Below, one piece after another: positions 1 to 64,000 of a stretch of DNA of 64,000 nt. Source of the stretch: a virus (taxonomy: Duplodnaviria; Caudoviricetes). Positions within the stretch are counted from its first letter, which is position 1. Each line of letters starts with the position of its first letter. The notes beneath the pieces were generated by a model, which was given only the letters and a program-made list of their open reading frames with translations, was not told the origin of the DNA and did no database searches. Where the stretch lies: positions 96,001-160,000 of IMG/VR virus record IMGVR_UViG_3300023174_003901; one strand, given 5' to 3'. The translations under genes were made by a program, and so were the position numbers.

Positions 1-667
1 TCAAGACATCCAAAAATTTCAAACAGTAACGATTGTTTTCAAAATACACACGTGGCTTGTCTATGCCATTGATCATACCAATGGTTTTGCCCGAGTCAAG
101 TATGCGTTGCCATTCGGGCACCTGATCTTTTATCTTTGTTAGACCTAAATGATTTGGAGTCCACATATCATTGATATCATACACCAGATCGAATTTTTTG
201 CGTTTGTCTCCGTAGTATTTTACCACAGACTCAGTGAGGTCAACTTCTCTAAGTTTAATGTTGGGGTGTTGTTCGCACACAGCCCTGGCCACTGGCAGTG
301 CTACATTGAATATCTCAACTTCGCCTGCCGCAAGTTTGTTTTGCGAACCTTGGTACATATGGTAGCACAATATCTCATCGACATGTATGCCGTTTTTTAT
401 AAAACTATCTAAAATGTTGGTGCTGTCAGCACCTCCGCTGAAAAACAGCACAAGGTAGTCATACTTCTCACGCAACTGTTGAGCACGTTGACAATAAATT
501 TCCCACAAACTTTCACTGGGCTCTTGAGTCCAATCCACAGTGCCAAACACTTCGTCGTTGAAATTCCAAGTTGGGTGTATGCCTGTTTTGTGGTGGAGTT
601 CTATGGCCTCCATTTTGCTCACCGTGGTGAGAGATCCGATTTGATAAAATCCAAATTTTTTGTTCAT
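1..667 (-). CDS. PP-loop (adenine nucleotide alpha-hydrolase-like) protein, runs off the left edge
   Basis: Hand translation from ATG at 667: MNKKFGFYQIG...YDYLVLFFSGGADSTNILDSF; SGGxDS PP-loop motif; frame open to position 1. Confidence 0.7.
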   Translation of the reverse strand, partial: MNKKFGFYQIGSLTTVSKMEAIELHHKTGIHPTWNFNDEVFGTVDWTQEPSESLWEIYCQRAQQLREKYDYLVLFFSGGADSTNILDSFIKNGIHVDEILCYHMYQGSQNKLAAGEVEIFNVALPVARAVCEQHPNIKLREVDLTESVVKYYGDKRKKFDLVYDINDMWTPNHLGLTKIKDQVPEWQRILDSGKTIGMINGIDKPRVYFENNRYCLKFLDVL

Positions 668-811
668 GGTAATAATTTACCCAAGTTGTATTTTATTGCT
701 TGTAGAAGAACTCTACTCACAGCCGGCGTTCCATGTGTATCACAATGGTAAAGGAGTAGACTACTCCGAGCGTCTAAGATGCTGGCGTCGGACCTTCCGG
801 CGTTGCAAAAC

Positions 812-819
812 TATTTATA
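812..819 (-). promoter_or_regulatory. T4-late-like promoter TATAAATA
   Basis: Exact TATAAATA on minus strand about 145 nt upstream of the 667 ATG. Confidence 0.55.
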
Positions 820-834
820 TTAACTGTTGTTAGG

Positions 835-996
835 CTAATTTTTTTTGTCGTGACTTCTTGGCTGGTGTTGACGTCCATACAAGTCGGCTTGAATCACTGT
901 GCGTTTGATTTCATTACGTTTGTTACGATCAATGTATGAAGCCAACATGACCTTGTTGGGGCGGCTCATCTTGTAAGTGGGTCCCGGTTTAAGCAT
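835..996 (-). CDS. small basic hypothetical protein (53 aa)
   Basis: Hand translation MLKPGPTYKMSRPNKVMLASYIDRNKRNEIKRTVIQADLYGRQHQPRSHDKKN*; fills the gap directly after rpoZ. Confidence 0.65.
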   Translation of the reverse strand: MLKPGPTYKMSRPNKVMLASYIDRNKRNEIKRTVIQADLYGRQHQPRSHDKKN

Positions 997-998
997 GA

Positions 999-1232
999 TT
1001 AATATTTCCTGTGATGACTTGTGGTTGATAAATCTTGTTTCTTGTAGAGATAACTGCGATCCACAACACCTGCTTCGATCTCCAGCAGGGCTGTGCTGAT
1101 GTTGCTCTGTCCTGGATCGACCCGGGGCATATCGCCACGGCTGAGTTCTCGGGCACGACGACTGGCAACCAAGATTAAATCGTAACGATTGCCAATTCGT
1201 TCTACTGCTAGTTCACTGCTGAGTCTTGACAT
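999..1232 (-). CDS. rpoZ: RNA polymerase omega subunit-like protein
   Basis: 77 aa with NRYDLILVASRRAREL and STALLEIEAG omega signatures; SD AAGGAA upstream. Confidence 0.85.
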   Translation of the reverse strand: MSRLSSELAVERIGNRYDLILVASRRARELSRGDMPRVDPGQSNISTALLEIEAGVVDRSYLYKKQDLSTTSHHRKY

Positions 1233-1267
1233 GGTGTTTCCTTTGTTGATAAATAATTATAACACAC

Positions 1268-1924
1268 TTATTGAGCATGAGCAATCTCAATATAGTAGAT
1301 TTGGCATTCTTGATCTAGATGAAAGTGTTTGGGACTAGGCCAAGAATCCAGCACTTGTAGGCCAGATCGTTTGATCATGGGTTCAAAATCTGCCAAGGTA
1401 CTGCCACGTTGATTTTCTTGTAGAATGATCACACCATCAGAAGCAAGATGTTGCTTTACATGCTGAAAAAAGTTCAGGTGACTGGCCCAACCTGGATCGG
1501 CTTCAATACGTCCACCGTGATCTGCTGTGTGTACTATGGCAGTACCATATGGTTCATGTGGAGGATTGGCCACAATCAAATCAAACTGGTAGTGTATGGG
1601 CAACAGGGCCACATCTCTGAACAACAAGGCCTCCACTCGATCTACAACACCTGCCCGACGAGCAGTCTCTTTGGCCAGTTCCACAGCCGGATCGTAAATG
1701 TCGGACAACAACAGTTGTTGGCAAATGTCATGATCCAGCATACTGAAACCAATAAAGCCTGGACCAGCACACCATTCCCAGCAATGGGCAAACTGTCGTC
1801 CAGGATAGCGTTCCTTGACAACTTCGATCAGTTCCTGTCCAAACCAAGTGCCACCACCGTCAGTTTCGGGCAGGTGAAATACTGTGTATTGATTAGGTCC
1901 TGTTGTGGTAAATTCGTGTATCAT
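1268..1924 (-). CDS. class I SAM-dependent methyltransferase (HemK/PrmC-like)
   Basis: Motif I WCAGPGFIG and DLIVANPPH (NPPY-like). Confidence 0.8.
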   Translation of the reverse strand: MIHEFTTTGPNQYTVFHLPETDGGGTWFGQELIEVVKERYPGRQFAHCWEWCAGPGFIGFSMLDHDICQQLLLSDIYDPAVELAKETARRAGVVDRVEALLFRDVALLPIHYQFDLIVANPPHEPYGTAIVHTADHGGRIEADPGWASHLNFFQHVKQHLASDGVIILQENQRGSTLADFEPMIKRSGLQVLDSWPSPKHFHLDQECQIYYIEIAHAQ

Positions 1925-2688
1925 AATCGTTGAGGTCGGTTGGGTTCACGCCACTCGAATGAGTGACCTGCGGTCATTGAGTCTGTTATATGTTGTGCCC
2001 AGGTTCTTGTTTCTGCACTGACCATAAACTCGGGTAGGATCCGGTCACAGTATTCAATGTGCTCCACAGGAGTAGGATGAAAGTCTCTTGTGCGTGGATC
2101 AAACCCATCTGGTATGCCCGGGCGACTACGCCAGTCAGAATTGAAAACAGTTTCGTAAACACTGGGACGTATCAGACTCAGTGTATCTTTGTAAAGTTCA
2201 GCCACGTCTTGTGTGTAACTGTTGGGATCTTCAGGATTGTGACCCAGGCCGCTGAGTTCATTTGAGTAATGTAACGGAATCATGCTAAGGAATCGATATT
2301 GGCAACCCCAATGCTCCAGCAGGTGTCGCACTGCGGTAATAATGGCCATGTCTCTAATGAAGTAGCCACGTTCACAAGCAAACTGTTCAACCCAACCTTT
2401 GGGATATTGACTGCCTGATGACCAATATACGTTGCCGCCTTCTATCCAACGATTGCCCACATAACGATCTTCTCTGGCGGTATTGGTCCACATGATCAAC
2501 ACAGTATCATCAGTACCGAGATTGTGGCGTTGGTTACATTCCAGTAGATTGTATTGTATAGCAGGGTTGCCTGTGCCACAGATGCCCCAGTTTTCAAACT
2601 GATCGAATTCCTGACCGATCATGTCTGCCCAGGTCGGCCAACGCCAGTATTGTGTAAAACTACAACCAAATGTAAAAAGTCTCCGCAT
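1921..2688 (-). CDS. SGNH/GDSL hydrolase-like protein
   Basis: FGCSFT block I-like, GTGN, DFHPTPVEH (DxH); TAAATA 5 nt upstream of ATG. Confidence 0.6.
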   Translation of the reverse strand: MRRLFTFGCSFTQYWRWPTWADMIGQEFDQFENWGICGTGNPAIQYNLLECNQRHNLGTDDTVLIMWTNTAREDRYVGNRWIEGGNVYWSSGSQYPKGWVEQFACERGYFIRDMAIITAVRHLLEHWGCQYRFLSMIPLHYSNELSGLGHNPEDPNSYTQDVAELYKDTLSLIRPSVYETVFNSDWRSRPGIPDGFDPRTRDFHPTPVEHIEYCDRILPEFMVSAETRTWAQHITDSMTAGHSFEWREPNRPQRL

Positions 2689-2696
2689 GAAGGTAT

Positions 2697-2939
2697 TTAC
2701 ATTTCTGTTAGTTTAGAGATATCTTGATGCCGGACAACAATCACGTTGCGTACTTGTTGTTCATGCTTGATAGGCAGATCCAAGTGAATGGTCACTTGTG
2801 GCCCGGTGTTGTCAATCACACGATCGTTGCCCACAGTACCAACAAACGGAATCTTGTTCCAGTGTCCAAATACTCTATCGCCAATTTGGTACTTGGCTCG
2901 ATATCCAATGCGTTCAAAATAGTCTGTTTGATTACCCAT
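2697..2939 (-). CDS. hypothetical protein (80 aa)
   Basis: Start moved to MGNQTDYFERIGY, 7 nt below a TATAAT box (2947-2952). Confidence 0.65.
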   Translation of the reverse strand: MGNQTDYFERIGYRAKYQIGDRVFGHWNKIPFVGTVGNDRVIDNTGPQVTIHLDLPIKHEQQVRNVIVVRHQDISKLTEM

Positions 2940-2988
2940 ACAACATATTATACAGGAATTGTGTAAAAAATCAACGAGTTTGGTAGGA

Positions 2989-3144
2989 CTACTTTCGACG
3001 ACTGCAAGCAGGGTCTTTGCAGACAGTGCTTCGCTTGCGATCACAATCTGGGCAGTCTTTTACTCGCATCCAGTTGATCATGGATTTGGGTATTTCATTT
3101 TTACCGGGTTTTTCCCAACTGTCGCATTTGGCGTTGTATTTCAT
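2989..3144 (-). CDS. small Cys-rich hypothetical protein (51 aa)
   Basis: SD AAGGAG then MKYNAKCD...CPDC...C...C. Confidence 0.55.
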   Translation of the reverse strand: MKYNAKCDSWEKPGKNEIPKSMINWMRVKDCPDCDRKRSTVCKDPACSRRK

Positions 3145-3205
3145 CAATGTCTCCTTGACATACATATACAACGCCATAGCCCTACAAAGGGTTTACATAG
3201 TCAAA

Positions 3206-3231
3206 AAAATAGGCTCCGAAGAGCCTATTTT
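3206..3231 (-). terminator. intrinsic terminator after tmRNA
   Basis: AAAATAGGCTC-TTCG-GAGCCTATTTT followed by a T run on minus strand. Confidence 0.85.
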
Positions 3232-3232
3232 G

Positions 3233-3565
3233 GTGGTTTCTGTTACGAGGTATTTCCTACCCTAGGCGGCTGTTAAGCGGCCAATGCGAACTGTTCGTCG
3301 TTTGCTTTTACGTTTTTTGTTGTCTTCGGCCAGGAACTCCCAACCCTACGGCTTCCACATTGCCGAGCGCCATTACCCCTACTCTTTGCCCTGTCGAAAC
3401 TATGCAGGCCCATCAAAAAAAGAAATGTAATATGATGACAAATATTAATAGTGTTATTACTACTACATCACATGTTCTACATTTGTCCATAACATATCCT
3501 CTTTTGGTGGACCTGGGGGGATTCGCACCCCCGTCCAGAACACTTTTCTTGATAACAGTTTACGC
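3233..3565 (-). ncRNA. ssrA: circularly permuted (two-piece) tmRNA
   Basis: Acceptor piece (T-arm ...CAGGTCC-A-CCA ending at 3505) precedes the coding piece (5' GGGCCTG at 3411); 7-bp acceptor stem with G3.U70; tag frame 3305-3273 = ANDEQFALAA*. Outer boundaries approximate. Confidence 0.93.
3413..3490 (-). CDS. 25-aa hydrophobic peptide inside the tmRNA intervening segment
   Basis: SD GAGGA then MDKCRTCDVVVITLLIFVIILHFFF*; stop ends 1 nt before tmRNA G1. Confidence 0.5.
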   Translation of the reverse strand: MDKCRTCDVVVITLLIFVIILHFFF

Positions 3566-3579
3566 TGTTTGAGTATTTA

Positions 3580-3873
3580 TTATTGATAAATCACTACGTC
3601 TTGGAAGTCTTCACCGTTGACACAGAGTGCGTATTCACGTTTGGCATTATAGCCTTTCTTTAGCACAACCATACCGTCTGCTGTGGTAAAGATTACTTTG
3701 GTACCAATGGTCATACGACCTAGACCCAATTCTCTACGCTCAAATTCAGGATCGTTCATGATCTTGCCACTGCCAAAATCAATACCGTTGTAAACAGCAG
3801 GCACTCGCTCGCCGTTGACCAATAGTACGTATTGGCTGTTTTTGACTAACTTGCTAGGGATAATCTTACGCAT
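3580..3873 (-). CDS. hypothetical protein
   Basis: 97-aa ORF with SD AAGGAA, below a sigma70 promoter. Confidence 0.7.
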   Translation of the reverse strand: MRKIIPSKLVKNSQYVLLVNGERVPAVYNGIDFGSGKIMNDPEFERRELGLGRMTIGTKVIFTTADGMVVLKKGYNAKREYALCVNGEDFQDVVIYQ

Positions 3874-3903
3874 GGCTGTTTCCTTTTGTGTTGCTAAGTC
3901 ATA

Positions 3904-3933
3904 ATTATAGCATATGAACCATTAAATGGTCAA
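3904..3933 (-). promoter_or_regulatory. sigma70-type promoter
   Basis: TTGACC-N18-TATAAT with extended TG. Confidence 0.7.
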
Positions 3934-3972
3934 ACGGAAAAAAGTAATACTCAAGTATTACATGCTACATTT

Positions 3973-4638
3973 TTAGTTGCCAGCCCAAGGGTCATTAAAT
4001 ACCGGAATCCATCCTCGATACATGGTGTTTGAAGCAATGTCTAAATCGTCTACATTGTGCTCGCTACCAACTAGTTCACGAGCATCCTCTAGAGATTTAT
4101 ACACTTGACGTACACCAGGCCCGTATTTTTGGTCAAAAAATTCTTGGTTATTTTGCGTTTGCCAAAAGTCCCGATTTGGATCATACTTGGGACCTAGTTT
4201 GGTTGTTTTGTTTAAGAAAGGAATATTGACAGGTTCGGGTGACAGTTTCTCGGTGGGAATCATAATCCAATCACTTTTGCCTACCCGCACAGTACGGACC
4301 GGACCAAATCTCGGAAAATGTCGTCGGATGGCTGGATCTTGTATTTTAGCAACGAAATTCACAAATTCAACTGGATTACTTGTGTCCTCTCTAGATCCGG
4401 GTGTGTTTTTTTTGTAAAATTTTATTACCTGATTATTTTTTTCCGCCACCACAGCATAACTACCTTTGCCTAGTGTGTTCCATCCACGCTCACGCAAGAA
4501 GTTAACTATTTCATCTTTTTCTCCGGGCCACACGCCTTGGACCCTACCTGCCGCTGGTGTCTGGACCAGGGAACTTGGGTTGGCTATCTCATTTAATACA
4601 TTAATATTAGACTCGGTGAAGATTTCTTTAAAACGCAT
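3973..4638 (-). CDS. late hypothetical protein with kinase-like motifs
   Basis: Start MRFKEIFTE 4 nt after TAAATA; LGKGSYAVV, VIK, degenerate DLxxxN, NDP. Confidence 0.55.
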   Translation of the reverse strand: MRFKEIFTESNINVLNEIANPSSLVQTPAAGRVQGVWPGEKDEIVNFLRERGWNTLGKGSYAVVAEKNNQVIKFYKKNTPGSREDTSNPVEFVNFVAKIQDPAIRRHFPRFGPVRTVRVGKSDWIMIPTEKLSPEPVNIPFLNKTTKLGPKYDPNRDFWQTQNNQEFFDQKYGPGVRQVYKSLEDARELVGSEHNVDDLDIASNTMYRGWIPVFNDPWAGN

Positions 4639-4645
4639 GTAGTAT

Positions 4646-4825
4646 TTATTTGGTGCTGAGATGACACGACGCCACAATCTGTTTGTTTTGGGCCCGGAAC
4701 TCTTCACGTTTCTGGACTCGGGCCTGCTCGCATTCTGCTTGGGTTTTGAACTTGGCTTGTTCGCCATACTCAGGCACTGGCCCTAGCACACTAAACGATA
4801 ATACCCAGATCAATGTCCGGCTCAT
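4646..4825 (-). CDS. small hypothetical protein (59 aa)
   Basis: Hand translation MSRTLIWVLSFSVLGPVPEYGEQAKFKTQAECEQAR...CHLSTK*; SD AGGAA. Confidence 0.65.
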   Translation of the reverse strand: MSRTLIWVLSFSVLGPVPEYGEQAKFKTQAECEQARVQKREEFRAQNKQIVASCHLSTK

Positions 4826-4850
4826 AGCAAATTCCTAATTGTGATATTTA

Positions 4851-4926
4851 TGGTGCCCCCTCCAGGTTACGCTCCTGGCTTTCAGGATTTTCAGTCCTGC
4901 ACTTTCACTAGATTAGTTTAAGGGGC
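4851..4926 (-). tRNA. tRNA-Phe(GAA)
   Basis: Cloverleaf, anticodon arm CAGGA-CTGAAAA-TCCTG, encoded CCA. Confidence 0.92.
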
Positions 4927-4929
4927 AAC

Positions 4930-5004
4930 TGGCGGGTCCTGCAGGAATCGAACCCACATCTCCAAGTTCGAAGCATGGCATTCTATCCATTGAACTAAAG
5001 ACCC
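4930..5004 (-). tRNA. tRNA-Arg(TCG)
   Basis: Loop CTTCGAA, GGTTCGA T-arm, CCA. Confidence 0.9.
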
Positions 5005-5012
5005 ATAAGTAA

Positions 5013-5717
5013 ATGATGACAGAATTCATATACACCTTAATCGCAACACACATCACCATAGCATGTGTTACACTGTACCTGCATCGCGGACAAGCACATC
5101 GATCAGTGACGTTTCATCCTGTGATCGAACACTTTATGCGAGCCTGGCTATGGCTCACAACAGGCATGGTCACCAAGCAATGGGTGGCCATACACCGCAA
5201 GCATCACAGATACAGTGATCGAGCCGGTGACCCACACTCACCACATGTGTATGGGATTGGGCAGGTATTTTTTAAAGGAGCGATGTTATATCATGCGGCA
5301 TCAAAAGATAAAGATATGGTTAGTACATATGGTCGTGGCACTCCTGCTGATTGGGTGGAGCGCAACATATACACTCCTCACAGTAGACTTGGCATTGGCC
5401 TGGTCCTTGTGTTCAACACCTTGATATTTGGTTGGTGGGGTATACTCGTCTGGGGCATTCAAATGATCTGGATTCCACTCTGGGCCGCGGGAGTTATCAA
5501 CGGCCTAGGTCATTGGGCAGGATATAGGAACGGAGAAACTCGTGATCTCAGTCGTAATCTTGTGCCTTGGGGCATTGTGGTTGGCGGTGAGGAACTACAC
5601 AACAATCATCACCTGGATCCGGCTAGTGCTCGCCTTAGTAGGCGTTGGTGGGAGTTTGACATAGGTTGGATGTATATCTGCATCTTTAAGAACCTAAGAT
5701 TGGCCACTGTCAAATAA
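5013..5717 (+). CDS. membrane fatty acid (acyl-CoA delta-9-type) desaturase
   Basis: His boxes HRGQAH, HRKHH, HNNHH and hydrophobic segments; only convincing plus-strand gene. Confidence 0.92.
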   Translation: MMTEFIYTLIATHITIACVTLYLHRGQAHRSVTFHPVIEHFMRAWLWLTTGMVTKQWVAIHRKHHRYSDRAGDPHSPHVYGIGQVFFKGAMLYHAASKDKDMVSTYGRGTPADWVERNIYTPHSRLGIGLVLVFNTLIFGWWGILVWGIQMIWIPLWAAGVINGLGHWAGYRNGETRDLSRNLVPWGIVVGGEELHNNHHLDPASARLSRRWWEFDIGWMYICIFKNLRLATVK

Positions 5718-5718
5718 T

Positions 5719-5792
5719 TGGTGCTCTCACCGGGTAACGATCCTGGGTTTCTACATTACCAATGTAGTGTAATGCCTTTATACTATGAGAGC
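5719..5792 (-). tRNA. tRNA-Thr(GGT)
   Basis: CTACA-TTGGTAA-TGTAG arm, CCA. Confidence 0.9.
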
Positions 5793-5800
5793 AATGAAAT

Positions 5801-5982
5801 AAAGAAAGCACTACCTGATGTTTAAGGGTGCGGAATACATGTCTGCACTCCCTTCCCTCCAGCAACATGACACGACTGTGACTGGCAGTCTACCGCGGCT
5901 TTCGCCCGTTCAGAGGCGCTGGATCTAATAAGGTCCCTGGTAGTTAGGCCCATAGTCAATGAGTTTCTAACACGCTTTCTTT
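5801..5982 (-). ncRNA. candidate structured RNA (~180 nt), family unknown
   Basis: Closing stem AAAGAAAGC/GCTTTCTTT, inner stems ACTACC/GGTAGT and TCCAGC/GCTGGA, GGC-GAAA-GCC hairpin. Confidence 0.55.
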
Positions 5983-6017
5983 ACTCAACTTGGAGCGGGA
6001 TATTATCCCGCATTGCT

Positions 6018-6107
6018 TGGCGGAACGTTAGGGAGTCGAACCCTATCAGCGGCTCGTCACCACCGCGGGATTAGCAATCCCGTGCCTTACCATCCGGCCC
6101 ACGTTCC
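6018..6107 (-). tRNA. tRNA-Ser(GCT)
   Basis: CGGGA-TTGCTAA-TCCCG, long variable arm, CCA. Confidence 0.92.
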
Positions 6108-6115
6108 TCTATGTA

Positions 6116-6144
6116 ATTATACTGCAATCAATCTCTGTTGTCAA
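6116..6144 (-). promoter_or_regulatory. sigma70 promoter within tRNA array
   Basis: TTGACA-N17-TATAAT. Confidence 0.8.
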
Positions 6145-6147
6145 TTC

Positions 6148-6223
6148 TGGAGCGGAAGGCGAGATTCGAACTCGTCTATTTCAGTTTGGAAGACTGACGT
6201 GTAACCCAAAACACTTCATCCGC
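6148..6223 (-). tRNA. tRNA-Gly(TCC)
   Basis: TCAGT-CTTCCAA-ACTGA, U73, CCA. Confidence 0.9.
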
Positions 6224-6230
6224 GGTTGTT

Positions 6231-6707
6231 CTATGCTGCCTTGCTCAGTACCCAGTCAAGTCTGTCTGCGGCATAACTTGCGGCAAACGCTCGAGGTTTG
6301 ACCATGGGGATCACATTGCAAGTGCCTTTGATGTAGCCAATGGCTTGATTGACCACTATACTAGACTTGTGCATTTGATCAGGGTTAATGTCAAGGTGAA
6401 CTTCTACTAGTCGATCTTCCAGCACATCTGCCAGGCGCTGAAACAATTCACTTACCTTGTACACTTCGTTCATGAGTCTCATGCTGGGTCTATCGCTACG
6501 TTGATCCCAGTCTTGTTCTCTCACAACTTCTCCAAAGATTTTGCAACCATGGCAACTGTCAATGTGTACCACAACGGCCAGAGCATAGTCAGCGTACCAA
6601 CGTCCATTGACTTTGACACGTTCACTATCACAGCCGAGGTAAACAGCAGTTTCTGGACTTTGTGCATCAATATAGGCTTTGACTTGGTCTAGATCAAGTT
6701 TTTTCAT
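6231..6707 (-). CDS. RNase H-like YkuK (DUF458) family protein
   Basis: YLGCDSE, HIDSCHG, EVHLDIN acidic RNase H-fold motifs. Confidence 0.75.
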   Translation of the reverse strand: MKKLDLDQVKAYIDAQSPETAVYLGCDSERVKVNGRWYADYALAVVVHIDSCHGCKIFGEVVREQDWDQRSDRPSMRLMNEVYKVSELFQRLADVLEDRLVEVHLDINPDQMHKSSIVVNQAIGYIKGTCNVIPMVKPRAFAASYAADRLDWVLSKAA

Positions 6708-6731
6708 ATTTGCTTTCTTTTATTTATAGAG

Positions 6732-6806
6732 TGGTCCGGCTAGCAGGAATCGAACCCACATTCATCGGGTAGAAGCCGACGGTATTATCCATTATACTAT
6801 AGCCAG
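6732..6806 (-). tRNA. tRNA-Arg(TCT)
   Basis: GTCGG-CTTCTAC-CCGAT, CCA. Confidence 0.9.
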
Positions 6807-6972
6807 AATAAATAGGATTATGAGATTTGACAACGAACACGGCATTGAAGCATTGTACCAAGTGGCTGCCGAGGGGGTGTATCAAGAACACTGGTTCTCT
6901 ACTGTACGCAGAGACTTTGTGATTGATCCTCAGTTGATAAATCCCCTACGTGAATTTTGTTTAGACACTACA

Positions 6973-7056
6973 TGGTGCAAGCACCCGGAGTCGAACCGGG
7001 ATGCCATAAGCGGTGAATTTTAAGTCCACTGGGTCTGCCGATTCCCCCATGCTTGC
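6973..7056 (-). tRNA. tRNA-Leu(TAA)
   Basis: GTGGA-CTTAAAA-TTCAC, variable arm, CCA. Confidence 0.92.
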
Positions 7057-7059
7057 AAT

Positions 7060-7135
7060 TGGTCTCCGATGAGAGATTTGAACTCCCGCTTCATGGTCCC
7101 AAACCACGGGTACTGCCAGGCTATACTAATCGGAG
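7060..7135 (-). tRNA. tRNA-Pro(TGG)
   Basis: CGTGG-TTTGGGA-CCATG, CCA. Confidence 0.9.
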
Positions 7136-7374
7136 TTGATTCTTTGCTTGATCCACATGCCAAACAACGTGCCACAGTAGGCACCTAGCAGGGCTGGAAT
7201 CAAGGCCCAATGATCTGCTGTGTAGTTGATCACCGCCACACTGGCAGTAAAGGTCACTGCTACTGACCACCATGCGGCCATCATTGGGCGATTGTCTTGT
7301 ATTGATCTCACAAAGTATACGTAGATCAAGTCAGTGGCAAATACTGCAAAAAAAGTCACAACATAATCTAGCAT
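7126..7374 (-). CDS. small membrane protein
   Basis: 82 aa, about three hydrophobic segments; last 10 nt overlap the tRNA-Pro 5' end. Confidence 0.7.
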   Translation of the reverse strand: MLDYVVTFFAVFATDLIYVYFVRSIQDNRPMMAAWWSVAVTFTASVAVINYTADHWALIPALLGAYCGTLFGMWIKQRINSD

Positions 7375-7388
7375 ACAAACTTTCTAGA

Positions 7389-7462
7389 TGGTGCCCCTAG
7401 AGAGAATCGAACTCCCGTCCTCGGATTACAAAACCGATGTTCTGCCATTTAACTATAGGGGC
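7389..7462 (-). tRNA. tRNA-Thr(TGT)
   Basis: Loop TTTGTAA, T-arm GGAGTTCGATTCT, CCA. Confidence 0.9.
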
Positions 7463-7466
7463 TGAT

Positions 7467-7540
7467 TGGATGCGGGGGACAGATTCGAACTGCCGATGCA
7501 CCTGGCTTATGAGACCGGTGTGGTGACCTCCCTCCCCGCG
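7467..7540 (-). tRNA. tRNA-Met(CAT), initiator-like but atypical
   Basis: CGCGGGG acceptor with C1.A72 mismatch, loop CTCATAA; lacks three consecutive GC anticodon-stem pairs; U discriminator. Confidence 0.8.
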
Positions 7541-7544
7541 GTAA

Positions 7545-7697
7545 TTAACTTGGAATAATATGTGGAATATACGGAACTGCTCTTGGACCACCGTATTGTT
7601 GTTCAAAAAGTTTTTTAGCCTCTTGCGGTGTTGCCGCATAGATACGCTTCTTTTCTTCACCTTGTGGTGTTCTCACAGTTGTTTCATACATTGGCAT
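7545..7697 (-). CDS. small hypothetical protein (50 aa)
   Basis: SD AGGAG then MPMYETTVRTPQGEEKKRIYAATPQEAKKLFEQQYGGPRAVPYIPHIIPS*. Confidence 0.75.
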   Translation of the reverse strand: MPMYETTVRTPQGEEKKRIYAATPQEAKKLFEQQYGGPRAVPYIPHIIPS

Positions 7698-7717
7698 ATA
7701 ATTCTCCTAATATAATG

Positions 7718-7937
7718 CTCTGCGTCCCTCGGCGGTAATTATATCGCATCAGAAATTTCGTCAAGTTGCCCCAACTAGTCTATTCATCACGCACGACCTC
7801 CACCCGCTTCCCGACAGGGACCGTTCTCGTATTGCTAACGCCGGTTGAGGCTAGACCGCAGTATTGCTACTGTGAAGATTCAACTCTTCAGAACCGCCCG
7901 TGTGTGTCATCACACTTCTCATCCTCCGGGACCAGAG
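7718..7937 (-). ncRNA. candidate structured RNA (~220 nt), family unknown
   Basis: Closing CTCTG-GTCCC-GG / CC-GA-GGGAC-G-CAGAG; several GCAA-capped hairpins; GC-rich; no credible ORF. Confidence 0.6.
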
Positions 7938-7959
7938 TATCCAGTGACGCTGGAACGTT

Positions 7960-8037
7960 TGGAGCACTGGGCTGGATTTGAACCAGCGACTTTACGGATT
8001 TGCAATCCGTTGCATTGGACCTCTCTGCCACCAGTGC
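7960..8037 (-). tRNA. tRNA-Cys(GCA)
   Basis: ACGGA-TTGCAAA-TCCGT, U73, CCA. Confidence 0.92.
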
Positions 8038-8056
8038 GTTGTTTCTATTTACATGT

Positions 8057-8085
8057 ATTATACACAATTATCTATTGTGTGTCAA
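8057..8085 (-). promoter_or_regulatory. sigma70 promoter within tRNA array
   Basis: TTGACA-N17-TATAAT; spacer holds inverted repeat ACACAAT/ATTGTGT. Confidence 0.8.
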
Positions 8086-8159
8086 TGGTACCTCGTGACA
8101 GAATCGAACTGCCGTAACCGCCGTGTAAAGACGGAGTTCTACCATTAAACTAACGAGGC
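8086..8159 (-). tRNA. tRNA-Val(TAC)
   Basis: CCGTC-TTTACAC-GGCGG, CCA. Confidence 0.92.
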
Positions 8160-8162
8160 AAG

Positions 8163-8250
8163 TGGTGGAGGTAGATGGATTTGAACCACCGAGGCCCCGT
8201 AGGGCGCAGGATTTACAGTCCCGTGCAATCGACCGCTATGCGATACCTCC
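8163..8250 (-). tRNA. tRNA-Tyr(GTA)
   Basis: CGGGA-CTGTAAA-TCCTG, long variable arm, CCA. Confidence 0.92.
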
Positions 8251-8258
8251 GAATTTTT

Positions 8259-8333
8259 TGGTGGACCGTCCTGGGTTCGAACCGGGGACTGAGGCTTGCA
8301 AAGCCACTGTGTTCCCAACTATACCAACAGCCC
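8259..8333 (-). tRNA. tRNA-Ala(TGC)
   Basis: Loop TTTGCAA, G3.U70, CCA. Confidence 0.92.
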
Positions 8334-8340
8334 AAATTTT

Positions 8341-8414
8341 TGGCGACTCGTGATGGAATCGAACCACCGCTAGAAGTTTTGGAGACTTCCGCACTGCCAC
8401 TATACTAACGAGCC
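8341..8414 (-). tRNA. tRNA-Trp(CCA)
   Basis: GAAGT-CTCCAAA-ACTTC, CCA. Confidence 0.92.
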
Positions 8415-8420
8415 ATATCT

Positions 8421-8498
8421 TGGTGCCCTAGGAGAGACTCGAACTCTCAAAACCTGGTTTCTAAGACCAGTACGTATACCAAATTCCGTCACCAGGGC
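8421..8498 (-). tRNA. tRNA-Leu(TAG), short variable region
   Basis: CTGGT-CTTAGAA-ACCAG; only GTTTT between anticodon and T arms. Confidence 0.85.
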
Positions 8499-8508
8499 AA
8501 AACTATCT

Positions 8509-8583
8509 TGGTGGATGAGAGTAGAGTCGAACTACCACTTGACTCCGTATGAAGGAGGCGCACTACCATTATGCTACTCATCC
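8509..8583 (-). tRNA. tRNA-CAT (elongator Met or Ile2)
   Basis: CTCC-TTCATAC-GGAG arm, GGATGAG/CTCATCC acceptor, CCA. Confidence 0.85.
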
Positions 8584-8587
8584 AGTT

Positions 8588-8664
8588 TGGGGTGCCTGAT
8601 GGGATTCGAACCCACGCATATCGGAATCACAACCCGAGGTCTTAACCACTTGACGACAAGCACC
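8588..8664 (-). tRNA. tRNA-His(GTG)
   Basis: Loop TTGTGAT, encoded G-1 opposite C73, CCA. Confidence 0.92.
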
Positions 8665-8765
8665 ATATAGAAACACACTGCTGATATCAGGCTAACGTTA
8701 TGACATATTGGGTTTACTGCCGTATTCCCAGGCTACTCATAAACTCGCCACAATGTGTTTTTATA
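8665..8765 (-). ncRNA. inter-tRNA RNA with shared AAACACA/TGTGTTT closing stem (A)
   Basis: TATAAAAACACATTG ... CAGTGTGTTTCTATAT arms; fills the His-Lys spacer exactly. Confidence 0.55.
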
Positions 8766-8955
8766 TGGTAGGACCGCCGAGATTCGAACTCGGGATTGGC
8801 AGATTAAAAGTCTGCTGTGATACCGCTTCACCACGATCCCTTACTTTGCATGATCGACGAACTGCTTTGTTTGTCTTTCGATGGCTACCCGCTTTTCTTT
8901 TCAATGCCAATGCAACGAAGGAGTTACGTTGCTTGACGGTCATCTTGCGTTTCAT
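8761..8955 (-). CDS. small basic protein whose frame runs through tRNA-Lys
   Basis: SD AAGGAG, MKRKMTVKQRNSFVALALKRKAGSHRKTNKAVRR; no stop before the tRNA. Confidence 0.5.
   Translation of the reverse strand: MKRKMTVKQRNSFVALALKRKAGSHRKTNKAVRRSCKVRDRGEAVSQQTFNLPIPSSNLGGPTI
8766..8840 (-). tRNA. tRNA-Lys(TTT)
   Basis: GCAGA-CTTTTAA-TCTGC, CCA. Confidence 0.92.
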
Positions 8956-8973
8956 CGCATTCTCCTTAAAAAT

Positions 8974-9047
8974 TGGTACCCCCGGGAGGTAACGCTCCTC
9001 CGATTGCCGCTTATCAAGCGGCTGTTATACTTTTTAACTAAAGGGGC
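8974..9047 (-). tRNA. tRNA-Ile(GAT)
   Basis: GCCGC-TTGATAA-GCGGC; non-canonical D and T loops; CCA. Confidence 0.85.
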
Positions 9048-9049
9048 GT

Positions 9050-9124
9050 TGGTGCCTTTGTATGGAATTGAACCACAATCGCCGGCTTCGTAGACCAGTG
9101 TATTATCCATTATACTACAAAGGC
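9050..9124 (-). tRNA. tRNA-Arg(ACG)
   Basis: CTGGT-CTACGAA-GCCGG, CCA. Confidence 0.92.
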
Positions 9125-9128
9125 AAAT

Positions 9129-9204
9129 TGGCTCCCCAGCGTGGGATCGAACCACGGACACCTTGATTAACAGTCAAGTGCAACTACCGCTGTGCTACTG
9201 GGGA
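9129..9204 (-). tRNA. tRNA-Asn(GTT)
   Basis: CTTGA-CTGTTAA-TCAAG, CCA. Confidence 0.92.
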
Positions 9205-9215
9205 ATAAAAAGGGA

Positions 9216-9276
9216 GAAGCCACGGTTGCAGGATCTAGTGCCTTTTGCAAGGGAAGTATCCAGGCGATGTGGCTTC
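9216..9276 (-). ncRNA. short inter-tRNA structured element
   Basis: Perfect 8-bp closing stem GAAGCCAC/GTGGCTTC between tRNA-Asp and tRNA-Asn. Confidence 0.4.
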
Positions 9277-9285
9277 AAAAAAACT

Positions 9286-9360
9286 TGGCGGTCCCAAGGG
9301 GTAACGATCCCCTTCTTCGAGCGTGACAGGCTCGTGTGCGTCCATGAACACTTTGAGACC
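9286..9360 (-). tRNA. tRNA-Asp(GTC)
   Basis: CGAGC-CTGTCAC-GCTCG, G73, CCA. Confidence 0.92.
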
Positions 9361-9361
9361 A

Positions 9362-9518
9362 AGATATTATAGTCAAGCACCGAGAATGCCAATTTAGGAG
9401 TCCGGTGCTTCCGTTCCAAAGCCGATGCAGTTATATCAGGATCAGTCGCCGGCCGCTGTGACCCGAATAGTGTTGGCGTCCCAACACGATACCTTATCGA
9501 TGCTTGACTATAACATCT
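9362..9518 (-). ncRNA. inter-tRNA multi-hairpin RNA (157 nt)
   Basis: 19-nt arms AGATGTTATAGTCAAGCAT / GTGCTTGACTATAATATCT; internal hairpins GTGTTGG/CCAACAC and CGATA/TATCG. Confidence 0.55.
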
Positions 9519-9521
9519 AGC

Positions 9522-9591
9522 ATATAAAAACACACTGGACGAGGCGACCCTGTGGCCACAAGTTCCTGCTTATCTCCAGTGTGTTTACATA
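9522..9591 (-). ncRNA. inter-tRNA RNA with shared closing stem (B)
   Basis: TATGTAAACACACTGGA ... TCCAGTGTGTTTTTATAT on minus strand. Confidence 0.55.
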
Positions 9592-9667
9592 TGGTAGTGG
9601 GTACCGGATTCGAACCGGTGTGAATGCCGTGAAAGGGCACTATCCTAGGCCTCTAGATGAACCCACC
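9592..9667 (-). tRNA. tRNA-Glu(TTC)
   Basis: GTGCC-CTTTCAC-GGCAT, CCA. Confidence 0.92.
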
Positions 9668-9891
9668 ATATGAAAAAACATTTGGGAACCATTGTGGATC
9701 TCTTTCTGCTTGGCTTGCGAGGCCAAGTCACCACGGTCATTACTGCCAGACGATCCGCCGCTTTTCTGGATCTACTTGTTACAGTAGAGAGCCGGCTTCA
9801 TGACTGGTAGTAAGTGGGTACCCGCCGGTACCAATTGGACACTTCTACCAATGCCTCTAACGGGTCTGGTAACCCTAATGTGTTCTCATAT
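9668..9891 (-). ncRNA. inter-tRNA RNA with shared closing stem (C, ~224 nt)
   Basis: ATATGAGAACACATTAGG ... CCAAATGTTTTTTCATAT; inner hairpins GGTAC/GTACC, TCTACT/AGTAGA, CTTGGC/GCCAAG. Confidence 0.55.
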
Positions 9892-9976
9892 AGTGCCTGC
9901 GAACAGGACTACATATACGTAATTTTTAAAGATCTCTACAACTGTCTCGATCGACTTTGTTGCTTTGTTAAGTTCT

Positions 9977-10005
9977 ATTGTAGCATCAACCGATTTATTG
10001 GTCAA
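9977..10005 (-). promoter_or_regulatory. sigma70 promoter within tRNA array
   Basis: TTGACC-N17-TACAAT with extended TG. Confidence 0.7.
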
Positions 10006-10037
10006 TGCTGAGTGTTGCGTTTTCACAACAATTGTTT

Positions 10038-10111
10038 TGGCACGGGAACTAGGGCTCGAACCTAGAATGACAGAGTCAAAGTCTGTAGTGTTACCATTAC
10101 ACTATTCCCGA
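10038..10111 (-). tRNA. tRNA-Gln(TTG)
   Basis: ACAGA-CTTTGAC-TCTGT, G73, CCA. Confidence 0.92.
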
Positions 10112-10117
10112 ACAATC

Positions 10118-10209
10118 CGGCGGAAGACGGAGGAGTCGAACCCCATCCGATTTCTCGGAACCTGGTTTTCAAGGCCAGTCGCGGTACCAATACCACTGCA
10201 TCATCTTCC
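10118..10209 (-). tRNA. tRNA-Ser(TGA), 3' end encoded as CCG
   Basis: Loop CTTGAAA, long variable arm; ends TCTTCC-G-CCG. Confidence 0.88.
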
Positions 10210-10213
10210 AACA

Positions 10214-10297
10214 TGGTACCCTTGGTGAGATTCGAACTCACATATTATACTCCTCTGTTTGAGAGAGGCGACTTTACCAAAATTTGTCCACAAGGGT
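10214..10297 (-). tRNA. tRNA-Leu(CAA)
   Basis: CCTCT-CTCAAAC-AGAGG, CCA. Confidence 0.9.
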
Positions 10298-10321
10298 CTA
10301 ACACACTGTTGCCAATGTGTG

Positions 10322-10380
10322 TATCGAAACACTCTACATGGATGAACCCACTTGCCTCGCGGCCTGAGAATGCTTCGATA
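10322..10380 (-). ncRNA. small three-way-junction element (D)
   Basis: TATCGAAGCATTCT/AGAGTGTTTCGATA stem enclosing GCC-GCGA-GGC and TGG/CCA hairpins. Confidence 0.45.
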
Positions 10381-10488
10381 CGCTGTAATTTTTCACACTA
10401 GAAGAAGTGCTTCATCCTACAGGCCGCCCATTTGCCGGATGTTTTAAGTGCCCAGCAGGGTCTCGTTCCCTACACACACTTTGCGATG

Positions 10489-10644
10489 TTAACGGTTCTC
10501 TTGGAGAACCTCTCGCTTGCTTCGAGCATTGTCATATGCTTGAGCACGTTCTAACTTCTCTGCAATTATCTTGCGAAGATCTTGTTGAGTTAGGGTGTGC
10601 TGTCGCGTAAACTCTGCTTGCCTTTTTAATTTTGTATCTGTCAT
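10489..10644 (-). CDS. small hypothetical protein (51 aa), first gene after the attenuator
   Basis: SD AAGGAA then MTDTKLKRQAEFTRQHTLTQQDLRKIIAEKLERAQAYDNARSKREVLQENR*. Confidence 0.7.
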   Translation of the reverse strand: MTDTKLKRQAEFTRQHTLTQQDLRKIIAEKLERAQAYDNARSKREVLQENR

Positions 10645-10661
10645 TTTCCTTGTTCCAAAAA

Positions 10662-10694
10662 CAAAAAACCCTGGAGTTTTTAGTTCCAGGGTCC
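10662..10694 (-). terminator. intrinsic terminator of the putative attenuator
   Basis: ACCCTGGA-ACTAAAAAC-TCCAGGGT then TTTTTG. Confidence 0.8.
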
Positions 10695-10719
10695 TTTGAA
10701 GTCTGAGTATGCGGTTGAA

Positions 10720-10863
10720 CTATACTCTGTCTCCTTGGACCCTGATTCTATCTAATGTGCGACCATTATTCATGCTCTCAATCGCAAACCACAAGGCGGG
10801 GCAGGTGCCCAGACTTAGCGTCGGCTGATAGAGTGATATGGAATAATGTGCGGAATGTTTCAT
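10720..10863 (-). CDS. putative attenuator leader peptide (47 aa)
   Basis: MKHSAHYSISLYQPTLSLGTCPALWFAIESMNNGRTLDRIRVQGDRV*; 3' end holds CAGGGTCC, complementary to terminator arm GGACCCTG. Confidence 0.7.
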   Translation of the reverse strand: MKHSAHYSISLYQPTLSLGTCPALWFAIESMNNGRTLDRIRVQGDRV

Positions 10864-10872
10864 CTTGTGCTT

Positions 10873-10901
10873 ATTGTATAGGTTTATTTATACCTTGTCA
10901 A
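10873..10901 (-). promoter_or_regulatory. sigma70 promoter with nested TATAAATA at the head of the tRNA array
   Basis: TTGACA-N17-TACAAT; TATAAATA at 10885-10892. Confidence 0.8.
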
Positions 10902-10938
10902 CCCCTTGTTTGAGTTTTTATTTATCTTTTGTAAAAAT

Positions 10939-11556
10939 TTACATTGTGGGGCCGTTGCCGGATTTGAATCCAACCACGCCACCTTCTGCTTCGATGTTAC
11001 GAATAACATCTTCAAACAAGATGGGAGTGAAGTCAGTTTGCTCCACGCATACACAATGATATCGGGGATCAATCTCAGTGCTGTACAACACAGTTCCGGT
11101 CTTGGCGTCTACGCCACGTGCCTTCTTAACACGACTGGCATGCAAGTGTCCGTGAATGTTCACACCAAAGCGGCCCAACGAAGCCTCATGCACAGGAATA
11201 TGGCTCAAGATCATGCCGTTCATCACATGGTACGCCCGTAACTCACGAAAGTACTCGCGATATTCGTCATCACGGAAGATGTCATGGTTGCCACGGATCA
11301 ATACCTTGTCACCGTTCAATCTAGACAAGGTCTTCAAGGCCTTGCGGTTGATCACCACGTCACCCAAGTGATACACCTTGTCGTTGGGACCTACACGATC
11401 GTTCCAATTCTTGATCATGGCTTCGTCCATCTCATCAGGATCGGTCCACGGACGCAATTTTACATTGGCGTCATCTGGGTGCGTGAAGCGACAAACACCA
11501 GCGTGTCCGAAGTGCGTGTCACTTGTTAAAAATACTGCTGGCATCATGTTCTCCAT
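10939..11556 (-). CDS. calcineurin-like metallophosphoesterase
   Basis: SDTHFGH, LGDV, GNHD, HGHLH motifs. Confidence 0.9.
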   Translation of the reverse strand: MENMMPAVFLTSDTHFGHAGVCRFTHPDDANVKLRPWTDPDEMDEAMIKNWNDRVGPNDKVYHLGDVVINRKALKTLSRLNGDKVLIRGNHDIFRDDEYREYFRELRAYHVMNGMILSHIPVHEASLGRFGVNIHGHLHASRVKKARGVDAKTGTVLYSTEIDPRYHCVCVEQTDFTPILFEDVIRNIEAEGGVVGFKSGNGPTM

Positions 11557-11566
11557 CTAATACGTA

Positions 11567-11595
11567 ATTATAGCACATGTGAAGATTTTGGTCAA
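11567..11595 (-). promoter_or_regulatory. sigma70 promoter
   Basis: TTGACC-N17-TATAAT, extended TG. Confidence 0.8.
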
Positions 11596-11629
11596 GTAAT
11601 ACTAAAATATTAATTATATCTCAGGAAAA

Positions 11630-13273
11630 TCATGCTTGGCTAATCAGCCATTCTGAGAAAGTTTCTGTGCTATGATCTATGCTTTGTATTTTTGGTATGG
11701 TCAATTTCTTGAATATTAAATTTTTATATGCAATCATTCTTTGCATTTTTTTCTTATCTAATGCATGCCAGTCAACCTGGGGGTTCGTTTTGTTAAAACT
11801 GGTTGATAAATCAACTCCTAGCCCTGCTATGCTAAATGCCGCAAGCCCACTGACATTATTTCGTATGGTTTGAGATTTTTGTTGTATGTCCTCTACCATT
11901 TTTTGAATTTCCAATCGATCAGTATGCTCATTTTTCCAAATCAACTGACCTTGCTCATTTCTATTTTGAGTATAAATTGATCCGCGACTTTCGTCGTTGC
12001 CTATCACACTATAGCCATATTTGGAATAGTTCTTGTCAAGATCACTGAGGAAGTCGTTAGAGTAGGTTTGATTATTTGGCCTGATACTCAGTGCTTGAAC
12101 TATCCAAGAGTCCAATGGGTTTTTGTCACTCATTAAAAAATCTGTAGTTTCTTGCAAACTGCTCAATGATTCGTGTGGCAATCCGTATATAAAAGACCCG
12201 TGCAAATTTACATGATTTCCGTATTGTTGTTTTATTTTTCGAACAGTATCAAACAAACGAGTACGATCGCCTCCTTTGCCAATGGCACTAGCGGTCTTGG
12301 GGTTAAGAGTTTCGATTCCAAAAAATGCTGAACGTAGGCCGCTTTCAAACAACCACTCAACAGTTTCTGGGTGTGCTGTCAACAAATCCAGTCTGATATA
12401 TCCCCACCACTCTAACTTAAATGGCAATCTCTTGCTCATGTCATAAATCATCTGACATTTTTCAGGACTGTCGTTCACAGTGTCATCACAAAAAATATAT
12501 CTTGTGATTCCAAATCGTTCATAGTTGTCGACCAATTCTGCATAGATGTAATCCATGTTCCGTATAAAATCCAATTTTTTCTTTCCATTCATTGGATAGG
12601 AACAGAATGCACATTTAAAAATACAACCACGTGCAACTTCTAACAGCAAGGTTTCTCCGGGCAGAATTGCATCATGATCTTCGTAACGCATCTGGCATTC
12701 GTTAAAATCATAAGTCTCTGCTCGGCTATCATTGATTATAATAGACCCGTGTACGCTTTTGTGTGCTTTTTGTAAATCTATGTTTGTGTCACAAAGATGC
12801 TGTGCTAGATTAACTATTGATGTTTCTGAGTATCCGATACACTGATAATCAAAAATTTTGTTGTATTCAACATCTCTAGCAGTAGGACCACCTAGAGTTA
12901 GTTTACAGTTGGGATTGCAGTCACGGATTAGATTTTTGATAATCTCATTGTATTGAGGGCCATGTGGTAATATACAACCGGGCGCAATGTTTTGTAAAAT
13001 CACACCCCCGTTCTCAGACCTGTTTGGATTTGCAATATCAGCATAAAAGAAGTTGTTAACTCCTACAAACAGAGTTTTGTCTGAAATAAGGTTACGCAAT
13101 ATGTGACAAATTTCCTCAACAGTAAACACACTGAGATGATGTAGAACTGCGACTTGAAACCCTTGACTTCTCAAGGCCTGGGCAACTTTATAAGGTCCCA
13201 GGGTCTTGCTCAAAGTAATTACATCAGTCTTGTCAGACAGTAAAATTACATTGGGAAAATTTTTGTCAAACAT
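11630..13273 (-). CDS. B12-binding-like radical SAM protein
   Basis: EVARGCIFKCAFC (CxxxCxxC), DDT, FFGIET, GLPHES; N-terminal flavodoxin-like region. Confidence 0.85.
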   Translation of the reverse strand: MFDKNFPNVILLSDKTDVITLSKTLGPYKVAQALRSQGFQVAVLHHLSVFTVEEICHILRNLISDKTLFVGVNNFFYADIANPNRSENGGVILQNIAPGCILPHGPQYNEIIKNLIRDCNPNCKLTLGGPTARDVEYNKIFDYQCIGYSETSIVNLAQHLCDTNIDLQKAHKSVHGSIIINDSRAETYDFNECQMRYEDHDAILPGETLLLEVARGCIFKCAFCSYPMNGKKKLDFIRNMDYIYAELVDNYERFGITRYIFCDDTVNDSPEKCQMIYDMSKRLPFKLEWWGYIRLDLLTAHPETVEWLFESGLRSAFFGIETLNPKTASAIGKGGDRTRLFDTVRKIKQQYGNHVNLHGSFIYGLPHESLSSLQETTDFLMSDKNPLDSWIVQALSIRPNNQTYSNDFLSDLDKNYSKYGYSVIGNDESRGSIYTQNRNEQGQLIWKNEHTDRLEIQKMVEDIQQKSQTIRNNVSGLAAFSIAGLGVDLSTSFNKTNPQVDWHALDKKKMQRMIAYKNLIFKKLTIPKIQSIDHSTETFSEWLISQA

Positions 13274-13297
13274 TGGTTGCCTTGATCATATCATGCT

Positions 13298-13327
13298 ATT
13301 ATAGCAACAAGTATCAATCAATGTCAA
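13298..13327 (-). promoter_or_regulatory. sigma70 promoter
   Basis: TTGACA-N18-TATAAT. Confidence 0.65.
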
Positions 13328-13830
13328 CTATTCAAAACCTTGGCAACTGAGTTCATTACTGCGGCAATACGGCCAATGTCACGAAGTTGTTCTACAGTGT
13401 AGCCTTCTGTCTTGAGTGTTTCATAATGTGACCGAACACAAAAGTGACACTTGCCCACAATGCTTGCTGCCAAACTGAATGCTTCAAAGTTACTCTTGGT
13501 AGTTCCGCCATGTGACGCAATAGCGTTCATGCGTAACTGTGCTGGCAATCCTGTTAGGTTAGGATCATCAGCCATTTCAACGTAGGGGTACCATACATTG
13601 TTCTGTGACATAATACTTGCGGCTGTCATTGCTGACTCTGCATGTACTGGCGCATCTGCTAATAGGATACTCAGTACCTTCCCGTTGCCAGTTGCAGCCA
13701 GTGCGGCCACAGCACAACCCATGGCCACATCTGCATCCAAAGTGCTACGTACAAGAACAGCATCAAGATTTAACTTGGTGTCCTTGGCGTAGTCTGGCAA
13801 CGCTGATTTAACTGCGTCGATAAATGCCAT
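13324..13830 (-). CDS. ahpD: alkylhydroperoxidase AhpD
   Basis: LPDYAKDTKLNL N-terminus, SIVGKCHFCVRSH (CxxC); directly after ahpC. Confidence 0.92.
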   Translation of the reverse strand: MAFIDAVKSALPDYAKDTKLNLDAVLVRSTLDADVAMGCAVAALAATGNGKVLSILLADAPVHAESAMTAASIMSQNNVWYPYVEMADDPNLTGLPAQLRMNAIASHGGTTKSNFEAFSLAASIVGKCHFCVRSHYETLKTEGYTVEQLRDIGRIAAVMNSVAKVLNS

Positions 13831-14390
13831 TATAGTGTCTCTCCGCCCACTGTGCGGTTACAAGCACACAGTTCGCCAGTTTGCAATGCGTCTAATACAC
13901 GCAGAGTTTCTTCTGGGCTACGACCCACGTTCAAGTTGTTGACAGTGACATGTTGGATGACGTTGTCTGGATCCACAATGAATGTGGCACGAAGTGCGGC
14001 ACCTGCTGGAGCATAGAATACGCCCAACTGTTCAATAAGGCTTACGCTACCACGCTCTTCGCCGGGTTGGTGACGAGCAGTGTCAGCAAACTGATGATGT
14101 GTGATCTTACGCAAATCATCGTGACTCTTTTGCCATGCTACCTTGCAAAACTCGTTGTCTGTTGAGCCTGTTAGCAATACTGCATCACGATCAGCAAAGT
14201 CTTGTGCCAACTTGTCGTAGGCTACGATTTCTGTAGGGCAAACAAATGTAAAGTCCTTTGGATAGTAAACAATCACTTTCCACTTGCCTTCAAACGATTT
14301 TTCTGTAATCGTATAGAAAGCGTCTTCTGGTTGTCCAGGTTTGACGCCTGTTACTGCAAATTTTTCTAACTTATCGCCAACTGTTAACAT
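13830..14390 (-). CDS. ahpC: peroxiredoxin AhpC
   Basis: YYPKDFTFVCPTE, GRSPEETLRVLDALQ, ELCACN. Confidence 0.95.
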   Translation of the reverse strand: MLTVGDKLEKFAVTGVKPGQPEDAFYTITEKSFEGKWKVIVYYPKDFTFVCPTEIVAYDKLAQDFADRDAVLLTGSTDNEFCKVAWQKSHDDLRKITHHQFADTARHQPGEERGSVSLIEQLGVFYAPAGAALRATFIVDPDNVIQHVTVNNLNVGRSPEETLRVLDALQTGELCACNRTVGGETL

Positions 14391-14436
14391 ATTTTCTCCT
14401 TGATTAAATGAAACTCAGTATTTGTACTGAGCGTTT

Positions 14437-14522
14437 ATTATAGTAGTATATATCAATGAAGTCAAGCAAAAACAAGATTTTTGCTATTGTTTGTGTCAAT
14501 GCCAGCAATAGAAAATTTCTAA
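14437..14522 (-). promoter_or_regulatory. ahpC promoter with upstream OxyR-like box
   Basis: TTGACT-N17-TATAAT (14437-14465); ATTG-N7-CAAT-N7-ATAG-N7-CTAA at 14486-14522. Confidence 0.6.
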
Positions 14523-14998
14523 TCTTCGGCCTCTAGCACAATCCAGCCCAAACGAAATAAGTCTTCACGGATTTGATCTGTTACTGTGCCTTCTGGCACA
14601 TGTCCTAAGTCCACCCAATCATCATCAGGTTCGCCTTGTATGCCCGAGCAGTACCACTCGACATAGTCGCCTTCTTCACGCATGTCGGCAACAATACCCC
14701 CGGCATGACGCCAACTACAACCCCATGTTTTATTTTCAAGCCTGGGCCATACTTCGTTTTTTTGAAAATCATTGTTGCACAAGGCCGCATACAAGTTTTG
14801 AGCGTAGGTCTTGGTACTTTTGGCACTGTCACAGATCCATTTGGTACTACGCAAATCCCATTCCAAGTTGTCTTTCTGCCATTCAGGGTTGGCCAAGTTC
14901 TTGCGATCTTGGTTGCGTATGGATTCCAACACCTCGGCCAACTCATCACGAGAGTGTTGAAATGTGTGTCGTTGGGGACTGGAATTTACTTTAGTCAT
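14519..14998 (-). CDS. hypothetical protein
   Basis: Start moved to MTKVNSSPQ because the longer frame overlaps a tRNA. Confidence 0.75.
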   Translation of the reverse strand: MTKVNSSPQRHTFQHSRDELAEVLESIRNQDRKNLANPEWQKDNLEWDLRSTKWICDSAKSTKTYAQNLYAALCNNDFQKNEVWPRLENKTWGCSWRHAGGIVADMREEGDYVEWYCSGIQGEPDDDWVDLGHVPEGTVTDQIREDLFRLGWIVLEAED

Positions 14999-15009
14999 GA
15001 TATTAAAAA

Positions 15010-15086
15010 TGGTGCGCCCAACAGGACTCGAACCTGTGACCAATCGATTATGAGTCGACTGTTCTAACCAACTGAACTATAGGCGC
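15010..15086 (-). tRNA. tRNA-CAT (Ile2 or elongator Met)
   Basis: GTCGA-CTCATAA-TCGAT, canonical D and T arms, CCA; TTGACA-N16-TATAAT at 15095-15122. Confidence 0.92.
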
Positions 15087-15118
15087 ATTTGTTTATTATA
15101 ACAAAAAAATATTTAGTG

Positions 15119-15427
15119 TCAAGCCTGTATCCACTTGACCCTATCTCTTAATTCGATGCTTTCAGCACCATCGTATTCATTCACCCGAAAAAAAGTACCT
15201 TCAGGAATCCACTCTATTTTCAATCCCACTATACCACCATCATAGATGCCGGGGTACTTGAGAGTGACATACATCTCTAGTTCTTCATCTTGATTTTTTT
15301 CTACGAATTCAACAATGGCAGGATCAAACAAGATTCCAGGATGCTTGGGATTCCAAGTTGACCAGCCCCCGCCGTATTCGGGCGAGTAAATTACTGCTAC
15401 CCGACCGTCACGGATCAATTTGTTCAC
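15119..15427 (-). CDS. hypothetical protein
   Basis: 102-aa ORF, coupled to neighbour. Confidence 0.75.
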   Translation of the reverse strand: MNKLIRDGRVAVIYSPEYGGGWSTWNPKHPGILFDPAIVEFVEKNQDEELEMYVTLKYPGIYDGGIVGLKIEWIPEGTFFRVNEYDGAESIELRDRVKWIQA

Positions 15428-15711
15428 TTCAAGTCGCCTTTAAGGGTGTGCCAAACAACAGGATCACAGTTGAGATAGATTCGATATTTTACATTGTTGC
15501 GCCAACGTGTAAATTCGTTTATCTTGCGCTCTACAAAGTTAAACATTGAATCACGAAACCAAAACGGATTCAAGATGGCCGCAATCATGGCAATGGCTAA
15601 GGGCGGCATGAGAACGGCCACAGTGACCCAGTGGAAGGTCATGGCACGATAGAATCGGCCACCTGTGGGTGTGAGTGTTATTTCTTTGTTCATCGCTGTA
15701 CCTTTTGACAT
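15424..15711 (-). CDS. hypothetical membrane protein
   Basis: One hydrophobic segment; co-oriented run. Confidence 0.65.
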   Translation of the reverse strand: MSKGTAMNKEITLTPTGGRFYRAMTFHWVTVAVLMPPLAIAMIAAILNPFWFRDSMFNFVERKINEFTRWRNNVKYRIYLNCDPVVWHTLKGDLK

Positions 15712-15887
15712 TCAAAAACGCCGGGAAACATCTTGTTCTCCCGTACCAACTTGTCCATGTATACAACCATGGAAGTCTTGGTCTTTTCACAGTCCTCTAG
15801 TTCTCTAAACTGACTCATGCGTTCTATGTGAAAGCCTGGAACCCCGGCCTTGGTCACAATCAAAAATGTAAATATTAGTTCGTACAT
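15690..15887 (-). CDS. hypothetical protein
   Basis: 65-aa ORF in tightly packed run. Confidence 0.6.
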   Translation of the reverse strand: MYELIFTFLIVTKAGVPGFHIERMSQFRELEDCEKTKTSMVVYMDKLVRENKMFPGVFECQKVQR

Positions 15888-16111
15888 GGTTCATATCCTA
15901 AGTTCGTTGCGTATTCTCGAACAGACGGCGCCCCGTTCAACCCATCTTCATCTGTGAACACCGGATCGCTGGCATGCATATACCCATCCAGGAATGAGAT
16001 AAACCAAGCGGGTTCACCATAACTCACACAAGGTGTGGCCTGCCCTACTCGCCTGCCATTCACATAAGGTGGCCGATCGATACTGACGAGATACTGACTA
16101 ATCTGATTCAC
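15875..16111 (-). CDS. hypothetical protein
   Basis: 78-aa ORF, ATGA overlap. Confidence 0.6.
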   Translation of the reverse strand: MNQISQYLVSIDRPPYVNGRRVGQATPCVSYGEPAWFISFLDGYMHASDPVFTDEDGLNGAPSVREYATNLGYEPCTN

Positions 16112-16377
16112 GATTCAACCTCGTAGTTCTTTTTGATGTGCTTGGCAATGGTGTAGCCTTGTCCCAGTGTAAGTCCATCAAAGCGATAGGCAGTATCGGC
16201 ACAGTCGCGGATCAACAATTCAGCAAAGTGTTTCACAAACTTTTCCAAGTCTTCGGGCGTCATGGTGCTCCAAGTTTCCTTGAACTTGTCGTCCAGTGTC
16301 TGTCCCATTAGTTGTTTGATACGCTTGTTCACTGCGATCTCCGCTTCATCCATGTGTAGTCTACTCCGTCTGGACAC
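16108..16377 (-). CDS. hypothetical protein (start probably further downstream)
   Basis: Co-oriented ORF overlapping the upstream gene. Confidence 0.55.
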   Translation of the reverse strand: MSRRSRLHMDEAEIAVNKRIKQLMGQTLDDKFKETWSTMTPEDLEKFVKHFAELLIRDCADTAYRFDGLTLGQGYTIAKHIKKNYEVES

Positions 16378-16532
16378 TTGCCATTTCGAATGCTATCAGC
16401 GCCAAACACACCCACAATCTCCATACCGTTGCCTGTGATAGTAACAAACTCACCCAACGCCCGGGCATACGCCATGGCCTGATCCAAAGATTCAAAATCT
16501 TGTTGTTGAGTGGGGCTTGCTACATTATACAT
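16329..16532 (-). CDS. hypothetical protein
   Basis: 67-aa ORF directly after upstream stop. Confidence 0.65.
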   Translation of the reverse strand: MYNVASPTQQQDFESLDQAMAYARALGEFVTITGNGMEIVGVFGADSIRNGKCPDGVDYTWMKRRSQ

Positions 16533-16715
16533 TTAATCCATTAGACTGTAAAGTCTATCTTCCCAATAAAATTCATAACTTTGGCATTGTTCGGCAACTT
16601 TGCCCACAAGGCTGGCACGTTGTAGATAAGTTCTACTTGTTTTTGCCGCTTCTAATTTGGCAATCAGCGCATCAATGTCTGCATTCATACGCTCGTCAAG
16701 TGGTGATAGTCTCAT
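16533..16715 (-). CDS. hypothetical protein
   Basis: SD AAGGAA; 60 aa. Confidence 0.65.
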   Translation of the reverse strand: MRLSPLDERMNADIDALIAKLEAAKTSRTYLQRASLVGKVAEQCQSYEFYWEDRLYSLMD

Positions 16716-16724
16716 ATGATTTCC

Positions 16725-17072
16725 TTAATCTAAACGGCTACCAGCGTAGGCAGTAAAGCCGTATCGCTTAAACACATCAGCCGCCGCTTGGGCACCTGCT
16801 TCCAGGGTGTCTACGTTTTGCACGTACATATTGGCTGGGTTCCAAATTTGGAATGCTCCAGTATGGCTCTTGCTCACGCCTGCTTCTTTGAGAGCACGGC
16901 CCAGTTTGGTATTGCCCTTGACACCAAAGATGTCAACCCAGGCAAAGCCACAGGCAAACTGATCTCGTCCGCCAAGTTTTTCCTGGAAGAAACGTTCAGC
17001 GGCCTCACGAGCGGCTGACTTGGCTTCGGCTACGATTGTGTCTACTTTGACACCGTTTACTGTTACTGTCAT
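16725..17072 (-). CDS. hypothetical early protein
   Basis: SD AAGGAG; promoter TTGACC-N17-TATAAT at 17102-17130. Confidence 0.8.
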   Translation of the reverse strand: MTVTVNGVKVDTIVAEAKSAAREAAERFFQEKLGGRDQFACGFAWVDIFGVKGNTKLGRALKEAGVSKSHTGAFQIWNPANMYVQNVDTLEAGAQAAADVFKRYGFTAYAGSRLD

Positions 17073-17119
17073 GGAGGGCTCCTTTTAGTTTCTATACAAG
17101 TATTATAGCAAAATGGGAA

Positions 17120-17467
17120 TTATTGGTCAACCGTTTTTGTACGCACGTCGGTGTTGAGTGCAGGTGTATACTTTCGTATTAGTTCACGCTCTAGGGTGTG
17201 TGCTTGGGTCTTGCCACGCACAATGTCAACGATCGCAAAGTTCACAGCCGACTCACCAGCGGCGCGAATTGCTTCATACAGGCGCCAAGATTTGTCTTCT
17301 GTGCGTGAGCGATAGATGTGCTTGTTGATGCGTGAACGCAGGCTCATTGTGATGGTGCGTTGAGTTTTTGCTGTAACACCAATGTAGTACTCCAGGCCAA
17401 TTTGGATGAAGTAAACAATGTGTGTACGGTCCACTCGTTTTTTGCGTGATTGCTTTTTAAGTTCCAT
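17120..17467 (-). CDS. GIY-YIG nuclease-like protein
   Basis: HIVY...YYIGVT...RINKH; start MELKK 6 nt below TATAAT. Confidence 0.7.
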
Positions 17468-17473
17468 ACATGT

Positions 17474-17558
17474 ATTATAACCGAAATTGCTTTTTTGGTC
17501 AACCAAAATCAAGTACTACAAAAGTACTACTTTTTGCGGGTTACAAAAGTAGTACTTT
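17474..17558 (-). promoter_or_regulatory. sigma70 promoter with upstream AGTA-N-TACT repeats and a 14-bp inverted repeat
   Basis: TTGACC-N17-TATAAT (17474-17502); AAAGTACTACTTTT-N10-AAAAGTAGTACTTT (17521-17558). Confidence 0.7.
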
Positions 17559-17562
17559 GGGT

Positions 17563-17943
17563 TTAACTGTAATTTTCCAGGAATCGGCTCAAGTCCCCGT
17601 ACAAGTTGGCCAGCAAGGCCTCGCGACTGCCGTAGAATTCAATCCAGGGCTTGCGTCGATCGGCTTTGAGAAAATATGGATCATGCAGTCGTTGGTCCAA
17701 CATGACCAACAGTCGGGGTGTGAGTTTGTCTGGGTTGATGTCAAAGTGATAACTCTCTACACCCAATTGTTTCATAACTGCATAACCTTCTGCAGTCAAT
17801 CGTAGACCGGAACCATCTCTAATGTTCTGCCACCAGTCACGCATGGCCGAACGGATGCCAGGACGGTCATCAGGCTTGAGTTGTGCAATTACGGCTTGAG
17901 TGATGGCAAGTTTATCTCGCATTGGGATAGATCTTATCCCCAC
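17563..17943 (-). CDS. hypothetical protein
   Basis: 126-aa ORF, co-oriented. Confidence 0.7.
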   Translation of the reverse strand: MGIRSIPMRDKLAITQAVIAQLKPDDRPGIRSAMRDWWQNIRDGSGLRLTAEGYAVMKQLGVESYHFDINPDKLTPRLLVMLDQRLHDPYFLKADRRKPWIEFYGSREALLANLYGDLSRFLENYS

Positions 17944-18208
17944 TCTTTAACAACACCACAGTGAACTTGTCGGTCTTGAATTGTACATTGAGTTTGCGAG
18001 CCAAGTTGATGGCATGACCACTGTTGCTGAAACTGACCTTTTTGTACTTGGGGCCAGGATACTGAGTCAACAGATTGGCAGTTTTGAGATTGATAGGCTG
18101 GTTGTCAAAGAACACCGCCCAGATGCCTTCGGCCGCAAGTACCTGTTCCGTCTTGTAGGTCTGCTTGTTTGTGTGCTCAATCAGCACTTGTGGCTTGGGT
18201 CTGCTCAT
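17912..18208 (-). CDS. hypothetical protein
   Basis: SD AGGAG; 98 aa. Confidence 0.75.
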   Translation of the reverse strand: MSRPKPQVLIEHTNKQTYKTEQVLAAEGIWAVFFDNQPINLKTANLLTQYPGPKYKKVSFSNSGHAINLARKLNVQFKTDKFTVVLLKSGDKIYPNAR

Positions 18209-18251
18209 TCATTAAACTCCTACATTTATTTATCTCAAAATATACGTAGTT

Positions 18252-18461
18252 TTAGAAGTCTTTGCCGGCCACTTCCACTGTGATTATGGACTCCTGTTGT
18301 AGAGCCTGAACTTGAGACTGTAAGTTAGTGACAACCAACAACAATTTGGTTATATCAGCATGTAGATCTTTGGCATCTCGCATGGGGCACATGAAGTCCT
18401 TGGCATTGCGACTTTCGTGTGCTTTGATGTTGTCTATGAATCGGTTTATGTGTAGACTCAT
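18252..18461 (-). CDS. hypothetical protein
   Basis: 69 aa, ATGA overlap. Confidence 0.65.
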   Translation of the reverse strand: MSLHINRFIDNIKAHESRNAKDFMCPMRDAKDLHADITKLLLVVTNLQSQVQALQQESIITVEVAGKDF

Positions 18462-18826
18462 TGCCGCTTCAAGAAAGGTTTCAAATCAGGTGGTTCCCAG
18501 CCCAAAGGCTTGAGTACCTTGCCATCTTCACGCTTGCGAACCTTGCCTGTTTCGTGATCAATCTTGGCAAAGTTGGTCTTCATGACTTCCTTCCACGCAC
18601 CTTCTGCATCAAACCCTGCTGAGTGTATGGCACCAATGGTCACAACCAAGATATCGATCAGTGCATCCAATGCTTCTACATCATCGTTGGCTGCCAATGC
18701 GGCCACGAGTTCTTTGTGTTCTTCTTCGATGAGATTGCAGTACATATCAAACTGAGCACCTGGTGGCCCATCAACTGTTTGATCACAGGCTCTCATAAAT
18801 TTTTCTTGATCACGGAAGGGGTTCAT
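18458..18826 (-). CDS. MazG-like all-alpha NTP pyrophosphohydrolase
   Basis: LIEEEHKEL...DALIDILVV...SNxxK-like TNFAK, RKREDGKVLKP. Confidence 0.8.
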   Translation of the reverse strand: MNPFRDQEKFMRACDQTVDGPPGAQFDMYCNLIEEEHKELVAALAANDDVEALDALIDILVVTIGAIHSAGFDAEGAWKEVMKTNFAKIDHETGKVRKREDGKVLKPLGWEPPDLKPFLKRQ

Positions 18827-19268
18827 TACGTGCCTCGTCTTCGGTATGAAAGGGACCTTGGTAAGCATAACGCTCCAGGGTAATAAGTTTGGGACTCTGA
18901 GTCACTGCCCAGGTCTTGCGTTGACGCACTTGATACCAGCCGGCCGCAAACCACGACTTTGATTTGCGTTTCTTGGTAAACAATGGTAAGCCTTGTTGTA
19001 CGTCCCATACAGGGTTGTATACTCGACTGCCCGATGGATAGCCTTGCACTTGATAACTGGCCGGCTCTCGATTGGGCTTGTTGCCAATGGCTTCAAACTC
19101 AATGTTGGCTCGTTGCCGAATCATGTTGATAGTTTTGAAACTGGTAATCTTGTTATCAATCTTTACAGCGTAGCCATCATCAGTGGCCTCTATGTTGCCG
19201 ATCTTGCGATCGTCTTGTTTCAAAATCCAAAACTGATTATCAACTACCGGTTTGGCTACTATGTTCAT
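18810..19268 (-). CDS. hypothetical protein
   Basis: 152-aa ORF in run. Confidence 0.75.
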   Translation of the reverse strand: MNIVAKPVVDNQFWILKQDDRKIGNIEATDDGYAVKIDNKITSFKTINMIRQRANIEFEAIGNKPNREPASYQVQGYPSGSRVYNPVWDVQQGLPLFTKKRKSKSWFAAGWYQVRQRKTWAVTQSPKLITLERYAYQGPFHTEDEARNEPLP

Positions 19269-20262
19269 TTAAGCGTCCTTTGTAAGTTTCGTTGAGCCAG
19301 CGAGCATATTGTTCTGCTGACTCTGAAAGTTTGTTCAACTCGTATTTGCCACAAAATTTCATAAATCTGACTCCTACCTGTCCCACGTCCTTGTGACTGA
19401 CGTTCTCATGTATGGCCATGTCCACTTTGTGCTTGATCTCTGCAGGCTGTGCGGTAAGGTCAACCAAGGTACAGTTGCGTTCGTAATCATCTTTCACACG
19501 ATGTTCTAGACCGTTGTGGTCGGACCAACGTTGGAGCATGAGATTGTTCCACGCATACCCTTTATCATTGCGATCCGCGTAGGCTTCACGGAGACCAACT
19601 TTATTCTTTGTGCCTTTCTCACGTACTCCCGGATATGCACTAAAAACATTGTCGGAGGAGTCCCCACGCATACACTTCTCAAATAACAGCCAGGCTGGGT
19701 CTGGTACCGTTTTTGGCTGTTTAGTTTTTTTATCAATGACCTGTCGACCTTTAGCATCAAAGATTCCTTCCAAGGTATGAAGTTCGTCGGTTATGCCATT
19801 GTACTGGCTGACATTGGGAGCAAGCAATTGTATGAAATCTGTGTCTGAACTGATAATGTAGTGTTCGTCCAGTGGGTGCAATGCAATCCAGCGAGCAATC
19901 ACATCATCTGCTTCAGCCTCTGGGTGACGTATCACGCTACAGTTTGTGTTGTCACTCAAGTATTTAGTCAGGCTATCAAACGTCTCCCAGAACAACTGAT
20001 CTTCTTCTTTTTCAGTTTCTGTCAAAGCCGCACGAGCCACAGCACGATTCTTCTTGTAAGGCTCGTAATAGTCCTTGCGCCACGAGCGTCCTTCCAGTGC
20101 GAATACCACGTGATCTGCTTCAAATTTGCGGTGCACCTTGTTGATACTACTCATTACAATATGCAGAGCATAGCCTACCTTTTCCCAAGGATCTGCGGCT
20201 CGGAAAGCCGAATGACGGGCACGAAAAAATGTGTTAGCAGTATCAATCAGCAAGTATCGCAT
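19240..20262 (-). CDS. rnh: 5'-3' exonuclease / T4 RNase H-like flap endonuclease
   Basis: LLIDTAN, EADDVIA, ISSDTDFIQL, GDSSDNV motifs. Confidence 0.9.
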   Translation of the reverse strand: MRYLLIDTANTFFRARHSAFRAADPWEKVGYALHIVMSSINKVHRKFEADHVVFALEGRSWRKDYYEPYKKNRAVARAALTETEKEEDQLFWETFDSLTKYLSDNTNCSVIRHPEAEADDVIARWIALHPLDEHYIISSDTDFIQLLAPNVSQYNGITDELHTLEGIFDAKGRQVIDKKTKQPKTVPDPAWLLFEKCMRGDSSDNVFSAYPGVREKGTKNKVGLREAYADRNDKGYAWNNLMLQRWSDHNGLEHRVKDDYERNCTLVDLTAQPAEIKHKVDMAIHENVSHKDVGQVGVRFMKFCGKYELNKLSESAEQYARWLNETYKGRLNEHSSQTGS

Positions 20263-20264
20263 GT

Positions 20265-20966
20265 TTAAACCAAGTTGTTGTGTTTGATGTAGTTTAACAC
20301 ATGTTCCGCCCAAAAGCAATGGGCAGCCTCACCAAAATGCCAAGAATCCGGGCGTACAGTAGCAAAACCACTGTTTCTTAGTACTCGATCGTAGGTATTG
20401 TCCGGATCATAAGGTGCCATGTAGTTCACACCCCAGTCGTGACGATTTGTCACACCTGAGAAATCCGAATTACCATTAAAGAACACATGCCGAACATGGT
20501 TGAGTCGGAGTTCACGATGAAACTGCCAGATTTCACTGTGTGCGTGTTGTCTACATTCCTGCCAATCAACCTCGGATATAAACCGCCGATATCGATCCTG
20601 TAGATCTATGGGCACATGATCTACGCCACTAGCATTGACTTGATACCAGGTATTATCATGCAACCATTCTTGACGTTCCCAAGTTGACCATTGTATGACG
20701 ACTAGAGTATCTTCAAAACTATCTTGCTGTTGCAACCAGGCTCGGGTGGTGCGCATGATTCGAGCATTGCTGGAGGCACTTTCTGCATCACAATGTAGTA
20801 TGGCTCTGAGATAGTTGGCCAGATCGCAACCCCAACTCACACGCTCGTTATCTGGATGTGGCCTACGTCCTAGCCCATAATACAAGCCATCATCTTCGGC
20901 AAAGGCATATGAGTTAACTGCTTCGGCAGCGGCAGTATGGCTATCACCGTTGACATACAGTATCAA
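20265..20966 (-). CDS. SGNH/GDSL hydrolase-like protein
   Basis: YVNGDSHT, ASSNARI, DSWHFGEAAH. Confidence 0.7.
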   Translation of the reverse strand: MILYVNGDSHTAAAEAVNSYAFAEDDGLYYGLGRRPHPDNERVSWGCDLANYLRAILHCDAESASSNARIMRTTRAWLQQQDSFEDTLVVIQWSTWERQEWLHDNTWYQVNASGVDHVPIDLQDRYRRFISEVDWQECRQHAHSEIWQFHRELRLNHVRHVFFNGNSDFSGVTNRHDWGVNYMAPYDPDNTYDRVLRNSGFATVRPDSWHFGEAAHCFWAEHVLNYIKHNNLV

Positions 20967-21367
20967 GAGACCTCTGTGCGTCCGTCACCAAGGTCGGTGG
21001 TACGAACATAAATGCCTGATTTCTTGATGGCTTCTTCTTGTTCCCATGTTTCCATTACAACATGGCGGCAAACATTTTGGAACCAGCGGTCCACAATCTC
21101 TGCGTCTGTGTCTTCTTTTTTGATTTGATATCCTGCACGAATAAGATTGAAGATGAACTTGTCATTCCAGTCTAGTTCAAACGCTCCTTGATGCAGATTT
21201 TCAGGATCAATGTCCATGCTTAAAATTGCCACCCAGGGCTCGCCACGTTCAGTGGCCAGTTGCTTTTCAGTCTTGACAGGTTCCTTGGGCTTGGGTTCGG
21301 CCTTGACCTTGGGAGCCGGTTCGGGTTTTTTCTTGAACCAATCACGTATTCCCATCATGTGCCCCAT
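20963..21367 (-). CDS. hypothetical protein
   Basis: 134-aa ORF, coupled. Confidence 0.75.
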   Translation of the reverse strand: MGHMMGIRDWFKKKPEPAPKVKAEPKPKEPVKTEKQLATERGEPWVAILSMDIDPENLHQGAFELDWNDKFIFNLIRAGYQIKKEDTDAEIVDRWFQNVCRHVVMETWEQEEAIKKSGIYVRTTDLGDGRTEVS

Positions 21368-22203
21368 TCGTTTTTAAACAGTGGCACTTGTAGTCTATCA
21401 CTATACCGCCAGCCTTTTCGCATGGCCATCTCTGCCACTGCACGATTGTTAAGGGTATACACCCGCTCAACCCCACCAACAGGCATGACATACACAGGAC
21501 CCGTAAAGCCTGCTGTGCGATACTCCAACACTGCTTGTTCAGCATCTGTTAAATCCTGTTCTGTTGCCACCACTAGTTTCAAGTAAGTATAACCAACTTG
21601 TTCGTACTCACATACCACTTCTGGGCATATTGCTTCTTCCCACCGCTCACCTGAACCAGGAAGTTTAGCACTTACGGAGAATGTGATTTCACGTTGTGCT
21701 CTCCATCTCTGCAGATATTCTTTAAACTCTGGAGTGAGTTTTTGGGTGCCGTTGGTTTCAAATGTGATTTCTTTGAGACCATGCATGCTGTCGTGATCCA
21801 GCAAGTCCGGATAAGCACGTTGCCAACCCAGCAATGGTTCACCACCTGTAATAACCAAGTGTTCTTCTTCCCAACGCCGATGTGGAAGTATCTCCATAAT
21901 ACGATCCACAATAGCATTACTTTCTAACATGGGACTTAGGTCCTTGAAGTCTGGATGCCATGACGCATAACTATCACATCCTGTACTAACCAAAGGCAAG
22001 TCTTCGTACTTCTCAAATGCCCGGATCATTGTATGTGTGGCCGCAAGGTCAGTAGCCTCGTGGCTTGCTTCACCACGTGGCATACCAAAGCCGGCACATT
22101 TAAAGTTGCAACCAAACGTTCTCAAGAACACCGACGGCACACCCATATATCTGCCTTCGCCTTGGATTGAATAAAATAATTCTGCTATTTTGAGTTTACT
22201 CAT
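21355..22203 (-). CDS. queE: 7-carboxy-7-deazaguanine synthase (radical SAM)
   Basis: IAELFYSIQGEG, VFLRTFGCNF, CDS, ITGGEPL, ETNGT, VSAK. Confidence 0.9.
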   Translation of the reverse strand: MSKLKIAELFYSIQGEGRYMGVPSVFLRTFGCNFKCAGFGMPRGEASHEATDLAATHTMIRAFEKYEDLPLVSTGCDSYASWHPDFKDLSPMLESNAIVDRIMEILPHRRWEEEHLVITGGEPLLGWQRAYPDLLDHDSMHGLKEITFETNGTQKLTPEFKEYLQRWRAQREITFSVSAKLPGSGERWEEAICPEVVCEYEQVGYTYLKLVVATEQDLTDAEQAVLEYRTAGFTGPVYVMPVGGVERVYTLNNRAVAEMAMRKGWRYSDRLQVPLFKNEWGT

Positions 22204-22982
22204 ATTTTCTTTGCTTTGATTAATAGATGCCAACCTAGATATTCTTTTACTGCTTCACGCATTTCTTCTGACATGGCCGCAAACCATGGCTCTAGTTCGT
22301 AGATACCTTGTCGGTACTTGGGTACATTATACATGAAACAATGTGCTTGTCTAATCCTTAGGACCTCAAATTTACCTTTTAGTAAATCATAAATTTCTTC
22401 ATTTGAGTAGGCCTGTGCATACGGACAACCTGCTTGTGCCTCAAATTGATCCAGACCTTTTCGAATCATGGCATACTTCCAGGAATTCTTTGCGTATACC
22501 AACATTCTAAACTCACCGTCTGGTTCTAAGGCGGTGTGAATGTTGTCAAGGCAAGTGGTCATGTCCGGATAGTGATGTAGCACACCACATGAATACACCA
22601 GGTCAAACTGGCCCAGGGTGGCCATGCTTTTGGTATCAGCGGCATCCATGTTATGAAACTCACCTTCTAGACCAAACAAGTCAAATCGTTGACGGCTCAT
22701 GGCTACAGACTCTGCTGAAAGATCAATACCCACATACTCAGCACCGTGACGCACAAACTCCACAGCGTCCGAACCAATACCAGATCCTACTTCCAACACA
22801 CGCTTGCCGCGCCATTGATGAAACCCAGCCAAGTCACGCAGGTGTGGTTCTACAAAATATCTACGCTTGCTTATTTCATTCCAGTATTGTTCTGTTCCGG
22901 GCTCACTTAGGCTGTGTTTGACATTACACGGCTGTGTATTCCAATAATTTTTAATACGGTCAATCAGTTGATCATTATTCAC
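22200..22982 (-). CDS. class I SAM-dependent methyltransferase
   Basis: VLEVGSGIG, GIDLS, FDLVYSCGVLHH, LEPDG. Confidence 0.88.
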   Translation of the reverse strand: MNNDQLIDRIKNYWNTQPCNVKHSLSEPGTEQYWNEISKRRYFVEPHLRDLAGFHQWRGKRVLEVGSGIGSDAVEFVRHGAEYVGIDLSAESVAMSRQRFDLFGLEGEFHNMDAADTKSMATLGQFDLVYSCGVLHHYPDMTTCLDNIHTALEPDGEFRMLVYAKNSWKYAMIRKGLDQFEAQAGCPYAQAYSNEEIYDLLKGKFEVLRIRQAHCFMYNVPKYRQGIYELEPWFAAMSEEMREAVKEYLGWHLLIKAKKI

Positions 22983-22983
22983 G

Positions 22984-23901
22984 TTAGGTTTTCCATTGTT
23001 TTAATCGTTTATGCGGGTCAGCAAGATTCATCTTGCACCAGATGTCATATTCGTTTCCTTGATCATCCTTACCTTCAATCCCCCATTTGAAATGATTCAT
23101 GTCATGTCCTAGCGGTGCAAGATGCTGTGACAACTTCATGCACTCGTCAATTCGGGTTTTGCGCCAGGTGACATGATTGAAGTCTCGTGGATTAGATGGA
23201 TTGCCTTCTAGCATGGGACGATTCTTGAACACCTCATCACCATTCTTGCCTGTAAGATCATAACGTTCGTGATCTACCAGTACCGGAATATTTTTAACAA
23301 TATCCAACATCCAGGCCACTTGACTGACCCAGGCATCATTGATCTGATGTGGAGATAAATGTCCAGTGATCTCTACCCACTTGCGGGGCACAATAGGAAA
23401 AATTGCATAAGGATGTTCGTGATTGGTTTCTGCACGTAATAATGCAAACTCACCGTCGTGATCCATGATTGCTTGATCCCAGTCCTGTGTGGTCATCACA
23501 GCATCATCATTCCAGAAAAACATCCAGGCGCCATGGCTGTGTTTGGCCAACTCATTTAGATACTCATTGAGCCTAATGTAGCCCAGACGTTGGAATTGCA
23601 TGGCACTGTACCGTACATCCATGTCGTCCAGGTAAGGTGCAATATTTTCAACAAAGTAATCAATTGTGTCTGTATCGTCGTCGTCAAATGCAATTAACAC
23701 TTCAATACGCTCAGGATTTTTTGCCCGATCGATCAGTGTGTGCAAACACTTTTCCATGGGCTCGGGTCTGCCACGCACAGGCAATAAGATACTGATATCT
23801 ACGGTAGGGTCACGCTCGGGCAAGTTCTGCGTTGTGGACACGATCTCGGGTGATATTTGTTTTTCCAAAGTTTCTCTTTCTAGCAAAATACATGTTTTCA
23901 A
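22984..23901 (-). CDS. GT-A fold glycosyltransferase (family 2-like)
   Basis: ISILLPVRGR, FDDDD, FFWNDD, HINDAW-like QINDAW. Confidence 0.8.
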   Translation of the reverse strand: MKTCILLERETLEKQISPEIVSTTQNLPERDPTVDISILLPVRGRPEPMEKCLHTLIDRAKNPERIEVLIAFDDDDTDTIDYFVENIAPYLDDMDVRYSAMQFQRLGYIRLNEYLNELAKHSHGAWMFFWNDDAVMTTQDWDQAIMDHDGEFALLRAETNHEHPYAIFPIVPRKWVEITGHLSPHQINDAWVSQVAWMLDIVKNIPVLVDHERYDLTGKNGDEVFKNRPMLEGNPSNPRDFNHVTWRKTRIDECMKLSQHLAPLGHDMNHFKWGIEGKDDQGNEYDIWCKMNLADPHKRLKQWKT

Positions 23902-25759
23902 GAAAACGATCCATACTCATGTTTTGATCTTCTACAGTATCGAACATGTATGTACAGGTTTGTTTGATTGGCTCATTGTCCAAGATATAACCAAGAAAAT
24001 CATAATCAAATTCTTGTTTAATTGGCAAAGATTTAAGATCACGATAATCAATCACATAGTTTCGTTGAAACCGCATGAGTTGATCTAGTATGTCCTTGTT
24101 GATATTATAATGACTTTTTACAAATCTGTCAACACTGTCGAACACATAAGCCACTCTATCTTGTTTTTGCATGTACAAGGTAGTACGATGCACTAGATTC
24201 CATCCAAACACTTGAATGTTGCCAATAGGAGGATGATCGATGGATCCTTGTTTGGTCCAGTTGGCAAAATAGTTTCGAGTTTCTTCAAACTGCTCGCGGA
24301 ACCAGTCGTCCTTTTGCACCCACTGATACAGATCATCATAGAACTTGCTGTATTCAATACCGTGTGCTTTGTCCAAGTATCTTGCAATGTATGTGGTCAG
24401 TCCGTTGATGTGGAAAGTTTGAATAAAACTGTTCCAGACCAAGGTATCCAACATTTCTTCCTTGGGAATATCTTTGGTGCTCACAACCACATCCACGCAT
24501 TCGTTAAGATCAGCATCGCCATAACTGCCACTCATGTAATCATACACCGGGACTGAATCAATCTTCCACATGCGTTTTTGTAGCAGATTCATTTCGGCAT
24601 TTTCCAATAACTGTGCTTGCAGTATGTTTATGCCAGTGTGATTGCCAGCACGGAAGATTTTCCAGAATGCATCTTTCCATGATTTAACAGTTTCTCCAGG
24701 CAGGCCAAGAATTAACTCTGTGTACACAGGAATATTGTTGCGATCACACAAGGCAAAGATTTCATCAATCTTGTGCTGATCTAGATTTCTACGTTTGATA
24801 TTTTCCAACACATCATGATCCATTGATTGCACACTAACAGTAAGGCCTTGACCAAAGTTTGGACTTTCTTCAATTAACTTCTTCACAATGTCAACAACTT
24901 CGTTCTTTTGGTTCTTGGCCCAGGTCATTGAGAATGAGGCCAATTTGCCCCATCGCTTTTGCACTTCAATTAACTTGTCCACGATCATGTTGTCACGTTC
25001 TACAAACATGCCAAAGTTGGCATCAGTGATTGTGACAAAGCCACAGTTGGCTCCAATCCAGTCCATCTCGTGGAATACTCGAGTGAGTTCAAACTTCTTG
25101 ACCTTGTTGTAGGTCAAACTGCCCCAGTCACAAAATGTACACTGATAAGGACAACCACGATTGGTTTCCAATGTAGCATTCCAAATCACGTCAGGATTGT
25201 CTTCAATGATCTGATCAAAGATGCCTGTGAGATACGGACTGGGTATTTGGTCCAAGTCATCAATTCTAGCACAGTCTCCGGTGTTGGCCAGGCCAGTGGG
25301 GGTGTTTATCAGTAATCCGGGTATGTGGGTGAAGTCAGTATCAAAGTCTTCCATGATACGTTTGAATGTGATCTCGCCTTCCATCTTGCTGACCAAGTCC
25401 ATGAAAGGTTCTTTTTCAAACAGTTCGGGATCTTCAATGGCAGGCTCTGGACCACCAAATATGATTGTTACACTAGGATTGATTTCTTTGATGCGTCGTG
25501 CTAGTTTGTAGTTGTACCTGTGATTCCAAACATATGTGCTAAAGGCCACAATGTTGTTCTTGGCCAATCGAGGTGCAAGTTCTTCAATGTCTTCTCTACG
25601 CCAGATCAACTGGTCTACAGCCCAGGCCTCACGTATGTGTTCAAAACCCATGGCATAACTCAATATTACTCCTGCTGAATAAGGCAAGTAATAGGCATTG
25701 AATTCCTTGGGGCCTTGTTGAAAGTTAGGCTGTACAAAACTTATAGTTTTTTTGGTCAT
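23810..25759 (-). CDS. B12-binding radical SAM protein
   Basis: ETNRGCPYQCTFC, DANFG, SVQS, ILGLPGET; GGPE cobalamin-domain region. Confidence 0.9.
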   Translation of the reverse strand: MTKKTISFVQPNFQQGPKEFNAYYLPYSAGVILSYAMGFEHIREAWAVDQLIWRREDIEELAPRLAKNNIVAFSTYVWNHRYNYKLARRIKEINPSVTIIFGGPEPAIEDPELFEKEPFMDLVSKMEGEITFKRIMEDFDTDFTHIPGLLINTPTGLANTGDCARIDDLDQIPSPYLTGIFDQIIEDNPDVIWNATLETNRGCPYQCTFCDWGSLTYNKVKKFELTRVFHEMDWIGANCGFVTITDANFGMFVERDNMIVDKLIEVQKRWGKLASFSMTWAKNQKNEVVDIVKKLIEESPNFGQGLTVSVQSMDHDVLENIKRRNLDQHKIDEIFALCDRNNIPVYTELILGLPGETVKSWKDAFWKIFRAGNHTGINILQAQLLENAEMNLLQKRMWKIDSVPVYDYMSGSYGDADLNECVDVVVSTKDIPKEEMLDTLVWNSFIQTFHINGLTTYIARYLDKAHGIEYSKFYDDLYQWVQKDDWFREQFEETRNYFANWTKQGSIDHPPIGNIQVFGWNLVHRTTLYMQKQDRVAYVFDSVDRFVKSHYNINKDILDQLMRFQRNYVIDYRDLKSLPIKQEFDYDFLGYILDNEPIKQTCTYMFDTVEDQNMSMDRFLENMYFARKRNFGKTNITRDRVHNAELARA

Positions 25760-26583
25760 ACTTTATTTAACCGTTCTACGGTCATGGTGGTTACTTGTTT
25801 ATTGGGGTCGTTGGCCCGCATTTTAACCCAAGGATCGCGTGTGCCTTTGCAACAATCTGCAAAGAAACTCATGTCTTGATTTTTTACATCCTGGAGCCAT
25901 TGTGCTAGGGCGGCTGCATCTTGCATTCTAAGTGCCACAACTTCTGGATAATTAAAATCTAACGGATTTGCCTTGTCACCTTCTAATACGGTTCTGCGTT
26001 GATATGTATCGTCATTGTTGGTACCGGTAAGATCAGCACGTTCGTGATCACAATAGATGGGAAGTCTTTCAAAAATGTCTAATGCGTAAGCAATGCAACT
26101 GACCCAGGCATCGTTAAGACTGTGTTGACTGATGTGCCCCAGCGTTTCGTACCATGCACGTGGAATGATAGGAAAGATTGAATAAGGGTGTTCGTTGTGT
26201 GTTATCACACTTAACAGTTTGAATTCGCCAGTTTTGGCACGTATGTATGTGTCCCAACCCTGTGTTTTCATTATAGCATCATCGTTCCAGAAAAACAGCC
26301 ATGGGCTTTTGCTACTTTCGGCCAGGCCGTTTAGATAACGATGCAGATTGTGATAGCCCATGGGTTCAAATATCACAATTTTGTGTGCTATATTGTGTTG
26401 CTCAATCCAGGGTATCACATGATGCAACATGTTTTCAAGTCCTACAGCATCGTTGTTGTCCATTCCGAATAAAATTTCGATAGTGGAAAAGTCGGTAGCC
26501 AAATCATGCAGGCTGAACAGACTACGCATGAGCATGTCTGACCTACCACGTGTGGGCAATAGGATTGAAATATCTATGCTCAT
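25756..26583 (-). CDS. GT-A fold glycosyltransferase, paralog of 22984-23901
   Basis: ISILLPTRGR, FFWNDD, HNEHPYSIFPI, LNDAW. Confidence 0.8.
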   Translation of the reverse strand: MSIDISILLPTRGRSDMLMRSLFSLHDLATDFSTIEILFGMDNNDAVGLENMLHHVIPWIEQHNIAHKIVIFEPMGYHNLHRYLNGLAESSKSPWLFFWNDDAIMKTQGWDTYIRAKTGEFKLLSVITHNEHPYSIFPIIPRAWYETLGHISQHSLNDAWVSCIAYALDIFERLPIYCDHERADLTGTNNDDTYQRRTVLEGDKANPLDFNYPEVVALRMQDAAALAQWLQDVKNQDMSFFADCCKGTRDPWVKMRANDPNKQVTTMTVERLNKV

Positions 26584-27095
26584 GCAAACAAATCTTCATT
26601 CCACTCGCGATGACCTTCTCGGAAAGCCATGTTGCTCTGTGTTTCACGCACTTCCACACGGTAGCACCAGAGCCGCTTGGCTTCACCTTCTCCCCAATAG
26701 TCAGGAATGTAAACCCCGTTCACAAACTTGTACAATTGATCAGCAAGCCCTTCGCATCCAAGTCGGGGTAATATAGTTAGTTTGGCAATGTTGCGACGTT
26801 GCATTTCTTTGTAGAATTCTAGTTCAGGATCATCTTCGGCAACTAACAATGTGTGATCAAATTGATCTTCAAGAACGTGTTTGAGTTCTTTGAGACCACC
26901 GTAATCAGCGGCCCAGTTACGCACATCCAGATGGTCGGTGCCAAAGTAGAACTTCATTGAGAAACTGTAACCGTGGATCAGATTGCAGTGGCTGTCGGCT
27001 CGCCACTGTCTATAGGCGCATGGAAATGCGTCGTGGTATTCTTTGGTACTGGTGTATTTGTACTGGCGAGGAATTGGTATTTGTATATGATTCAT
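26580..27095 (-). CDS. queD: 6-carboxytetrahydropterin synthase
   Basis: HCNLIHGYS, DYGGLK, FDHT, CEGLA, VEVRET; T-fold PTPS pattern. Confidence 0.88.
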   Translation of the reverse strand: MNHIQIPIPRQYKYTSTKEYHDAFPCAYRQWRADSHCNLIHGYSFSMKFYFGTDHLDVRNWAADYGGLKELKHVLEDQFDHTLLVAEDDPELEFYKEMQRRNIAKLTILPRLGCEGLADQLYKFVNGVYIPDYWGEGEAKRLWCYRVEVRETQSNMAFREGHREWNEDLFA

Positions 27096-27104
27096 GCTGT
27101 TTCT

Positions 27105-27180
27105 CCTATGTTAAATTATAGCATAGGCGGCAGAGTTTGTAAAGCGGGAGTGACGCCAAGACCGCTTAAAGAAATATTTA
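27105..27180 (-). promoter_or_regulatory. queD leader: promoter, RBS-occluding hairpin and pseudoknot-like stem
   Basis: TTTACA-N17-TATAAT (27115-27143); CCTATG/CATAGG hairpin over AGGAG; AAGCGG/CCGCTT stem; TAAATA at 27175-27180. Confidence 0.55.
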
Positions 27181-27579
27181 TGCTGGCTGTTTGTAGCCAC
27201 CAGTTTTGTAGTTCTGTTGTTCGGGAATTACGCCACGCACACCACCTACAGGGTCTGTACAGTCTCCAGTTCTACGAGGGATCAAATGAATATGTGGGTA
27301 CATTACTGTTTGTCCAGCGGCAGGACCTTGATTGATGCCAATGTTGTAAGCATCACACTCGCCCAGGTTGACCATATCCTCACCGGCCCGTTGAGCACTA
27401 TAAAATGCCTCATTGATCACTTCAGTGGTGTTGTAGTTGGGCACAAATAACAAATGACCGTTGGTGACCGGAAAGCGATCGCGGAACACAGTGACATGAA
27501 AGTCCGACAGTTCTTCTACTCGCAAGTCCCAAGGTGCCGCTCCAGCGGCGTGTGCTGATTCTAGTGTTTCGTATTTCAT
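27178..27579 (-). CDS. HIT family hydrolase
   Basis: FPVTNGHLLFVP, GQTVMYPHIHLIP. Confidence 0.9.
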   Translation of the reverse strand: MKYETLESAHAAGAAPWDLRVEELSDFHVTVFRDRFPVTNGHLLFVPNYNTTEVINEAFYSAQRAGEDMVNLGECDAYNIGINQGPAAGQTVMYPHIHLIPRRTGDCTDPVGGVRGVIPEQQNYKTGGYKQPA

Positions 27580-27689
27580 AGTTCAATCAAGTGATATTGC
27601 GAATGTGGATAGTGTTGTTGTAACCATTCCAACAGGCCAGGTTCCACAGGCAGTTGAATGCTTCCATCGCGGTTGGAGATGCAACTCAT
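27576..27689 (-). CDS. small hypothetical protein (37 aa)
   Basis: MSCISNRDGSIQLPVEPGLLEWLQQHYPHSQYHLIEL*; ATGA overlaps at both ends. Confidence 0.55.
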   Translation of the reverse strand: MSCISNRDGSIQLPVEPGLLEWLQQHYPHSQYHLIEL

Positions 27690-27880
27690 TTTTTTCTCGT
27701 TTTAAGTTCGTGTATATCTTGTTTCAAACTCTCACTGAGATTTTTGTAATAGTCAAATTCCTTGCCTATTTCTTCTTCAACCTCTCGACGAGTTTTACGA
27801 TAACCTTGCCAATCTCGTTCTTGGGCATAAGTCATGCCACCTAAAAATCCTGCCACTATACACGCAATTTCTAATAGCAT
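27686..27880 (-). CDS. hypothetical protein with N-terminal membrane anchor
   Basis: 64 aa; hydrophobic N-terminus then coiled coil. Confidence 0.6.
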   Translation of the reverse strand: MLLEIACIVAGFLGGMTYAQERDWQGYRKTRREVEEEIGKEFDYYKNLSESLKQDIHELKTRKK

Positions 27881-27883
27881 AAG

Positions 27884-28585
27884 TTATCTCGGTGCAAACT
27901 CTTGTTGCAGTTTGATGTTGTCAAAAAATTCTTTCTTCACGCTTGGGTCGGTCTTGAATGCACCATGAAGTACTGTGGTTTGGGTGAGACTACTGTGTGC
28001 CATAATACCGCGATTCTCACAACATCCGTGGGTAGCCTGTATATAAACCGCAACATCGGATGACCCAGTGGCAACCCCAATTTCTCGAGCAATATCCATG
28101 CATAGTTCTTCTTGTAAGGTTCCTCTCCGAGCACACCATTGAGCAATACGTGTGTACTTGGACAGACCAATGAGTTTTGGTCCAGCAATAATTCCAATAT
28201 AAGCCACACCCGACACAGGTTGATGATGATGCGAGCACATGCTTTTGAGTTCAGAACGAACAACCAACATGCCTTCGTACGCACCGTCTGTATCATTTGG
28301 GAAAGCCGTAGCGTTTGGTGACTGTTCATATCTACCTGCCATTATTTCGTTGAAGTACATCTTGGCCAAGCGTTTTGCTGTGCCTTTGGAGTTGGGATCA
28401 TTTTCTCTGTCAATCAATAATGTATCTAGCACACGTTCAAATGCTACAGTTGCTTCGTCAATCAGTTGCGATTTTGTTTCATCATCCACATAGTCACTGA
28501 TGTTGTCTCCAGCCCAAAAACGTTTACCGCTAGACTTCATTTGTTCACGTATTGCTTGTGATAAGTTTTTACTTGTGTCTGTCAT
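27884..28585 (-). CDS. folE: GTP cyclohydrolase I
   Basis: SMCSHH, IGLSK, QEEL, HGCCENRG. Confidence 0.95.
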   Translation of the reverse strand: MTDTSKNLSQAIREQMKSSGKRFWAGDNISDYVDDETKSQLIDEATVAFERVLDTLLIDRENDPNSKGTAKRLAKMYFNEIMAGRYEQSPNATAFPNDTDGAYEGMLVVRSELKSMCSHHHQPVSGVAYIGIIAGPKLIGLSKYTRIAQWCARRGTLQEELCMDIAREIGVATGSSDVAVYIQATHGCCENRGIMAHSSLTQTTVLHGAFKTDPSVKKEFFDNIKLQQEFAPR

Positions 28586-28586
28586 C

Positions 28587-29183
28587 TTAATCCTTGATTG
28601 TGATAGTTCTTAAATCTTGATAGTCAACATGTCTTGGTTCAGGACAAAATTCTTTAAGACCTTCCAACAATGCCAAACCTTGAATGGCTTCTTCTGGTGT
28701 AGGTTTATAATGATATCCAACTCGAAATTCATGTTGTGCAATCCAGGGTGTGATATTTAGGTCACGACCATCATACCGCATACGAATTATTGCATCATAT
28801 GCTGTGCGGTCATCTAGTATTATAGCACCACCACGGCCTATATGTAAAGGCTTATCATGTCCGAAACTTACACATTGCATGGTTCCGGAACGATACATAT
28901 TCCGTTCTAACCGCCTTGCACTATCCCAAATTCGTGTGTTTAGAAAAGGATACTCGCCTACCCAACGTTGCCAAGCATGATCCGAGTATGCATATTTGAT
29001 CCCTAACTTGTGCATGAGCATGGGAATACTTAGGTAAGTGTAAGGAGTGAACTCACATTCCTGAATCTGATCGTGTCGCAGGCACAATTCGATTGCGTGT
29101 GTACAACAATCGGTCATGATGGCATACGGTGCTCCAGTGAACTCTGCCAGTTCGTGTTCAAACTTTAGTATCTTATCGAACAT
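28587..29183 (-). CDS. DegT/DnrJ/EryC1/StrS aminotransferase-like protein (short)
   Basis: FEHELAEFTGAPYAI, CTHAIEL, SFGHDKPLHIGRGGAI. Confidence 0.8.
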   Translation of the reverse strand: MFDKILKFEHELAEFTGAPYAIMTDCCTHAIELCLRHDQIQECEFTPYTYLSIPMLMHKLGIKYAYSDHAWQRWVGEYPFLNTRIWDSARRLERNMYRSGTMQCVSFGHDKPLHIGRGGAIILDDRTAYDAIIRMRYDGRDLNITPWIAQHEFRVGYHYKPTPEEAIQGLALLEGLKEFCPEPRHVDYQDLRTITIKD

Positions 29184-30120
29184 ACCATGCCCAAGAATGG
29201 CGGATTATGTCATCTAGTATGTGATGTCGCCACTTGCCTACAACGGATGCAAACTTTGCATCGCTGGCTGTTAACACAGCAGGATCTCCTTCACGACGAG
29301 CACCGACTATGACATTTAATGGCTGTTGTGTTTCATCTAGCGCGGCTTCAATAATGCCTCGATTGCTTGTGCCCATGTTAGAACCAAGATTGTAGACACC
29401 AGGTTCGATCTTTCGATCCAGGGCCAGCACATGAGCGCCGGCAATGTCTTCTACGTGTACATAGTCACGCACACATGTTCCATCTTCTGTGGGGAAATCA
29501 TCGCCGTTTAACACAAACTCTTTTTGATCTCTAATGCTTTCTAGCACACGAGCAATGATGTGTGTGGCACCAGGTGCCTGTCCGTGCCTGCCAAGGCTGT
29601 CGGCACCGCAGGCATTGAAGTAACGAAACGCCACATAGTCCAGACCGTAGGCTCGATGATAACTCTCTAAGATTTGTTCTACCATGAGTTTGCTTTGACC
29701 ATAAGGTGAAACAGGCTCACAAGGATCTACTTCCTGACAAGGATTTATAATAGGTTCACCATAGGTGGCAGCACTTGAACTAAAGATAAATCTTGTTCTG
29801 GGTAGACTATTTTTAACAATGTCCAACAGTCGCAAGGTTTTGACCACGTTGTTGTTGTAATAGTCAGCAGGATTCTTCATACTAGGACCCACAAGACTAG
29901 TACCAGCACAATGTATAATAGCATCTGGTTGTTTGCCGATGATCCAACTCAAGGCCACATCTGACGCAAAGTCCTGATACAAAAACTTATCGCATACTCC
30001 CAACAGGTGCTTGGGAGGTTCTTGTCGATCAATGCCATAAACTGTATGTCCTGCATCTTTCAACTGCAACATGATTTGGCCACCAATGTAGCCGCCTGAT
30101 CCAGTGACTATAACGTTCAT
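29173..30120 (-). CDS. galE: UDP-glucose 4-epimerase
   Basis: TGSGGYIG, FSSSAATYG, YGQSK, FRYFNACGA, GTCVRDYVHV. Confidence 0.92.
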   Translation of the reverse strand: MNVIVTGSGGYIGGQIMLQLKDAGHTVYGIDRQEPPKHLLGVCDKFLYQDFASDVALSWIIGKQPDAIIHCAGTSLVGPSMKNPADYYNNNVVKTLRLLDIVKNSLPRTRFIFSSSAATYGEPIINPCQEVDPCEPVSPYGQSKLMVEQILESYHRAYGLDYVAFRYFNACGADSLGRHGQAPGATHIIARVLESIRDQKEFVLNGDDFPTEDGTCVRDYVHVEDIAGAHVLALDRKIEPGVYNLGSNMGTSNRGIIEAALDETQQPLNVIVGARREGDPAVLTASDAKFASVVGKWRHHILDDIIRHSWAWYVR

Positions 30121-31298
30121 TAGTATTTGGCCCCTGCTATGTGATTACGATACCTATTGCCTGAACGGTTCCACTTCTCGCCTGAACCTTGGATGATATC
30201 AACAATACGATCAACTGTGCCGTTGTTCCAGTCACTGATACGACCCATACTAGTATGTGGCGAAACCAACAACGGATCTAACTTGTTCATAGCATCAGCC
30301 ATGCTCCAAGGAACATAAAGACGTTCCGGATCATTGGCAAAGGTCTCAGGGAAACTACGATAAGCAGGGTAAAGAACATTACACCCTAGAGTATCAGCCT
30401 CAGAGACGGTGTTGCTGACCCAATCTTGAAGGGCACAATTAAAGAGACAACGAGTATCATTAAGCAAAGCGTAGTATTCATTTTTGTTCAAATTCTCATG
30501 TATTTCTAACAAGCCGGCGGCTGCCAATGCTCGAGCACGATACACATAGTCTGGATTGTTTGATCTCAGTGGACCACCTTGAAAGATAGCAAACTTCACA
30601 CTAGGGTCGGTTGCCTGATACTGTTCAGCCAGGTCCATGAAGAAGCCGGGCTGTTTCTCTTGATCAAATCTTGCGGCAAAGCCCACACGCAGTTGACGCT
30701 CGTGGAATAGTCGAATGTTGTTGGCACCGTCAATGCGTTCCAGAACTTCTGCCTTGCCAAATGCTAGGCCACTAATATTGTATATAGGAGCATGCCATCC
30801 AGCAATGCGCATATGAGCAACCATCTCTTCGTTCGTGGCGAGAACTCCTGTCGCAAACTCATTAACCATTTGTTCGTAGAGCCCCATCCATTTTGCCATA
30901 CCCCATACATGTACGAAATCATCAGGATCAATGGACTGAGCAAGACACCTAACATATACACGGGGACGTTGATCAGCAGTAACTTGATCAAGAATATAGG
31001 GCAGGCTCTCGATTCCAGGTTGAAACATGTCTTCAAAGTAGATAACATCTTCATTGGTAACTTCTCCGTTCTTCATCAACTGAACCAGGTTCATCATCTG
31101 GCTCATGCCAAAGTAACTGCGACCATGTGCATCCAACACTTGCCCTACACTGATAGCCTGTGTGTTGTCAATAGTGACACCTGGAACATAAACCACGTCC
31201 AGACCTCTACGGTCAAAAACTCTTCGGTTCCACTCTGTCAGTTGTAGTGTGTAGCGGCCTTGATAACTTTCAAGACCCATGTAGTATAGTTTTCTCAT
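30120..31298 (-). CDS. GT-B fold glycosyltransferase
   Basis: FAARFDQEKQP, QDWVSNTVSEA, GCNVLYP; start MRKLYY. Confidence 0.75.
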   Translation of the reverse strand: MRKLYYMGLESYQGRYTLQLTEWNRRVFDRRGLDVVYVPGVTIDNTQAISVGQVLDAHGRSYFGMSQMMNLVQLMKNGEVTNEDVIYFEDMFQPGIESLPYILDQVTADQRPRVYVRCLAQSIDPDDFVHVWGMAKWMGLYEQMVNEFATGVLATNEEMVAHMRIAGWHAPIYNISGLAFGKAEVLERIDGANNIRLFHERQLRVGFAARFDQEKQPGFFMDLAEQYQATDPSVKFAIFQGGPLRSNNPDYVYRARALAAAGLLEIHENLNKNEYYALLNDTRCLFNCALQDWVSNTVSEADTLGCNVLYPAYRSFPETFANDPERLYVPWSMADAMNKLDPLLVSPHTSMGRISDWNNGTVDRIVDIIQGSGEKWNRSGNRYRNHIAGAKY

Positions 31299-31576
31299 CA
31301 GAACCTCGATGCAAAGCGACGTGTGTCTTCGTCCCACATGTTCTTGGCAGTCTTGCCCTGGACATGTTTATTAAACTGCTGGAACGCATAACTGCGGAAG
31401 TTATACAAGTCCGCTTCGTTGAAGCGATATCCGTAGTCTTGTACAAACTCGCGATAGCGATCCAGATCCTCCCATACTTGTTGAGTTCGAGCATTGAGTT
31501 TGATTTGTGGCTTGGCCATTTTACTTCCTTTAAAAATAATAACTAGACATTTGATTGTTGGCACGCCATTGATCAT
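31298..31576 (-). CDS. hypothetical protein
   Basis: ORF abutting downstream ATG; start may be MAKPQ. Confidence 0.65.
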   Translation of the reverse strand: MINGVPTIKCLVIIFKGSKMAKPQIKLNARTQQVWEDLDRYREFVQDYGYRFNEADLYNFRSYAFQQFNKHVQGKTAKNMWDEDTRRFASRF

Positions 31577-32168
31577 GCAGGCGTTGTGCTGGTGCTAGAT
31601 CAATGTTGATACCGAGAAAACTATTTAGACGATCCCATGTGCCATTGTAATTTATAACACTATGCCATAGATCTGTCAATGGAAACGAGAATATATCACA
31701 CTCTTGACCGGTGAAATAAGTGCTGTACATTTGTGGTTGATACAAAAAATATTGTTCTTCATGTAGATAATAGTCATGACTTTGTTGGCCCAATCGTTTC
31801 TGACGATGTTGTAACACTCGACGATCCTGCGGAGTATCGATGTTTACAATCACAAATCTTTTGTTTTGTATATTGTTGATTGTTTCTCTAAATGGAGACA
31901 GTTCACCAAAGTGTCCGTGTAGAATAAAATCTCCCGAACTAGACAATGCATCAGCCATGCGATATTGATTCATGTTACGACCGGATGTGCTGTGAACTTC
32001 TCTATTGCCAGTATCATATGGCTCAAGATTGAGATCACTGCTGTTGGCAAATGCATCACTTAGACACAAGAGATTTTTGAGATGATTGCCACCTCCCGAA
32101 GGAGGGTAAGCAATAATGGTGGCTTGCACGTTAGATCTTGATTGAAAGATTAGGGCGAGAAAGTTCAT
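31530..32168 (-). CDS. hypothetical protein, possible sulfotransferase-like P-loop
   Basis: AYPPSGGGNHLKNLL; probable GTG start near 32129. Confidence 0.55.
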   Translation of the reverse strand: MNFLALIFQSRSNVQATIIAYPPSGGGNHLKNLLCLSDAFANSSDLNLEPYDTGNREVHSTSGRNMNQYRMADALSSSGDFILHGHFGELSPFRETINNIQNKRFVIVNIDTPQDRRVLQHRQKRLGQQSHDYYLHEEQYFLYQPQMYSTYFTGQECDIFSFPLTDLWHSVINYNGTWDRLNSFLGINIDLAPAQRLHDQWRANNQMSSYYF

Positions 32169-32583
32169 ACTTGATCAAGGCGCCATTCTCACCATCTTCG
32201 GCCACCTCAATCCACACTGCACGGTCAGGATATCGACCAGCAATTTCTGCGTACAAGTCATCAGCCATCATTTCACAACTTTTATAGTCAAGTTGTAAGA
32301 TGCCGTCTTTGTACAAATTTTCTAACCAACGTTTGAATTGAATAAACTCAATGTCGCGGTCGTTGTGTAGCACATCAATCCATACTCTAAAGTGGAATAT
32401 ATGACGATGTGGGGTACCAAGGAAACTCACATCATATTCATCACCTGTAGCCAGTGCAGAATCAGTAGCCGCCGCTGGATAGCAATGTATGCCTTCCTTG
32501 CGGAATGTAACCCAGATTTTACGTTCTGCGTGACTCATGATTCGCTCACGCTGTTCTGTTAGTGCTTGCTCTCGTTGGTTCAT
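32131..32583 (-). CDS. second QueD/PTPS-like T-fold protein
   Basis: EGIH...PHRH metal-ligand pattern, IEFIQFK, LDYKSCEM, IEVAEDG; no Cys at the QueD nucleophile position. Confidence 0.6.
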   Translation of the reverse strand: MNQREQALTEQRERIMSHAERKIWVTFRKEGIHCYPAAATDSALATGDEYDVSFLGTPHRHIFHFRVWIDVLHNDRDIEFIQFKRWLENLYKDGILQLDYKSCEMMADDLYAEIAGRYPDRAVWIEVAEDGENGALIKYELSRPNLSIKI

Positions 32584-32987
32584 GCTTTTAATGACTCCAT
32601 GGTAATAATTTTGCCAAGTTCTTCGCCAATGTCTTGATCACTGGAGATCACATGCAGTTCAAAAAGGCTGTCACCGGTGCGTCGGTCATTACGACGAGTT
32701 TCAACCACAGTACCACCATTGGCACGATACACTTCAAATCTAATACCCGTGGCACTGATTCTAATTTCATCTGGACGTTCTGATATCTGGATGTCTTCTT
32801 GATGATGATCGCTCATGCTCCAAGTGACCAAATCTTTGATCATTCGTTTAAACATATTGGGTCCTTTTGTTTGATATTTTCTTGTTGATTTACCTAAGGT
32901 AGCATCATAGCCAAAAATTGTGTTTATTCTATGTTTATGTTGTTTAGTGCTAACTTTGGCACCCATGATTGCTGGATATGTTGCCAT
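32580..32987 (-). CDS. hypothetical protein
   Basis: 135-aa ORF coupled to neighbours. Confidence 0.65.
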   Translation of the reverse strand: MATYPAIMGAKVSTKQHKHRINTIFGYDATLGKSTRKYQTKGPNMFKRMIKDLVTWSMSDHHQEDIQISERPDEIRISATGIRFEVYRANGGTVVETRRNDRRTGDSLFELHVISSDQDIGEELGKIITMESLKA

Positions 32988-33514
32988 TAGATTACTGAAT
33001 CCTCACGATAGTCATCCCACGATGTAAATGTTCTTCGACTCATTAGACTGTGGAGACTGTGACACCAAACTCCAGGATTGGTAGCATCAAAGTCCTTGTC
33101 ATCTATTTTTAACATTGTATTATAATTCCACAGTTTTGTATAGGGTAGACTTACCCGAATCTGCGGAACAAAGTTTCTGTAGTCGCAAAGTGGGCCATCA
33201 TGAAACTCGTCCACGTGAGTAATTGGAATGTCCAGACTACACAAGTGACCGTCACGTAGAAATGGTTCAATCATGCTTTCCCATCGTTGCCATTCCAGTC
33301 TGTTGCTAGGATGAAAACTGTGATTGGCACCAAAGAAGATGTGTTTGATATGTTTGGTGTTGTCTGTGTGTGAATTGTGTTCGGCTAGTAGTCGAACAAT
33401 TTCGAGTACAGGTTGCCATCCCACAACAAACAAAGTGTGTCGGCCAAATGCAGGGGTGCGTTCTACTTCTGTTCCTACAAAAAAGTTTACGTCTTTGTGT
33501 CCGTTTCGATTCAT
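32987..33514 (-). CDS. hypothetical protein directly downstream of dpdA
   Basis: 175 aa, ATGA overlap. Confidence 0.75.
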   Translation of the reverse strand: MNRNGHKDVNFFVGTEVERTPAFGRHTLFVVGWQPVLEIVRLLAEHNSHTDNTKHIKHIFFGANHSFHPSNRLEWQRWESMIEPFLRDGHLCSLDIPITHVDEFHDGPLCDYRNFVPQIRVSLPYTKLWNYNTMLKIDDKDFDATNPGVWCHSLHSLMSRRTFTSWDDYREDSVI

Positions 33515-35088
33515 TTCTTTTGGTCCTGTTCCAGTTGATCCAATGCTGATGTGTCTAATTCTACACTATCATCGTCGGTTTCTGCAACCTCAACTTCTTC
33601 GAAAAACGTATTAAATTGCGGTCTTGCACTGATGGTCTTGTCACCTTTGAATCCTCTAGTGCCCACAATGTCCATCCAATATCTTGAGTAATGTTTGATA
33701 ATGGCTTCGGATTCCTCACGATCTGGTGTGGCAAATATGGCATCCACAATGTCCTTGAAGTGTGCATGGTCTCCAGTACGACCTTTGGTACCTTGGTTCC
33801 ACATCATAGCCGGCCACGAACCTGAATCGTATGTGCGATTGGCACGTTGAACTGATTCTAAATGTGTCCAAACATTGTGACCCATAAGCAAAGCATAACT
33901 AAAACTATCCCAACTTGTCTTGCCTTCTTTGCCAATCTTGTTTAGGTCACCTGGTTTGTAAATACAGATGTCTTTCATCTGTAGGTGTTGGCTAATTGGT
34001 GACTCATCAAAGTGACCAATCAATCCATCTGCTACCACTGCCTGTCCATATGGACGAGTATCTGCGGCATACTTCTTGTCATCCACAATAGGACTCATAC
34101 GATAGCACCACTTGTCGTTGTGTGGCAAGTCAATGTGATGATATACCTGTCCATTGGCAGTGGCAAGGAATGGACTGGCACAATCAAAGGAAATAGTAAA
34201 AGACGGATTAACGTATTTTCTAACTGCTCTTTGGATCACAGTGAGTAGCACAGCCCATTCCAACTTTGATGTGCCCAAGAAGTGCATCCAATCGTGTAAA
34301 CCTTCTTGTAGCAAACCGTCATGACGTAGTGCTACCAGTCTGCGCAAAACTAAATCAACGTCACACATGTTTTGACCACCCATGCCCCAGCCATCAAAGT
34401 GACGACCTGGATACTTGGCAGGATCGCAGTAGCCTTTCATAAGTTCATACCATGCATCTGCGTTGGGATGATTGTCACCTTGCAACACATTCAAGAACTT
34501 GGCACCACCGTTATCTTTGCCTTTACGGTGCTTGATAAAGTATTCGTTGTTGTACTTGGTGGCCGCAACTGCTTGGTCCAAGGTTTTAATTTGGCAAGCA
34601 TCTGACGCTTTCTTGTCATGAATAACCCAGGTAGGAATATCGAGCCCCATGCCATATGTGCTGATTGAGTCTAACCAAGTCAACACTTGTGAACGTTTCT
34701 TTTGTGCTTTGGCACAACCCGAATTGGCCTTCCAGTCACCTTCCCACAGGCCCTTGGCAATCTGGAAACCACCTGAGTCGCCTAGCATGATGGTATTGGG
34801 GTCTCGATTGCGAACCATGTCCTCTGACCAGTCTTGTTTGGTCAAATCTAAGTTGGCATGACCACCTGAGTATAGACTCCACTTGTAAGGGAACAGGCCC
34901 TTCTGCGAATTAAGCCAGTTCATCATTTCCATGTCCTGCATGCCTGCTGGCAATCTAGAAGGATCCACATAAGGACCATTCACAGGATCACGTTGCTTGC
35001 CTACAAAAGTAGCATAGAAGCCAGAGATGGCTGGTAAGAACACAGCATAGTCTAGTTGTTTGGCAGTTAAATTGTCTTGTTCACTCAT
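33511..35088 (-). CDS. dpdA: TGT-superfamily transglycosylase, DpdA-like
   Basis: LGDSGGFQ, LDIP, VLQG, GMGG, HFLG, SFDCASP; lacks the C-terminal CxCxxC of tRNA-acting TGT; sits with folE/queD/queE. Confidence 0.8.
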   Translation of the reverse strand: MSEQDNLTAKQLDYAVFLPAISGFYATFVGKQRDPVNGPYVDPSRLPAGMQDMEMMNWLNSQKGLFPYKWSLYSGGHANLDLTKQDWSEDMVRNRDPNTIMLGDSGGFQIAKGLWEGDWKANSGCAKAQKKRSQVLTWLDSISTYGMGLDIPTWVIHDKKASDACQIKTLDQAVAATKYNNEYFIKHRKGKDNGGAKFLNVLQGDNHPNADAWYELMKGYCDPAKYPGRHFDGWGMGGQNMCDVDLVLRRLVALRHDGLLQEGLHDWMHFLGTSKLEWAVLLTVIQRAVRKYVNPSFTISFDCASPFLATANGQVYHHIDLPHNDKWCYRMSPIVDDKKYAADTRPYGQAVVADGLIGHFDESPISQHLQMKDICIYKPGDLNKIGKEGKTSWDSFSYALLMGHNVWTHLESVQRANRTYDSGSWPAMMWNQGTKGRTGDHAHFKDIVDAIFATPDREESEAIIKHYSRYWMDIVGTRGFKGDKTISARPQFNTFFEEVEVAETDDDSVELDTSALDQLEQDQKK

Positions 35089-35762
35089 TGGTTGAATACC
35101 TGTTTTATTATTTCATAATCGCGAGCATAGGCTTTTTGTACTCGCTCACACAGTTCGGGTCTGGTATTTAGACGATGTTGCAAAAATTCATGAAGTTTTT
35201 TTGTGTCTGGATTGTCATTACCATCGTTGCGATCAAGATTTATTATTAAGTCAAGTCCTAACCCGGATGCAAAATTAGCATCAAAATCTTTGTCAAGCAT
35301 AAAATAACGTCTTGTAAGACCAGGCTTTATATGTTCATAAAAATCATGTTGAGGCCACACATGATCATCAAATCTAAACACATTGTCAAATATCAATCGT
35401 TCAGTAGTTTGATTGTAACAACTAATAAAATCATCAGCAGTCATACTATAATCTTCTGCCCCTTCGAGCATGCCCGGAAACACAGGACCATTGGGTCCTA
35501 CCGGACACAACACATAAGTTTTGAGATATTGACTCATACCACTAACCCATCTTGTCAACGGGTCTCTCAGGATCACAACTATCTCTTTCAAATCAAGCCA
35601 GGTGTCATTGGTTACCACAGCAGTCTTCCACTTGAATCTAGTGGTCCAATCTAGCACATAACTACTGGCATTTTTTGGTATATTAACAATGAATTTAGTA
35701 TTGTCAGGACTTATCATTCCTGAACACTCACCAAAACCTCGATTTGATAATGCTAGGTTCAC
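35085..35762 (-). CDS. sulfotransferase family-like protein
   Basis: VNIPKNASS, ILRDPLTRWVSG, HVWPQ. Confidence 0.7.
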   Translation of the reverse strand: MNLALSNRGFGECSGMISPDNTKFIVNIPKNASSYVLDWTTRFKWKTAVVTNDTWLDLKEIVVILRDPLTRWVSGMSQYLKTYVLCPVGPNGPVFPGMLEGAEDYSMTADDFISCYNQTTERLIFDNVFRFDDHVWPQHDFYEHIKPGLTRRYFMLDKDFDANFASGLGLDLIINLDRNDGNDNPDTKKLHEFLQHRLNTRPELCERVQKAYARDYEIIKQVFNQ

Positions 35763-36481
35763 TTGCTTTGTGCTGGAAGAATATAGTTGTAAACAGCCAA
35801 GCCAGAATCCACTGTGATCTGCATGGCACCGTCATCACTGATACGCATGGTCTTGTCCCCAACCAGCCCCATGATGCTCAATACCTGTGCCACCGGCCAT
35901 GCCCAAGCACGTTTGAGTTGTCCTGCAACTCCTGGCTGGAACACAAAATTGCCTGCGTGTGTAGAATGGTCTCCAAAGAAAAACTTTAGATCTCCATTTT
36001 CTGTTTTGGCAGTGAATGTGGTCTCTTCGGCATTGGCCTGTGCCTGCATACGTAATCGTTGAATAGCCGCCACAGTGGGTTCGAACTCAATATGCCATGT
36101 AGGTGCCTTAAACTTGAGTGTCTTGAGTTTCTCACTCACAATCTCTGCGGCCATAAATCTGTAACTATTTTTAAAGTCACCGTCAGCATTTTCAAAGTTC
36201 AGGCCATCAGGAGCACCTGTGGACTTCTTGCTCAACGCAATCTTGGCATTCTCTTTGTACTCTTGCAAGTTCAACAAGATTTTGAGTTTGGTCAAATTAG
36301 GCATGCCAAATGTACCTGCAAAGTCTGCCACTGGGTTATGGAATCGGGCTTCAACTACCACACTCTTGTCTTCGGCTAGTCCGTTAATAGCAGTTGTAGC
36401 GTCGTCGCCGTTGATCTTGATCAAATCGATACAGCCAAGATCGTGTGTGTGTTGTACTAGGTCTAATAAATGGTCTCTCAT
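35759..36481 (-). CDS. probable DNA polymerase sliding clamp
   Basis: 240 aa, two-domain alpha/beta pattern, YILPAQ C-terminus, near polB; inferred from size and position. Confidence 0.5.
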   Translation of the reverse strand: MRDHLLDLVQHTHDLGCIDLIKINGDDATTAINGLAEDKSVVVEARFHNPVADFAGTFGMPNLTKLKILLNLQEYKENAKIALSKKSTGAPDGLNFENADGDFKNSYRFMAAEIVSEKLKTLKFKAPTWHIEFEPTVAAIQRLRMQAQANAEETTFTAKTENGDLKFFFGDHSTHAGNFVFQPGVAGQLKRAWAWPVAQVLSIMGLVGDKTMRISDDGAMQITVDSGLAVYNYILPAQSK

Positions 36482-37647
36482 GATTGCTTCCTTTGGTTAA
36501 ATAATTCCGTTATCATCTGCTCAGTTAGTGGTTGAGGATGTATGCTCTGTTCAATAGAGCGTCTTAGTTTTTTTGCTGAGTATTGTCCTTTGGTGACGCA
36601 TTGTTTTAGGTCAATACCTAATCGTTGGGCAATGTTCAACAATATATTCAATTCATTGTACACAGAGTCTGGCGGGTTGTCAATGACATTGGTAATGTTT
36701 GATGCAGTAGATCTTTGGTGTATGGCTGCTAGGGTTTGCCCTCCGCGTATGCTAGACCAATTACCGGGGCGCCGAAGTTCCATCCAACTGTTATTTGAAT
36801 CATCGTCTAGATCGAACACTGTTTCATATCCTAGGGCTTGTGCATATGCTCGAACCAGTCGTCCAGGTGTATAACAACCAAAACAATGTTCAACTGCACC
36901 TACTCGTCTGGCAAGATCACAGTTGTTATAGGTGAACGCTAATACACCACCTGGCCTCAGCAGTTCAAAGCATTCCCTGAGATACTGTTGTAGCACCGGC
37001 CAAGGTCGATAATTGAAAAAATGAAATGCATAGATCAACCCAAACTGCCCAGCAGGCAAATTGATAAACGTGGGTTGATTATTGTATTCTTCAATCACAT
37101 AATGTCGTAGCCTGCGTTGATATTCAGGAGTAAACCACGACTCGGTGAGTTCTAACAATTGGTCACTGGTATCTACAAAGTACATGGGATCGCAAGCCAC
37201 AAGATCTTCTACGTACTTGGCATGGGCCGGACGTATAACCATACCTGGATGTTGCCAACTGGTATATATTTTGAGTCGCTGTTGAATTATCACGGCAGTC
37301 ACAGGATCTACGCCTATACGCCGATCTCGAATATGATCAGCCGAATCATTGCGATAACCGGTGTTGTAGAGGTCTAAACTGTTTTGAAAATACTCTGGTT
37401 CCTGTTGTTCTATTAGATTTTGAACAGACAACTTTAGTTGAGTAAACTGTTTTTCAAACTGCTCAACTGCTTGAGATACTTGTTCACGTGCTCGGTTCAT
37501 CTGATCCACAGCATTAGGAATCTGTATACTACTAACTTCGGCAACATTTATTATGCTCGAAATTTCATCCAGCAATTCTTGAGCCGTAGGTCTACTGCTA
37601 AGGGTATCTAATAAATTCTTATAACTGACTATGTCGCTGAGTTTCAT
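36478..37647 (-). CDS. class I methyltransferase-domain protein with N-terminal coiled coil
   Basis: GQFGLIYAFHFFNY, LLRPGGVLAFTYN. Confidence 0.7.
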   Translation of the reverse strand: MKLSDIVSYKNLLDTLSSRPTAQELLDEISSIINVAEVSSIQIPNAVDQMNRAREQVSQAVEQFEKQFTQLKLSVQNLIEQQEPEYFQNSLDLYNTGYRNDSADHIRDRRIGVDPVTAVIIQQRLKIYTSWQHPGMVIRPAHAKYVEDLVACDPMYFVDTSDQLLELTESWFTPEYQRRLRHYVIEEYNNQPTFINLPAGQFGLIYAFHFFNYRPWPVLQQYLRECFELLRPGGVLAFTYNNCDLARRVGAVEHCFGCYTPGRLVRAYAQALGYETVFDLDDDSNNSWMELRRPGNWSSIRGGQTLAAIHQRSTASNITNVIDNPPDSVYNELNILLNIAQRLGIDLKQCVTKGQYSAKKLRRSIEQSIHPQPLTEQMITELFNQRKQS

Positions 37648-40304
37648 TCAAATTCAAACAAATTAGTAAATGTGTTTTCTGTGTTGGTTGCTGATGCTAA
37701 TTCCCAGTCCAATACACCAAGCAAATTGTCGACCTTTTGATCCACAACCGTTGCTTCCATAAGTCCATCATCAAATGGCAATTCGGTAAACCAAGTGGGC
37801 AAACGTTGTTCATCCGTAGGATAACCGATTGACGTCCATCCAAGTGCATTTGACTTGAGTTTACACACAATAGTTTTCATACCATCTACAATTTGCATAC
37901 TATAGTTGTCCCCGTTCATTCTACGCATTTGGTTCCAGTTCATTGCGGCTCGCACATGCCCTGGCATGTTGGCTTTGCCAAGCCTGGCTTCTTCTGCCGC
38001 ATACTTGGTCAAATTGTTCACACGTTTGGGTGAACCTTTCTCCCAACCTGGACGCTCCATGAACTCGTATTTGAATTCACGGATACGTTCCACAATGTCA
38101 TCCTTACCTGCACCAGACAGTAGTTTATTTAGAATTTCTAACAAGAACTCTTGAATTACTTTGGGGGTGTCACTGCGTTTTAAGTCAAGTCCTGTGGCCT
38201 TGGTTTTACCAATTGACCCATTTACATCTAATCGCTTGCCTTCAATGTCAATGGCATTTACAGCATAACGCTTCTTGGTAATAAACAAACCACGATCTGC
38301 TACAGTTTCACGACCACACTTGATCAATTCACCCATGTCACGGGGACAATGAAACGCCTGTTCCATAAAGCCAGGGAAACTCGAGTTGACCTGTTCAGCA
38401 AGGCTGTCGTACAGTTGAATACAAGTTTCTTTCGACCATGCCATCCTACCTTCTTCAACTTCTTTCTTGAGTACCGGCCACGCGGAGAAATAACACGAGT
38501 CTGTGTCACCATATATAACTGCTTGGCCCACATGGTCGTATTCGCCTGTGATACACTCATTAAGATGAGCGTCCATGTGCCGGGCAATTGAACGACCAGT
38601 AAGTGTTGTTGACTGTCCAATACGTTTGTCAAAGAACCTACAACCCGGGTTAAGAATAGCCCCGTATAAACTGTTGAGGTTAATCTTTTTAACCAGTTGT
38701 CGTTTGTCCCAGAAAGCAATTTCTTTGGCATCTTTTGCGTCTTTCTTCTTGGCTTGTAAGTCTTTGCGCTCACTGTACCAACGTTTTAGTAGTCCAGGAA
38801 TGATACCTTCCTTATCGTAAGTGAAGATAGTTCCATTGGCACTGAGTATCCAAGGTTGATTAGAGTCAAACATCATATGCCATATTTCAGCACCTGAATG
38901 CACAGTCTCCTCACCTGACTGCCAATCTATAGTAATCTCTGTACCACGCTCTTGATTCAATACTGAGGTATATTCTAAACTAGCAAACACGCCTTCCCAT
39001 GCGGCCGCAAAACTTTGTCCTTTGGCCATGTTGTCCTTGATCAGTCGATCAGTCATCACAGGACGCAGTTGTCCTACAATGGTTTCTGGCCCCATGTTGA
39101 GCGCACGAATAGCCGAGGGATAGAGACTGTTGATGTCAACTGATCCAATCCATTCGTGGACACCTTTCTTGGGATAAGCAACATAGGCACCTGCCGCCTG
39201 TGTGTCTTCGTCTGTGAGTCTTTGTTTGCGGTTGGGCACAACCATTCCACGTTCATGTGCTTCATTGATAATTGCCTGTTCAGTTACAGCCACCGCTCCC
39301 ATTGTGGTTTGCAGTAGCACGGTATTGGCGTGAGCCAATTCATTGGCCAATTCCAAGAAGCGTAACTTCTTGTCCATCTTGGCGATAAGCATAGTATCTT
39401 GACGATTATACTCAATAAACGTCCGGAAATGTTGGTTGTATAAACTATCCAGTGTGCCTTCAAACTGTGTCTTGCGTTCGCCCAGTTCGTATTCAGAGAT
39501 GGCATCTAAACTGTATGAGTGGCGTTCTTCATAGGTGTACTTGCGATACAGTTGCATATAGTCCATATGCACCCGACCAATCAAGTCGTATGTTTCATTT
39601 TCAGCACCAAAGCGTTCAAACATACGCTTCTTGGGCAATTGGTTCCATAAACAAAAACGACGTGTGTCATCTTTTGATAACACTCGTGTGGCTCTGTTGA
39701 TGGTGTAGGGAATGTCATAGCCTTCTGAGTTCCAACCCGTTAGGATGTCCGCATCTTCAATCAAGTCCAGGAATGTCTTGATCATTTCTGACTCTTGTTC
39801 AAACAAGATGGTGTTCTCAAAGTCGGCCACAAGATCCTGTGCTGTGGCCCAGGTCATGCTCCGGGGCGGCACCGCAAGTGTTACTAACTGATCTAACCAG
39901 TCGAGATAGACTGAAATTGCAGTAATGGGATTAAAAGGGTCTGATACAGGTGAGAAGCCGCGGTCTTTATCAAAAGCCACCTCAATGTCAAAAAACGCTG
40001 TGTGAAGTTCAGGCGCATCTTGGTCTTTGTAGTTTTCTTCAAGGCATCTGAAGATGGGATTGATGTCGCTTTCATACAGCGGTTTATGGCTGTGAACGCG
40101 GACCTCCTTGCGAAACTCTTTGTTGTTTCTTGTACTAAATCTTGATACGGGTGTGCCATAGATACTTTGAAATTTACCTCGGGAGTCATCATAATAGAAA
40201 ATATAATTTGCTGGGTATTCCCGATACACTCGTTCGCCATTGCGACGTTCTACAATGTGAATACGATCGTGCTCACGATCAAATAGTGCGTCAATGTAAC
40301 TCAT
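37644..40304 (-). CDS. family B DNA polymerase
   Basis: FFDIEV, GWNSEGYDIPY, DINSLYPS, KINLNSLYG, YGDTDS, KKRY. Confidence 0.97.
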   Translation of the reverse strand: MSYIDALFDREHDRIHIVERRNGERVYREYPANYIFYYDDSRGKFQSIYGTPVSRFSTRNNKEFRKEVRVHSHKPLYESDINPIFRCLEENYKDQDAPELHTAFFDIEVAFDKDRGFSPVSDPFNPITAISVYLDWLDQLVTLAVPPRSMTWATAQDLVADFENTILFEQESEMIKTFLDLIEDADILTGWNSEGYDIPYTINRATRVLSKDDTRRFCLWNQLPKKRMFERFGAENETYDLIGRVHMDYMQLYRKYTYEERHSYSLDAISEYELGERKTQFEGTLDSLYNQHFRTFIEYNRQDTMLIAKMDKKLRFLELANELAHANTVLLQTTMGAVAVTEQAIINEAHERGMVVPNRKQRLTDEDTQAAGAYVAYPKKGVHEWIGSVDINSLYPSAIRALNMGPETIVGQLRPVMTDRLIKDNMAKGQSFAAAWEGVFASLEYTSVLNQERGTEITIDWQSGEETVHSGAEIWHMMFDSNQPWILSANGTIFTYDKEGIIPGLLKRWYSERKDLQAKKKDAKDAKEIAFWDKRQLVKKINLNSLYGAILNPGCRFFDKRIGQSTTLTGRSIARHMDAHLNECITGEYDHVGQAVIYGDTDSCYFSAWPVLKKEVEEGRMAWSKETCIQLYDSLAEQVNSSFPGFMEQAFHCPRDMGELIKCGRETVADRGLFITKKRYAVNAIDIEGKRLDVNGSIGKTKATGLDLKRSDTPKVIQEFLLEILNKLLSGAGKDDIVERIREFKYEFMERPGWEKGSPKRVNNLTKYAAEEARLGKANMPGHVRAAMNWNQMRRMNGDNYSMQIVDGMKTIVCKLKSNALGWTSIGYPTDEQRLPTWFTELPFDDGLMEATVVDQKVDNLLGVLDWELASATNTENTFTNLFEFE

Positions 40305-40359
40305 CTGTCTCCATTTGTGGCTGGTTGGCCATGATTCATGTTCGTCAAGTGAACGATTC

Positions 40360-40668
40360 TCAATTGCTTTGTATCAGCAATTTAATCAGCCCTGCGCTGT
40401 CAATAATACTTAGTATCAAGTAGTTGCCTAGGATACCAAAACTGCCTCGCGTGTAAGCACACCAGGCCATGATCAGACATCCTGTGATGAATGCCGCATA
40501 CAAGGGTATGAATGGCAAGTTGGGCACTGTGATAGCATAGGTTAGACTACAGCCGATGCTTATGACCCAACCCAACATCTCCAGGCAGAAACGCAGGGGA
40601 TATTCGCGGTAGTCGGCTCGAACATAGTCCGCAACTGAACTGCGCCATTCTCGAAATGTTTGACTCAA
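40360..40668 (-). CDS. small membrane protein
   Basis: Three hydrophobic segments. Confidence 0.7.
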   Translation of the reverse strand: MSQTFREWRSSVADYVRADYREYPLRFCLEMLGWVISIGCSLTYAITVPNLPFIPLYAAFITGCLIMAWCAYTRGSFGILGNYLILSIIDSAGLIKLLIQSN

Positions 40669-40931
40669 AGTGTTTTACCAACAGTTTCCAAGATGGTGTT
40701 GAGTTCGTCGTGATCTCGATTGGTCTCGCCCAATTTGGCCTTGTGTGCAATCTTGATTGCTTTCTTTAAGGTAGCAGGTTTGATTTCTAATTCTTCAGCA
40801 ATGGCCTTGATGGTGTCATTGAGGCCTTCGTTTAGGGTATCAACTTCGTGTAGCACCTGCATGCCTTCGTTGATCAGTTGTGTGAGTTTGGCTTTGGCTT
40901 CGCCATTGAAAGTGCGGTTATAATCGCTCAT
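40665..40931 (-). CDS. small helical DNA-binding-like protein (T4 DsbA/GapR-like)
   Basis: SD AAGGAG, MSDYNRTF; promoter TTGCTT-N17-TATAAT 40951-40979; size and pattern resemble DsbA-like proteins. Confidence 0.5.
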   Translation of the reverse strand: MSDYNRTFNGEAKAKLTQLINEGMQVLHEVDTLNEGLNDTIKAIAEELEIKPATLKKAIKIAHKAKLGETNRDHDELNTILETVGKTL

Positions 40932-40998
40932 AAGTTCTCCTTGATCATGTATTATACATTGATGTGTTAACGAAAGCAATGGGTTTGGTAAAGAAAAA

Positions 40999-41084
40999 TG
41001 CTCACTTATGGGTTCCAGTAGCGAATTGGATGACCAAGGCAGCAGCCGCCTACCCTCGCAACTAGTGCGGTCCTAAGGGTGTTC
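40999..41084 (-). ncRNA. candidate structured RNA with possible pseudoknot
   Basis: ACCCT/AGGGT, CGCA/TGCG, GGC/GCC, TCCA/TGGA stems; loop TTCGCT complementary to 3' AGTGAG. Confidence 0.5.
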
Positions 41085-43160
41085 TTATGATTGGATGATT
41101 TGTTTCAACAACGCTAGACGGCTTTCGCGCACAGGTGCTTTTGGTTGCTGTTGTTGCTTGGCTTTTTCTTGTGCTCGGGCTTTTTCACCCACACGCTTAA
41201 CCATGTCCTGATATTTTTTACCATAGTCGGCTTCTTTAGGTGGCACGTAGTCGTCCTTGGCTTCCGGCAATACAGGATCCACATGCTTGCCTAAACGACT
41301 ACGAATGTGATCTTTTTTGTCTTGGGTAGGAATAAGTTGTTGGACTGCACGAGGTCTATCTCCAGGCTTCCAATCTTTAACTTTGTTAATTTTATATCCT
41401 CTGCCAGGTTCCAACCCAAAAGTTTCTATGTCGCTTTTTGGCAGTCGAGAGCCAATGGTCACTGGCCCGTCTTCCGCCATGCCTTGCTTAATTGGAGGCA
41501 ATCCTCTTAACTTGACATAAGCATCAAGAATATCGGATGCAAAATCTGTATCGTACATGAGCCAGTTTAATCGTTGACGACTTCCTAACTCTTGAATAGC
41601 AATGGCAAAAGCATATCGTTGCACTAAATTGTAAGAGGTAAGTTTAGGATGTTCGGCAAATACTTTTTCTGCTAAATCTTTCGCGTATTTACGGGCAAAA
41701 GAACGGCCAAAGCGTTCGCGAATTTTATCTGTTCTTTGTTGTGGAATATTGTCTTCGCCTTCGTCCACACCTTGCTCAATCACATCAACACCGGCCTTGC
41801 TCTGCGGACTCAACATGCGTGTGATGTCTCTAGCATTGGCTTGAATAATTTGCTTGCCAACTTCAACATTCTGTGGAGTAAGTTCTCTAGCCACTTTGTT
41901 AATTTTGTCAACGACAGGAAGCACTGGGCTTGGTCGAGAACCAAACATGCCTTCTTCCACGCCCTGGTCTTCAATCTGCATCGGATTCAAAGGATCATCT
42001 GTGTAAATAGTTCTTACATCGCTGCCTGCATCACTTAGTAATTCATCAATCATGTCACTTACATCAGAATTATGCTGAGCCTGGAATCCGGCACGTTCAC
42101 CTTGTGTGATATAAATCTTTGCTATTTTTGCTGCCTGATCTAGTTCAGACCTGCTGTAACCATCTTCGCCGCCAAACCTCTTGTAGTTGGCTAAAATTAC
42201 TTTGCCTATCTCCGGTCCAGGGTCTGCCTTGGGCGCCGTCTTTTTGGCAATGCTAATGATTTGATCTAAATCCTCAATTTGATTTGTATTTTCAGGTGGC
42301 CCCATGCCTTGCCACACGTCTGAAACATATCCAGGTAATCCTGTGGTCTGTAAACTCTTGTTTATATCTACAAAAAATTTATTGATTTCCTTCACAGTCT
42401 TAACAATGTTTGTTGCAAGATAGGGGTAATTATTTGATGTGTATTCCTTTGCAGTGTCAAAGAACATTTCAGTAAAGCCCTGGCTTTGCCCAGAGTCAAT
42501 TGAATCCCATCCATATTTTTTACCAATAGACATTAGTTGTTGTTCAACTTGATCGGGAGTAAATTCTATTTTACCACTGAGAAATTGGTCAGGGTCGCCG
42601 ATGTTGGTTGGTATTGGTTTGCCATTGCGGCTAACACCTTTGATTTTTTTTGACCCTTGCTCACTTGCAAAACTCACTGCTACATATCCAGTTACTGGAA
42701 CATATTTAGGAGTTGATTTTTGTATGTTGCCCATCATCTTTTGAAAACGTGGGTCGTCCGTTGGACCTTCCTCTACACCTTGCTCGTCTAGGCCACGATT
42801 GTGACGCCACTGACGAACGCTCTTGCCCCGGTCACGTGCGCTGCCTAGTTTGGGTCTTAGGTCGCCTCTTTTTTCAGTCACGTCTTGCTCGCCAAAGTCA
42901 TCTGCCAACCGATCAAACACAATTTGTTCAATGCGTTCAAAGTCATCGTCTGGATGGAGACCTGCGTCAATCACAACATCGTCATACATGTCTTGCACAT
43001 ATCGGCCAGCAGGAGTGTTGGCACTAAACAACTCATACAATGCGTCAAAGTCTTCGCGGGCCACAATGTTGCGCAGTTCCGCGTCAATTTCACTCATCAC
43101 GCCTTCAGTCATGTCTTTTTCAAACACTTGGGGTAAGTTAAAAAATTCGTTCAGTATCAT
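41085..43160 (-). CDS. modular late protein with repeated QGVEEG-type linkers
   Basis: 691 aa; EQDVTE, QGVEEG twice, QGVDEG, QGMAED. Confidence 0.8.
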   Translation of the reverse strand: MILNEFFNLPQVFEKDMTEGVMSEIDAELRNIVAREDFDALYELFSANTPAGRYVQDMYDDVVIDAGLHPDDDFERIEQIVFDRLADDFGEQDVTEKRGDLRPKLGSARDRGKSVRQWRHNRGLDEQGVEEGPTDDPRFQKMMGNIQKSTPKYVPVTGYVAVSFASEQGSKKIKGVSRNGKPIPTNIGDPDQFLSGKIEFTPDQVEQQLMSIGKKYGWDSIDSGQSQGFTEMFFDTAKEYTSNNYPYLATNIVKTVKEINKFFVDINKSLQTTGLPGYVSDVWQGMGPPENTNQIEDLDQIISIAKKTAPKADPGPEIGKVILANYKRFGGEDGYSRSELDQAAKIAKIYITQGERAGFQAQHNSDVSDMIDELLSDAGSDVRTIYTDDPLNPMQIEDQGVEEGMFGSRPSPVLPVVDKINKVARELTPQNVEVGKQIIQANARDITRMLSPQSKAGVDVIEQGVDEGEDNIPQQRTDKIRERFGRSFARKYAKDLAEKVFAEHPKLTSYNLVQRYAFAIAIQELGSRQRLNWLMYDTDFASDILDAYVKLRGLPPIKQGMAEDGPVTIGSRLPKSDIETFGLEPGRGYKINKVKDWKPGDRPRAVQQLIPTQDKKDHIRSRLGKHVDPVLPEAKDDYVPPKEADYGKKYQDMVKRVGEKARAQEKAKQQQQPKAPVRESRLALLKQIIQS

Positions 43161-43837
43161 TTGGCTTCTTCCACGTAGTCTGCACTAGAGTCTGGCTGCA
43201 CAGCCGGACGTCTGGCACGGTATAGATTCACTGCCATCTCGGCTTCATCTAATTCTTTGAAACTGGATGGCATGCTTCGAGTGCCATTGTGAATGGTAAA
43301 CCCTCTGCGTTGATCGCCGTGTATCTCTAGTACTGAACCATCTTCTAGCGGAATAGTCTTGACAGGTGAACTTGCAGGCTCAGGAATGGTACTAACTTGG
43401 CCTTGTCCTGGACGCATCTCATCTACTTCAACATCTTCTTCTTGACTGTCAGGATCTGTGGGATCATTGTCTTCAATGTCTCGAACTGCTTTGTCTTTGA
43501 GATCTTGATCTACTTTGACTTTGTCGGCCAACTGATCCAAATAGTGTGTTAGGTCTTTCTTGACCTTCGAAATCATGTCTTCTTCAATCTCGGACATGGT
43601 TTCTGCCAGGGGCATTTGCCCCACTTCTACATCATCACCAAACATGTAGCCAGCCGGGCTTGCTTTCCGATTGGCATCGCCGCCTAGTACAGGTCCTTGC
43701 TTGGGCATTTTGAACAGGGCCGGCATCTGTGGCACTGATTTCTGTTGTGCGTTCAAGCCTTTCTTGACTGTGGCGGGAGTTGTCTTTCCCTCAATCAAGT
43801 CCAAGCGTTGGAGGATGCTGTAGATATCGTCGCTCAT
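43157..43837 (-). CDS. acidic hypothetical protein
   Basis: Start MSDDIYSIL via ATGA overlap. Confidence 0.75.
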   Translation of the reverse strand: MSDDIYSILQRLDLIEGKTTPATVKKGLNAQQKSVPQMPALFKMPKQGPVLGGDANRKASPAGYMFGDDVEVGQMPLAETMSEIEEDMISKVKKDLTHYLDQLADKVKVDQDLKDKAVRDIEDNDPTDPDSQEEDVEVDEMRPGQGQVSTIPEPASSPVKTIPLEDGSVLEIHGDQRRGFTIHNGTRSMPSSFKELDEAEMAVNLYRARRPAVQPDSSADYVEEAK

Positions 43838-44274
43838 GCTCGTTCGACTTTCAAGTAACTGGTCAGTTGCCAACGATATTTGCCATGAGCACTGAGTCGT
43901 TCTGCAATGAAGTTAGCAATACCTTGTTCGTTGGCGTCATTGGCTTCTGCAAAGCAACGATTCAACAAATCCAACATCTGATCATTGTTGGCCTTGAGTT
44001 CTTCTAACATGAGTCGAGCACGGGGAATCTTTGTCTGCCCTGAGATCTCAGTGAGTTCGCTAAACCGCTCAAAACTTGCAGGCGAATATTCACCTAGGTA
44101 GCGGATGTATTCTGCTGTGGGATCAATGGCTGAGTAAGCATCTTCATATATCTCTTGAAAGAACCCGTGGAGTTCGCTGAAGTCTGGCCCTTCTACATTC
44201 CAGTGGAAGCCATGGGCTTTCAAGTAGTAAGCAAAATTAGTTGCTAATAGAATTTTTAAACTGTCCGCGAGCAT
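43834..44274 (-). CDS. dps: Dps / mini-ferritin
   Basis: YLKAHGFHWNVEGPDFSELH, HGKYRWQL. Confidence 0.92.
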   Translation of the reverse strand: MLADSLKILLATNFAYYLKAHGFHWNVEGPDFSELHGFFQEIYEDAYSAIDPTAEYIRYLGEYSPASFERFSELTEISGQTKIPRARLMLEELKANNDQMLDLLNRCFAEANDANEQGIANFIAERLSAHGKYRWQLTSYLKVERA

Positions 44275-44449
44275 TTTTGTTCCTTTTGTATTCCTGGGGC
44301 GTGTTAGGCGTCAGGTCCCTAGTATATTTACCACTTAACATTGATCCGCCTGATCTTGCGACCATGCCCAAGGGCTGTGCGATAGTGGCTATACTACCTG
44401 CACTTGAGGTGGCAGCAGACGAATTTTCCAGGATTTCACGTGCTCTCAT
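44237..44449 (-). CDS. small hypothetical late protein
   Basis: MRAREILE start type shared with neighbours. Confidence 0.65.
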   Translation of the reverse strand: MRAREILENSSAATSSAGSIATIAQPLGMVARSGGSMLSGKYTRDLTPNTPQEYKRNKNARGQFKNSISN

Positions 44450-44738
44450 GGGGATATATCCTTAACATAGTATTTTTTATTCTTGCACTGGGTGGGCCTG
44501 AATCCACACGCAGGTTTTTAACTGTTAATCGGGCTTGACTGGGTTCAACCAGTTCATAGCGTATGTCGTACTTGCCTGGCTCAGCATACACAGGAATCAA
44601 CTCTTCCAAATACTGTTCCTGCCAGATGTACGTGCGTTCCACAAACAGTTCGTTGCCCACAAATAATCTATACACAGGCGGCCGATCCTTCCAGTCACAG
44701 TAGACATCACACTTGATCATGACATGCTCGCGGCTCAT
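44436..44738 (-). CDS. hypothetical protein
   Basis: 100-aa ORF coupled to neighbours. Confidence 0.7.
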   Translation of the reverse strand: MSREHVMIKCDVYCDWKDRPPVYRLFVGNELFVERTYIWQEQYLEELIPVYAEPGKYDIRYELVEPSQARLTVKNLRVDSGPPSARIKNTMLRIYPHEST

Positions 44739-46255
44739 TATTCGCTCTTGTTGCCCCAGTTGGCAGCACCTTTTTTACGACACTGAACCAAGGCTCCGGA
44801 CGCATAGGCCGACGGCCATACTTTGTATCTGCTTTTTACTTTGTAATAACAAGCATCTTGTTTTTCATTTATCATCAACTCACTGAACATGGGGCCGCCA
44901 CAGTTGGGACAGTGTTGTTCCTGCACAGATTTATCCTTAAGGCCCTGCACCGCAGTTGTGCGTCGGGGATCAGGAGCAGGTGCAGTGTCGGCACTGGGCA
45001 AGAACTTGACTATTGATTGCTTGGTCAGTGGACCCAATACACCATCCACATCTAAATTGGCATTGAATTTTTTGTTCAGCATCTGTTGTATTCTGCGGAT
45101 TTCGTCTGAATTCTTTTGGCCTAGTGTTTCGTTAACAAATTCTTGTATGGTATCTTTTGCTACGTCTTGCTGACCTGGTAATGTATCAGAAACGGTTATC
45201 ATATTTTCAGGAACTATTTGTACGGGAACGCGGCCTTGGTAGCCTGCTACTTGATAGGCCAGGAACCGGTGATTGCCATCTATTACAAAAAGTTGTCCAT
45301 TATCGTTCCACACCAGCAAAGGTTTTAACACACCATTTTGTTTTAATTCTGGTAAAAGTTTGTTAGTTACCCAATCAGCAATTTTAGGATCTTTCATTGA
45401 TTTATGCTTTTCCCACATGCGCAATTTATTGAACGGTACCAAGGTAGACGGCAAACTTTTCTTGATGTTATCATCTATTGTGGCACCTCTATGATTGGTA
45501 TACACAATCACTGGTTTTTGTTCTGACCCTTCTGCTACATCTTCATTTTTCTTTTTGTTCTTTACACAGTTGGGATACCTTTTGCCAAACATGGTTTTCA
45601 TGCCTTCTTTGTGATAGCCTTTCCAGCAGGCTTCTTCTAAATCCACGCCCTCGTCAGTTTTCTTGTTGGCATTGATGTAGGCACGATACACCGCGGCTGC
45701 TGATGCCTTGCCGGCTGCCCGGGCACGTTGTTCCATGGCCACTGCGGCCTGTATCTTGTGTGCATGGCTCCGACCACTGTTGCGTATCTTTGCAACACTG
45801 GCACGTGCGTCTTCAACTGTGGCAAACTTCAAGCCAGTTATGGTGCCTCGAGGATTCTCATCTGTGTATAAATCACTATGTTTCTTTGAATCAGCAGGTT
45901 GCCCTGGTTTCCTAGCAATTCGTGGGCTTTCCGTCACAGGCCGTTGCCAGGCACGGGCCGGAACGTTAAGTGTTTTTTCCAAATGTTTTAGTGAAGCATT
46001 TGTCAACAAGTCTGTGCTGTCTCTACCGGGTTGATAATACCACTTGCCACTTTTGGTTTGTCTTAGCCCCATAATCTTTAAATCAAGATGGTTGAAACTG
46101 CGGCCACCTCGAGCCACATCAAAGAAGTAGAGTGTGTCAGCAGGGTTGGTCACTGATTCTGTCTTGGGCTTTTTGCCGGCCTTTCGCATGGCAATGGCAA
46201 TAGCGGCCTGCTGTGCAGGGTTGGCTGCTTCTGAGAAGAAATCACCGAGTATCAT
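44738..46255 (-). CDS. modular late protein with ParB-like and peptidoglycan-binding-like modules
   Basis: PLLV...VIDGNHRF; LDVDGVLGPLTKQSI; EDVAEG and QQDVAK linkers. Confidence 0.75.
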   Translation of the reverse strand: MILGDFFSEAANPAQQAAIAIAMRKAGKKPKTESVTNPADTLYFFDVARGGRSFNHLDLKIMGLRQTKSGKWYYQPGRDSTDLLTNASLKHLEKTLNVPARAWQRPVTESPRIARKPGQPADSKKHSDLYTDENPRGTITGLKFATVEDARASVAKIRNSGRSHAHKIQAAVAMEQRARAAGKASAAAVYRAYINANKKTDEGVDLEEACWKGYHKEGMKTMFGKRYPNCVKNKKKNEDVAEGSEQKPVIVYTNHRGATIDDNIKKSLPSTLVPFNKLRMWEKHKSMKDPKIADWVTNKLLPELKQNGVLKPLLVWNDNGQLFVIDGNHRFLAYQVAGYQGRVPVQIVPENMITVSDTLPGQQDVAKDTIQEFVNETLGQKNSDEIRRIQQMLNKKFNANLDVDGVLGPLTKQSIVKFLPSADTAPAPDPRRTTAVQGLKDKSVQEQHCPNCGGPMFSELMINEKQDACYYKVKSRYKVWPSAYASGALVQCRKKGAANWGNKSE

Positions 46256-46518
46256 GATTTTTTCCTCTTTGTAGACACATTGATGGCTGGGCCTGAGCGT
46301 TCAGGATTGGGATCTTGTTTGCGTTTGCGGCTAGCGGCACTTGCACGACCTTTCTTGCCCAGTGAGTGTGCCTTGGAGGCAGGCAAGCACTTGGGTTTGC
46401 CTTCAGAATCTGATCCTCTGGCACAATCGCCGCGGATTTTACCATCAGGACCAAATCGTACCCATTTGTCTTTAAACCACTTGCGTAGGTTTTCGTTCAT
46501 GAATTCATCGGCTCTCAT
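46252..46518 (-). CDS. small basic Cys-containing protein (DUF5872-like)
   Basis: LRKWFKDKWV, CARG, GKPKCLP; TAAGTA 5 nt before ATG. Confidence 0.65.
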   Translation of the reverse strand: MRADEFMNENLRKWFKDKWVRFGPDGKIRGDCARGSDSEGKPKCLPASKAHSLGKKGRASAASRKRKQDPNPERSGPAINVSTKRKKS

Positions 46519-46542
46519 ATGTTTACTTAGCCCTGTCGGCTT

Positions 46543-47013
46543 TTACCTTATTCTGTGCAGTAGATAAACTGTGGTGTTGGCCATGTCACTGCGATCCAAT
46601 CTATAACCCCAGGCCTGAGCATAGCGTTGCACCAGGCGATCATAGAGATTGCTTCGGCTCATGGGTTTCTGTCCAGGCTCAACATCTTTGTCGGCTGTGA
46701 AACGCAGGGTTTCAGGCTGTTCCATTTCTATGAATTGACCAATAGCGGTCAACACTGTGGCAAACACTCGCTGAGCATCACCGGCTCCGGAAATGTCCAG
46801 GCGATTGTCGCGCCAAAATTCAACTACCCAATCTTCATTGTCGGCCACATCAGAATCAGTATAGAAATTGATTGTGAGATTGGTGCCATCTGGCAGTCGT
46901 GCTAAGGCATCATATCTAGGATCCTGTTCAGCACCGGGCTCGTCCTGATTGTTGTCCCAGTGAAATGCATAGGGTTGGTCAAATGCTTCTAAGATAATAT
47001 CTGTGACCCTCAT
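46543..47013 (-). CDS. hypothetical late protein
   Basis: MRVTDIILEA start type; 156 aa. Confidence 0.75.
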   Translation of the reverse strand: MRVTDIILEAFDQPYAFHWDNNQDEPGAEQDPRYDALARLPDGTNLTINFYTDSDVADNEDWVVEFWRDNRLDISGAGDAQRVFATVLTAIGQFIEMEQPETLRFTADKDVEPGQKPMSRSNLYDRLVQRYAQAWGYRLDRSDMANTTVYLLHRIR

Positions 47014-48452
47014 TTTTTCTTTGCCTTTGCTCTACCAGCCTTCATATTGGCCAACCAGTGTGCCATGCGTTGCTTTTCACCTGAACTATTTTTAGCAGTT
47101 TTTCTCAGACTGCTTACTGATGCCTTGGTGTTCACACCTGAACGCTTGGCAAGTCCTTTGCGGCCAGGATTCTTGCCATCAGCAAAGTTTTCTGCTACAC
47201 CTTGCTTGGGAATCAACAATTCAGGCATACGATACTCACTGACATCTACTGGATATGGCTGTAGTGATGCTTTGTATAATTCGGCATACTGTTGTTTTTC
47301 TTCGGATGTCTTGGCTCTGTAAAACTTGTTGGCAATGGCCATGTCGCCCACCAAAGTTCCTGGTGGAATTGAAATCTTTTTTGGACCATAGTATTTTAAT
47401 TTGTCAGAATCTTTGTTGGTCAAACTGTAAAAGGTTGATTCCCATTTGTCCGGGTGCAAGGCATATTGTGCTGTTGTTCTTTCTGGCACAAACTCTGCAA
47501 GTGTATCTGCACCAGGATGAAATTTACCTAACTTGGATAAACTTATAGCAGTATCATTGCTTTCGCCTTCCGCAACAACCGGTTTGACAGGAACATAGGC
47601 AGGCACACTGGTCATGCCTGCTTCTACCGCGGCTACAGCACGATGGTTGCCATCAATGATCCAACCCTGTGAATCAACCACAATGGGCATACTTTTTAAC
47701 ACTGATCCAATCCGTGGTATCAATTCTTGAACTTTGTCATTGTCCACCCAGTTCACACGATTGTAAGGATCCGGTTCTTCGCCATCAGGATCCAAGTTCA
47801 GTTGTGACAAGGGAATACTCTTTAATTCCCACTCAGGATGATCAGTTATGCTGTATTCAATGTCAAATGCTTCTGGAGCATGAGCACGTTTGACATAATC
47901 AAGCACTTGGTCGGCCGCCATGGATTCTGTTATGCCTGGCCTGCTTTGTGCCACGGCCACATAGGCAGGACCAACGTAGCCATCAGGATACCGGGCAAAG
48001 TGTTGTATGGTTCTATGCCAACCTTCCAACAGTTCATAACCGTTGCCAAATTTAATTAATATTGCAGGTTCTCGACTCACACCGCCCTGTTGTATCAATG
48101 CCGCTTGTGTGGCATGTCTTTCAGCATCTTTGGGTATGCCCATACCCATGTCACTGGTGCCGCCTGCACGACCAATTAACTTTCGTTTGCTCTTCGGCTC
48201 AAACATGTCCATGGTAAACTTCATGTTGGGTACAAGTTGCCAAGGGTTGACATTAGGACTTAGTCCTGCATCTGCGATCATTTCGATAATTTCATCTTTG
48301 ACTGCTCTACTATCAGTGGTGTAATTTTTATTTTTACCGCGACCTTTGTACAACCAGTCTTGCACAACATATTCTGGCCATGTGGGAACAATGCTTCGGA
48401 TGTATTGATACATCCTGTCTCTGAGTTCTATTAAAAATTCACTTGCTCTCAT
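47010..48452 (-). CDS. modular late protein with two ParB-like modules
   Basis: ELLEGWHR and PIVVDSQGWIIDGNHR; PGITE, VVAEG, QGVAE linkers. Confidence 0.75.
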   Translation of the reverse strand: MRASEFLIELRDRMYQYIRSIVPTWPEYVVQDWLYKGRGKNKNYTTDSRAVKDEIIEMIADAGLSPNVNPWQLVPNMKFTMDMFEPKSKRKLIGRAGGTSDMGMGIPKDAERHATQAALIQQGGVSREPAILIKFGNGYELLEGWHRTIQHFARYPDGYVGPAYVAVAQSRPGITESMAADQVLDYVKRAHAPEAFDIEYSITDHPEWELKSIPLSQLNLDPDGEEPDPYNRVNWVDNDKVQELIPRIGSVLKSMPIVVDSQGWIIDGNHRAVAAVEAGMTSVPAYVPVKPVVAEGESNDTAISLSKLGKFHPGADTLAEFVPERTTAQYALHPDKWESTFYSLTNKDSDKLKYYGPKKISIPPGTLVGDMAIANKFYRAKTSEEKQQYAELYKASLQPYPVDVSEYRMPELLIPKQGVAENFADGKNPGRKGLAKRSGVNTKASVSSLRKTAKNSSGEKQRMAHWLANMKAGRAKAKKK

Positions 48453-51400
48453 ATCATCACCGGCAACACTTCAATATCTGCACCTGGTGCAGGGGATAAC
48501 GATCCTTGACGACGTTGATCCTGCAACCAAGTTTGTGCAATGCGATTGGCATCTGCTTGATTGTTGCCTACACCACGGAAGCGCCATACTTCTTCGCCAT
48601 CAATCATGACTCGCCACTGTCCACTAAAACTATTGCCAGGCGGTGCCGAACTGGCCTGATCTGTGGTGCCAAACAAGTCTCTGAATGAGTAATCCGTGTT
48701 GCGGCCATTGGTACGGTCCGGGAAGTTCTGTGCCACATCCATGGGAACTTCGGGAATTTCCTGCTGTGCCGCAACTGGATTGAATATCACCTGCAGACTC
48801 AGTTGACGGGCATCAACACCATGTCTGCGGGCTGTGTCGTCTCGTACCGCCAGGGCCTGATCCTGACTGGCACCACGTACGGTGTTGAGTGTCTCGTCAG
48901 TCTCACGATCCACTATGCGCCAGTCACGTGGAATTTGAGAAGGTTGAGGTCTGATCTCTTGGAATCCGTAGTCTTCAGTAGTTGTGGGCAGGCCAGCGGC
49001 TGCCAGCCACTCTCCATAAATTCTGTTGGCATCTCTGCGATCGTCAGCACGGAATCTAAACACAGGGTTAGTATTGAACCGATCCACAACTGCATAGTTG
49101 GCGTTGGTTGATTGACTTGGCAAGCCCAGGCGGTTCTCCATGTCGGTCTGTGTGCCTACGTTGGCCCCACTGCCTGTACCTCTAGTTCTCACACCGTAGA
49201 GATCGTGCCGTCCAGTGGAAATAAGTGCCATGGCTTGACGTTGTGCCGCGCCACGATCAGTTATGGGTTGTCCGCCCTGAAGAAGATTAACCGTACTGTT
49301 GCCAGTTTGTCTGTTGTAAACTTCCCAAGGCCCAGGTCCGGTAGGCCGCAAAGGGTTGGACGCGGCGTCTTGATCGGTATTACCGCTGCCATCCACAGGT
49401 CTAGCACCAAACAACAAGCGAGCATCTACTGTGCCTATGCCGTGGGGACCAAAATTGATATAATCATCTAATCTTGTGTTTACATCTGATTGATTGCGAG
49501 CAGAGAATTCAGTGTCGGGGACGGCCTCACCAGTGCGTCTATCGAACAGTTCATAGGTTCCTGTGCCGGTCTGTGGTGCGCCAGGTTTGTCTGGTTGTTC
49601 ATCGTAGGGCCGTAAAACTTCAGCATCCATTTGAGCCAGAGTGTTGACCAAGAGTGGTTCGCCCCATTCTTTTGCAGCCTTCTGTTTGGCTTCTTCTTCT
49701 GAGGTAGCAACCACTTCCACTGTGTAACTATATTGGCCAGCATTCTTGCCGTATTTGTAAACTTTCCACCACATTTTTTGGCCGTCAGTCTTGCCACGTT
49801 TGATATTGCGTTGTAACTGTGCCTGTTTGATAAAACTACGCAGGGCCGCTTTGGGAATCTTGCCGGCCACATAGTCACTAAAGTACTTGATGGTGTCGTC
49901 ATCTCGGTTGTTTTCAGTCAACATTTTGTAGAGTTTGGTCAGGTACTCTTGACGATACATTTCAGGATTTAGTGCCGCACTCATGGCCACAGTAAATCTC
50001 AACAGAGTGTTTTCAATCTTGTCAAAATTTTCGTCCAACCAGTCGCCACCGGGTGAGCGGAATTCAATGTGTCCATCCTTGGTGTTGATTGATGTATACT
50101 TGCTGGTGATGCCTGAGTGTATGGCCTTGCTGGCCAACTGATCCAAGTTGCCCTTCATCTTGTCCAACAACTGGGCGGCATTGTCAGGATTGTCACGCAC
50201 AGCCCGTTTCACAATGTCCAGTGCTGATTTGGCATAGGTGTTGCCACTACGACCAAATGCATCCAGCACATATTTGTCACCCATGAGCAGGGCCAGTTTA
50301 ACAAAGTCCAAGTTTTCTCTACTGTAGTCCGGCACAGAGATATTGATGTGCAGGCCAGTTGAATCATTGGTGTAACAACCATACTCCTTGGCCCAGCGTT
50401 TGACTTTGTTCAAGTCGCTGAGTATTTCATCAATAGGCAAGGGTGGACTCACAAACTCCAGGCCTTGATCGTTGGGATCATCTGGTTCCAGGCTGCCATC
50501 TGGTTCCACCACATATCGTATTTGAGTTGGGCTGGGACGGATTGTACTGCCTGAGTGATAGTTGCCACTGGCTCTGACATCGCGACCAATGGCATTTTCA
50601 AACTCTTGTGCCACATCTTCAATGCTGGCTTCGCCACCGCTTTGGGGGTCGCTCCAGTGCGGCCAACTCATGCTGTAGGCATTTTCAATTTCGCTCATGT
50701 TACTTAGATCTGCACCATCCAACCAGTCGCTTTCGTCATAACTTTCTTGATTTTCTTCGCGGAACTCTTCGTAGGCTGTTTGATATTGATCACTCACAGG
50801 ATCAGCATGAACATTGGCAGCATATTCTTCCAGGGCTTCTGTGCGTTCCAGGTCAGATTTTTCCTCTGGATTCCACTCTGACTCGTCTACGTTTTCTTTA
50901 ACCCATTGATATATGTATTCCTCACCCCCACTGTCCCAGTCGTCGGAGATCTTTTGATCCAACCATTCTGTATAGTCGTTCCGCATGCTGTCACGCATCT
51001 CATCGCAACTGCGGCGACTGTTCCAGTCACCATCATAGAAAAAGTCATATGCATCCTGTATGCTACGGCAACGTTGGTCGTAGTCGTAGTCGGGTTCCTG
51101 GTCGGCATCACCGCTGCCGCCTTCAACATTGGGCACAATCATTTCAAATTCCATACCGGCTATGGCGCCGGTCTTGGCAGCCTCTCGACGCAGGTTCTTT
51201 GAACCCATATTGATTTCAAACAGGTCTTGTTGTTTGAATTGAGCCAGTTCCTCTGCTAAACTTTCGTTTAGTTTGGCGGTCAACAATGCAGGACGACCTT
51301 GAGCGTCTGTTTGTAGTCCTAGTTTGTTGGCTTCTTTGCCCACAGCACCTGGTCGAACGTCTCGAGTCAAGGCCATGATAAAGCGTGGATCACGGGCCTG

Positions 51401-52546
51401 TTTCTTTGTGGGAATGTATCCTGAGGCTTCCTCCAATGGCACATGGGCAAACATCTCAGGATGTTTCTCTGCCCAGTGACGCATGATGCGACCTGCCATG
51501 GCATTGGCTTCATCTTCATAGGGACTGCCTGTCTCTCCGGCATTGTCGGGTAGTTTTTGTTTCTCTGCTTGCTTGCGATGTGTAAACTCATGGGCCATGG
51601 TTCGCAGGATGTCTAGAGTGTGGCGGCCTGCTGTGGCCAAGTGTAGCACATTGTTTTCGGGCTCATATTGACCAAACGATCCTGTCTGTTCACTCCAGTC
51701 TGTGCTGGTATGCAATTCAATACGGGGTGATTTCTTGATACCCAGGTACTCTATACAACTCTGTGCAAACTGATTGATAGTGTCTTGTAGTCCATCTTCA
51801 GACTCTGTGGTAAAGCCATAAGTCACATGTGGCTTGGCACGTTCATCAATACTGAGTTCTTGGTCCTTGGCAGCATTTCTGGCATCTACTAACTTTTGAA
51901 TATAACCTTGTGTGCGCAACATCTTGAATGCAAGATTCTCAGGACCAAACTCGCCATGCTCATCAAGACCGCTTTGGCGTAGTTGTCGAATCTTGGCCAT
52001 CAAATCAGCCATGACCGCATGGTCTTGAGTCTTGATAGCATCTTGGATGCGTTGTTTTAAATCTTGATACTTGCTACGAGTGTTTTGATCCACAACATCA
52101 GCACGTTGACGACGTGGTACTTGAATCCAGTCGTTGCGGAGCAAACTGTATTCACCTTGTGTCACATGTGGTTGGTCTACATCTTGCACATACAGTTCAA
52201 CATCATAGCCGCCAATCTTGATGTTGTGCTGATTGTTATATGCGTACTTTTTGGCATCAAACAATTCACGATATACCTCATCATTGGGTATGTCAACCAC
52301 AAGGTGCAGGTCTATGTCTGAATTGGGGGTATATGTGTAAGCGGCGTTTGATCCGCTGAGTGTGATGTCTTTTAGATCGAGATCTTTCACGCCCAGTGTT
52401 GCACGAAAATCATCTGCAATTTTCATCAGTGCGTCACGCACTTGGGGCTTCAAATGCTCGTCCTGGCCCCATATTCGGGGGTTTAGACGAGCATTGAATT
52501 TTACAGCGTCGGAAAGTTTATAGCGGTCTAACTCATGGAGATTCAT
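48449..52546 (-). CDS. large fusion: pol-beta-like nucleotidyltransferase + HExxH + amidoligase + C-terminal repeats
   Basis: GSNA..SDIDLH..DVELY; AHEFTH; GMEFE, EPDGSL, GLEFVSPP, STGLHINIS, IEFRSPGG; W/YxxxDR repeats. Confidence 0.8.
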   Translation of the reverse strand: MNLHELDRYKLSDAVKFNARLNPRIWGQDEHLKPQVRDALMKIADDFRATLGVKDLDLKDITLSGSNAAYTYTPNSDIDLHLVVDIPNDEVYRELFDAKKYAYNNQHNIKIGGYDVELYVQDVDQPHVTQGEYSLLRNDWIQVPRRQRADVVDQNTRSKYQDLKQRIQDAIKTQDHAVMADLMAKIRQLRQSGLDEHGEFGPENLAFKMLRTQGYIQKLVDARNAAKDQELSIDERAKPHVTYGFTTESEDGLQDTINQFAQSCIEYLGIKKSPRIELHTSTDWSEQTGSFGQYEPENNVLHLATAGRHTLDILRTMAHEFTHRKQAEKQKLPDNAGETGSPYEDEANAMAGRIMRHWAEKHPEMFAHVPLEEASGYIPTKKQARDPRFIMALTRDVRPGAVGKEANKLGLQTDAQGRPALLTAKLNESLAEELAQFKQQDLFEINMGSKNLRREAAKTGAIAGMEFEMIVPNVEGGSGDADQEPDYDYDQRCRSIQDAYDFFYDGDWNSRRSCDEMRDSMRNDYTEWLDQKISDDWDSGGEEYIYQWVKENVDESEWNPEEKSDLERTEALEEYAANVHADPVSDQYQTAYEEFREENQESYDESDWLDGADLSNMSEIENAYSMSWPHWSDPQSGGEASIEDVAQEFENAIGRDVRASGNYHSGSTIRPSPTQIRYVVEPDGSLEPDDPNDQGLEFVSPPLPIDEILSDLNKVKRWAKEYGCYTNDSTGLHINISVPDYSRENLDFVKLALLMGDKYVLDAFGRSGNTYAKSALDIVKRAVRDNPDNAAQLLDKMKGNLDQLASKAIHSGITSKYTSINTKDGHIEFRSPGGDWLDENFDKIENTLLRFTVAMSAALNPEMYRQEYLTKLYKMLTENNRDDDTIKYFSDYVAGKIPKAALRSFIKQAQLQRNIKRGKTDGQKMWWKVYKYGKNAGQYSYTVEVVATSEEEAKQKAAKEWGEPLLVNTLAQMDAEVLRPYDEQPDKPGAPQTGTGTYELFDRRTGEAVPDTEFSARNQSDVNTRLDDYINFGPHGIGTVDARLLFGARPVDGSGNTDQDAASNPLRPTGPGPWEVYNRQTGNSTVNLLQGGQPITDRGAAQRQAMALISTGRHDLYGVRTRGTGSGANVGTQTDMENRLGLPSQSTNANYAVVDRFNTNPVFRFRADDRRDANRIYGEWLAAAGLPTTTEDYGFQEIRPQPSQIPRDWRIVDRETDETLNTVRGASQDQALAVRDDTARRHGVDARQLSLQVIFNPVAAQQEIPEVPMDVAQNFPDRTNGRNTDYSFRDLFGTTDQASSAPPGNSFSGQWRVMIDGEEVWRFRGVGNNQADANRIAQTWLQDQRRQGSLSPAPGADIEVLPVMI

Positions 52547-52560
52547 GAGTGTATTTACCG

Positions 52561-53499
52561 TTAAGCGGCTTTGGTGGCCTTGACTTTCTTATCTGCCTTT
52601 TTATCTACTTTTTTGCTGGTTGCAATCACTTTTGCTTCCACAGGCACCGCAGTTGTTTGTGCGGCAGCGGCAGCAATCTGATTGTTCACAGCAATTTCAT
52701 GCAGGTCTTGATACAGTTTGTCCTGTGTTTGATAGTCAAACACATAGGTACCTGTATGTCGGAGCAACACACGGCGATCAATCCAGACTTGGCCACCCAG
52801 GTCACGCCAGTTTTCACAGAATGTCCAGTCTTCTGAGTAGTAACGATTTTCACGCACTGCTGTGTCAAAGTAGGTTTTCATGTAAGGGTTAAGAACAGGG
52901 TCCAGACCAATATCATTGGTAAATGGCTTCACAGCAGGGTGTGCATTGAGTTTCTCAAACACTTCACGCTTCATGAGCAAGAAGCCCGTGCCGGTCTTGG
53001 TAACTTCAACCAAGCCTGATGGATCATCTTGTGGTGTGCCAGGAATGCCGTTCACGCACCATTTCACTGGCAACGACTTCATTGGATACAATCCGCCTAC
53101 CACATCCTTTTGATGGTTCAACATGGCCAACAAGTGCCAGGGCTCCCAACCAATGTCAGCGTCAATAAACATCAAGTGTGTGGATTCTTTTGTGTGCAAG
53201 AACTTGGCAGTGAGTGTGTTACGTGCGCGGCTAATAAGTGATTCATTAGTCATGGTTTCTACTGTCCAATCAATGCCCAGTTGACGAGCAGTGTTAGCCC
53301 ACTTGATATAACTCATGAATGTTGATTCAGTCAGCATACCACCATAACATGGCATGCAAATATGCACTCGTGTGGTTTTCAAATAATCAAGATTTACTTG
53401 AATTTGGTTCTGTGGTTGTCCATTTGGAGTTTCCTGCGGTGCCAATGGCACGTCTGAAGGCAGTGTGGCTGGGGGTGTGGTTCCGGTTTGGGTTATCAT
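52561..53499 (-). CDS. GT-A fold glycosyltransferase-like protein
   Basis: HICMPCYGG, ISRARN, MFIDADIGW, GTGFLL, SEDWTFC. Confidence 0.75.
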   Translation of the reverse strand: MITQTGTTPPATLPSDVPLAPQETPNGQPQNQIQVNLDYLKTTRVHICMPCYGGMLTESTFMSYIKWANTARQLGIDWTVETMTNESLISRARNTLTAKFLHTKESTHLMFIDADIGWEPWHLLAMLNHQKDVVGGLYPMKSLPVKWCVNGIPGTPQDDPSGLVEVTKTGTGFLLMKREVFEKLNAHPAVKPFTNDIGLDPVLNPYMKTYFDTAVRENRYYSEDWTFCENWRDLGGQVWIDRRVLLRHTGTYVFDYQTQDKLYQDLHEIAVNNQIAAAAAQTTAVPVEAKVIATSKKVDKKADKKVKATKAA

Positions 53500-53548
53500 A
53501 AGTTCCTCGTTAAAATTGTATAATATTTAACGAGTTTAGCACAGGGCG

Positions 53549-54586
53549 TTATTTTTTGCGACCTGCACAATGAGCACGTTGACTAAAACCTCGAGGATTG
53601 GCACAATTGATACTGCTCTTGTACTTTTGACTCCACTTTTCTTCTATGTAGTCTTCACTGACCGGAGTATCTGCGGCAGTCCATTCAAAATCACTGTCAC
53701 GCACTCCAAACTTTTTGCTGAGTTTGGCCAGTAGTGCATCCAGTACTGTTGCGGGCACATTCTTGGCCACCACACGCCGGCCACTACTGCGAGGATCAGG
53801 ACGATAGAATATGTCAATTCGTTTGGGATTAACATTGTGTGTTTCATCTACATTGTTGCTGTTCAATTGGTCTTCAATATCACTGCCAATTTCGTGTCCG
53901 GCCACACGCATGCCCAGTGTGCCCATGGTTCCAAGTTCTGTGGCGGCGGCCAGTCTTCCGCCCAAGGCCGCACCCAGTGCAGGTAAGAATTCATTCAGTT
54001 GTTCACCAATGGCTGTGTCCAACATTTTAACAACTGTGGCTGCCAGTTTAGGATTGGTTTGTGTTTTGGGATAAAGGCTCATTACCAAGGCTGTCTTGCG
54101 TTTGTCATTCAGTGTGGGCCAGGCAGTACGAATTTCTGTAGCCGACGTCATGCCAGGACCAAACTCCACAGTGGGCAAGTAAGTCATGTAAGCGTGTCGG
54201 TTCATGGGATAAAGAACGTCTTGTCCTGCCAGTGGTTGCAGATACGCTGGGTTGCCATCTTTTTTGATGCCACCTGCTTGTGGCGGCTTGTTGGCGTCTT
54301 TTTCTGAACGCACAAATATCAATTGTGTATCTTCGGGATTGTAATTTTTGGTAATTTCTTCAGCACGAAATGGTGATTTAACTTGATAAAAGTCTCCGGG
54401 CTTGACTCCAGCCAACTGGGCTAGTTTTTCTTTTATTTTAAAAGGAAACGGACGCTGACTTGTGTCATTGGTGGCAGCCACTTTGATATCGGCACCAGGA
54501 AACGCTTCTTGTGCAGATTGATAAAGTGCGTGGTGTCCGGCGTGAAAAGGATGAAATCCGCCAGGCATGATAACCAATTGTTTCAT
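53549..54586 (-). CDS. cytidylyltransferase-like (HxGH) domain protein
   Basis: MPGGFHPFHAGH, SATEIR; TAAATA 5 nt before ATG. Confidence 0.75.
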   Translation of the reverse strand: MKQLVIMPGGFHPFHAGHHALYQSAQEAFPGADIKVAATNDTSQRPFPFKIKEKLAQLAGVKPGDFYQVKSPFRAEEITKNYNPEDTQLIFVRSEKDANKPPQAGGIKKDGNPAYLQPLAGQDVLYPMNRHAYMTYLPTVEFGPGMTSATEIRTAWPTLNDKRKTALVMSLYPKTQTNPKLAATVVKMLDTAIGEQLNEFLPALGAALGGRLAAATELGTMGTLGMRVAGHEIGSDIEDQLNSNNVDETHNVNPKRIDIFYRPDPRSSGRRVVAKNVPATVLDALLAKLSKKFGVRDSDFEWTAADTPVSEDYIEEKWSQKYKSSINCANPRGFSQRAHCAGRKK

Positions 54587-54600
54587 ACCTGTATTTAGCG

Positions 54601-55035
54601 TTACATGTTTTCCAAAAGCCACAAGTACACAGGCGTGGCAAATTCTAACTCAATTGTGCCATTGCAACCCATATCGCCAAAGAATTGATCTTGGATTTCG
54701 GGACCTGTACCATTGAGATTGTGTCGATAAACAGCATGGTCATGAACAATTTGTGTACAATCAATTTCGTCAAACAAAATTTCAGTCACGCTTAATAATG
54801 AATCAGACACAATGTTGCCTTGATCATCAACTTGGGTATGTTCAGGTAGTTTGTTTTTTAGTGTGATACGCAATGAGTGCTTGCCATCGTCATCACTGAA
54901 TTCATGCGCAACAACTGTAGGATCGTTCACGTGATCCTGATCAAACACACAGGTATTGTCAATCCACACTTCACAACCCAGTGACATGGCAGTATTACTA
55001 GGGGCCACAACACAGGAAAATTTTACAGTATTCAT
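54601..55035 (-). CDS. hypothetical protein
   Basis: 144-aa ORF. Confidence 0.75.
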   Translation of the reverse strand: MNTVKFSCVVAPSNTAMSLGCEVWIDNTCVFDQDHVNDPTVVAHEFSDDDGKHSLRITLKNKLPEHTQVDDQGNIVSDSLLSVTEILFDEIDCTQIVHDHAVYRHNLNGTGPEIQDQFFGDMGCNGTIELEFATPVYLWLLENM

Positions 55036-55038
55036 AGT

Positions 55039-55416
55039 TTAATAGGTTGCTGAAACTAGTTCAATTGTGCCATCGGTGAAATTTGTGATCACAGCACGTA
55101 GCCAAGTAAAATTGCCCAGCACACTGTCGTAGTGTACATCAGTGATTGTGGTAGAATCTGCTGTGCTGCCGTCGCCGTAACTGGTCACATCAAACCACTG
55201 AACTGTGGCAGGATCTTGGTCCAAGGTGGCTTGTATAGTTACATCACCTTGTACCCCGAGAAAACGCCACTGGATTGTTTGCACACCACCACGCCCGCGA
55301 TAGTAATTGGCTGCCTTTTGTGGGTCACCAATAAAGTCCTCACTGGATCCATCATAGTTGCCCGAAGGCACACCATGCGTGGTTGAAGCCAACAGGGTCA
55401 CAGTGGTTGTGGCCAT
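55039..55416 (-). CDS. hypothetical beta-rich protein, possibly structural
   Basis: 125 aa, Thr/Gly-rich. Confidence 0.7.
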   Translation of the reverse strand: MATTTVTLLASTTHGVPSGNYDGSSEDFIGDPQKAANYYRGRGGVQTIQWRFLGVQGDVTIQATLDQDPATVQWFDVTSYGDGSTADSTTITDVHYDSVLGNFTWLRAVITNFTDGTIELVSATY

Positions 55417-55580
55417 TATGCTCGTTCAACTTCCACAATGATACCTGCACCTGTCAGTTCTTCCACAACTGCTTGTAGGGCTGTTACTGTGTCGTCGCTG
55501 ACAATTTCAGTGCCTGCATCCAAATCTTTGACCAATTTTGATAGTTTGATCACAACTATTTCTTCGATGATTTTTGCCAT
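55416..55580 (-). CDS. small acidic hypothetical protein (54 aa)
   Basis: MAKIIEEIVVIKLSKLVKD...VEVERA*; TAAATA 7 nt upstream. Confidence 0.7.
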   Translation of the reverse strand: MAKIIEEIVVIKLSKLVKDLDAGTEIVSDDTVTALQAVVEELTGAGIIVEVERA

Positions 55581-55590
55581 AGTACACTAT

Positions 55591-56259
55591 TTAGCCGCGG
55601 GCCACAATGGGCAGGGTCTTTTTTACAATGCCCGGAACTGCCATGTTAATCAGAAAATCTGCTTGGGGCTCGTTGTGGTCCACAAAATAGTTGCCCATGA
55701 GCCACATGCGTCGGCCTTCTACTAGCATTTGAAATCCTGGACTCAGTCTAAATTGATCTGGTCTAGCCTGAAAGTACCCACGAAGATTTTGAAGTTCGTG
55801 GTCTCTCAGCCAACGTTCTCGAAAGAATGTTCTGTAACTGTGTCGGGGATTCTTTAGAGTGACCGCATCGGGCTGTAAACTCACACTGACCTGGGTGCAA
55901 TTAGTAACCACTAGTCCACCAACACCATTGAGATTCTTAAAATCCGCAGGATGGTTGGTGTAAAGATACATGGCATGTGTGCTGACTGTGCGTTTGAAAG
56001 GATTCGGACGACACAGCAAGTAGTCACACACACCAATCAAATCATGCTGTTCTTCTTCGGTTATTTTTTGTCGAAAATTCCCTGACGGCGGCCATGCATT
56101 GCGATAATGTATAGATTTTAAAGCCTTGATAGGATCCAAAACTCTCAGCACATTAACGTTCTTTAAGAAAAAAGAGATGCAGTAATGATACTGTCCAAAG
56201 AACAGTTGATTGCGTTCAATCGGCTTAAACTTCATTGGCAATCCTGATAATGCCATCAT
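55591..56259 (-). CDS. hypothetical protein
   Basis: 222-aa ORF downstream of clpA. Confidence 0.7.
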   Translation of the reverse strand: MMALSGLPMKFKPIERNQLFFGQYHYCISFFLKNVNVLRVLDPIKALKSIHYRNAWPPSGNFRQKITEEEQHDLIGVCDYLLCRPNPFKRTVSTHAMYLYTNHPADFKNLNGVGGLVVTNCTQVSVSLQPDAVTLKNPRHSYRTFFRERWLRDHELQNLRGYFQARPDQFRLSPGFQMLVEGRRMWLMGNYFVDHNEPQADFLINMAVPGIVKKTLPIVARG

Positions 56260-58492
56260 CTCCTACTATAGTATCCGCTCTGGGCGTGATATCAAAATGC
56301 ACAGCGTCATCTGCCATGGTAGCCATGATATCACAATCGCTCAGGCGCTCAAACAAGATCTTCTTGGATAGCGGTACACGAATAAGTTCGTCAATTTTAC
56401 GACTGAGTGGTCTCGCACCCATCTTCGAATCATAGCCCTTGAGAGCAAGCATGTCAACGACTGATTCGGAAAGATTGAGACGTATACCTTTTGTATGCAA
56501 ACTTGTCTTGAGTTCGTCCACAAACTTGACCACAACTTTCTTGATGGCCAAGGTGTCCAGTTTGACAAACTTGCAGATTTGATCGATACGATTACGTAGT
56601 TCGGGTTTAAAAAAGTTCTTAAGTGCTTTATCATCTTCGCCTGTCTTTTCAAAACTACCAAATCCAATGTTGTTGGCTTCTGAATCCTGTGAGCCCAAGT
56701 TTGATGTCATAATAATGATACAGTTCTTGACATCTACCCGCTTGCCATTGCTTGAAGTAATGTGTCCTTCGTCCAGCATCTGTAGCAGAATGTTTGAAAC
56801 ATCTTGGTGTGCTTTTTCAATTTCGTCAAACAAGATCACAGCAAAAGGATTCTTGCTGATATCTGAAATCAGTTTACCACCACCAATATTGCCATCTTCA
56901 AAGCCCACATAGCCCGGAGGAGCACCAATTAAACTTGATACTGTATGACGCTCTTGATACTCACTCATGTCGTACTTGAGCAGGTGCATGTCTAAGTTTG
57001 CGGCCAGTAGTTTGGCCAATTCTGTTTTACCTGTACCTGTTGGGCCCAGGAACAAGAAACTGGCCATCGGACGATTAGGGTTGCCAATGCCCGAGAAGTT
57101 GATGTACACACGCTCTAGTACAGAGTCTACTGCGCCATCCTGTCCATACAGTTTCTGCTTGATGTTTGATTCAAGATCCACAATCTTGGCAGAACGTTCG
57201 TTCTGCAAGCGATCCACAGGTATACTGGTCACCCGGGCCACTTGTGCCATGATCAAATCTTGGGTCACAGTGAGTTGGCCCTGATCTTTCACACGCTCTC
57301 GAGCACAGGCCGCATCCAACAAGTCAATTGATTTGTCAGGGTTCTTCTTGTCGTGTATGTAACGTCCACTCAGTTCCACTGCGGCGGTCATAGCCTCCGT
57401 GTCAATCAGCACATTATGAAACGTCTCGAGCCTGGGAGATAAACCAATAAGAATTTTCTCTGTGGTGTCACGATCTGGCTCATCGATTGCCAAGCGGTAG
57501 AATCGACGCATAAGCGCCCGATCCTTTTCAAAACTCTCATAGTATTCTTCCCATGTGGTTGACGCTACAACTTTTAAACTGCCCCGGGTGATAGCCGGCT
57601 TTAACATGTTGGCAAAGTCCAAGGCGCCATTTGACCCTGCTCCAGCACCTTGCATGGTGTGTGCTTCGTCAATGAACAAGATACACTTCTTCTTGCTTTC
57701 TAAAGCCTGGATCACCATCTTGAACTTTTCTTCAAACTCGCCGCGGTACTTGCTTCCTGCCAACAGTGACCCGATCTCCAATGACCACACTTCGTGATCC
57801 TTCAAGAATTCAGGCACACGTCCGGCTGAGATTTCTTGTGCTAGGCCTTCCACGATACAAGTTTTGCCCACACCAGGATCGCCCACCATGAGCACATTGG
57901 CCTTGAAGCGTCGAGCCAGCACAGCAATCATTTCTTCCAGTTCAGTAGCACGACCAATCAAGGGTTCCAGTCGATCTTTCTGTGCCATAGCAGTAAGACT
58001 CACACAATGCTCGTCCAGCACTTCGGTGGCCTGACGATCGCTCATACGGTTGGCTTCTCCTTGAGCATAGTTAACTTGCCAGAACTCCACAAACTCCTGT
58101 TTGGTCACTCCGTACTTGAGCAAGAAGTAGTGTGAATGACTGTTGCCTTCGCCCATGAGCGCAAGATACAGGTCCACAGTAGTAACTGATCTCCGTCCGG
58201 TAAACAGCACCTGTGTCAAGGCACGATTAAATGTGCGTTCCAGGGCTGTGGTTTTCCTGGGCGTGATATCTGGGTCAGTTGACACTAGACTTTGACAACT
58301 GTCTAAGTAAGCACACAGTTCGGTTTCGAACATGGCCACATCTGTGCCAAATTTAGTTAGGCAGCGACGAAATGGTTCGTGTCTAATAAGGCTCAGTAAC
58401 ACATGTTCAGTCAACACATATTCGTGTTGCCAGGTGCGGGCAATTTTGACCGCGTTTTCGATAATACTTTCAATTTCTGGGTTGTGTTGCAT
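56225..58492 (-). CDS. clpA: ATP-dependent Clp protease ATP-binding subunit ClpA (alternative start 58519)
   Basis: Clp N domain, GDPGVGKT, FIDEAH, GPTGTGKT, LFDEIEKAH, IGF loop; no ClpB-type middle domain. Confidence 0.92.
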   Translation of the reverse strand: MQHNPEIESIIENAVKIARTWQHEYVLTEHVLLSLIRHEPFRRCLTKFGTDVAMFETELCAYLDSCQSLVSTDPDITPRKTTALERTFNRALTQVLFTGRRSVTTVDLYLALMGEGNSHSHYFLLKYGVTKQEFVEFWQVNYAQGEANRMSDRQATEVLDEHCVSLTAMAQKDRLEPLIGRATELEEMIAVLARRFKANVLMVGDPGVGKTCIVEGLAQEISAGRVPEFLKDHEVWSLEIGSLLAGSKYRGEFEEKFKMVIQALESKKKCILFIDEAHTMQGAGAGSNGALDFANMLKPAITRGSLKVVASTTWEEYYESFEKDRALMRRFYRLAIDEPDRDTTEKILIGLSPRLETFHNVLIDTEAMTAAVELSGRYIHDKKNPDKSIDLLDAACARERVKDQGQLTVTQDLIMAQVARVTSIPVDRLQNERSAKIVDLESNIKQKLYGQDGAVDSVLERVYINFSGIGNPNRPMASFLFLGPTGTGKTELAKLLAANLDMHLLKYDMSEYQERHTVSSLIGAPPGYVGFEDGNIGGGKLISDISKNPFAVILFDEIEKAHQDVSNILLQMLDEGHITSSNGKRVDVKNCIIIMTSNLGSQDSEANNIGFGSFEKTGEDDKALKNFFKPELRNRIDQICKFVKLDTLAIKKVVVKFVDELKTSLHTKGIRLNLSESVVDMLALKGYDSKMGARPLSRKIDELIRVPLSKKILFERLSDCDIMATMADDAVHFDITPRADTIVGDDGIIRIANEV

Positions 58493-58573
58493 GTGATTGT
58501 GTCCTGAAGAGGTTGTCATACAATTGATTATACATGAATAGGGCTGGGCAAGCAACCTTTATGGCTCAATTAC

Positions 58574-59365
58574 TTAGCCACCAATTTCTTGTTTGATAGC
58601 AGCCATTAATTCTGGAGAAACTGTGGCGGGCATGGTGGCTTGTAGTCGAACCAACATGTCTCCGCGTGTGCCTGAACGATCCGGTAAACCTCGACCCTTG
58701 GCACGTAGTAGTGTTCCGGGTGCAGTATTGAGAGGAACTGTCAGAGCCAAATGGTTGCCCAGAATGTCTGTGACTGCAACGTCACCTCCGGCGACCAGAC
58801 ACCAAAATGAGACAGGTGCTTCAGTTATCAAAGTGGCACCGTTGCGTTGCCAGCGTGGGTTAGGGTGGATTCGGTAAGTGATCACCAGGTCCTGACCACC
58901 CGGAGCAAGATTGTCGTATTTCACATGATCACCATCTTCGATGCCATTGGGAATGTTTACTTGTACATTGTGTGCGCCTGTATGTGTGCCCATGCTCACA
59001 GTTCTAGGTCCAGGGTAGGCCACATCCTGTAAGGTGATCCAAAGAGTCATTCTTGAGTGTTGAGCACGTGGTGGGTGCTGTTGTTGAAACTTGGCGCCAA
59101 ACATGTCAAATATGGTATTGAAATCAAAGTTGGCATTGAAGTTTGGTCCGCCGCCGAACCCGCCGAACTGTGGTTGTGGTGAGTCATACTGTGACCGTTT
59201 GGCCACATCGCCTAACACATCATAGGCGGCTTGTATTTCTTGAAACTTTTGAGTATCACCACCCTTGTCTGGATGATTTTTACTGGCTAGTTTGCGAAAA
59301 GCCCGTTTGATTTCGTCAGCAGTGGCAGTTCGAGCAACACCTAGCGTTGCATAGTGATCGGGCAT
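58574..59365 (-). CDS. J-domain chaperone (DnaJ/CbpA-like, no Zn finger)
   Basis: DHYATLGV, HPD motif, G/F-rich region, DnaJ C-terminal GRG..GDM. Confidence 0.9.
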   Translation of the reverse strand: MPDHYATLGVARTATADEIKRAFRKLASKNHPDKGGDTQKFQEIQAAYDVLGDVAKRSQYDSPQPQFGGFGGGPNFNANFDFNTIFDMFGAKFQQQHPPRAQHSRMTLWITLQDVAYPGPRTVSMGTHTGAHNVQVNIPNGIEDGDHVKYDNLAPGGQDLVITYRIHPNPRWQRNGATLITEAPVSFWCLVAGGDVAVTDILGNHLALTVPLNTAPGTLLRAKGRGLPDRSGTRGDMLVRLQATMPATVSPELMAAIKQEIGG

Positions 59366-59369
59366 GAAA

Positions 59370-59415
59370 AAGTCCTGTATGTTTTAATTATACAGGACTT
59401 AGAGGGTAGTGTCTA
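59370..59415 (-). promoter_or_regulatory. promoter overlapped by an 11-bp hairpin covering the J-protein RBS
   Basis: TAGACA-N17-TATAAT (59387-59415); AAGTCCTGTAT/ATACAGGACTT arms. Confidence 0.6.
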
Positions 59416-59649
59416 TTATTTCTTTTCGACTTCGAGTTTCTTGTGTTGCTTGACGTCTTTACACGTTTGTTTAACAACACCTTTGGCATCCTTTACAGGC
59501 TGGCCATCTTTGACAACGTCAACACAGACCCGCTTGGTTTCTTTTTGTGCTTTGGCTGCTTCTGCCTTGGCTACGTCTGCTGAGTGTGAGTCAGCGGCCA
59601 ATGCCGGGACACAAAACATTAATCCTGCTACAAATATAATATTTTTCAT
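59416..59649 (-). CDS. small secreted/periplasmic protein
   Basis: Signal peptide-like N-terminus, Cys pair. Confidence 0.7.
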   Translation of the reverse strand: MKNIIFVAGLMFCVPALAADSHSADVAKAEAAKAQKETKRVCVDVVKDGQPVKDAKGVVKQTCKDVKQHKKLEVEKK

Positions 59650-59650
59650 T

Positions 59651-59980
59651 TTACTTTCCTACCTTTTGATTAAGTTGTCTCAACTTCTCTTCGTGGATAG
59701 ATATATGTTCTCTATTCTGTTGGATAGAATCACGGTTCTTTTGAATTTCGGCTGTTAAGTCTTGGCGTAGTTTTTCACGAGCAAGTTCGCTACTTGTATT
59801 AGATGCTTGTTTGTTATCGCTTGTGACTACTAAACTTACTTTGCTTTCCAACACTGTTATCTGATGATTTAGCGTTGATACTGCATTTAGCAGGTAACCC
59901 ACACCTGCTATGATAAGTGGTAATAGAGCAAACAACATTTTCTCTATAAACACACCTTTTGCTGATTCTTCTTGAGCCAT
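59651..59980 (-). CDS. membrane-anchored coiled-coil protein
   Basis: One TM then coiled coil; next to holin-like gene. Confidence 0.7.
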   Translation of the reverse strand: MAQEESAKGVFIEKMLFALLPLIIAGVGYLLNAVSTLNHQITVLESKVSLVVTSDNKQASNTSSELAREKLRQDLTAEIQKNRDSIQQNREHISIHEEKLRQLNQKVGK

Positions 59981-60000
59981 TTTGTTTTCCTTTATAGTTA

Positions 60001-60552
60001 TTATCGTTCTGGGAATGGTGGTATCACAGGGGCGGGTTTCCCACCAAATCCTGTAGTGACTTCAGCCGCTGGCGCTCCAAATCCTGCACTGCTACTAGGC
60101 CCTGCTGAAGGTGCGCTTCCAAAGCCGCTTCCCACGCCCAGGGGTTGTGATCCCCATGAGTTAGTGACTGGTGCGCCAACTGCGGCGGGTGCGCTGGGTT
60201 GAGGAACTGCTGCCGGGGGTGCGTAGGTTGTTCCTCCGCTGACTGGTATGGATAATCCGCCATTGTTAGCCCCTCCTAGTTTTTCTTGTGTACGACCGTA
60301 GGCTGCAATACCCAGCACAGCACCCATGGCAATGTGATACAGGCCTGCACCTTGTAAGGTGATGGGTTGCCATTGCACGTTGACTTGACCTTTTGAAATG
60401 GCCTGTAGCACTGACCACAGCACAGGAAATATCACAAAGTCTGCAATACAGGTCAGCATGTAACTCCAGCCCATCATGGGACGCCATTTTGAGTTCATCC
60501 AGTCTTCTTTTTTCTTTTCTGATTCCGACATCGGTTTTTGTTCTTCTGCCAT
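60001..60552 (-). CDS. holin-like membrane protein (3TM GTA-holin-like)
   Basis: KWRPMMGW, AVLGIAAYGRTQEK; Pro/Gly-rich tail. Confidence 0.6.
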   Translation of the reverse strand: MAEEQKPMSESEKKKEDWMNSKWRPMMGWSYMLTCIADFVIFPVLWSVLQAISKGQVNVQWQPITLQGAGLYHIAMGAVLGIAAYGRTQEKLGGANNGGLSIPVSGGTTYAPPAAVPQPSAPAAVGAPVTNSWGSQPLGVGSGFGSAPSAGPSSSAGFGAPAAEVTTGFGGKPAPVIPPFPER

Positions 60553-60581
60553 GTCTGCCCCTTTTGAATATTTATTATGAT

Positions 60582-61355
60582 TTACGGATGTAGTGTGCTG
60601 TAAATTACACCACTATTGGTCATGGTAAAGTTGTTGTTGCTAGAATCAGCCAGGTACGTGCCGGCGGAATTCACTTGTAGCAACAATGAAGTGTTGGCTA
60701 TGTTGGGCAATGGCGCTGACGGAGCAGTGAATCCTGAAGTGTACAGGGCCGACTTGGTCACACGCACACTGCTCATGTAGCCATTAAAATATCTGCCAGC
60801 GGAACTGGATCCCAGTGTCAATTGATCAGTCACTTGTGATGAACCCACATTTGTAGTAATGATATTGGCGCCTGACGCTTGATTTGTTTGCAAGGTACCA
60901 TTCACAAACAAGTAAACGTTGGGTCCATTTATGGTCATGGCCACATAGTACCAGACGCCTTCAGACAGTTGTGTTGTGGTTGCCACTAATTTGTTATATG
61001 AACCATTGTATATAAACAGTTGCAAATAACCATTGCTCTGCACATTCCATCCCCAAGGAGTGGTGGCCAGGTCTGCTGAGTAATTGCCTATGATCCAACT
61101 TTCTTCGCCGGTTTGACCGGTCTTGGTTCCATTGAATGAAGTGATGTTGATAAATGCTTCCAGCGTGAATACACTTGAAGTGGTCAATTGCCCGCCGGTC
61201 AGCAGATTGATGTTGGTAGAACCTGGGCTACTGACGGGTGTCTGTAGATACGCGGCAGCCGGAGTAAAATTCATACTGCCGGTGGCAACAGGTCCGCCAC
61301 TTATTGAGATGCCTGTTCCAATATTGATTCCGCTGCCGATACTAATTCCCATCAT
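60582..61355 (-). CDS. LamG/concanavalin A-like domain protein
   Basis: FTLEAFI, WYYVAMT, LFVNG, FNGYMSSVRVTK, YTSGFTAP. Confidence 0.8.
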   Translation of the reverse strand: MMGISIGSGINIGTGISISGGPVATGSMNFTPAAAYLQTPVSSPGSTNINLLTGGQLTTSSVFTLEAFINITSFNGTKTGQTGEESWIIGNYSADLATTPWGWNVQSNGYLQLFIYNGSYNKLVATTTQLSEGVWYYVAMTINGPNVYLFVNGTLQTNQASGANIITTNVGSSQVTDQLTLGSSSAGRYFNGYMSSVRVTKSALYTSGFTAPSAPLPNIANTSLLLQVNSAGTYLADSSNNNFTMTNSGVIYSTLHP

Positions 61356-61374
61356 GTGCTCCTTCTAATATTTA

Positions 61375-62094
61375 TTATAATCCGTATCTGCTTTTTACCG
61401 CATCATAATTTTGTGTGATTTCAATTGTGGATAGCGCACGATTATAAACCAACACTTGTGAAATTCTTGCTGTGGCAAATTCACCAGCATCTGGATCACC
61501 ACCAACAAAAAACGGCATGGCAGTCACTCTCAAATCTGGTTGGTCAGCGTCTCTCAAGCCCACTTGTGTGCCATTCACATACATCTTCATGTTGGCTGTG
61601 CCGGCCTGTGTGCCATCGTAAATCACACATATATTCTGCCAGACATTGAGTGTGAACAATTGGAATATTTCTGCAGGATACATTTCAAATTTTTGAGTGG
61701 TCAATTTGTAAAATCTAAGAAGGGTAGTTCCTCTATAGCCCATGAGAACAAAACTGTCTGAATTTCCTGTTGGATATGCCCAGATGTTCCAGGTAAATGC
61801 AGTGGCAGATGTTTGTATCGGCGTCTGATAGGTAAAACTGGTTCTTTGTGATCCAGCACTTCCAAAACTAAAATAACTTGCATCTCCAGCAGATGTAAAT
61901 GTAGGACTGTTGACCAGTGTTCCGTTGTTGCCGTTGCCGCTGATGTCATTCCAGGCAGTGCCTGAGCCGGAATAACTGGAGGTCTGTCCGGCGTCAATAT
62001 ACACTTGTAACCCTGTGGTAACTATGTCAGGACCGGGAGTGCTTCTTACGGTGATTCCTGGACCTATGGTAATTCCTGGACCTATTACTGGCAT
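61375..62094 (-). CDS. LamG/concanavalin A-like domain protein
   Basis: LQVYIDAG, WNDISGNGNNGTL, WQNICV, VYNRALS..EI.QNY. Confidence 0.8.
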   Translation of the reverse strand: MPVIGPGITIGPGITVRSTPGPDIVTTGLQVYIDAGQTSSYSGSGTAWNDISGNGNNGTLVNSPTFTSAGDASYFSFGSAGSQRTSFTYQTPIQTSATAFTWNIWAYPTGNSDSFVLMGYRGTTLLRFYKLTTQKFEMYPAEIFQLFTLNVWQNICVIYDGTQAGTANMKMYVNGTQVGLRDADQPDLRVTAMPFFVGGDPDAGEFATARISQVLVYNRALSTIEITQNYDAVKSRYGL

Positions 62095-62103
62095 GGTTTG
62101 TCC

Positions 62104-62868
62104 TTAAAACGGTACTGTTGCTGTTTGTGTCACTGTGCCATTGTTGGTCACAGTCTGTGTGCTCGATGTGTCTGTGGTCACTGCCGCGCCCAACATCAAG
62201 TACTTGGTGTTTGCGCCTGATGTGAGTGGTGCTGACGGTGCAGTGATTGTGGCACTGTTGCTGTCATACACAGCCGCACCTGTAGTGATTCTTAGGTTGG
62301 TGATGTTGCCAGGCCAGTAGCCACCATAGTATCTGGCCACCCAGTTATTGTCGCCCCAGACCTGACTGTCTGTTTGTGTACCGCCCGAAGGACTGCCGCC
62401 GCCTACGGCACCGGTTGCCCGTGTGCAAGTCACGTAGTTGGCAGTGTTGGAGAAAGTTCCAACCCACATGGTTTCCAAGTCAGTTGTGGCATTGCGATTC
62501 AGCACTATGTATTGCCACTGACCTATTTTAAATGTACCTGCTGACCAGGTGTAAGAGGGCTGATATCCACCGCCGTATCTGTCCAGGGTAATGTTGGAAT
62601 CACTGGTGAGAAACATGCTCATGCCCACACTTTGATCAGTGCCTATCAGTGCCCGATTGGAGAAGTCACCGGTGTTGTAGAACCAGCCTTCTATAGTAAA
62701 TGCGCCGGCTGCCGGAGTCCACCCAGGAGTCATGCTGATATACTGACTGGTTCCGTTAAACCCTAAACTACCTGCCAGGGGTGTGTAGAGATTGGGAGGA
62801 TCTCCGCCCATAAAAATGCCGCCACCTATGTTGATTCCGCCACCAATTGCTATTCCTGGTAATGCCAT
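62104..62868 (-). CDS. LamG/concanavalin A-like domain protein
   Basis: FTIEGWFY, WQYIVL, GNITNLRIT, TAPSAPL. Confidence 0.8.
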   Translation of the reverse strand: MALPGIAIGGGINIGGGIFMGGDPPNLYTPLAGSLGFNGTSQYISMTPGWTPAAGAFTIEGWFYNTGDFSNRALIGTDQSVGMSMFLTSDSNITLDRYGGGYQPSYTWSAGTFKIGQWQYIVLNRNATTDLETMWVGTFSNTANYVTCTRATGAVGGGSPSGGTQTDSQVWGDNNWVARYYGGYWPGNITNLRITTGAAVYDSNSATITAPSAPLTSGANTKYLMLGAAVTTDTSSTQTVTNNGTVTQTATVPF

Positions 62869-62869
62869 A

Positions 62870-63412
62870 TTATACTCCTGGTATCCATAACCAAACGGCC
62901 TGGCTCATCAAAAGCAAGGCAAATGCGCCAACACCTATGCTGGCTCGATACAAACTGTTCTTCACGCTGAGTATACTGGCAGTGAGTAAAACAATAGCAA
63001 TCTGCAACAGACTGCCTGCGTATGTGTACCAAGGGCTACGTTGCTTGGCCACTGCACGATCTGCTTCAAGAGCACGTGCTTTAGTCATTAGTTCTTTCTT
63101 GCCTTCGCCTGTGGCAGGATCACTTTCATATCTGGCAATCTTTTTGCTGAGTGCGGCAACTTTGTTCACATCCTTGCGGGCCATGGCATCATCCAGGGCC
63201 ATTTCTGCCAAGGTACCTTTGATACTCTTGGCTTGATAAAATGCCCAGGTGTTGTTGGCTTCAATTGTGTCGTTTAAGATACGACTGCTATTGCCATTGC
63301 CCAGGTATGTGTTGATGGCCAACAAGGCTGCCATGACCACAATGACCCATCCGGCTTTGTCTTTGATTTGTGCTTCACGTTCTGAACGTGATAATTGTTT
63401 TTGTTCTGTCAT
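62870..63412 (-). CDS. DUF4337-like membrane protein
   Basis: ANNTWAFYQAKSIK; two TM regions flanking a coiled coil. Confidence 0.65.
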   Translation of the reverse strand: MTEQKQLSRSEREAQIKDKAGWVIVVMAALLAINTYLGNGNSSRILNDTIEANNTWAFYQAKSIKGTLAEMALDDAMARKDVNKVAALSKKIARYESDPATGEGKKELMTKARALEADRAVAKQRSPWYTYAGSLLQIAIVLLTASILSVKNSLYRASIGVGAFALLLMSQAVWLWIPGV

Positions 63413-63434
63413 GATTTCTCCGTTGACATTGTAT

Positions 63435-64000
63435 TTAACCACGAGCAGGGAAATAATCTTCTACTGTGCTTTGACGGCGTATGTCCACGGTCAAGCAGTG
63501 CATGGCACCGTCCCAGAAACTTCTGGTGCGAAATGGCACCCAGTGTACTGTTATACCGCGACGGGACAGTTCTTCTGCTAGTTTTTCATTCTCTGCTAAC
63601 ATAATTACATTTGATTCATTTATACTCAGGCAGTTTAATTCAAAATAGGTTTCTGTGTAGTTGCCCACCCAGTCCTGGGCATGCTGAACAATGTGATCGT
63701 TGAACATGCGATTTGTGCCCACGGTGGTGTCATAAAACTTGCCATTGTACACAGGATAAGGTTGCTGGTAGCCTATGCTGGGGTGTGCATGATACGTGGG
63801 GTTGTCTAGATATATGATTTCCCAGCCGGGAAATGTGCGTTCGTATCCGTTGAAATAATGATTGGCCAGGATCAGTCCAGGCTTTAACACAGCAAAACAC
63901 CCGTCCATGTGCCCACCGTTCTGTTCTACCTGCACTCGATATTCAGGCCACCAATTGCGATACTCAATGTCAAATACATCTGTGTCCAACACAATGTCGC
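63435..64000 (-). CDS. pentein-fold amidinotransferase (5' end beyond the window)
   Basis: HMDG, FELNCLSI, FWDGAMHCLT; frame open to position 64000. Confidence 0.8.
   Translation of the reverse strand, partial: DIVLDTDVFDIEYRNWWPEYRVQVEQNGGHMDGCFAVLKPGLILANHYFNGYERTFPGWEIIYLDNPTYHAHPSIGYQQPYPVYNGKFYDTTVGTNRMFNDHIVQHAQDWVGNYTETYFELNCLSINESNVIMLAENEKLAEELSRRGITVHWVPFRTRSFWDGAMHCLTVDIRRQSTVEDYFPARG

Follow-up and report, generated by a model that had tools for sequence, protein, structure and literature searches.

A candidate small-gene cassette in the intervening segment of a phage two-piece tmRNA

The intervening segment (IVS) of a permuted tmRNA gene in the genome of a lake phage is best explained as a small-gene cassette for a 25-residue membrane-type peptide, for which the tmRNA precursor would serve as the messenger. 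A probability of roughly 0.7 is assigned to this reading. The gene lies in a stretch of 64,000 nt of a virus record, referred to here as the window. The IVS of such genes is treated as a discarded spacer, and tmRNA finders and annotators ignore genes there. Moreover, gene callers commonly apply length cut-offs that exclude genes of 25 codons. The findings presented here suggest that small genes regularly occupy the IVS across a large family of freshwater phages, and that the IVS may be a source of unannotated phage micro-proteins, a cargo carried in an essential-type RNA gene without splicing. One transcript would then serve both as the precursor of a stable RNA and as a messenger, with its translation signals inside the processing helix, which would make it a concrete case of translation and RNA maturation competing on one molecule. 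For the window, the annotation is corrected by the addition of the 25-codon gene.

The two-piece tmRNA gene and its surroundings

As seen in Table 1, the gene consists of an acceptor piece, the IVS, a coding piece and a terminator. ARAGORN called a permuted tmRNA at 3182-3597 on the minus strand, with the tag ANDEQFALAA, an alanine resume codon and a stop after the tag (reading frame 3273-3305, minus strand). The Rfam model RF04321 (tmRNA_permuted) matched at 3273-3567 over its full length (model positions 1-213) with 118.2 bits against a gathering threshold of 47, and RF01850 matched at 3205-3616, also over its full length (model positions 1-331), with 120.4 bits against 84. The 3' strand CAGGUCC and the 5' strand GGGCCUG of the acceptor helix give the G3.U70 pair, and the encoded CCA of the acceptor piece ends at 3505 on the minus strand. 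The Rfam scores, the order of the two halves, the G3.U70 pair and the degradation tag are all those of permuted tmRNAs, and the window tmRNA is an ordinary member of this family. By analogy with that family, excision of the IVS would occur in this uncultured phage and would leave two RNA pieces. The distance from CCA to G1 is about 25-30 nt in the Rfam consensus, and the window IVS carries about 60-65 extra nt. A contig from an RNA library (run X15) bridges the IVS (3281-3520), with DNA carry-over possible and with ends, strand and transcription unreadable from contigs.

Table 1. Positions of the tmRNA gene, its IVS and neighbouring features in the window
Feature	Position	Strand	Source
Permuted (two-piece) tmRNA gene: acceptor piece, IVS, coding piece, terminator	3205..3567	-	Rfam, ARAGORN
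Acceptor piece (3' tRNA-like half): T-arm, acceptor 3' strand, discriminator A, CCA	3505..3567	-	RF04321 alignment, sequence, fold
Intervening segment (IVS), 93 nt, CCA to G1	3412..3504	-	Rfam alignment, sequence
Closing stem, 5' strand, includes GAGGA	3497-3504	-	Predicted folds
Shine-Dalgarno-like GAGGA, 6 nt upstream of ATG	3497..3501	-	Sequence; family-modal spacing; paired in folds
25-codon ORF and TGA	3413..3490	-	ORF list; kept in four alleles
Closing stem, U-rich 3' strand, last three Phe codons	3416..3423	-	Folds, family-wide pairing
Coding piece: G1 at 3411, acceptor 5' strand G1-G2-G3.U70, pseudoknot region	3232..3411	-	ARAGORN, Rfam, sequence
Terminator-like hairpin, then seven T (minus strand)	3206..3231	-	Scan stem (listed under +), sequence
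AATAAATACT motif just upstream of the acceptor piece	3572..3581	-	Exact-copy search of window
97-aa ORF downstream of the sigma-70-like promoter, ends beside the tmRNA	3580-3873	-	ORF list
Sigma-70-like promoter, 11/12 matches, TG-extended	3904..3933	-	Promoter consensus scan
59-codon ORF, signal-peptide-like start, conserved Cys	4646-4825	-	ORF list, L170 match

The source record (G000) is a 200 kb IMG/VR virus of about 45% G+C. No SmpB gene was found in this record, itself only about 58% complete according to CheckV; the phage may rely on host SmpB, or an smpB gene may lie in the missing part. In a blastn search of cultured phages, the whole tmRNA was without a match, and its tRNA-like domain alone gave weak matches to other phage tmRNAs and tRNAs. 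When 20 kb of the window were searched by megablast, only tRNA-Met of Acinetobacter phages matched.

The terminator-like hairpin coincides with the last RF01850 helix. Upstream of the gene, the motif AATAAATACT has only two exact copies in the window, one beside the acceptor piece and the other at 4641-4650 on the minus strand, 2 nt before an ATG at 4638. Inside the IVS of four relatives (L040, L189, L135 and L153), this motif recurs and precedes a protein that begins with MR(I/F)(K/N)E(I/L). We take it to resemble the T4-type late promoters, and it may be a phage late-type promoter or a cassette junction. A mechanical ORF of 264 codons (3973-4767, minus strand) overlaps the 59-codon gene; its true start is probably the ATG at 4638, which follows AATAAATACT and would give 221 codons. 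The protein of this ORF had no Pfam or PHROG match, and the 97-aa protein encoded next to the tmRNA had no relative in viral contigs. Searches of the genes neighbouring the tmRNA against Pfam and PHROGs gave nothing except one weak PHROG of unknown function. Additionally, 25-27 tRNA genes lie beside the tmRNA on the minus strand (4854-10297 and 15010-15086), and two Rfam tRNAs (4854-4926 and 8977-9047) are missed by ARAGORN. The tRNA array is interleaved with protein ORFs of the same strand that have Shine-Dalgarno-like motifs (6231-6524, 97 codons; 7545-7697, 50 codons), and mixed RNA/protein operons appear to be typical here.

The reading frame of the window IVS and its alleles

The initial annotation had noticed a GAGGA, an ATG, a 25-codon ORF and a TGA 1 nt before G1 in the 93-nt segment, and sequence and ORF list agree with it exactly. 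The GAGGA occupies IVS positions +4 to +8, the ATG (3490-3488, minus strand) stands at position +15, and the TGA (3415-3413, minus strand) is followed by one T and then G1. The ORF covers 84% of the IVS. The CxxC and the single hydrophobic run that had also been described are both seen in the peptide, in which a polar N-terminus with C4 and C7 is followed by 17 hydrophobic residues. The mean Kyte-Doolittle value is 3.15 for residues 9-25 and -1.15 for residues 1-8. The hydrophobic run is borderline in length and short for a bilayer span, and the U-rich sequence favours Phe, Leu and Ile. The product is predicted to be a membrane peptide, which is probably its nature; we infer from the sequence that the ORF is translated and that the peptide is located in a membrane.

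When the window IVS was subjected to dinucleotide shuffling, 911 of 5000 shuffles (18%) gave an ORF with an early start and a coverage of at least 75%. Therefore, the window ORF taken alone is within chance. It is placed above chance by the comparative data, from alleles and from the family of related phage tmRNAs.

The allele set comprised the window, the IMG/VR contigs L318 and L319, which were found among viral contigs by a codon-degenerate pattern of the peptide core, and two lake-metagenome contigs (run X7) of another study and year. One of the X7 contigs is identical to L318 across the IVS, and the set holds four distinct IVS alleles with 14 variable sites. The window IVS was not seen among the family loci listed first, at least 190 in number. 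A gapped pattern of the window acceptor, the GAGGA start and G1 had no match in viral contigs; L318 and L319 were missed by it because the sequence after G1 is GGTTTCGAC and GGATTCGAC in these contigs and GNTTCGAC in the window.

The Shine-Dalgarno sequence, the start and stop codons (ATG and TGA), the length of 25 codons and the CxxC are retained in all four alleles. The conservation of the ORF in close homologs had been proposed as a check of its coding nature, and the alleles revealed neither a loss nor a frame break. Residues K3, C4, R5, C7 and D8 are invariant, and the variable peptide positions are 2 (D/Q), 6 (T/A/V), 9 (V/L/F) and 10 (V/I). In codons 11-25, 5 synonymous and 0 non-synonymous changes occurred (P about 0.002, given the transition/transversion spectrum). 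The N-terminal third of the ORF has a dN/dS near 1, with no constraint. Three of the five synonymous changes in the core are C/U changes opposite G in the predicted fold of the window, and an RNA helix would tolerate them too. The comparison of alleles and relatives makes it very probable that the ORF is a genuine small gene.

Gene-bearing segments across related phage tmRNAs

The family was searched for in viral contigs with a pattern of the T-arm and the acceptor 3' strand, and more than 190 loci were found, nearly all of them permuted tmRNAs. Each IVS was bounded by CCA and a G1 complementary to the acceptor 3' strand, which gave at least 175 IVS, at least 132 of them unique. Length of the longest ORF was a misleading metric, since frames that enter the conserved 5' region of the tmRNA look conserved; a start within the first 30 nt and a coverage of at least 75% of the IVS were used instead. 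Among the matches listed, such an ORF is present in 39 of 74 unique IVS of at least 80 nt, where shuffling of the same IVS gives an expectation of 10.7 +/- 2.9 (maximum 20, n=300); locus counts are phylogenetically non-independent, but the effect is large.

The presence of an ORF follows the presence of a Shine-Dalgarno-like start. With the window excluded, 32 of 36 IVS of at least 80 nt with such a start have an ORF that satisfies both limits (among the matches listed), and the other 4 hold ORFs of 30-36 codons in an IVS longer than the ORF fills. In the IVS without such a start, the count is 6/37 (Fisher 2e-10). An ORF of at least 23 codons is present in all 36 of the Shine-Dalgarno-start IVS of this length among the matches listed. 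The modal spacing from the Shine-Dalgarno sequence to the start in the family is 6 nt, the same as in the window.

On the reverse strand, only 3 of the 74 IVS among the matches listed have an ORF of this kind. This count bears on the idea that the real gene is a 70-codon ORF of the opposite strand (3360-3572, plus strand). That ORF spans the entire IVS; its frame is uninterrupted in the window, and none of the four alleles breaks it within the IVS. However, this ORF crosses conserved tmRNA helices, its flanks and hence its start and end are unconserved in L318 and L319, and most of the substitutions among the alleles change its residues. A gene on this strand is extremely improbable.

The ORFs of the family belong to 23 unrelated families of 23-151 codons, of which 6 are clearly membrane-type (among the matches listed). 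Their dN/dS is 0.05-0.3 overall, with values of 0.05 (L027/L159), 0.06 (L016/L042) and 0.08 (L077/L131, a 36-aa membrane peptide), and of 0.11 and 0.14 in two further pairs that were sufficiently diverged. Two of the ORFs scored above the Pfam cut-off, one as a GNAT acetyltransferase and one as a member of a CxxCxxCC family. Additionally, the free-standing 59-aa gene of the window shares 51% identity (E 2e-22) with the IVS ORF of L170, which indicates that the same small genes live in and outside the IVS. Judged by these sequence comparisons, the IVS ORFs of the relatives are real genes. The window IVS matches their layout, with a Shine-Dalgarno-like motif no more than 10 nt past CCA, a start about 4-7 nt further on and an ORF that fills the IVS, as well as in the closing stem, the TGAT before G1 and the signs of purifying selection in the core.

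In bacterial genomes, the T-arm/acceptor pattern returned 108 tmRNA calls, of which about 105 were one-piece, from many phyla, and 3 were permuted; this search revealed neither a host nor a series of IVS.

All IVS of the family, with an ORF or with none, start with WAAG and end with a U-rich stretch and then TGAT before G1. The TGA 1 nt before G1 is therefore not specific to ORFs, since it is shared by the ORF-less IVS, and on this family-wide evidence it belongs to a conserved leader and serves as the stop of those ORFs that are in frame with it. The C-termini of the family IVS ORFs are set by the closing stem and the TGAT leader (L002-L194), and many unrelated ORFs end in Ser-Leu or Phe and then the shared TGA. 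Other IVS ORFs stop 12 nt before G1, or run 12-13 nt past G1 into the mature tmRNA.

The two ends of the IVS form a closing stem. Positions +2 to +9 pair with -6 to -13 in 90-99% of 122 unique IVS among the matches listed, and shifted registers give mostly 20-60%. Covariation is seen at +5:-9 (CG 42, GC 31, TA 18, AT 13). This pair is mostly C:G in the ORF-less IVS and G:C or G:U in the ORF-bearing IVS, where it yields AAGGA, and the flip to a Shine-Dalgarno-like sequence accompanies an ORF in 36 of 36 cases among the matches listed. In the predicted fold of the window, AAAGAGGA is paired with the U-rich sequence that encodes the last three Phe, and this helix stacks beneath the acceptor helix. 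In the predicted precursor fold, the AUG region is base-paired as well as the Shine-Dalgarno sequence, and on this model the pairing should lower initiation.

The whole window IVS is predicted to fold as a long hairpin (-19.8 kcal/mol, z -1.97). Its outer stem is kept in all four alleles, and one change converts a G.U to a G-C pair. The inner hairpin is not kept in the other alleles, on which the window structure loses 6-8 kcal/mol, and the pairs G18-C68 and C20-G66 are broken there with no compensation. It can be seen that structure accounts for the ends of the IVS and coding for its interior, because the outer stem is kept and the inner hairpin is not.

These data also bear on the possibility that the IVS is a structured spacer only, that is, a processing hairpin that presents CCA and G1, with the ORF as a by-product of the U-rich sequence and GAGGA as a stem strand. 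The conservation of the closing stem in ORF-less and ORF-bearing IVS alike, the occurrence of TGAT without ORFs, the long hairpin of the window, the frequency of ORFs in its shuffles and the compatibility of several core changes with G-U pairing would all agree with such a spacer. Yet the frame, start, stop, CxxC and core persist among alleles in which the inner hairpin does not, and the flip at +5:-9 goes together with an ORF in every listed case. Moreover, most of the family's ORF-less IVS are shorter, and a length of 93 nt is not needed. A spacer of this kind is considered unlikely, and a small gene is the preferred reading of the IVS.

For the coding character of the IVS, as first proposed, the intact alleles, the synonymous core and the family ORFs all speak in favour; the position of the TGA, by contrast, belongs to the leader motif and is not specific to ORFs. 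Similarly, the GAGGA that was named as a ribosome-binding site corresponds to the motif that starts ORFs family-wide, but it is also one strand of the conserved closing stem.

Apart from its coding features, the IVS behaves differently from the rest of the locus. L318 and L319 are also permuted tmRNAs, and their T-arm, pseudoknot region and tags differ from those of the window. Their identity to the window is 90-91% in the IVS, 72-75% in the 60 nt before CCA, 66% in the first 140 nt of the coding piece and about 60% in the upstream DNA; thus, the IVS is the best-conserved part of the locus. The neighbouring genes also differ. The IVS appears to have been moved or retained as a cassette, because its identity is so much higher than that of the mature parts. 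From these sequences, it may have been exchanged between tmRNA genes by way of the conserved acceptor sequence, or be more constrained, or both, and the high identity could reflect recent transfer instead of constraint.

A metagenome contig (L195) is identical at 118 of 118 positions from the acceptor piece to nt 53 of the IVS, with a flank that is 85% identical to the window in a different arrangement. In lake contigs, the tmRNA flanks also occur around a different sequence that replaces the IVS (run X13, window 3406-3506), and runs X4, X7 and X13 have joints of this type between 3415-3419 and 3501. The replacement sequences are shorter than the window IVS, and one has 40 other letters. Such contigs fit a swapping of the IVS as a unit, as far as their sequences can tell.

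Directly upstream of the tmRNA, L318 has a cold-shock-type gene of 67 codons with the motif KGFGFI (4395-4598, plus strand), and L319 has it in the same place, where the window carries an unrelated 97-codon ORF. The tag that ARAGORN reports for L318 (4587-5039) is unusually long, with 31 residues ending in ANDSRFALAA, and the contig ends soon after. This tag may be spurious, caused by an insertion ahead of the normal resume point.

Proposed expression and comparison with known systems

If the IVS is a small gene, its precursor RNA would start at the strong sigma-70-like promoter (3933-3904), and then also carry the 97-aa ORF, or at AATAAATACT, and would end at the terminator (3231-3206). The ribosome-binding site would start 4 nt past the encoded CCA. 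A ribosome would load co-transcriptionally, before the complementary U-rich strand is made 80 nt later, or when the stem breathes; since GAGGA pairs with the codons of the last three Phe, initiation would occur mainly during synthesis or breathing. The peptide is too short to exit the ribosome tunnel before termination, and it would insert after release. A terminating ribosome at the TGA would briefly cover the acceptor 5' strand. After its release, the closing stem and the acceptor helix would form and would hide the Shine-Dalgarno sequence, and RNase P at G1 together with 3' trimming at CCA would free the IVS. Processing of the tmRNA 5' end by RNase P is described in the relevant passage of PMC3985003, and for the removal of the IVS in two-piece tmRNAs PMC9004378 and PMC11915505, in their passages on this step, cite the literature. 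On the predicted folds, a link between expression and processing is structurally plausible.

The placement of the Shine-Dalgarno sequence in the closing stem, and of the stop 1 nt from the RNase P site, where a terminating ribosome would cover the acceptor 5' strand, also suits an arrangement in which the act of translation matters and the peptide does not. The ribosome would keep the stem and the acceptor helix open, and would time or throttle the maturation of the tmRNA. Many ORFs of relatives use the conserved TGA or read a few codons past G1, which agrees with this. However, the residues of the hydrophobic core are conserved through five synonymous changes, and other IVS ORFs, up to 151 aa long, encode recognisable proteins that are subject to purifying selection. 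As the sole function of the ORF, a leader device is decidedly improbable; as an addition, it is compatible with a functional peptide, and the two ideas are not exclusive.

A more tentative extension of the cassette reading is that the IVS could be an autonomous, exchangeable mini-gene, which would spread from one phage tmRNA gene to another, unrelated one by recombination in the conserved acceptor and T-arm sequence and would have its messenger ends made by tRNA-processing enzymes. The peptide would be made only co-transcriptionally, in the short time until the ribosome-binding site is hidden by the closing stem, and ribosomes on processed copies would be rescued by the same tmRNA. Such ribosomes would become tmRNA substrates because RNase P would cut 1 nt past the stop, and inside the frame in relatives. 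If true, a self-limiting loop would exist between the gene in the IVS and the rescue RNA that hosts it.

As a guess, the peptide may act on the inner membrane of the host, like very short hydrophobic peptides of phages and toxins. Type I toxins such as hok and Ibs are small hydrophobic peptides with fold-back mRNAs. The window peptide is likewise short and almost wholly hydrophobic, and its Shine-Dalgarno sequence would be hidden where the 5' end of the short RNA pairs with the 3' end, but the resemblance is one of design only. There is no sequence relation, and the window peptide is not assigned to the type I toxins.

Circularly permuted tmRNA genes of bacteria were described by Keiler, Shapiro and Williams in 2000 (PMC16621) and by Sharkady and Williams in 2004 (PMC516066), as cited in PMC9004378, and according to the section of PMC11915505 on two-piece tmRNAs the IVS is absent from the mature RNA. 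The window gene shares with the bacterial genes the order of the pieces, the G3.U70 pair, the T-arm and a tag of the ANDxxxALAA type. Compared with the Rfam consensus, in which about 25-30 nt separate CCA from G1 and no gene is described between them, the 93 nt of the window consist almost entirely of the putative ribosome-binding site and the ORF.

Two-piece tmRNAs of phages are already known. Among 133 unique phage tmRNA structures, 53 were two-piece, nearly all from marine or aquatic samples (PMC9004378). The OM43 phage Melnitz and its relatives (PMC9004378) likewise carry a permuted tmRNA on a phage genome from an aquatic setting. The Melnitz paper (PMC9004378) reports a glutamine riboswitch within the 3' domain and says nothing of IVS genes; the word 'intervening' is absent from its text. 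A full-text literature search returned no description of translated genes in tmRNA IVS, and phage tmRNA IVS bearing protein genes are absent from the literature that was found.

Other cargo of tmRNA genes has been reported. In its passages on such cargo, the newest survey of tmRNAs (PMC11915505) reports that the IVS may hold a tRNA-Ala gene or a repeat element, and the T-loop group I introns that carry homing-endonuclease genes. This cargo, like the window ORF, sits in portions of the tmRNA gene that the mature RNA lacks. The IVS cargo of those passages is an RNA gene or a repeat and not a translated small gene, and they mention no protein genes in the IVS. Cargo in T-loop introns needs splicing, whereas the IVS leaves by ordinary end-processing.

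The nearest published analogue that was verified, as the relevant passages of PMC4990558 describe it, is the IVS in helix 45 of the 23S rRNA of Coxiella burnetii, which contains the S23p ORF and shows selfish or mobile behaviour. It resembles the window IVS in having an ORF in a segment that is excised from the precursor of a stable RNA. According to the same passages, in vitro synthesis of S23p required that both a promoter and a ribosome binding site be engineered, and its non-synthesis was suggested. Unlike S23p as portrayed there, the window ORF has a native Shine-Dalgarno sequence and bears the signs of purifying selection.

Follow-up and report, generated by a model that had tools for sequence, protein, structure and literature searches.

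CCA-anchored hairpins in tRNA arrays of giant freshwater phages: RNA-level stems with exchanged tops

The tRNA gene array of a giant lake phage lies on the minus strand of the 64,000-nucleotide stretch of DNA analysed here (hereafter, the window). Most tRNA junctions of such arrays are spacers of 3–10 nt, and long hairpins are found at some of them. A sequence-only reading had described five elements which share a closing stem around different cores, and had suggested either a carrier or processing stem that releases small RNAs or a shared protein-binding handle. All five were found on the minus, i.e., tRNA-sense, strand, including the mini version at 10298–10322 (Table 1). Our analyses confirm that the reported stems are real RNA hairpins and that, among giant phages of freshwater, they are widespread in arrays of tRNA genes. 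As to their role, we assign a probability of about one half to the reading that they are processing stalks, similar to those of rRNA operons, in a polycistronic tRNA precursor, probably cut by the RNase III of the host.

Table 1. Hairpin cassettes, leader elements and adjoining tRNA genes (window positions).
Feature	Position	Strand	Remarks
Cassette A	8663..8768	-	18-bp stem; bp 8 is an A.C mismatch and bp 16 a U.G wobble
Cassette A, 5' arm CCAUAUAAAAACACAUUG	8768..8751	-	takes in the CCA of tRNA-Lys(UUU)
Cassette A, core	8750..8681	-	
Cassette A, 3' arm CAGUGUGUUUCUAUAUGG	8680..8663	-	last base is the first base of tRNA-His
Cassette B	9520..9594	-	5' arm from the CCA of tRNA-Glu(UUC); core ~35 nt; 3' arm, then next cassette
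Cassette C	9666..9894	-	family-type closing stem; last base of the 3' arm is G1 of tRNA-Glu
Leader of the transcription unit beginning with cassette C	9896..10005	-	promoter, boxA-like element, small hairpin
Sigma70-type promoter	-35 at 10005..10000, -10 at 9982..9977	-	
BoxA-like element GAUCUUUAAAAA	9934..9923	-	
Small leader hairpin	9907..9896	-	
Related hairpin, stem GUAUCGAAGCAUUCU / AGAGUGUUUCGAUAC	10321..10381	-	two wobble pairs, in the tRNA sense only
Mini hairpin ACACAUUG-GCAA-CAGUGUGU	10298..10322	-	inner family motif alone, immediately before tRNA-Leu(CAA)
Neighbouring cassette	9362..9518	-	different 25-bp closing stem with CAU/GUG wobble step; conserved core
tRNA-Lys(UUU)	8766..8840	-	its CCA supplies one side of the first three bp of cassette A
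tRNA-Glu(UUC)	9592..9667	-	between the cassette C 3' arm and the cassette B 5' arm

The folding energies of cassette A, cassette B and the region 10298–10385 were −39.1 (z −4.8), −30.9 (z −4.2) and −37.0 kcal/mol (z −6.7), respectively, and in each case none of 200 shuffles was as good. The stem of cassette A recurs together with a related core in other contigs (core clusters 87 and 91), and a core near-identical to that of cassette B is found after tRNA-Lys in four other loci (cluster 48); cassette B itself is replaced in locus L015 and missing from L012. The related hairpin at 10321–10381 is conserved in L012, L013, L053, and L020, in L013 and L020 a G-C pair of the mini hairpin has become C-G, a compensatory change, and the cassette at 9362–9518, which stops 1 nt short of tRNA-Asp, shows high conservation in both L012 and L015. 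The 5' arm of cassette C is preceded by a small hairpin rather than by a tRNA. The cores had been described as unrelated to one another, which was borne out. The accompanying claim was that the stem imperfections are G.U pairs on the minus strand, and such a strand asymmetry is clear only for cassettes B and C, for the hairpin at 10321–10381 with its two such pairs (−37.0 vs. −21.8 kcal/mol) and for the family as a whole. The claim fails for cassette A, whose imperfections are one U.G and one A.C, so that a wobble and a mismatch are present whichever strand is read.

The stems are AU-rich and 17–22 bp long (typically ~20 bp), start with the CCA of the upstream tRNA and often end on G1 or G2 of the following one. 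Among 133 cassettes, 97 start exactly on the upstream CCA and 47 end inside the following tRNA, on its first 1–3 nt; of the 137 arm matches, 136 are on the tRNA strand. The 149 unique stems contain 264–277 G.U/U.G pairs vs. 89 A.C/C.A, and base pair 8 alone holds 71–73 of the latter, with only 16 elsewhere. The score was better in sense for 98 stems and in antisense for 9. Since the wobble excess is strand-specific, selection acts on the transcript, and it is strongly supported that the stem is under RNA-level selection in the tRNA sense. Stems are 95% paired, with wobble pairs in the tRNA sense, the CCA:UGG pairing is kept in 64–76% of the cases that lack both a following tRNA and the scan pattern, and the discriminator base is paired in 76–79% of cases, percentages that are partly circular because the helices were picked by pairing score. 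Non-circular support comes from the bimodality of the scores (2,136 contexts below 24 and 186 at 24 or above), from the strand asymmetry and from the alignment-based test of cassette C given below. The shared RNA-level stem tied to tRNA ends, as first proposed, thus stands on the anchoring at CCA and tRNA +1, the strand-specific wobbles and the compensatory changes.

The main lineage is near-invariant in sequence, and a CAU/GUG wobble (U.G) step is conserved in the stems. The CCA-anchored design is common to stems of unrelated sequence; it is the architecture, not the sequence, that is kept. The 3' arm ends in UAUAUGG, followed by the tRNA or by UA, and because no U-tract follows, these AU-rich stems are not Rho-independent terminators. 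A T4-late-promoter-like TATAAAAA in the arm was also discarded as an explanation, given that the conservation of the arm is that of a pairing partner and that unrelated stems are equally good.

The exact 16-base 3' arm was present in at least 120 viral contigs and in no bona fide bacterial chromosome. In 596 Gb of bacterial genomes the 16-mer was found in 92 stretches (~280 are expected by chance, according to our own arithmetic), and among these matches real cassettes were seen in only six small freshwater MAG contigs, which are probably phage DNA. A host origin of the 16-mer was rejected on these grounds. Within the 200-kb record, long stems with the family motif are confined to the tRNA array. 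The cmscan comparison with Rfam 15 that had been proposed as a check was run and, at the gathering threshold, gave only tRNA and tmRNA matches across the window, none of them for the hairpins; at a permissive E ≤ 10, nothing credible was obtained in 8500–10900 or in four related loci. In addition, no description of CCA-anchored phage hairpins was found in the literature searched. A relationship to Y RNA or YrlA acting with Ro60 (Rsr) was rejected, as the record has no TROVE domain (PF05731) and no YrlA or Y_RNA match, and a T-arm is present in only ~10% of the tops.

The hairpins are unevenly distributed among tRNAs. In the unbiased set, they follow tRNA-Lys(UUU) in 7 of 8 contexts (Fisher p 6e-11), Leu(UAG) in 6 of 26, Glu(UUC) in 3 of 11 and Leu(UAA) in 1 of 20, and ~475 other tRNA contexts of this set have no hairpin. 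At loci chosen regardless of the hairpin, a family hairpin follows 9/9 tRNA-Lys(UUU) genes. Over all loci, Lys, Glu, and Gln together hold 129 of 186 hairpins, Gln(UUG) being among the preferred tRNAs only in the pattern-biased full set. ORFs upstream of tRNA-Lys run into the tRNA-Lys; a likeness to ArfA of the peptide before this tRNA was unsupported by Pfam, NCBIfam, or PDB.

This bias, the share held by Lys, Glu, and Gln and the frequent pairing of the discriminator base would fit a 3'-end clamp, in which the paired discriminator and CCA keep tRNA-Lys, Glu, Gln, and Leu(UAG) in the precursor state, either inactive or protected, and cutting is secondary. Such a clamp would set folding, processing order or supply, for instance under attack on these U34-tRNAs or when A-ending codons are in high demand. 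The ORFs running into tRNA-Lys would suggest a specially regulated module, and RNase P is delayed by 3' hairpins in E. coli (PMC5291269). We nevertheless regard the clamp as unlikely, since stems are also found away from tRNA 3' ends (cassette C, 10321–10381, the mini hairpin and tandem cassettes) and the bias could be historical if tRNA and hairpin move jointly as a module.

The tops enclosed by the stems go from a 9-nt loop up to 190 nt, and 120 unique cassettes correspond to 92 unrelated core clusters. A role of the tops as folded RNAs was rejected, their mean folding z being −0.39 vs. −0.37 for random pieces (p 0.82), as was a role as guides, with zero matches outside the cassettes in 2.5 Mb of related phage DNA. 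Neither do they appear to be decayed tRNAs: a T-loop-like motif is present in 12 of 120 and relaxed ARAGORN finds ~10. Motif enrichment in the tops is weak and mostly due to T-arm remnants. Core identity is bimodal, with 9 pairs at 100%, 9 pairs at 48–62% and none between. Near-identical genomes differ by a whole top and the boundary of the swap is exactly at the stem; in L153 and L161, the 150-nt flanks are ~100% identical and the tops different. An identical top recurs in different tRNA contexts, and one core (cluster 8) is paired with three different arm sets. Because most tops are hypervariable, with random-like folding, and reducible to a 9-nt loop, the stem is the constant functional part rather than the cargo.

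The wholesale replacement of tops between near-identical genomes, the recurrence of one top across tRNA contexts, the existence of some conserved structured cargoes and the conservation of the A.C at bp 8 and of the U.G step would all suit a stem that is a stabilising or protein-binding scaffold, with the tops as active small regulatory, decoy or guide RNAs diversified through exchange between phages. It must be considered, however, that the tops fold no better than random sequence, can shrink to 9 nt, are unmatched outside the cassettes and carry little motif enrichment beyond T-arm remnants, which makes this proposal improbable. In this regard, stems without common sequence do just as well, which speaks against a partner that recognises the sequence, and a sequence-specific form of the protein-binding handle that had been suggested from the window is weakened because many sequence-unrelated stems have the same CCA-anchored architecture. 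A bolder version, which we consider a long shot, would combine a constant scaffold with a large, fast-turning and exchanged library of 40–70-nt tops aimed at hosts or rival phages as decoys, guides or regulators, the tRNA array being then an RNA-level cassette system. Their enzymatic release from tRNA precursors would be due to tRNA-processing enzymes or to an uncharacterised array-resident RNase H-like (DUF458/YkuK) nuclease, which is encoded at 6231–6707 of the window and is found in the arrays of 49 loci, on fragments too short for a co-occurrence test.

The exchange of tops bears also on the possibility that the inverted repeats are DNA-level elements, i.e., recombination joints or ends of mobile cassettes, and the RNA hairpin a side effect. 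Swaps are sharply bounded at the stem, one core goes with three arm sets, cassettes are present in some relatives and absent in others, and the arrays differ by extensive rearrangement between relatives that share 82–94% identity in the flanking protein. Integron attC sites and REP, MITE and Correia-type elements are inverted repeats, likewise imperfect, in which the stem is conserved and the centre varies, and they too are exchanged like cassettes. In contrast to these, the phage hairpins are fixed in orientation relative to the tRNAs (136 to 1) and occur only inside tRNA arrays (in the 200-kb record), and their strand-specific wobble excess reveals selection on the transcript. Furthermore, their flanks are complementary (CCA/UGG) and not direct target-site duplications, and no recombinase was noticed among the few array genes checked. 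By eye, the arm sequences do not appear to fit the attC R-box consensus (R''/L''-L'/R'; RYYYAAC / GTTRRRY). A MITE or other transposable inverted repeat was rejected given the absence of target-site duplication, the 136/137 matches in the tRNA sense and the restriction to the tRNA array of the 200-kb record, and a DNA-level role in general is very improbable: homologous recombination between identical 17–20-nt arms explains the exchange simply, as a by-product.

Conserved cores were found in cassette C and in the cassette at 9362–9518, with covarying structure in the former. Cassette C encloses a conserved, covarying structured RNA of ~190 nt, for which Rfam gave no match. Its nhmmer search yielded 23 matches at E ≤ 1e-3, 16 of which were aligned. 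The sequence-only reading had made its case depend in part on covariation in homologues, and this was present: 94.7% of the cells of the cassette C alignment are paired vs. 81.3% after shuffling, a value reached by 0 of 500 shuffles. Covariation of the long-range helices P2 and P3 is seen in 14 of 16, and in the closing stem of the 16 homologues both sides have changed in 7 of 15 pairs. The order of the putative leader elements (Table 1) is conserved upstream of most cassette C homologues, and relatives carry UGUUCUUUAAAAA at the boxA-like position. The boxA of rrn operons is UGCUCUUUA (PMC2724277), and the candidate boxA (GAUCUUUAAAAA / UGUUCUUUAAAAA) resembles the rrn and nutL boxA plus spacer when compared with those reported (PMC2724277). 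The layout order (promoter, hairpin, boxA-like element, stalk, structured RNA, tRNA) is rrn-like.

Taking these traits together with the anatomy of the stems, we infer that the hairpins are processing stalks. Once the array is transcribed, the CCA tail and the 3' trailer of a tRNA would pair with the 5' leader of the next element, and the product would be an AU-rich helix of ~20 bp whose top is variable. This helix would be cut by a host endonuclease specific for double strands, most likely RNase III, and the neighbours would thereby be separated, after which the tRNA ends would be finished by RNase P and 3' trimming enzymes, or by RNase E right after the CCA. The excised hairpin would be a by-product or, for the few conserved cargoes such as that of cassette C, a stable RNA, whose release may be compared to that of the 16S and 23S rRNA leaving their stalks. 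RNase III requires a duplex of about two helical turns, and the stems offer continuous double-stranded RNA of about two turns (17–22 bp), with compensatory changes, which flanks and separates stable RNAs in a polycistronic precursor. Of the carrier or processing stem proposed at the outset, processing is probably the best reading, and the release of small RNAs would concern at most some cargoes. Neither the phage record nor five related ones, of which two are complete (350 kb), yielded an RNase III gene, so that the enzyme would have to come from the host. The A.C at bp 8, the CAU/GUG step, the near-invariance of the main lineage and the tRNA preference are left unexplained by RNase III alone. 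Cleavage might be directed or limited by an imperfection of the helix such as the A.C at bp 8, a possible parallel with phage T7. The RNase III hairpins of the T7 early transcripts (R1.1 and its sister sites) likewise form a family of mutually related hairpins that punctuate a polycistronic transcript; they differ in their position between mRNAs, in their fixed tops and internal loops, and in having no tie to tRNA ends.

Bacterial rrn RNase III stalks are also formed by leader and trailer around a stable RNA in a tRNA-containing polycistronic transcript, and cassette C is preceded by a promoter, then a hairpin and an element of UGUUCUUUAAAAAUUA type that resembles boxA, which may correspond to the boxB-boxA-boxC antitermination leader of rrn (PMC2724277). 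The phage stalks differ in that the enclosed RNA is of 9–250 nt and mostly not conserved, that there are many copies per array and that the helix, whose cleavage we infer, is made of a tRNA CCA and the leader of the tRNA that follows it. Hairpins located directly 3' of the CCA in E. coli proK, proL, and proM are removed by an endonucleolytic cut of RNase E, for which RNase P and PNPase serve as back-ups; RNase P is blocked as long as the hairpin is in place, and one cut yields the mature 3' end (PMC5291269). As in the phage, they start in an AU-rich stretch immediately 3' of the encoded CCA. They are, however, Rho-independent terminators with a U-tract at the transcript end (PMC5291269), whereas the phage hairpins lack the U-tract, lie within the array, pair the CCA itself and adjoin the next tRNA.

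The analogy with T4 initially drawn proved to be a loose one. Small stable RNAs without a known role lie among the tRNA genes of T4 (rnaC and rnaD, species 1 and 2) and T5 (RNA I, III, IV, 1, 2, 2H, 3, and X), and T4 rnaC has a T-arm, as have ~10% of the phage tops studied here. Nevertheless, rnaC folds in a tRNA-like manner without a long closing stem, and no CCA-anchored long helix was found in the tRNA regions of T4 and T5, where the best scores (15 and 21) are within background. The stable RNAs of both phages have no shared closing stem, and comparison with the phage collection gave no similarity beyond tRNAs.

To our knowledge, giant phages have the largest viral tRNA sets, and how their multi-kilobase tRNA precursors are punctuated and matured has not been studied. 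The hairpin family constitutes a concrete and testable candidate for such a processing signal, absent from Rfam and tied to the CCA of Lys, Leu-UAG, Glu, and Gln tRNAs. The same arrays bring together the logic of an rRNA operon, with a boxA-like leader and a stable RNA enclosed by a stalk, RNA segments exchanged between genomes with boundaries sharp to the base pair, and at least one new complex structured RNA, the ~190-nt cargo of cassette C. If the tRNA bias is functional, it would bear on how phages supply the tRNAs that are targeted by the anticodon nucleases of their hosts.

The viral record (200 kb, estimated to be 58% complete) belongs to a giant freshwater phage. By ARAGORN and Rfam, the minus strand carries 24-27 tRNA genes plus one permuted tmRNA gene between 3182 and 10297; because these genes sit on that strand, all RNA statements are made in minus-strand sense. 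The features of the array are collected in the table. Five elements had been proposed in the sequence-only reading to share an AAACACA/TGTGTTT-type closing stem, namely cassettes A, B and C (hairpins between tRNA genes, each consisting of a 5' arm, a core or top, and a 3' arm), a related hairpin and a mini hairpin, and all of them were found. They folded far better than shuffled sequences (z −4.2 to −6.7; 0 of 200 shuffles as good), and in the entire 200-kb record motif-bearing long stems were confined to the tRNA array. The proposal that imperfections of the stem are G.U on the minus strand was clearly borne out for cassettes B and C, the related hairpin and, taken as a whole, the wider family of hairpins with this stem or the same CCA-anchored design. 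It failed for cassette A, in which each strand shows one wobble and one mismatch; therefore, the strand argument is carried by the other elements and the family.

Features of the tRNA array and its surroundings (window positions)
Feature	Position	Strand	Remarks
Two tRNA genes	4854-4926; 8977-9047	minus	Rfam 44.5 and 42.2 bits; not called by ARAGORN
DUF458/YkuK protein, RNase H-like, 158 aa	6231-6707	minus	PF04308, E 4e-14; between tRNA-Gly and tRNA-Arg
Sigma70 promoters, consensus-like	8038-8085; 6108-6147	minus	TTGACA, 17 nt, TATAAT; short spacers inside tRNA array
Cassette A	8663-8768	minus	Arms CCAUAUAAAAACACAUUG and CAGUGUGUUUCUAUAUGG; bases 1-3 are CCA of tRNA-Lys(UUU), final base is first base of tRNA-His
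Basic-peptide ORF	8761-8955	minus	Shine-Dalgarno-led; conserved KAGSHRKSNKALRR-type motif
Cassette with different 25-bp closing stem, 157 nt	9362-9518	minus	Ends 1 nt before tRNA-Asp
Cassette B	9520-9594	minus	Starts with CCA of tRNA-Glu
Cassette C	9666-9894	minus	Ends on G1 of tRNA-Glu
Leader of cassette C	9896-10005	minus	Promoter TTGACC, 17 nt, TACAAT; boxA-like GAUCUUUAAAAA; CCUG-UUCG-CAGG hairpin
tRNA-like gene, 91 nt, long extra arm	10119-10209	minus	Missed by ARAGORN; Rfam tRNA-Sec 38 bits (cut-off 47)
Mini hairpin, inner motif only	10298-10322	minus	Ahead of tRNA-Leu(CAA)
Related hairpin	10321-10381	minus	Ahead of tRNA-Leu(CAA)

A partner arm was present for 139 of 145 arm matches, and the tRNA strand held 136 of 137. 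Among cassettes under 200 nt, 97/133 started exactly on the CCA of the upstream tRNA and 47/133 reached one to three bases into the next one. A position-anchored search, in which 2,322 unique tRNA contexts were scored for a helix starting at C74, gave a bimodal distribution (2,136 contexts below 24, 186 at 24 or above) and stems of 17-22 bp. With the first three pairs disregarded during selection and scan-pattern hairpins removed, CCA still paired with UGG in 64-76% of the cases without a following tRNA, and the discriminator base was paired in 76%. The AAACACA lineage is the commonest stem type; its inner step 5'-CAU/GUG-3' (a U.G wobble) recurs in the 157-nt cassette, the related hairpin and the mini hairpin. 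Many stems of quite different sequence, especially after tRNA-Glu, start with (N73)CCA-U and end with A-UGG-(N). The shared feature is an architecture and not just a sequence. We read these helices as processing stalks, with a probability of about 50%.

The pairing percentage of the family is partly circular because helices were selected by pairing. A non-circular test drew on homologues of cassette C, which were identified by sequence similarity (23 nhmmer matches at E ≤ 1e-3); 16 were aligned. In these 16, 94.7% of cells were paired vs 81.3% in shuffles, a value reached by 0 of 500; slid registers paired 32-52%, and both sides had changed at 7/15 closing-stem pairs. Covariation is present in these 16 homologues. 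In 149 unique stems there were 264-277 G.U/U.G pairs vs 89 A.C/C.A, 71-73 of the latter at base pair 8 alone. Every variable stem position showed three or four Watson-Crick pair types, and the tRNA sense scored better in 98 stems, the antisense in 9. Selection acts on the RNA.

With respect to neighbouring tRNAs, in loci selected independently of the hairpin a CCA-anchored helix followed Lys(UUU) in 7/8 unique contexts (in the eighth it begins a few bases later), Leu(UAG) in 6/26, Glu(UUC) in 3/11, Leu(UAA) in 1/20 and other tRNAs in 0 of about 475; the Lys enrichment had a Fisher p of 6e-11. Counted over every locus, 129/186 hairpins belonged to Lys, Glu or Gln(UUG); these tRNAs have a wobble U and serve A-ending codons. 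A CCA clamp specific to certain tRNAs would fit this bias, which may stem from function or from shared descent, and we consider such a clamp unlikely.

The family is large and phage-specific. Via a neighbouring protein, 599 related places were retrieved, and 80 loci were retained; in many of these loci the stem encloses other cores. The exact 16-base 3' arm occurred in at least 120 viral contigs. Its 92 occurrences in 596 Gb of bacterial genomes were not above chance by an arithmetic estimate, and only six small freshwater MAG contigs held real cassettes. The Rfam comparison advised earlier gave no match to the family in Rfam 15, even at E ≤ 10, and no description of these hairpins was met in the literature searched.

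As had been noted, the cores are unrelated: 120 unique cassettes fell into 92 unrelated clusters, from bare hairpins of 35-43 nt to cassettes of over 200 nt. Cores folded no more strongly than randomly chosen segments from those loci (mean z −0.39 vs −0.37, p 0.82), no matches to tops were found outside cassettes in 2.5 Mb of related phage DNA, and a T-arm adjoined the 3' arm in about 10% of tops. One core may occupy several tRNA contexts, that of cassette B being found after tRNA-Lys elsewhere; cassette B itself is replaced in one relative (L015) and absent in another (L012). In locus pairs with 70-nt flanks at least 90% identical, core identity was 100% in nine pairs, 48-62% in nine and intermediate in none. 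In loci L153 and L161 the 150 nt flanking each side are about 100% identical, yet the tops differ wholly, and the identity breaks off precisely at the stem. A DNA-level recombination element would account for such boundaries; homologous exchange via the shared 17-20-nt arms explains the swaps without a dedicated enzyme, and with the stems selected as RNA we regard such an element as the least probable alternative. A transposable inverted repeat was likewise rejected. A non-tRNA element of ~70 nt recurs 3' of cassettes in six related loci; its loop is of the GGGAUUCC type, and its terminal hairpin ends in ACCA. Lying between tandem cassettes, this element gives the CCA where the next cassette starts.

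Unlike other tops, cassette C carries a conserved cargo. Its homologues share the invariant blocks GGUUACC, UAGG and GUAAU, with CAUGAAG kept in most; six of six pairs of an internal hairpin covary, as do two long-range helices in 14/16 (CC+NNNN with NNNN+GG, and CCGU/ACGG alternating with CCAG/CUGG). The core of the 157-nt cassette is highly conserved in L012 and L015 and is probably another cargo RNA. A scaffold carrying functional variable RNAs would suit these two cores; as a general account, set beside the random-like folding of the tops, it seems unlikely. Cassette C is predicted to head a transcription unit. This opens with a sigma70-type promoter and a hairpin; a boxA-like element follows, which reads UGUUCUUUAAAAA in relatives, and another small hairpin, which covaries, precedes the stalk. 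Relatives keep this arrangement and add a GNRA hairpin. For comparison, boxA of rrn is UGCUCUUUA and that of nutL plus spacer CGCUCUUAAAAAUUAA (PMC2724277). This order suggests rrn- or nut-type antitermination of the tRNA array, and the unit would be built like an rRNA operon, with an antitermination leader first, a stable RNA enclosed by a stalk next and tRNA last.

Other traits of the array were observed. The two promoters in its short spacers are consensus-like; the array is therefore transcribed as several units. The tRNA-like gene has, by eye, an anticodon loop CUUGAAA and ends in GCC without CCA; elements of this type follow Gln-cassette junctions in many relatives. The DUF458/YkuK protein belongs to an uncharacterised family. 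Homologues occur within the arrays of 49 retrieved loci and in 4/5 related records, which makes the protein a candidate nuclease for RNA processing in the array. The basic-peptide ORF, also present in eight related loci, enters tRNA-Lys(UUU) with no stop codon ahead of the tRNA; in the window its formal end is a UAA within the 5' arm of cassette A. The peptide, which may resemble ArfA, had no match in Pfam, NCBIfam or PDB. If RNase P cut at the 5' end of the tRNA, the message would be left stop-less, and the phage also encodes tmRNA. Many relatives (12 numbered loci and others) have in its place, upstream of tRNA-Lys(UUU), a mini-ORF of 10-19 codons (M-x-S-D-K-S-D-K..., 19 unique versions) with an AAGGAG ribosome-binding site, starting 23-32 nt (mostly 29) ahead of tRNA-Lys and ending within the tRNA 5' part. 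Carrying two Lys codons directly ahead of a tRNA-Lys gene, the mini-ORF may serve as a leader that senses Lys.

The data establish the helix, where it is anchored, which strand it lies on and how widely it is spread. In the processing-stalk reading, we infer that an endonuclease of the host acting on double strands, with RNase III the likeliest, would cut the helix, after which RNase P and 3' trimming enzymes would finish the tRNA ends. E. coli provides a precedent: hairpins directly after CCA hinder RNase P as long as they remain, and RNase E takes them off, RNase P and PNPase acting as back-ups (PMC5291269). This reading leaves the conserved A.C at base pair 8, the U.G step and the tRNA bias unaccounted for. 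A terminator was rejected for the family hairpins, whose stems are followed by no U-tract; since the viral record yielded no TROVE protein, a Y RNA system was rejected too. The nearest described non-tRNA RNAs among phage tRNAs are those of T4 (rnaC, rnaD) and T5 (eight annotated stable RNAs), whose tRNA regions, unlike the family, show no CCA-anchored helix above background. The family is best placed among stable-RNA processing stalks, as a new variant.

Follow-up and report, generated by a model that had tools for sequence, protein, structure and literature searches.

A putative leader-ORF transcription attenuator ahead of tRNA arrays in related freshwater phages

The closest described systems are the trpL, hisL, thrL, leuL, pheL and ilv attenuators of enterobacteria, in which a short leader ORF is combined with an intrinsic terminator and with a hairpin that competes for the 5' arm of that terminator, and in which a ribosome reaching the end of the leader favours termination. 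The phage module described here has the same parts, and the same direction of response is predicted for it. It departs from the enterobacterial leaders in its composition, which is unusually diverse and holds no run of codons for one amino acid; in its segments, of which there are three instead of four, with no 1:2 or pause helix found; in its start, predicted to be leaderless in most members, and its stop codon, which lies inside the antiterminator; and in its targets, which are phage tRNA genes, a small ORF and a structured RNA, as opposed to the biosynthetic enzymes of the enterobacterial operons.

Leaders that likewise carry no codon run are those of vmlR and yxjB of Bacillus subtilis, where ribosome stalling on the leader ORF turns a terminator off (PMC9226507, PMC6851288); a sensor of this kind reports general translation performance, and the phage module would be alike in this, although the Bacillus systems belong to Firmicutes, respond to drug-bound ribosomes and control resistance factors, whereas the present carrier is a phage with a betaproteobacterial-type tmRNA and the targets are translation components. 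In E. coli pyrBI and pyrE, and in the effects of stop-codon proximity on termination (PMC4824070), the distance between ribosome and polymerase at the terminator decides the outcome, as is proposed here. The sign is opposite: in pyrBI and pyrE a close ribosome blocks the terminator and gives read-through, whereas in the phage module the ribosome is predicted to remove the antiterminator.

Phage tRNA arrays are now regarded as a means of countering mismatched codon usage, host shut-off and tRNA-cleaving immunity (e.g. PMC12409363). Full-text literature searches gave no paper on attenuation ahead of such arrays.

Anatomy of the module and its genomic setting

The stretch analysed here (the window, 64,000 nucleotides) comprises bases 96001-160000 of a 200-kb IMG/VR viral contig with a completeness estimate of 58%. 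It belongs to a giant freshwater phage with minus-strand gene direction and the standard genetic code, whose DNA is contained in lake and freshwater metagenomes and whose complete relatives are ~350 kb long with terminal repeats. An earlier interpretation made from the letters alone (the sequence-only reading) had proposed an attenuator upstream of the tRNA genes; the promoter, 47-codon ORF, long hairpin, overlapping terminator and codon count (41 distinct in 47) that it described are all present. The module, with all coordinates on the minus strand, is arranged as follows:

10901-10873, minus strand: sigma-70-type promoter TTGACA-N17-TACAAT (TTGACA 10901-10896; TACAAT 10878-10873), score 11/12
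10863 (ATG) to 10722-10720 (TAG), minus strand: leader ORF1, 47 sense codons and stop
10799..10810, minus strand: small mid-ORF hairpin GGGC-ACCU-GCCC
10789..10791, minus strand: single Trp codon (W25) of ORF1
10744-10687, minus strand: antiterminator hairpin, with the ORF1 stop codon inside its 5' arm
10691-10658, minus strand: intrinsic terminator with a 7-bp stem, a 9-nt loop and a U-tract

No Shine-Dalgarno sequence precedes ORF1 in the window, and its ATG lies only 9 nt past the -10 box, so that the mRNA is predicted from promoter geometry to be leaderless or to carry a leader of 1-3 nt. Transcripts with a 1-3 nt leader are translated poorly in E. coli.

The antiterminator hairpin is composed of the helices CAGGGUCC/GGACCCUG, GGAG/CUUC and GAGUAU/AUACUC. 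In the terminator, CCCUGGA (10691-10685) pairs with UCCAGGG (10675-10669), followed by UUUUUUGUUUU (10668-10658); the first five nucleotides of the terminator, CCCUG, are common to both structures. When both states were folded, as the sequence-only reading had suggested, the full hairpin was the free fold (-31.3 kcal/mol; z = -3.5 against shuffles) and a terminator-containing fold lay ~4 kcal/mol above it in the window, within an overall gap of 0-5 kcal/mol between the two folds. The window hairpin amounts to -25.4 kcal/mol at the decision point, and masking the ribosome footprint left the terminator alone to fold.

Neither the fold nor the alignment fold yielded a conserved upstream partner ("segment 1", forming a 1:2 helix) for the 5' arm of the antiterminator, so an untranslated transcript should read through by default, unlike that of the trp leader. 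The small mid-ORF hairpin appeared in both the fold and the alignment fold, with one pair changed from G:C to A:U; it is a possible pause hairpin, a role which is speculation. Searches of Rfam 15, T-box included, returned no match at E <= 1 over window positions 10650-10900 and none at E <= 0.1 in four relatives.

On the same strand, 3' of the module, the window carries 27 tRNAs for all 20 amino acids (relaxed ARAGORN plus Rfam). The full set of amino acids is spanned once four tRNAs missed by default ARAGORN are counted, three of which are recovered by Rfam and all four by relaxed ARAGORN; these are listed together with a tmRNA:

10119-10209, minus strand: tRNA-Ser(UGA)
8974-9047, minus strand: tRNA-Ile(GAU)
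7467-7540, minus strand: an extra tRNA-Met(CAT)
4851-4926, minus strand: tRNA-Phe(GAA)
3205-3616, minus strand: tmRNA, permuted (two-piece), of betaproteobacterial type, tag ANDEQFALAA

A tmRNA is also present in the relative L105, just upstream of the attenuator module of that phage. Just 5' of the window's tRNA region (11630-14390, minus strand) lie a radical SAM gene of 547 residues, which weakly matches a B12-binding domain, and two smaller genes (168 and 186 residues), whose products we take, by eye from the sequence, to resemble AhpD and AhpC/peroxiredoxin; the only match among these two small genes is that of the 186-residue protein to a PHROG of unknown function. Radical SAM and AhpD/AhpC-like genes would be unusual auxiliary genes for a phage.

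Conservation of the two competing helices in 24 family members

Searched by blastn against 50,697 phage records, the region gave no match. Through the adjacent phosphoesterase gene, 80 related loci were collected, of which just three carry the element at that position; the impression that the other 77 lack it was abandoned, because a covariance model built from the hairpin and the terminator and applied to the whole records of related phages located the module elsewhere, beside their tRNA arrays. Together with homologs from an 18-mer scan of metagenome contigs, a peptide word-index search and a peptide-alignment profile search, the module is known from 24 distinct contigs; the phages, all related, uncultured and from freshwater, fall into about nine sequence lineages. 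It is always single-copy, one per record, and wherever downstream sequence exists a same-strand tRNA array begins ~250-600 nt 3' of it (1,266 nt in one).

The succession of promoter, leader ORF, antiterminator and terminator recurs in all 24 members. A pattern scan recovered both promoter boxes (-35 and -10), with the ATAAATAAAC spacer motif, in 23 of them. The ATG lies 6-10 nt past the -10 box in 18 members; the remaining six have a longer leader, four of them with the ORF start 48-57 nt past the -10 box, after a purine-rich tract, and two with a start position that was not placed by the scan. The longer-5'-leader subfamily consists of L102, L109, L110, L111 and L112. In L102 (1340-1390), L109 and L110, a mini-ORF of 2-3 codons (ATG CGC TGA or ATG CGC CAA TAA) occupies the leaderless position, and a small ACACAC/GUGUAUGU hairpin lies between it and the real ORF1.

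Every member has a terminator with a G+C-rich stem of 5-8 bp and a U-tract, and in every member the stop codon (TAG, TAA or TGA) falls inside the hairpin, 8-26 nt past the start of the basal 5' arm. The spacing from stop to terminator is held at 25-30 nt throughout (24/24), despite unrelated hairpin interiors: apical stems have been swapped wholesale between subfamilies (GAGUAU/AUACUC, UGUAAAU/AUUUACA or a perfect 12-bp stem), and the sole part to persist across them is the basal stem, which overlaps the terminator. The hairpins range from -14 to -29 kcal/mol and, as claimed for the window's antiterminator, consume part of the terminator's 5' arm, sequestering 3-7 nt before the 3' arm exists (24/24; the overlap is just 3-4 nt in two members). 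On comparison of the 24 members, it is the RNA architecture that is conserved, and not the sequence.

Covariation in the antiterminator, which the sequence-only reading had named as a check, was found for both of the alternative helices. Pairing in the basal stem of the antiterminator reaches 93.6% across the 24 sequences, and both sides have changed in 11 cells, in an alignment that was fitted to the hairpin and consists of related sequences; 0/500 shuffles equalled this or the covariation score of the stem, and sliding the partner by 1-3 columns lowered pairing to 26-58%. The terminator helix, which lay outside the model that built the alignment, is 98.8% paired in the same 24 sequences, with three covarying pairs and 25 compensatory cells, again equalled by 0/500 shuffles. 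The nucleotide common to both helices is mostly U, and its partner is then A or G in hairpin and terminator alike; in five sequences it is C, and both partners are then G. The hypergeometric probability, calculated by hand for the G partner on the hairpin side only, is ~0.005. Such a three-way pattern at a shared nucleotide is expected if selection acts on two helices that exclude each other.

Coding signature and composition of the leader ORF

The ORF1 frame is open in 24/24 homologs, at 31-49 codons, including distant lineages with largely different nucleotides. Every indel among the ten closest homologs has a length divisible by three, and the Nei-Gojobori pN/pS is about 0.27 (subclade 2) to 0.38-0.4 (all), against 1.0-1.6 and 0.6 in the other two frames of the region. 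Parsimony assigns 30 synonymous and 35 non-synonymous changes to ORF1, where random placement gives 17.8 +/- 3.4 synonymous ones (P = 0.0012) and a 7% chance that no stop codon arises. ORF1 thus evolves as a coding sequence, and both its pN/pS and its synonymous excess point to translation. The poor amino-acid conservation anticipated by the sequence-only reading did not hold: substitution is constrained to the extent given above, and exactly one Trp occurs in every leader, in a single alignment column, 13-26 codons ahead of the stop. Between subfamilies the peptide is strongly divergent.

Metatranscriptome contigs from four runs are scattered and derive from relatives, and none of them spans ORF1. 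TPR repeat proteins matched in the profile search were judged to be summed weak repeat matches, not homology. In the window subfamily ORF1, its TAG, a 75-nt spacer (window 10644-10722, minus strand) and the next ORF (ORF2) lie in one frame with no further stop; fusion of the two by read-through of TAG was discounted, as the shared frame is absent in other subfamilies and the code is standard, and it is probably a coincidence.

The purifying selection and the invariant Trp imply that the ORF1 peptide may have a function of its own as a protein, which counts against an attenuator. In the fullest form of this alternative, ORF1 is an ordinary small phage protein of 31-49 residues acting in trans, the hairpin gives stability to its mRNA at the 3' end, and a leaky terminator fixes the ratio of short to long transcripts with no sensing of translation. 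Besides the selection, it would accommodate the conserved motifs (the single Trp, and a DRTPE kept within one subfamily) and the purine-rich tract before the ATG in the longer-5'-leader subfamily. We nevertheless consider it unlikely, for the stop codon is placed inside the hairpin at a set distance from the terminator in all 24 members with unrelated hairpin interiors, the helix competing with the terminator covaries, and the RNA geometry is kept while the peptide diverges; moreover, the AlphaFold model of ORF1 is of low confidence (pLDDT 57), and neither ORF1 nor ORF2 matched a family in Pfam or PHROGs.

The constancy of the Trp also raises the alternative of a TnaC-like arrest or sensor peptide, in which the invariant residue or its UGG codon, in place of overall codon diversity, is the sensing element and could report charged tRNA-Trp or a small ligand. 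The residue holds its position in all 24 leaders in a peptide under purifying selection, and in the L103 and L116 subfamilies the array next to the module begins with tRNA-Trp; yet the distance from Trp to stop is variable (13 to 26 codons), which makes a fixed contact in the ribosomal exit tunnel less likely, sensitivity is weak in classical attenuators with only one regulatory codon (PMC1183508), and in the window tRNA-Trp stands behind a later promoter, so that we hold this reading to be improbable. Slighter still is the chance that a trans-acting factor (a phage or host protein or RNA) sets the switch by acting on the hairpin, or that the terminated ~200-nt RNA is a dual-function small RNA: in the window's subfamily the 58-nt hairpin is near-invariant while the upstream ORF changes by ~0.5 substitutions/site, conservation beyond the needs of pairing that suggests sequence-specific recognition, but between subfamilies all of the hairpin except its basal stem is exchanged, no Rfam family matches, and the maintenance of the ORF and the placement of its stop codon are left unexplained.

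The leader had further been taken to sample nearly every tRNA species. For 47 codons the uniform expectation is 32.9 distinct (the sequence-only reading had arrived at ~33), and the probability of at least 41, the count in window ORF1, is ~1e-4 to 3e-4; ORF1 also encodes all 20 amino acids. Among 27,971 stop-free frames of 47 codons in the 64-kb window, only four reach at least 41 distinct codons, and these overlap one another over ORF1. The phage's own genes fall below the uniform expectation: simulated draws from its codon usage yield 30.2 distinct codons in 47, and the mean over real stop-free frames is 29.7.

The nearest relatives of the window leader use 41/48 and 39/48 distinct codons. 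Subclade 2 leaders, with 31-34 distinct of 40-44, are not individually significant and miss F, I or P; the L100 leader has 32 distinct of 45, the L116 leader has 14 amino-acid types only, and several leaders in the family go without two to six amino acids. When the median of each lineage was taken, with the start codon and Trp held fixed, amino-acid types exceeded the uniform expectation in 8/9 lineages (Stouffer Z 3.9) and distinct codons in 9/9 (Z 3.6), P-values that are optimistic because the lineages are homologous. Outside subclade 2 there are eight leaders with 44-49 codons, and all but one encode the complete set of 20 amino acids, a composition with P about 0.02-0.04 in each, and Cys, Phe and similar rare residues occupy non-homologous positions between lineages. 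An early reading that codon diversity is not conserved was set aside in view of the significant trend over nine lineages, which is not universal. The sampling idea thus survives in that diversity lies above random and fails for the members that lack amino acids; high codon and amino-acid diversity is partly supported as a family-level trend.

Leader composition was also compared with the tRNAs lying within 16 kb downstream. By wobble rules, the phage tRNAs read 39/47 codons of the window leader (83%) against ~49/61 sense codons (80%), which is no enrichment. Arrays for 19-20 amino acids go with leaders of 19-20 types; the arrays of L116 and L117 lack Asp, Glu, His and Tyr and their leaders lack Glu, His and Tyr, and in the L103 type every array is without tRNA-Glu and every leader without Glu. 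Missing amino acids overlap between leader and array about twice as often as expected (Fisher combination with one p per lineage, p ~0.06). A match between leader composition and array repertoire is suggestive only, being confounded by leader length.

Elements behind the terminator and the proposed switch

The tRNA array does not follow the window terminator at once. The order of ORF and terminator at its head is as the sequence-only reading described, but a second ORF and a structured RNA of ~170 nt precede the first tRNA:

10489..10644, minus strand: ORF2, 51 codons, with an AGGA ribosome-binding site, beginning directly past the U-tract
10300-10480, minus strand: conserved structured RNA, unclassified, between the attenuator/ORF2 and the first tRNA
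10038..10297, minus strand: tRNA-Leu(CAA), tRNA-Ser(UGA) and tRNA-Gln(UUG), without a promoter of their own

In relatives the place of ORF2 is taken by a homologous ORF of 51-56 residues or by a 15-residue micro-ORF, and is empty in six. The micro-ORF lies directly 3' of the terminator in L084 (4194-4241) and likewise in L020, L088, L089, L091, L093, L098 and L103; its 15 codons read M(S/T)TEEYW(R/Q/K)WI(H/Q/R)(D/N)NVQ, with two Trp, mostly synonymous variation and a strong AGGAG ribosome-binding site.

The structured RNA, ~170-230 nt long, is the most constant downstream element, its GGGCGGC core being present in 16/24 members. The core reads ..AACGAG..CACU.AAAAC..GGGCGGCC..GCGUAU.RAAGCA.., with a closing helix ACACAC/GUGUGU. 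Window positions 10300-10480 matched no Rfam family, and 10378-10451 are deeply covered by one freshwater metatranscriptome.

Past the terminator, no promoter-like site was found until a consensus promoter is reached at 10005 (10005-9977); ORF2, the structured RNA and tRNA-Leu, -Ser and -Gln, having no promoter of their own, would therefore depend on read-through or on transcripts from further upstream. Additional consensus promoters lie inside the window array at 8085 and 6144, and similar ones occur in L103 and L104. With these internal promoters the switch can directly gate the array head only, and most tRNAs are independent of it, so that the control of the whole array envisaged by the sequence-only reading narrows to those few elements. 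The promoter at 10005 (TTGACC-N17-TACAAT, with extended TG) drives ~300 nt, within 9668-10005 on the minus strand, that run as far as tRNA-Glu and hold no convincing ORF; conserved in L020, L084, L088, L089, L093 and L098, this stretch is a candidate non-coding RNA.

We judge it moderately likely that the module is a ribosome-mediated (leader-ORF) transcription attenuator, by which read-through into the tRNA genes is probably made dependent on the translation performance of the ribosome. Against this reading stand the poor translation of 1-3 nt leaders in E. coli, the default read-through expected of an untranslated transcript, the short overlap of 3-4 nt in two members and the internal promoters of the array. 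From the anatomy and its conservation we infer a transcription start, translation of ORF1, coupling of ribosome and polymerase, a direction of switching and a physiological signal. Host RNA polymerase would start from the promoter at 10901, and a ribosome would load on the nearly leaderless AUG. If it keeps in step with the polymerase, the 5' arm of the hairpin would be unwound or covered while the terminator is being transcribed, a ribosome at the stop codon covering roughly 10-13 nt further downstream; GGACCCUG would thereby be free, the terminator would fold, and the transcript would end at ~10658-10668. The stop codon, 25-30 nt ahead of the terminator, implies that the ribosome would leave the terminator itself unobstructed: folding of a terminator is reported to require at least 10-15 nt of free RNA between it and the ribosome, and termination was measured at ~90% with a stop 28 bp upstream and <10% with one at 5 bp (PMC4824070). 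Were the ribosome absent, or lagging at a slow codon anywhere in the mixed-codon leader, the hairpin would form first and retain the basal CCCUG of the terminator, and the polymerase would read through; as the same paper reviews, closing of the last terminator base pairs is required for termination (PMC4824070). Read-through would yield ORF2, the structured RNA and tRNA-Leu, -Ser and -Gln, and would add to transcription deeper in the array.

A leader of ~45 mixed codons would integrate delays at all of them and so report general decoding speed; its varied codons suggest that what is sensed is the overall capacity for translation, not one amino acid. The stronger proposal, that the leader is a pan-amino-acid "test message" matched to the phage tRNA repertoire and gauging global decoding speed, such that a shortage of any tRNA switches on the array head and the structured RNA, we put forward tentatively, as possible but rather doubtful. 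The triggers envisaged for it are starvation, host shut-off and tRNA-cleaving defence and, if true, a "test message" leader would amount to feedback-controlled supply of phage tRNAs.

The 24 natural variants allow the direct design of reporter and in-vitro tests, and the family suggests that an unclassified structured RNA is among the co-regulated products. As an attenuator, the phage module would carry the textbook mechanism beyond the supply of amino acids to that of tRNAs, and from bacteria to viruses.
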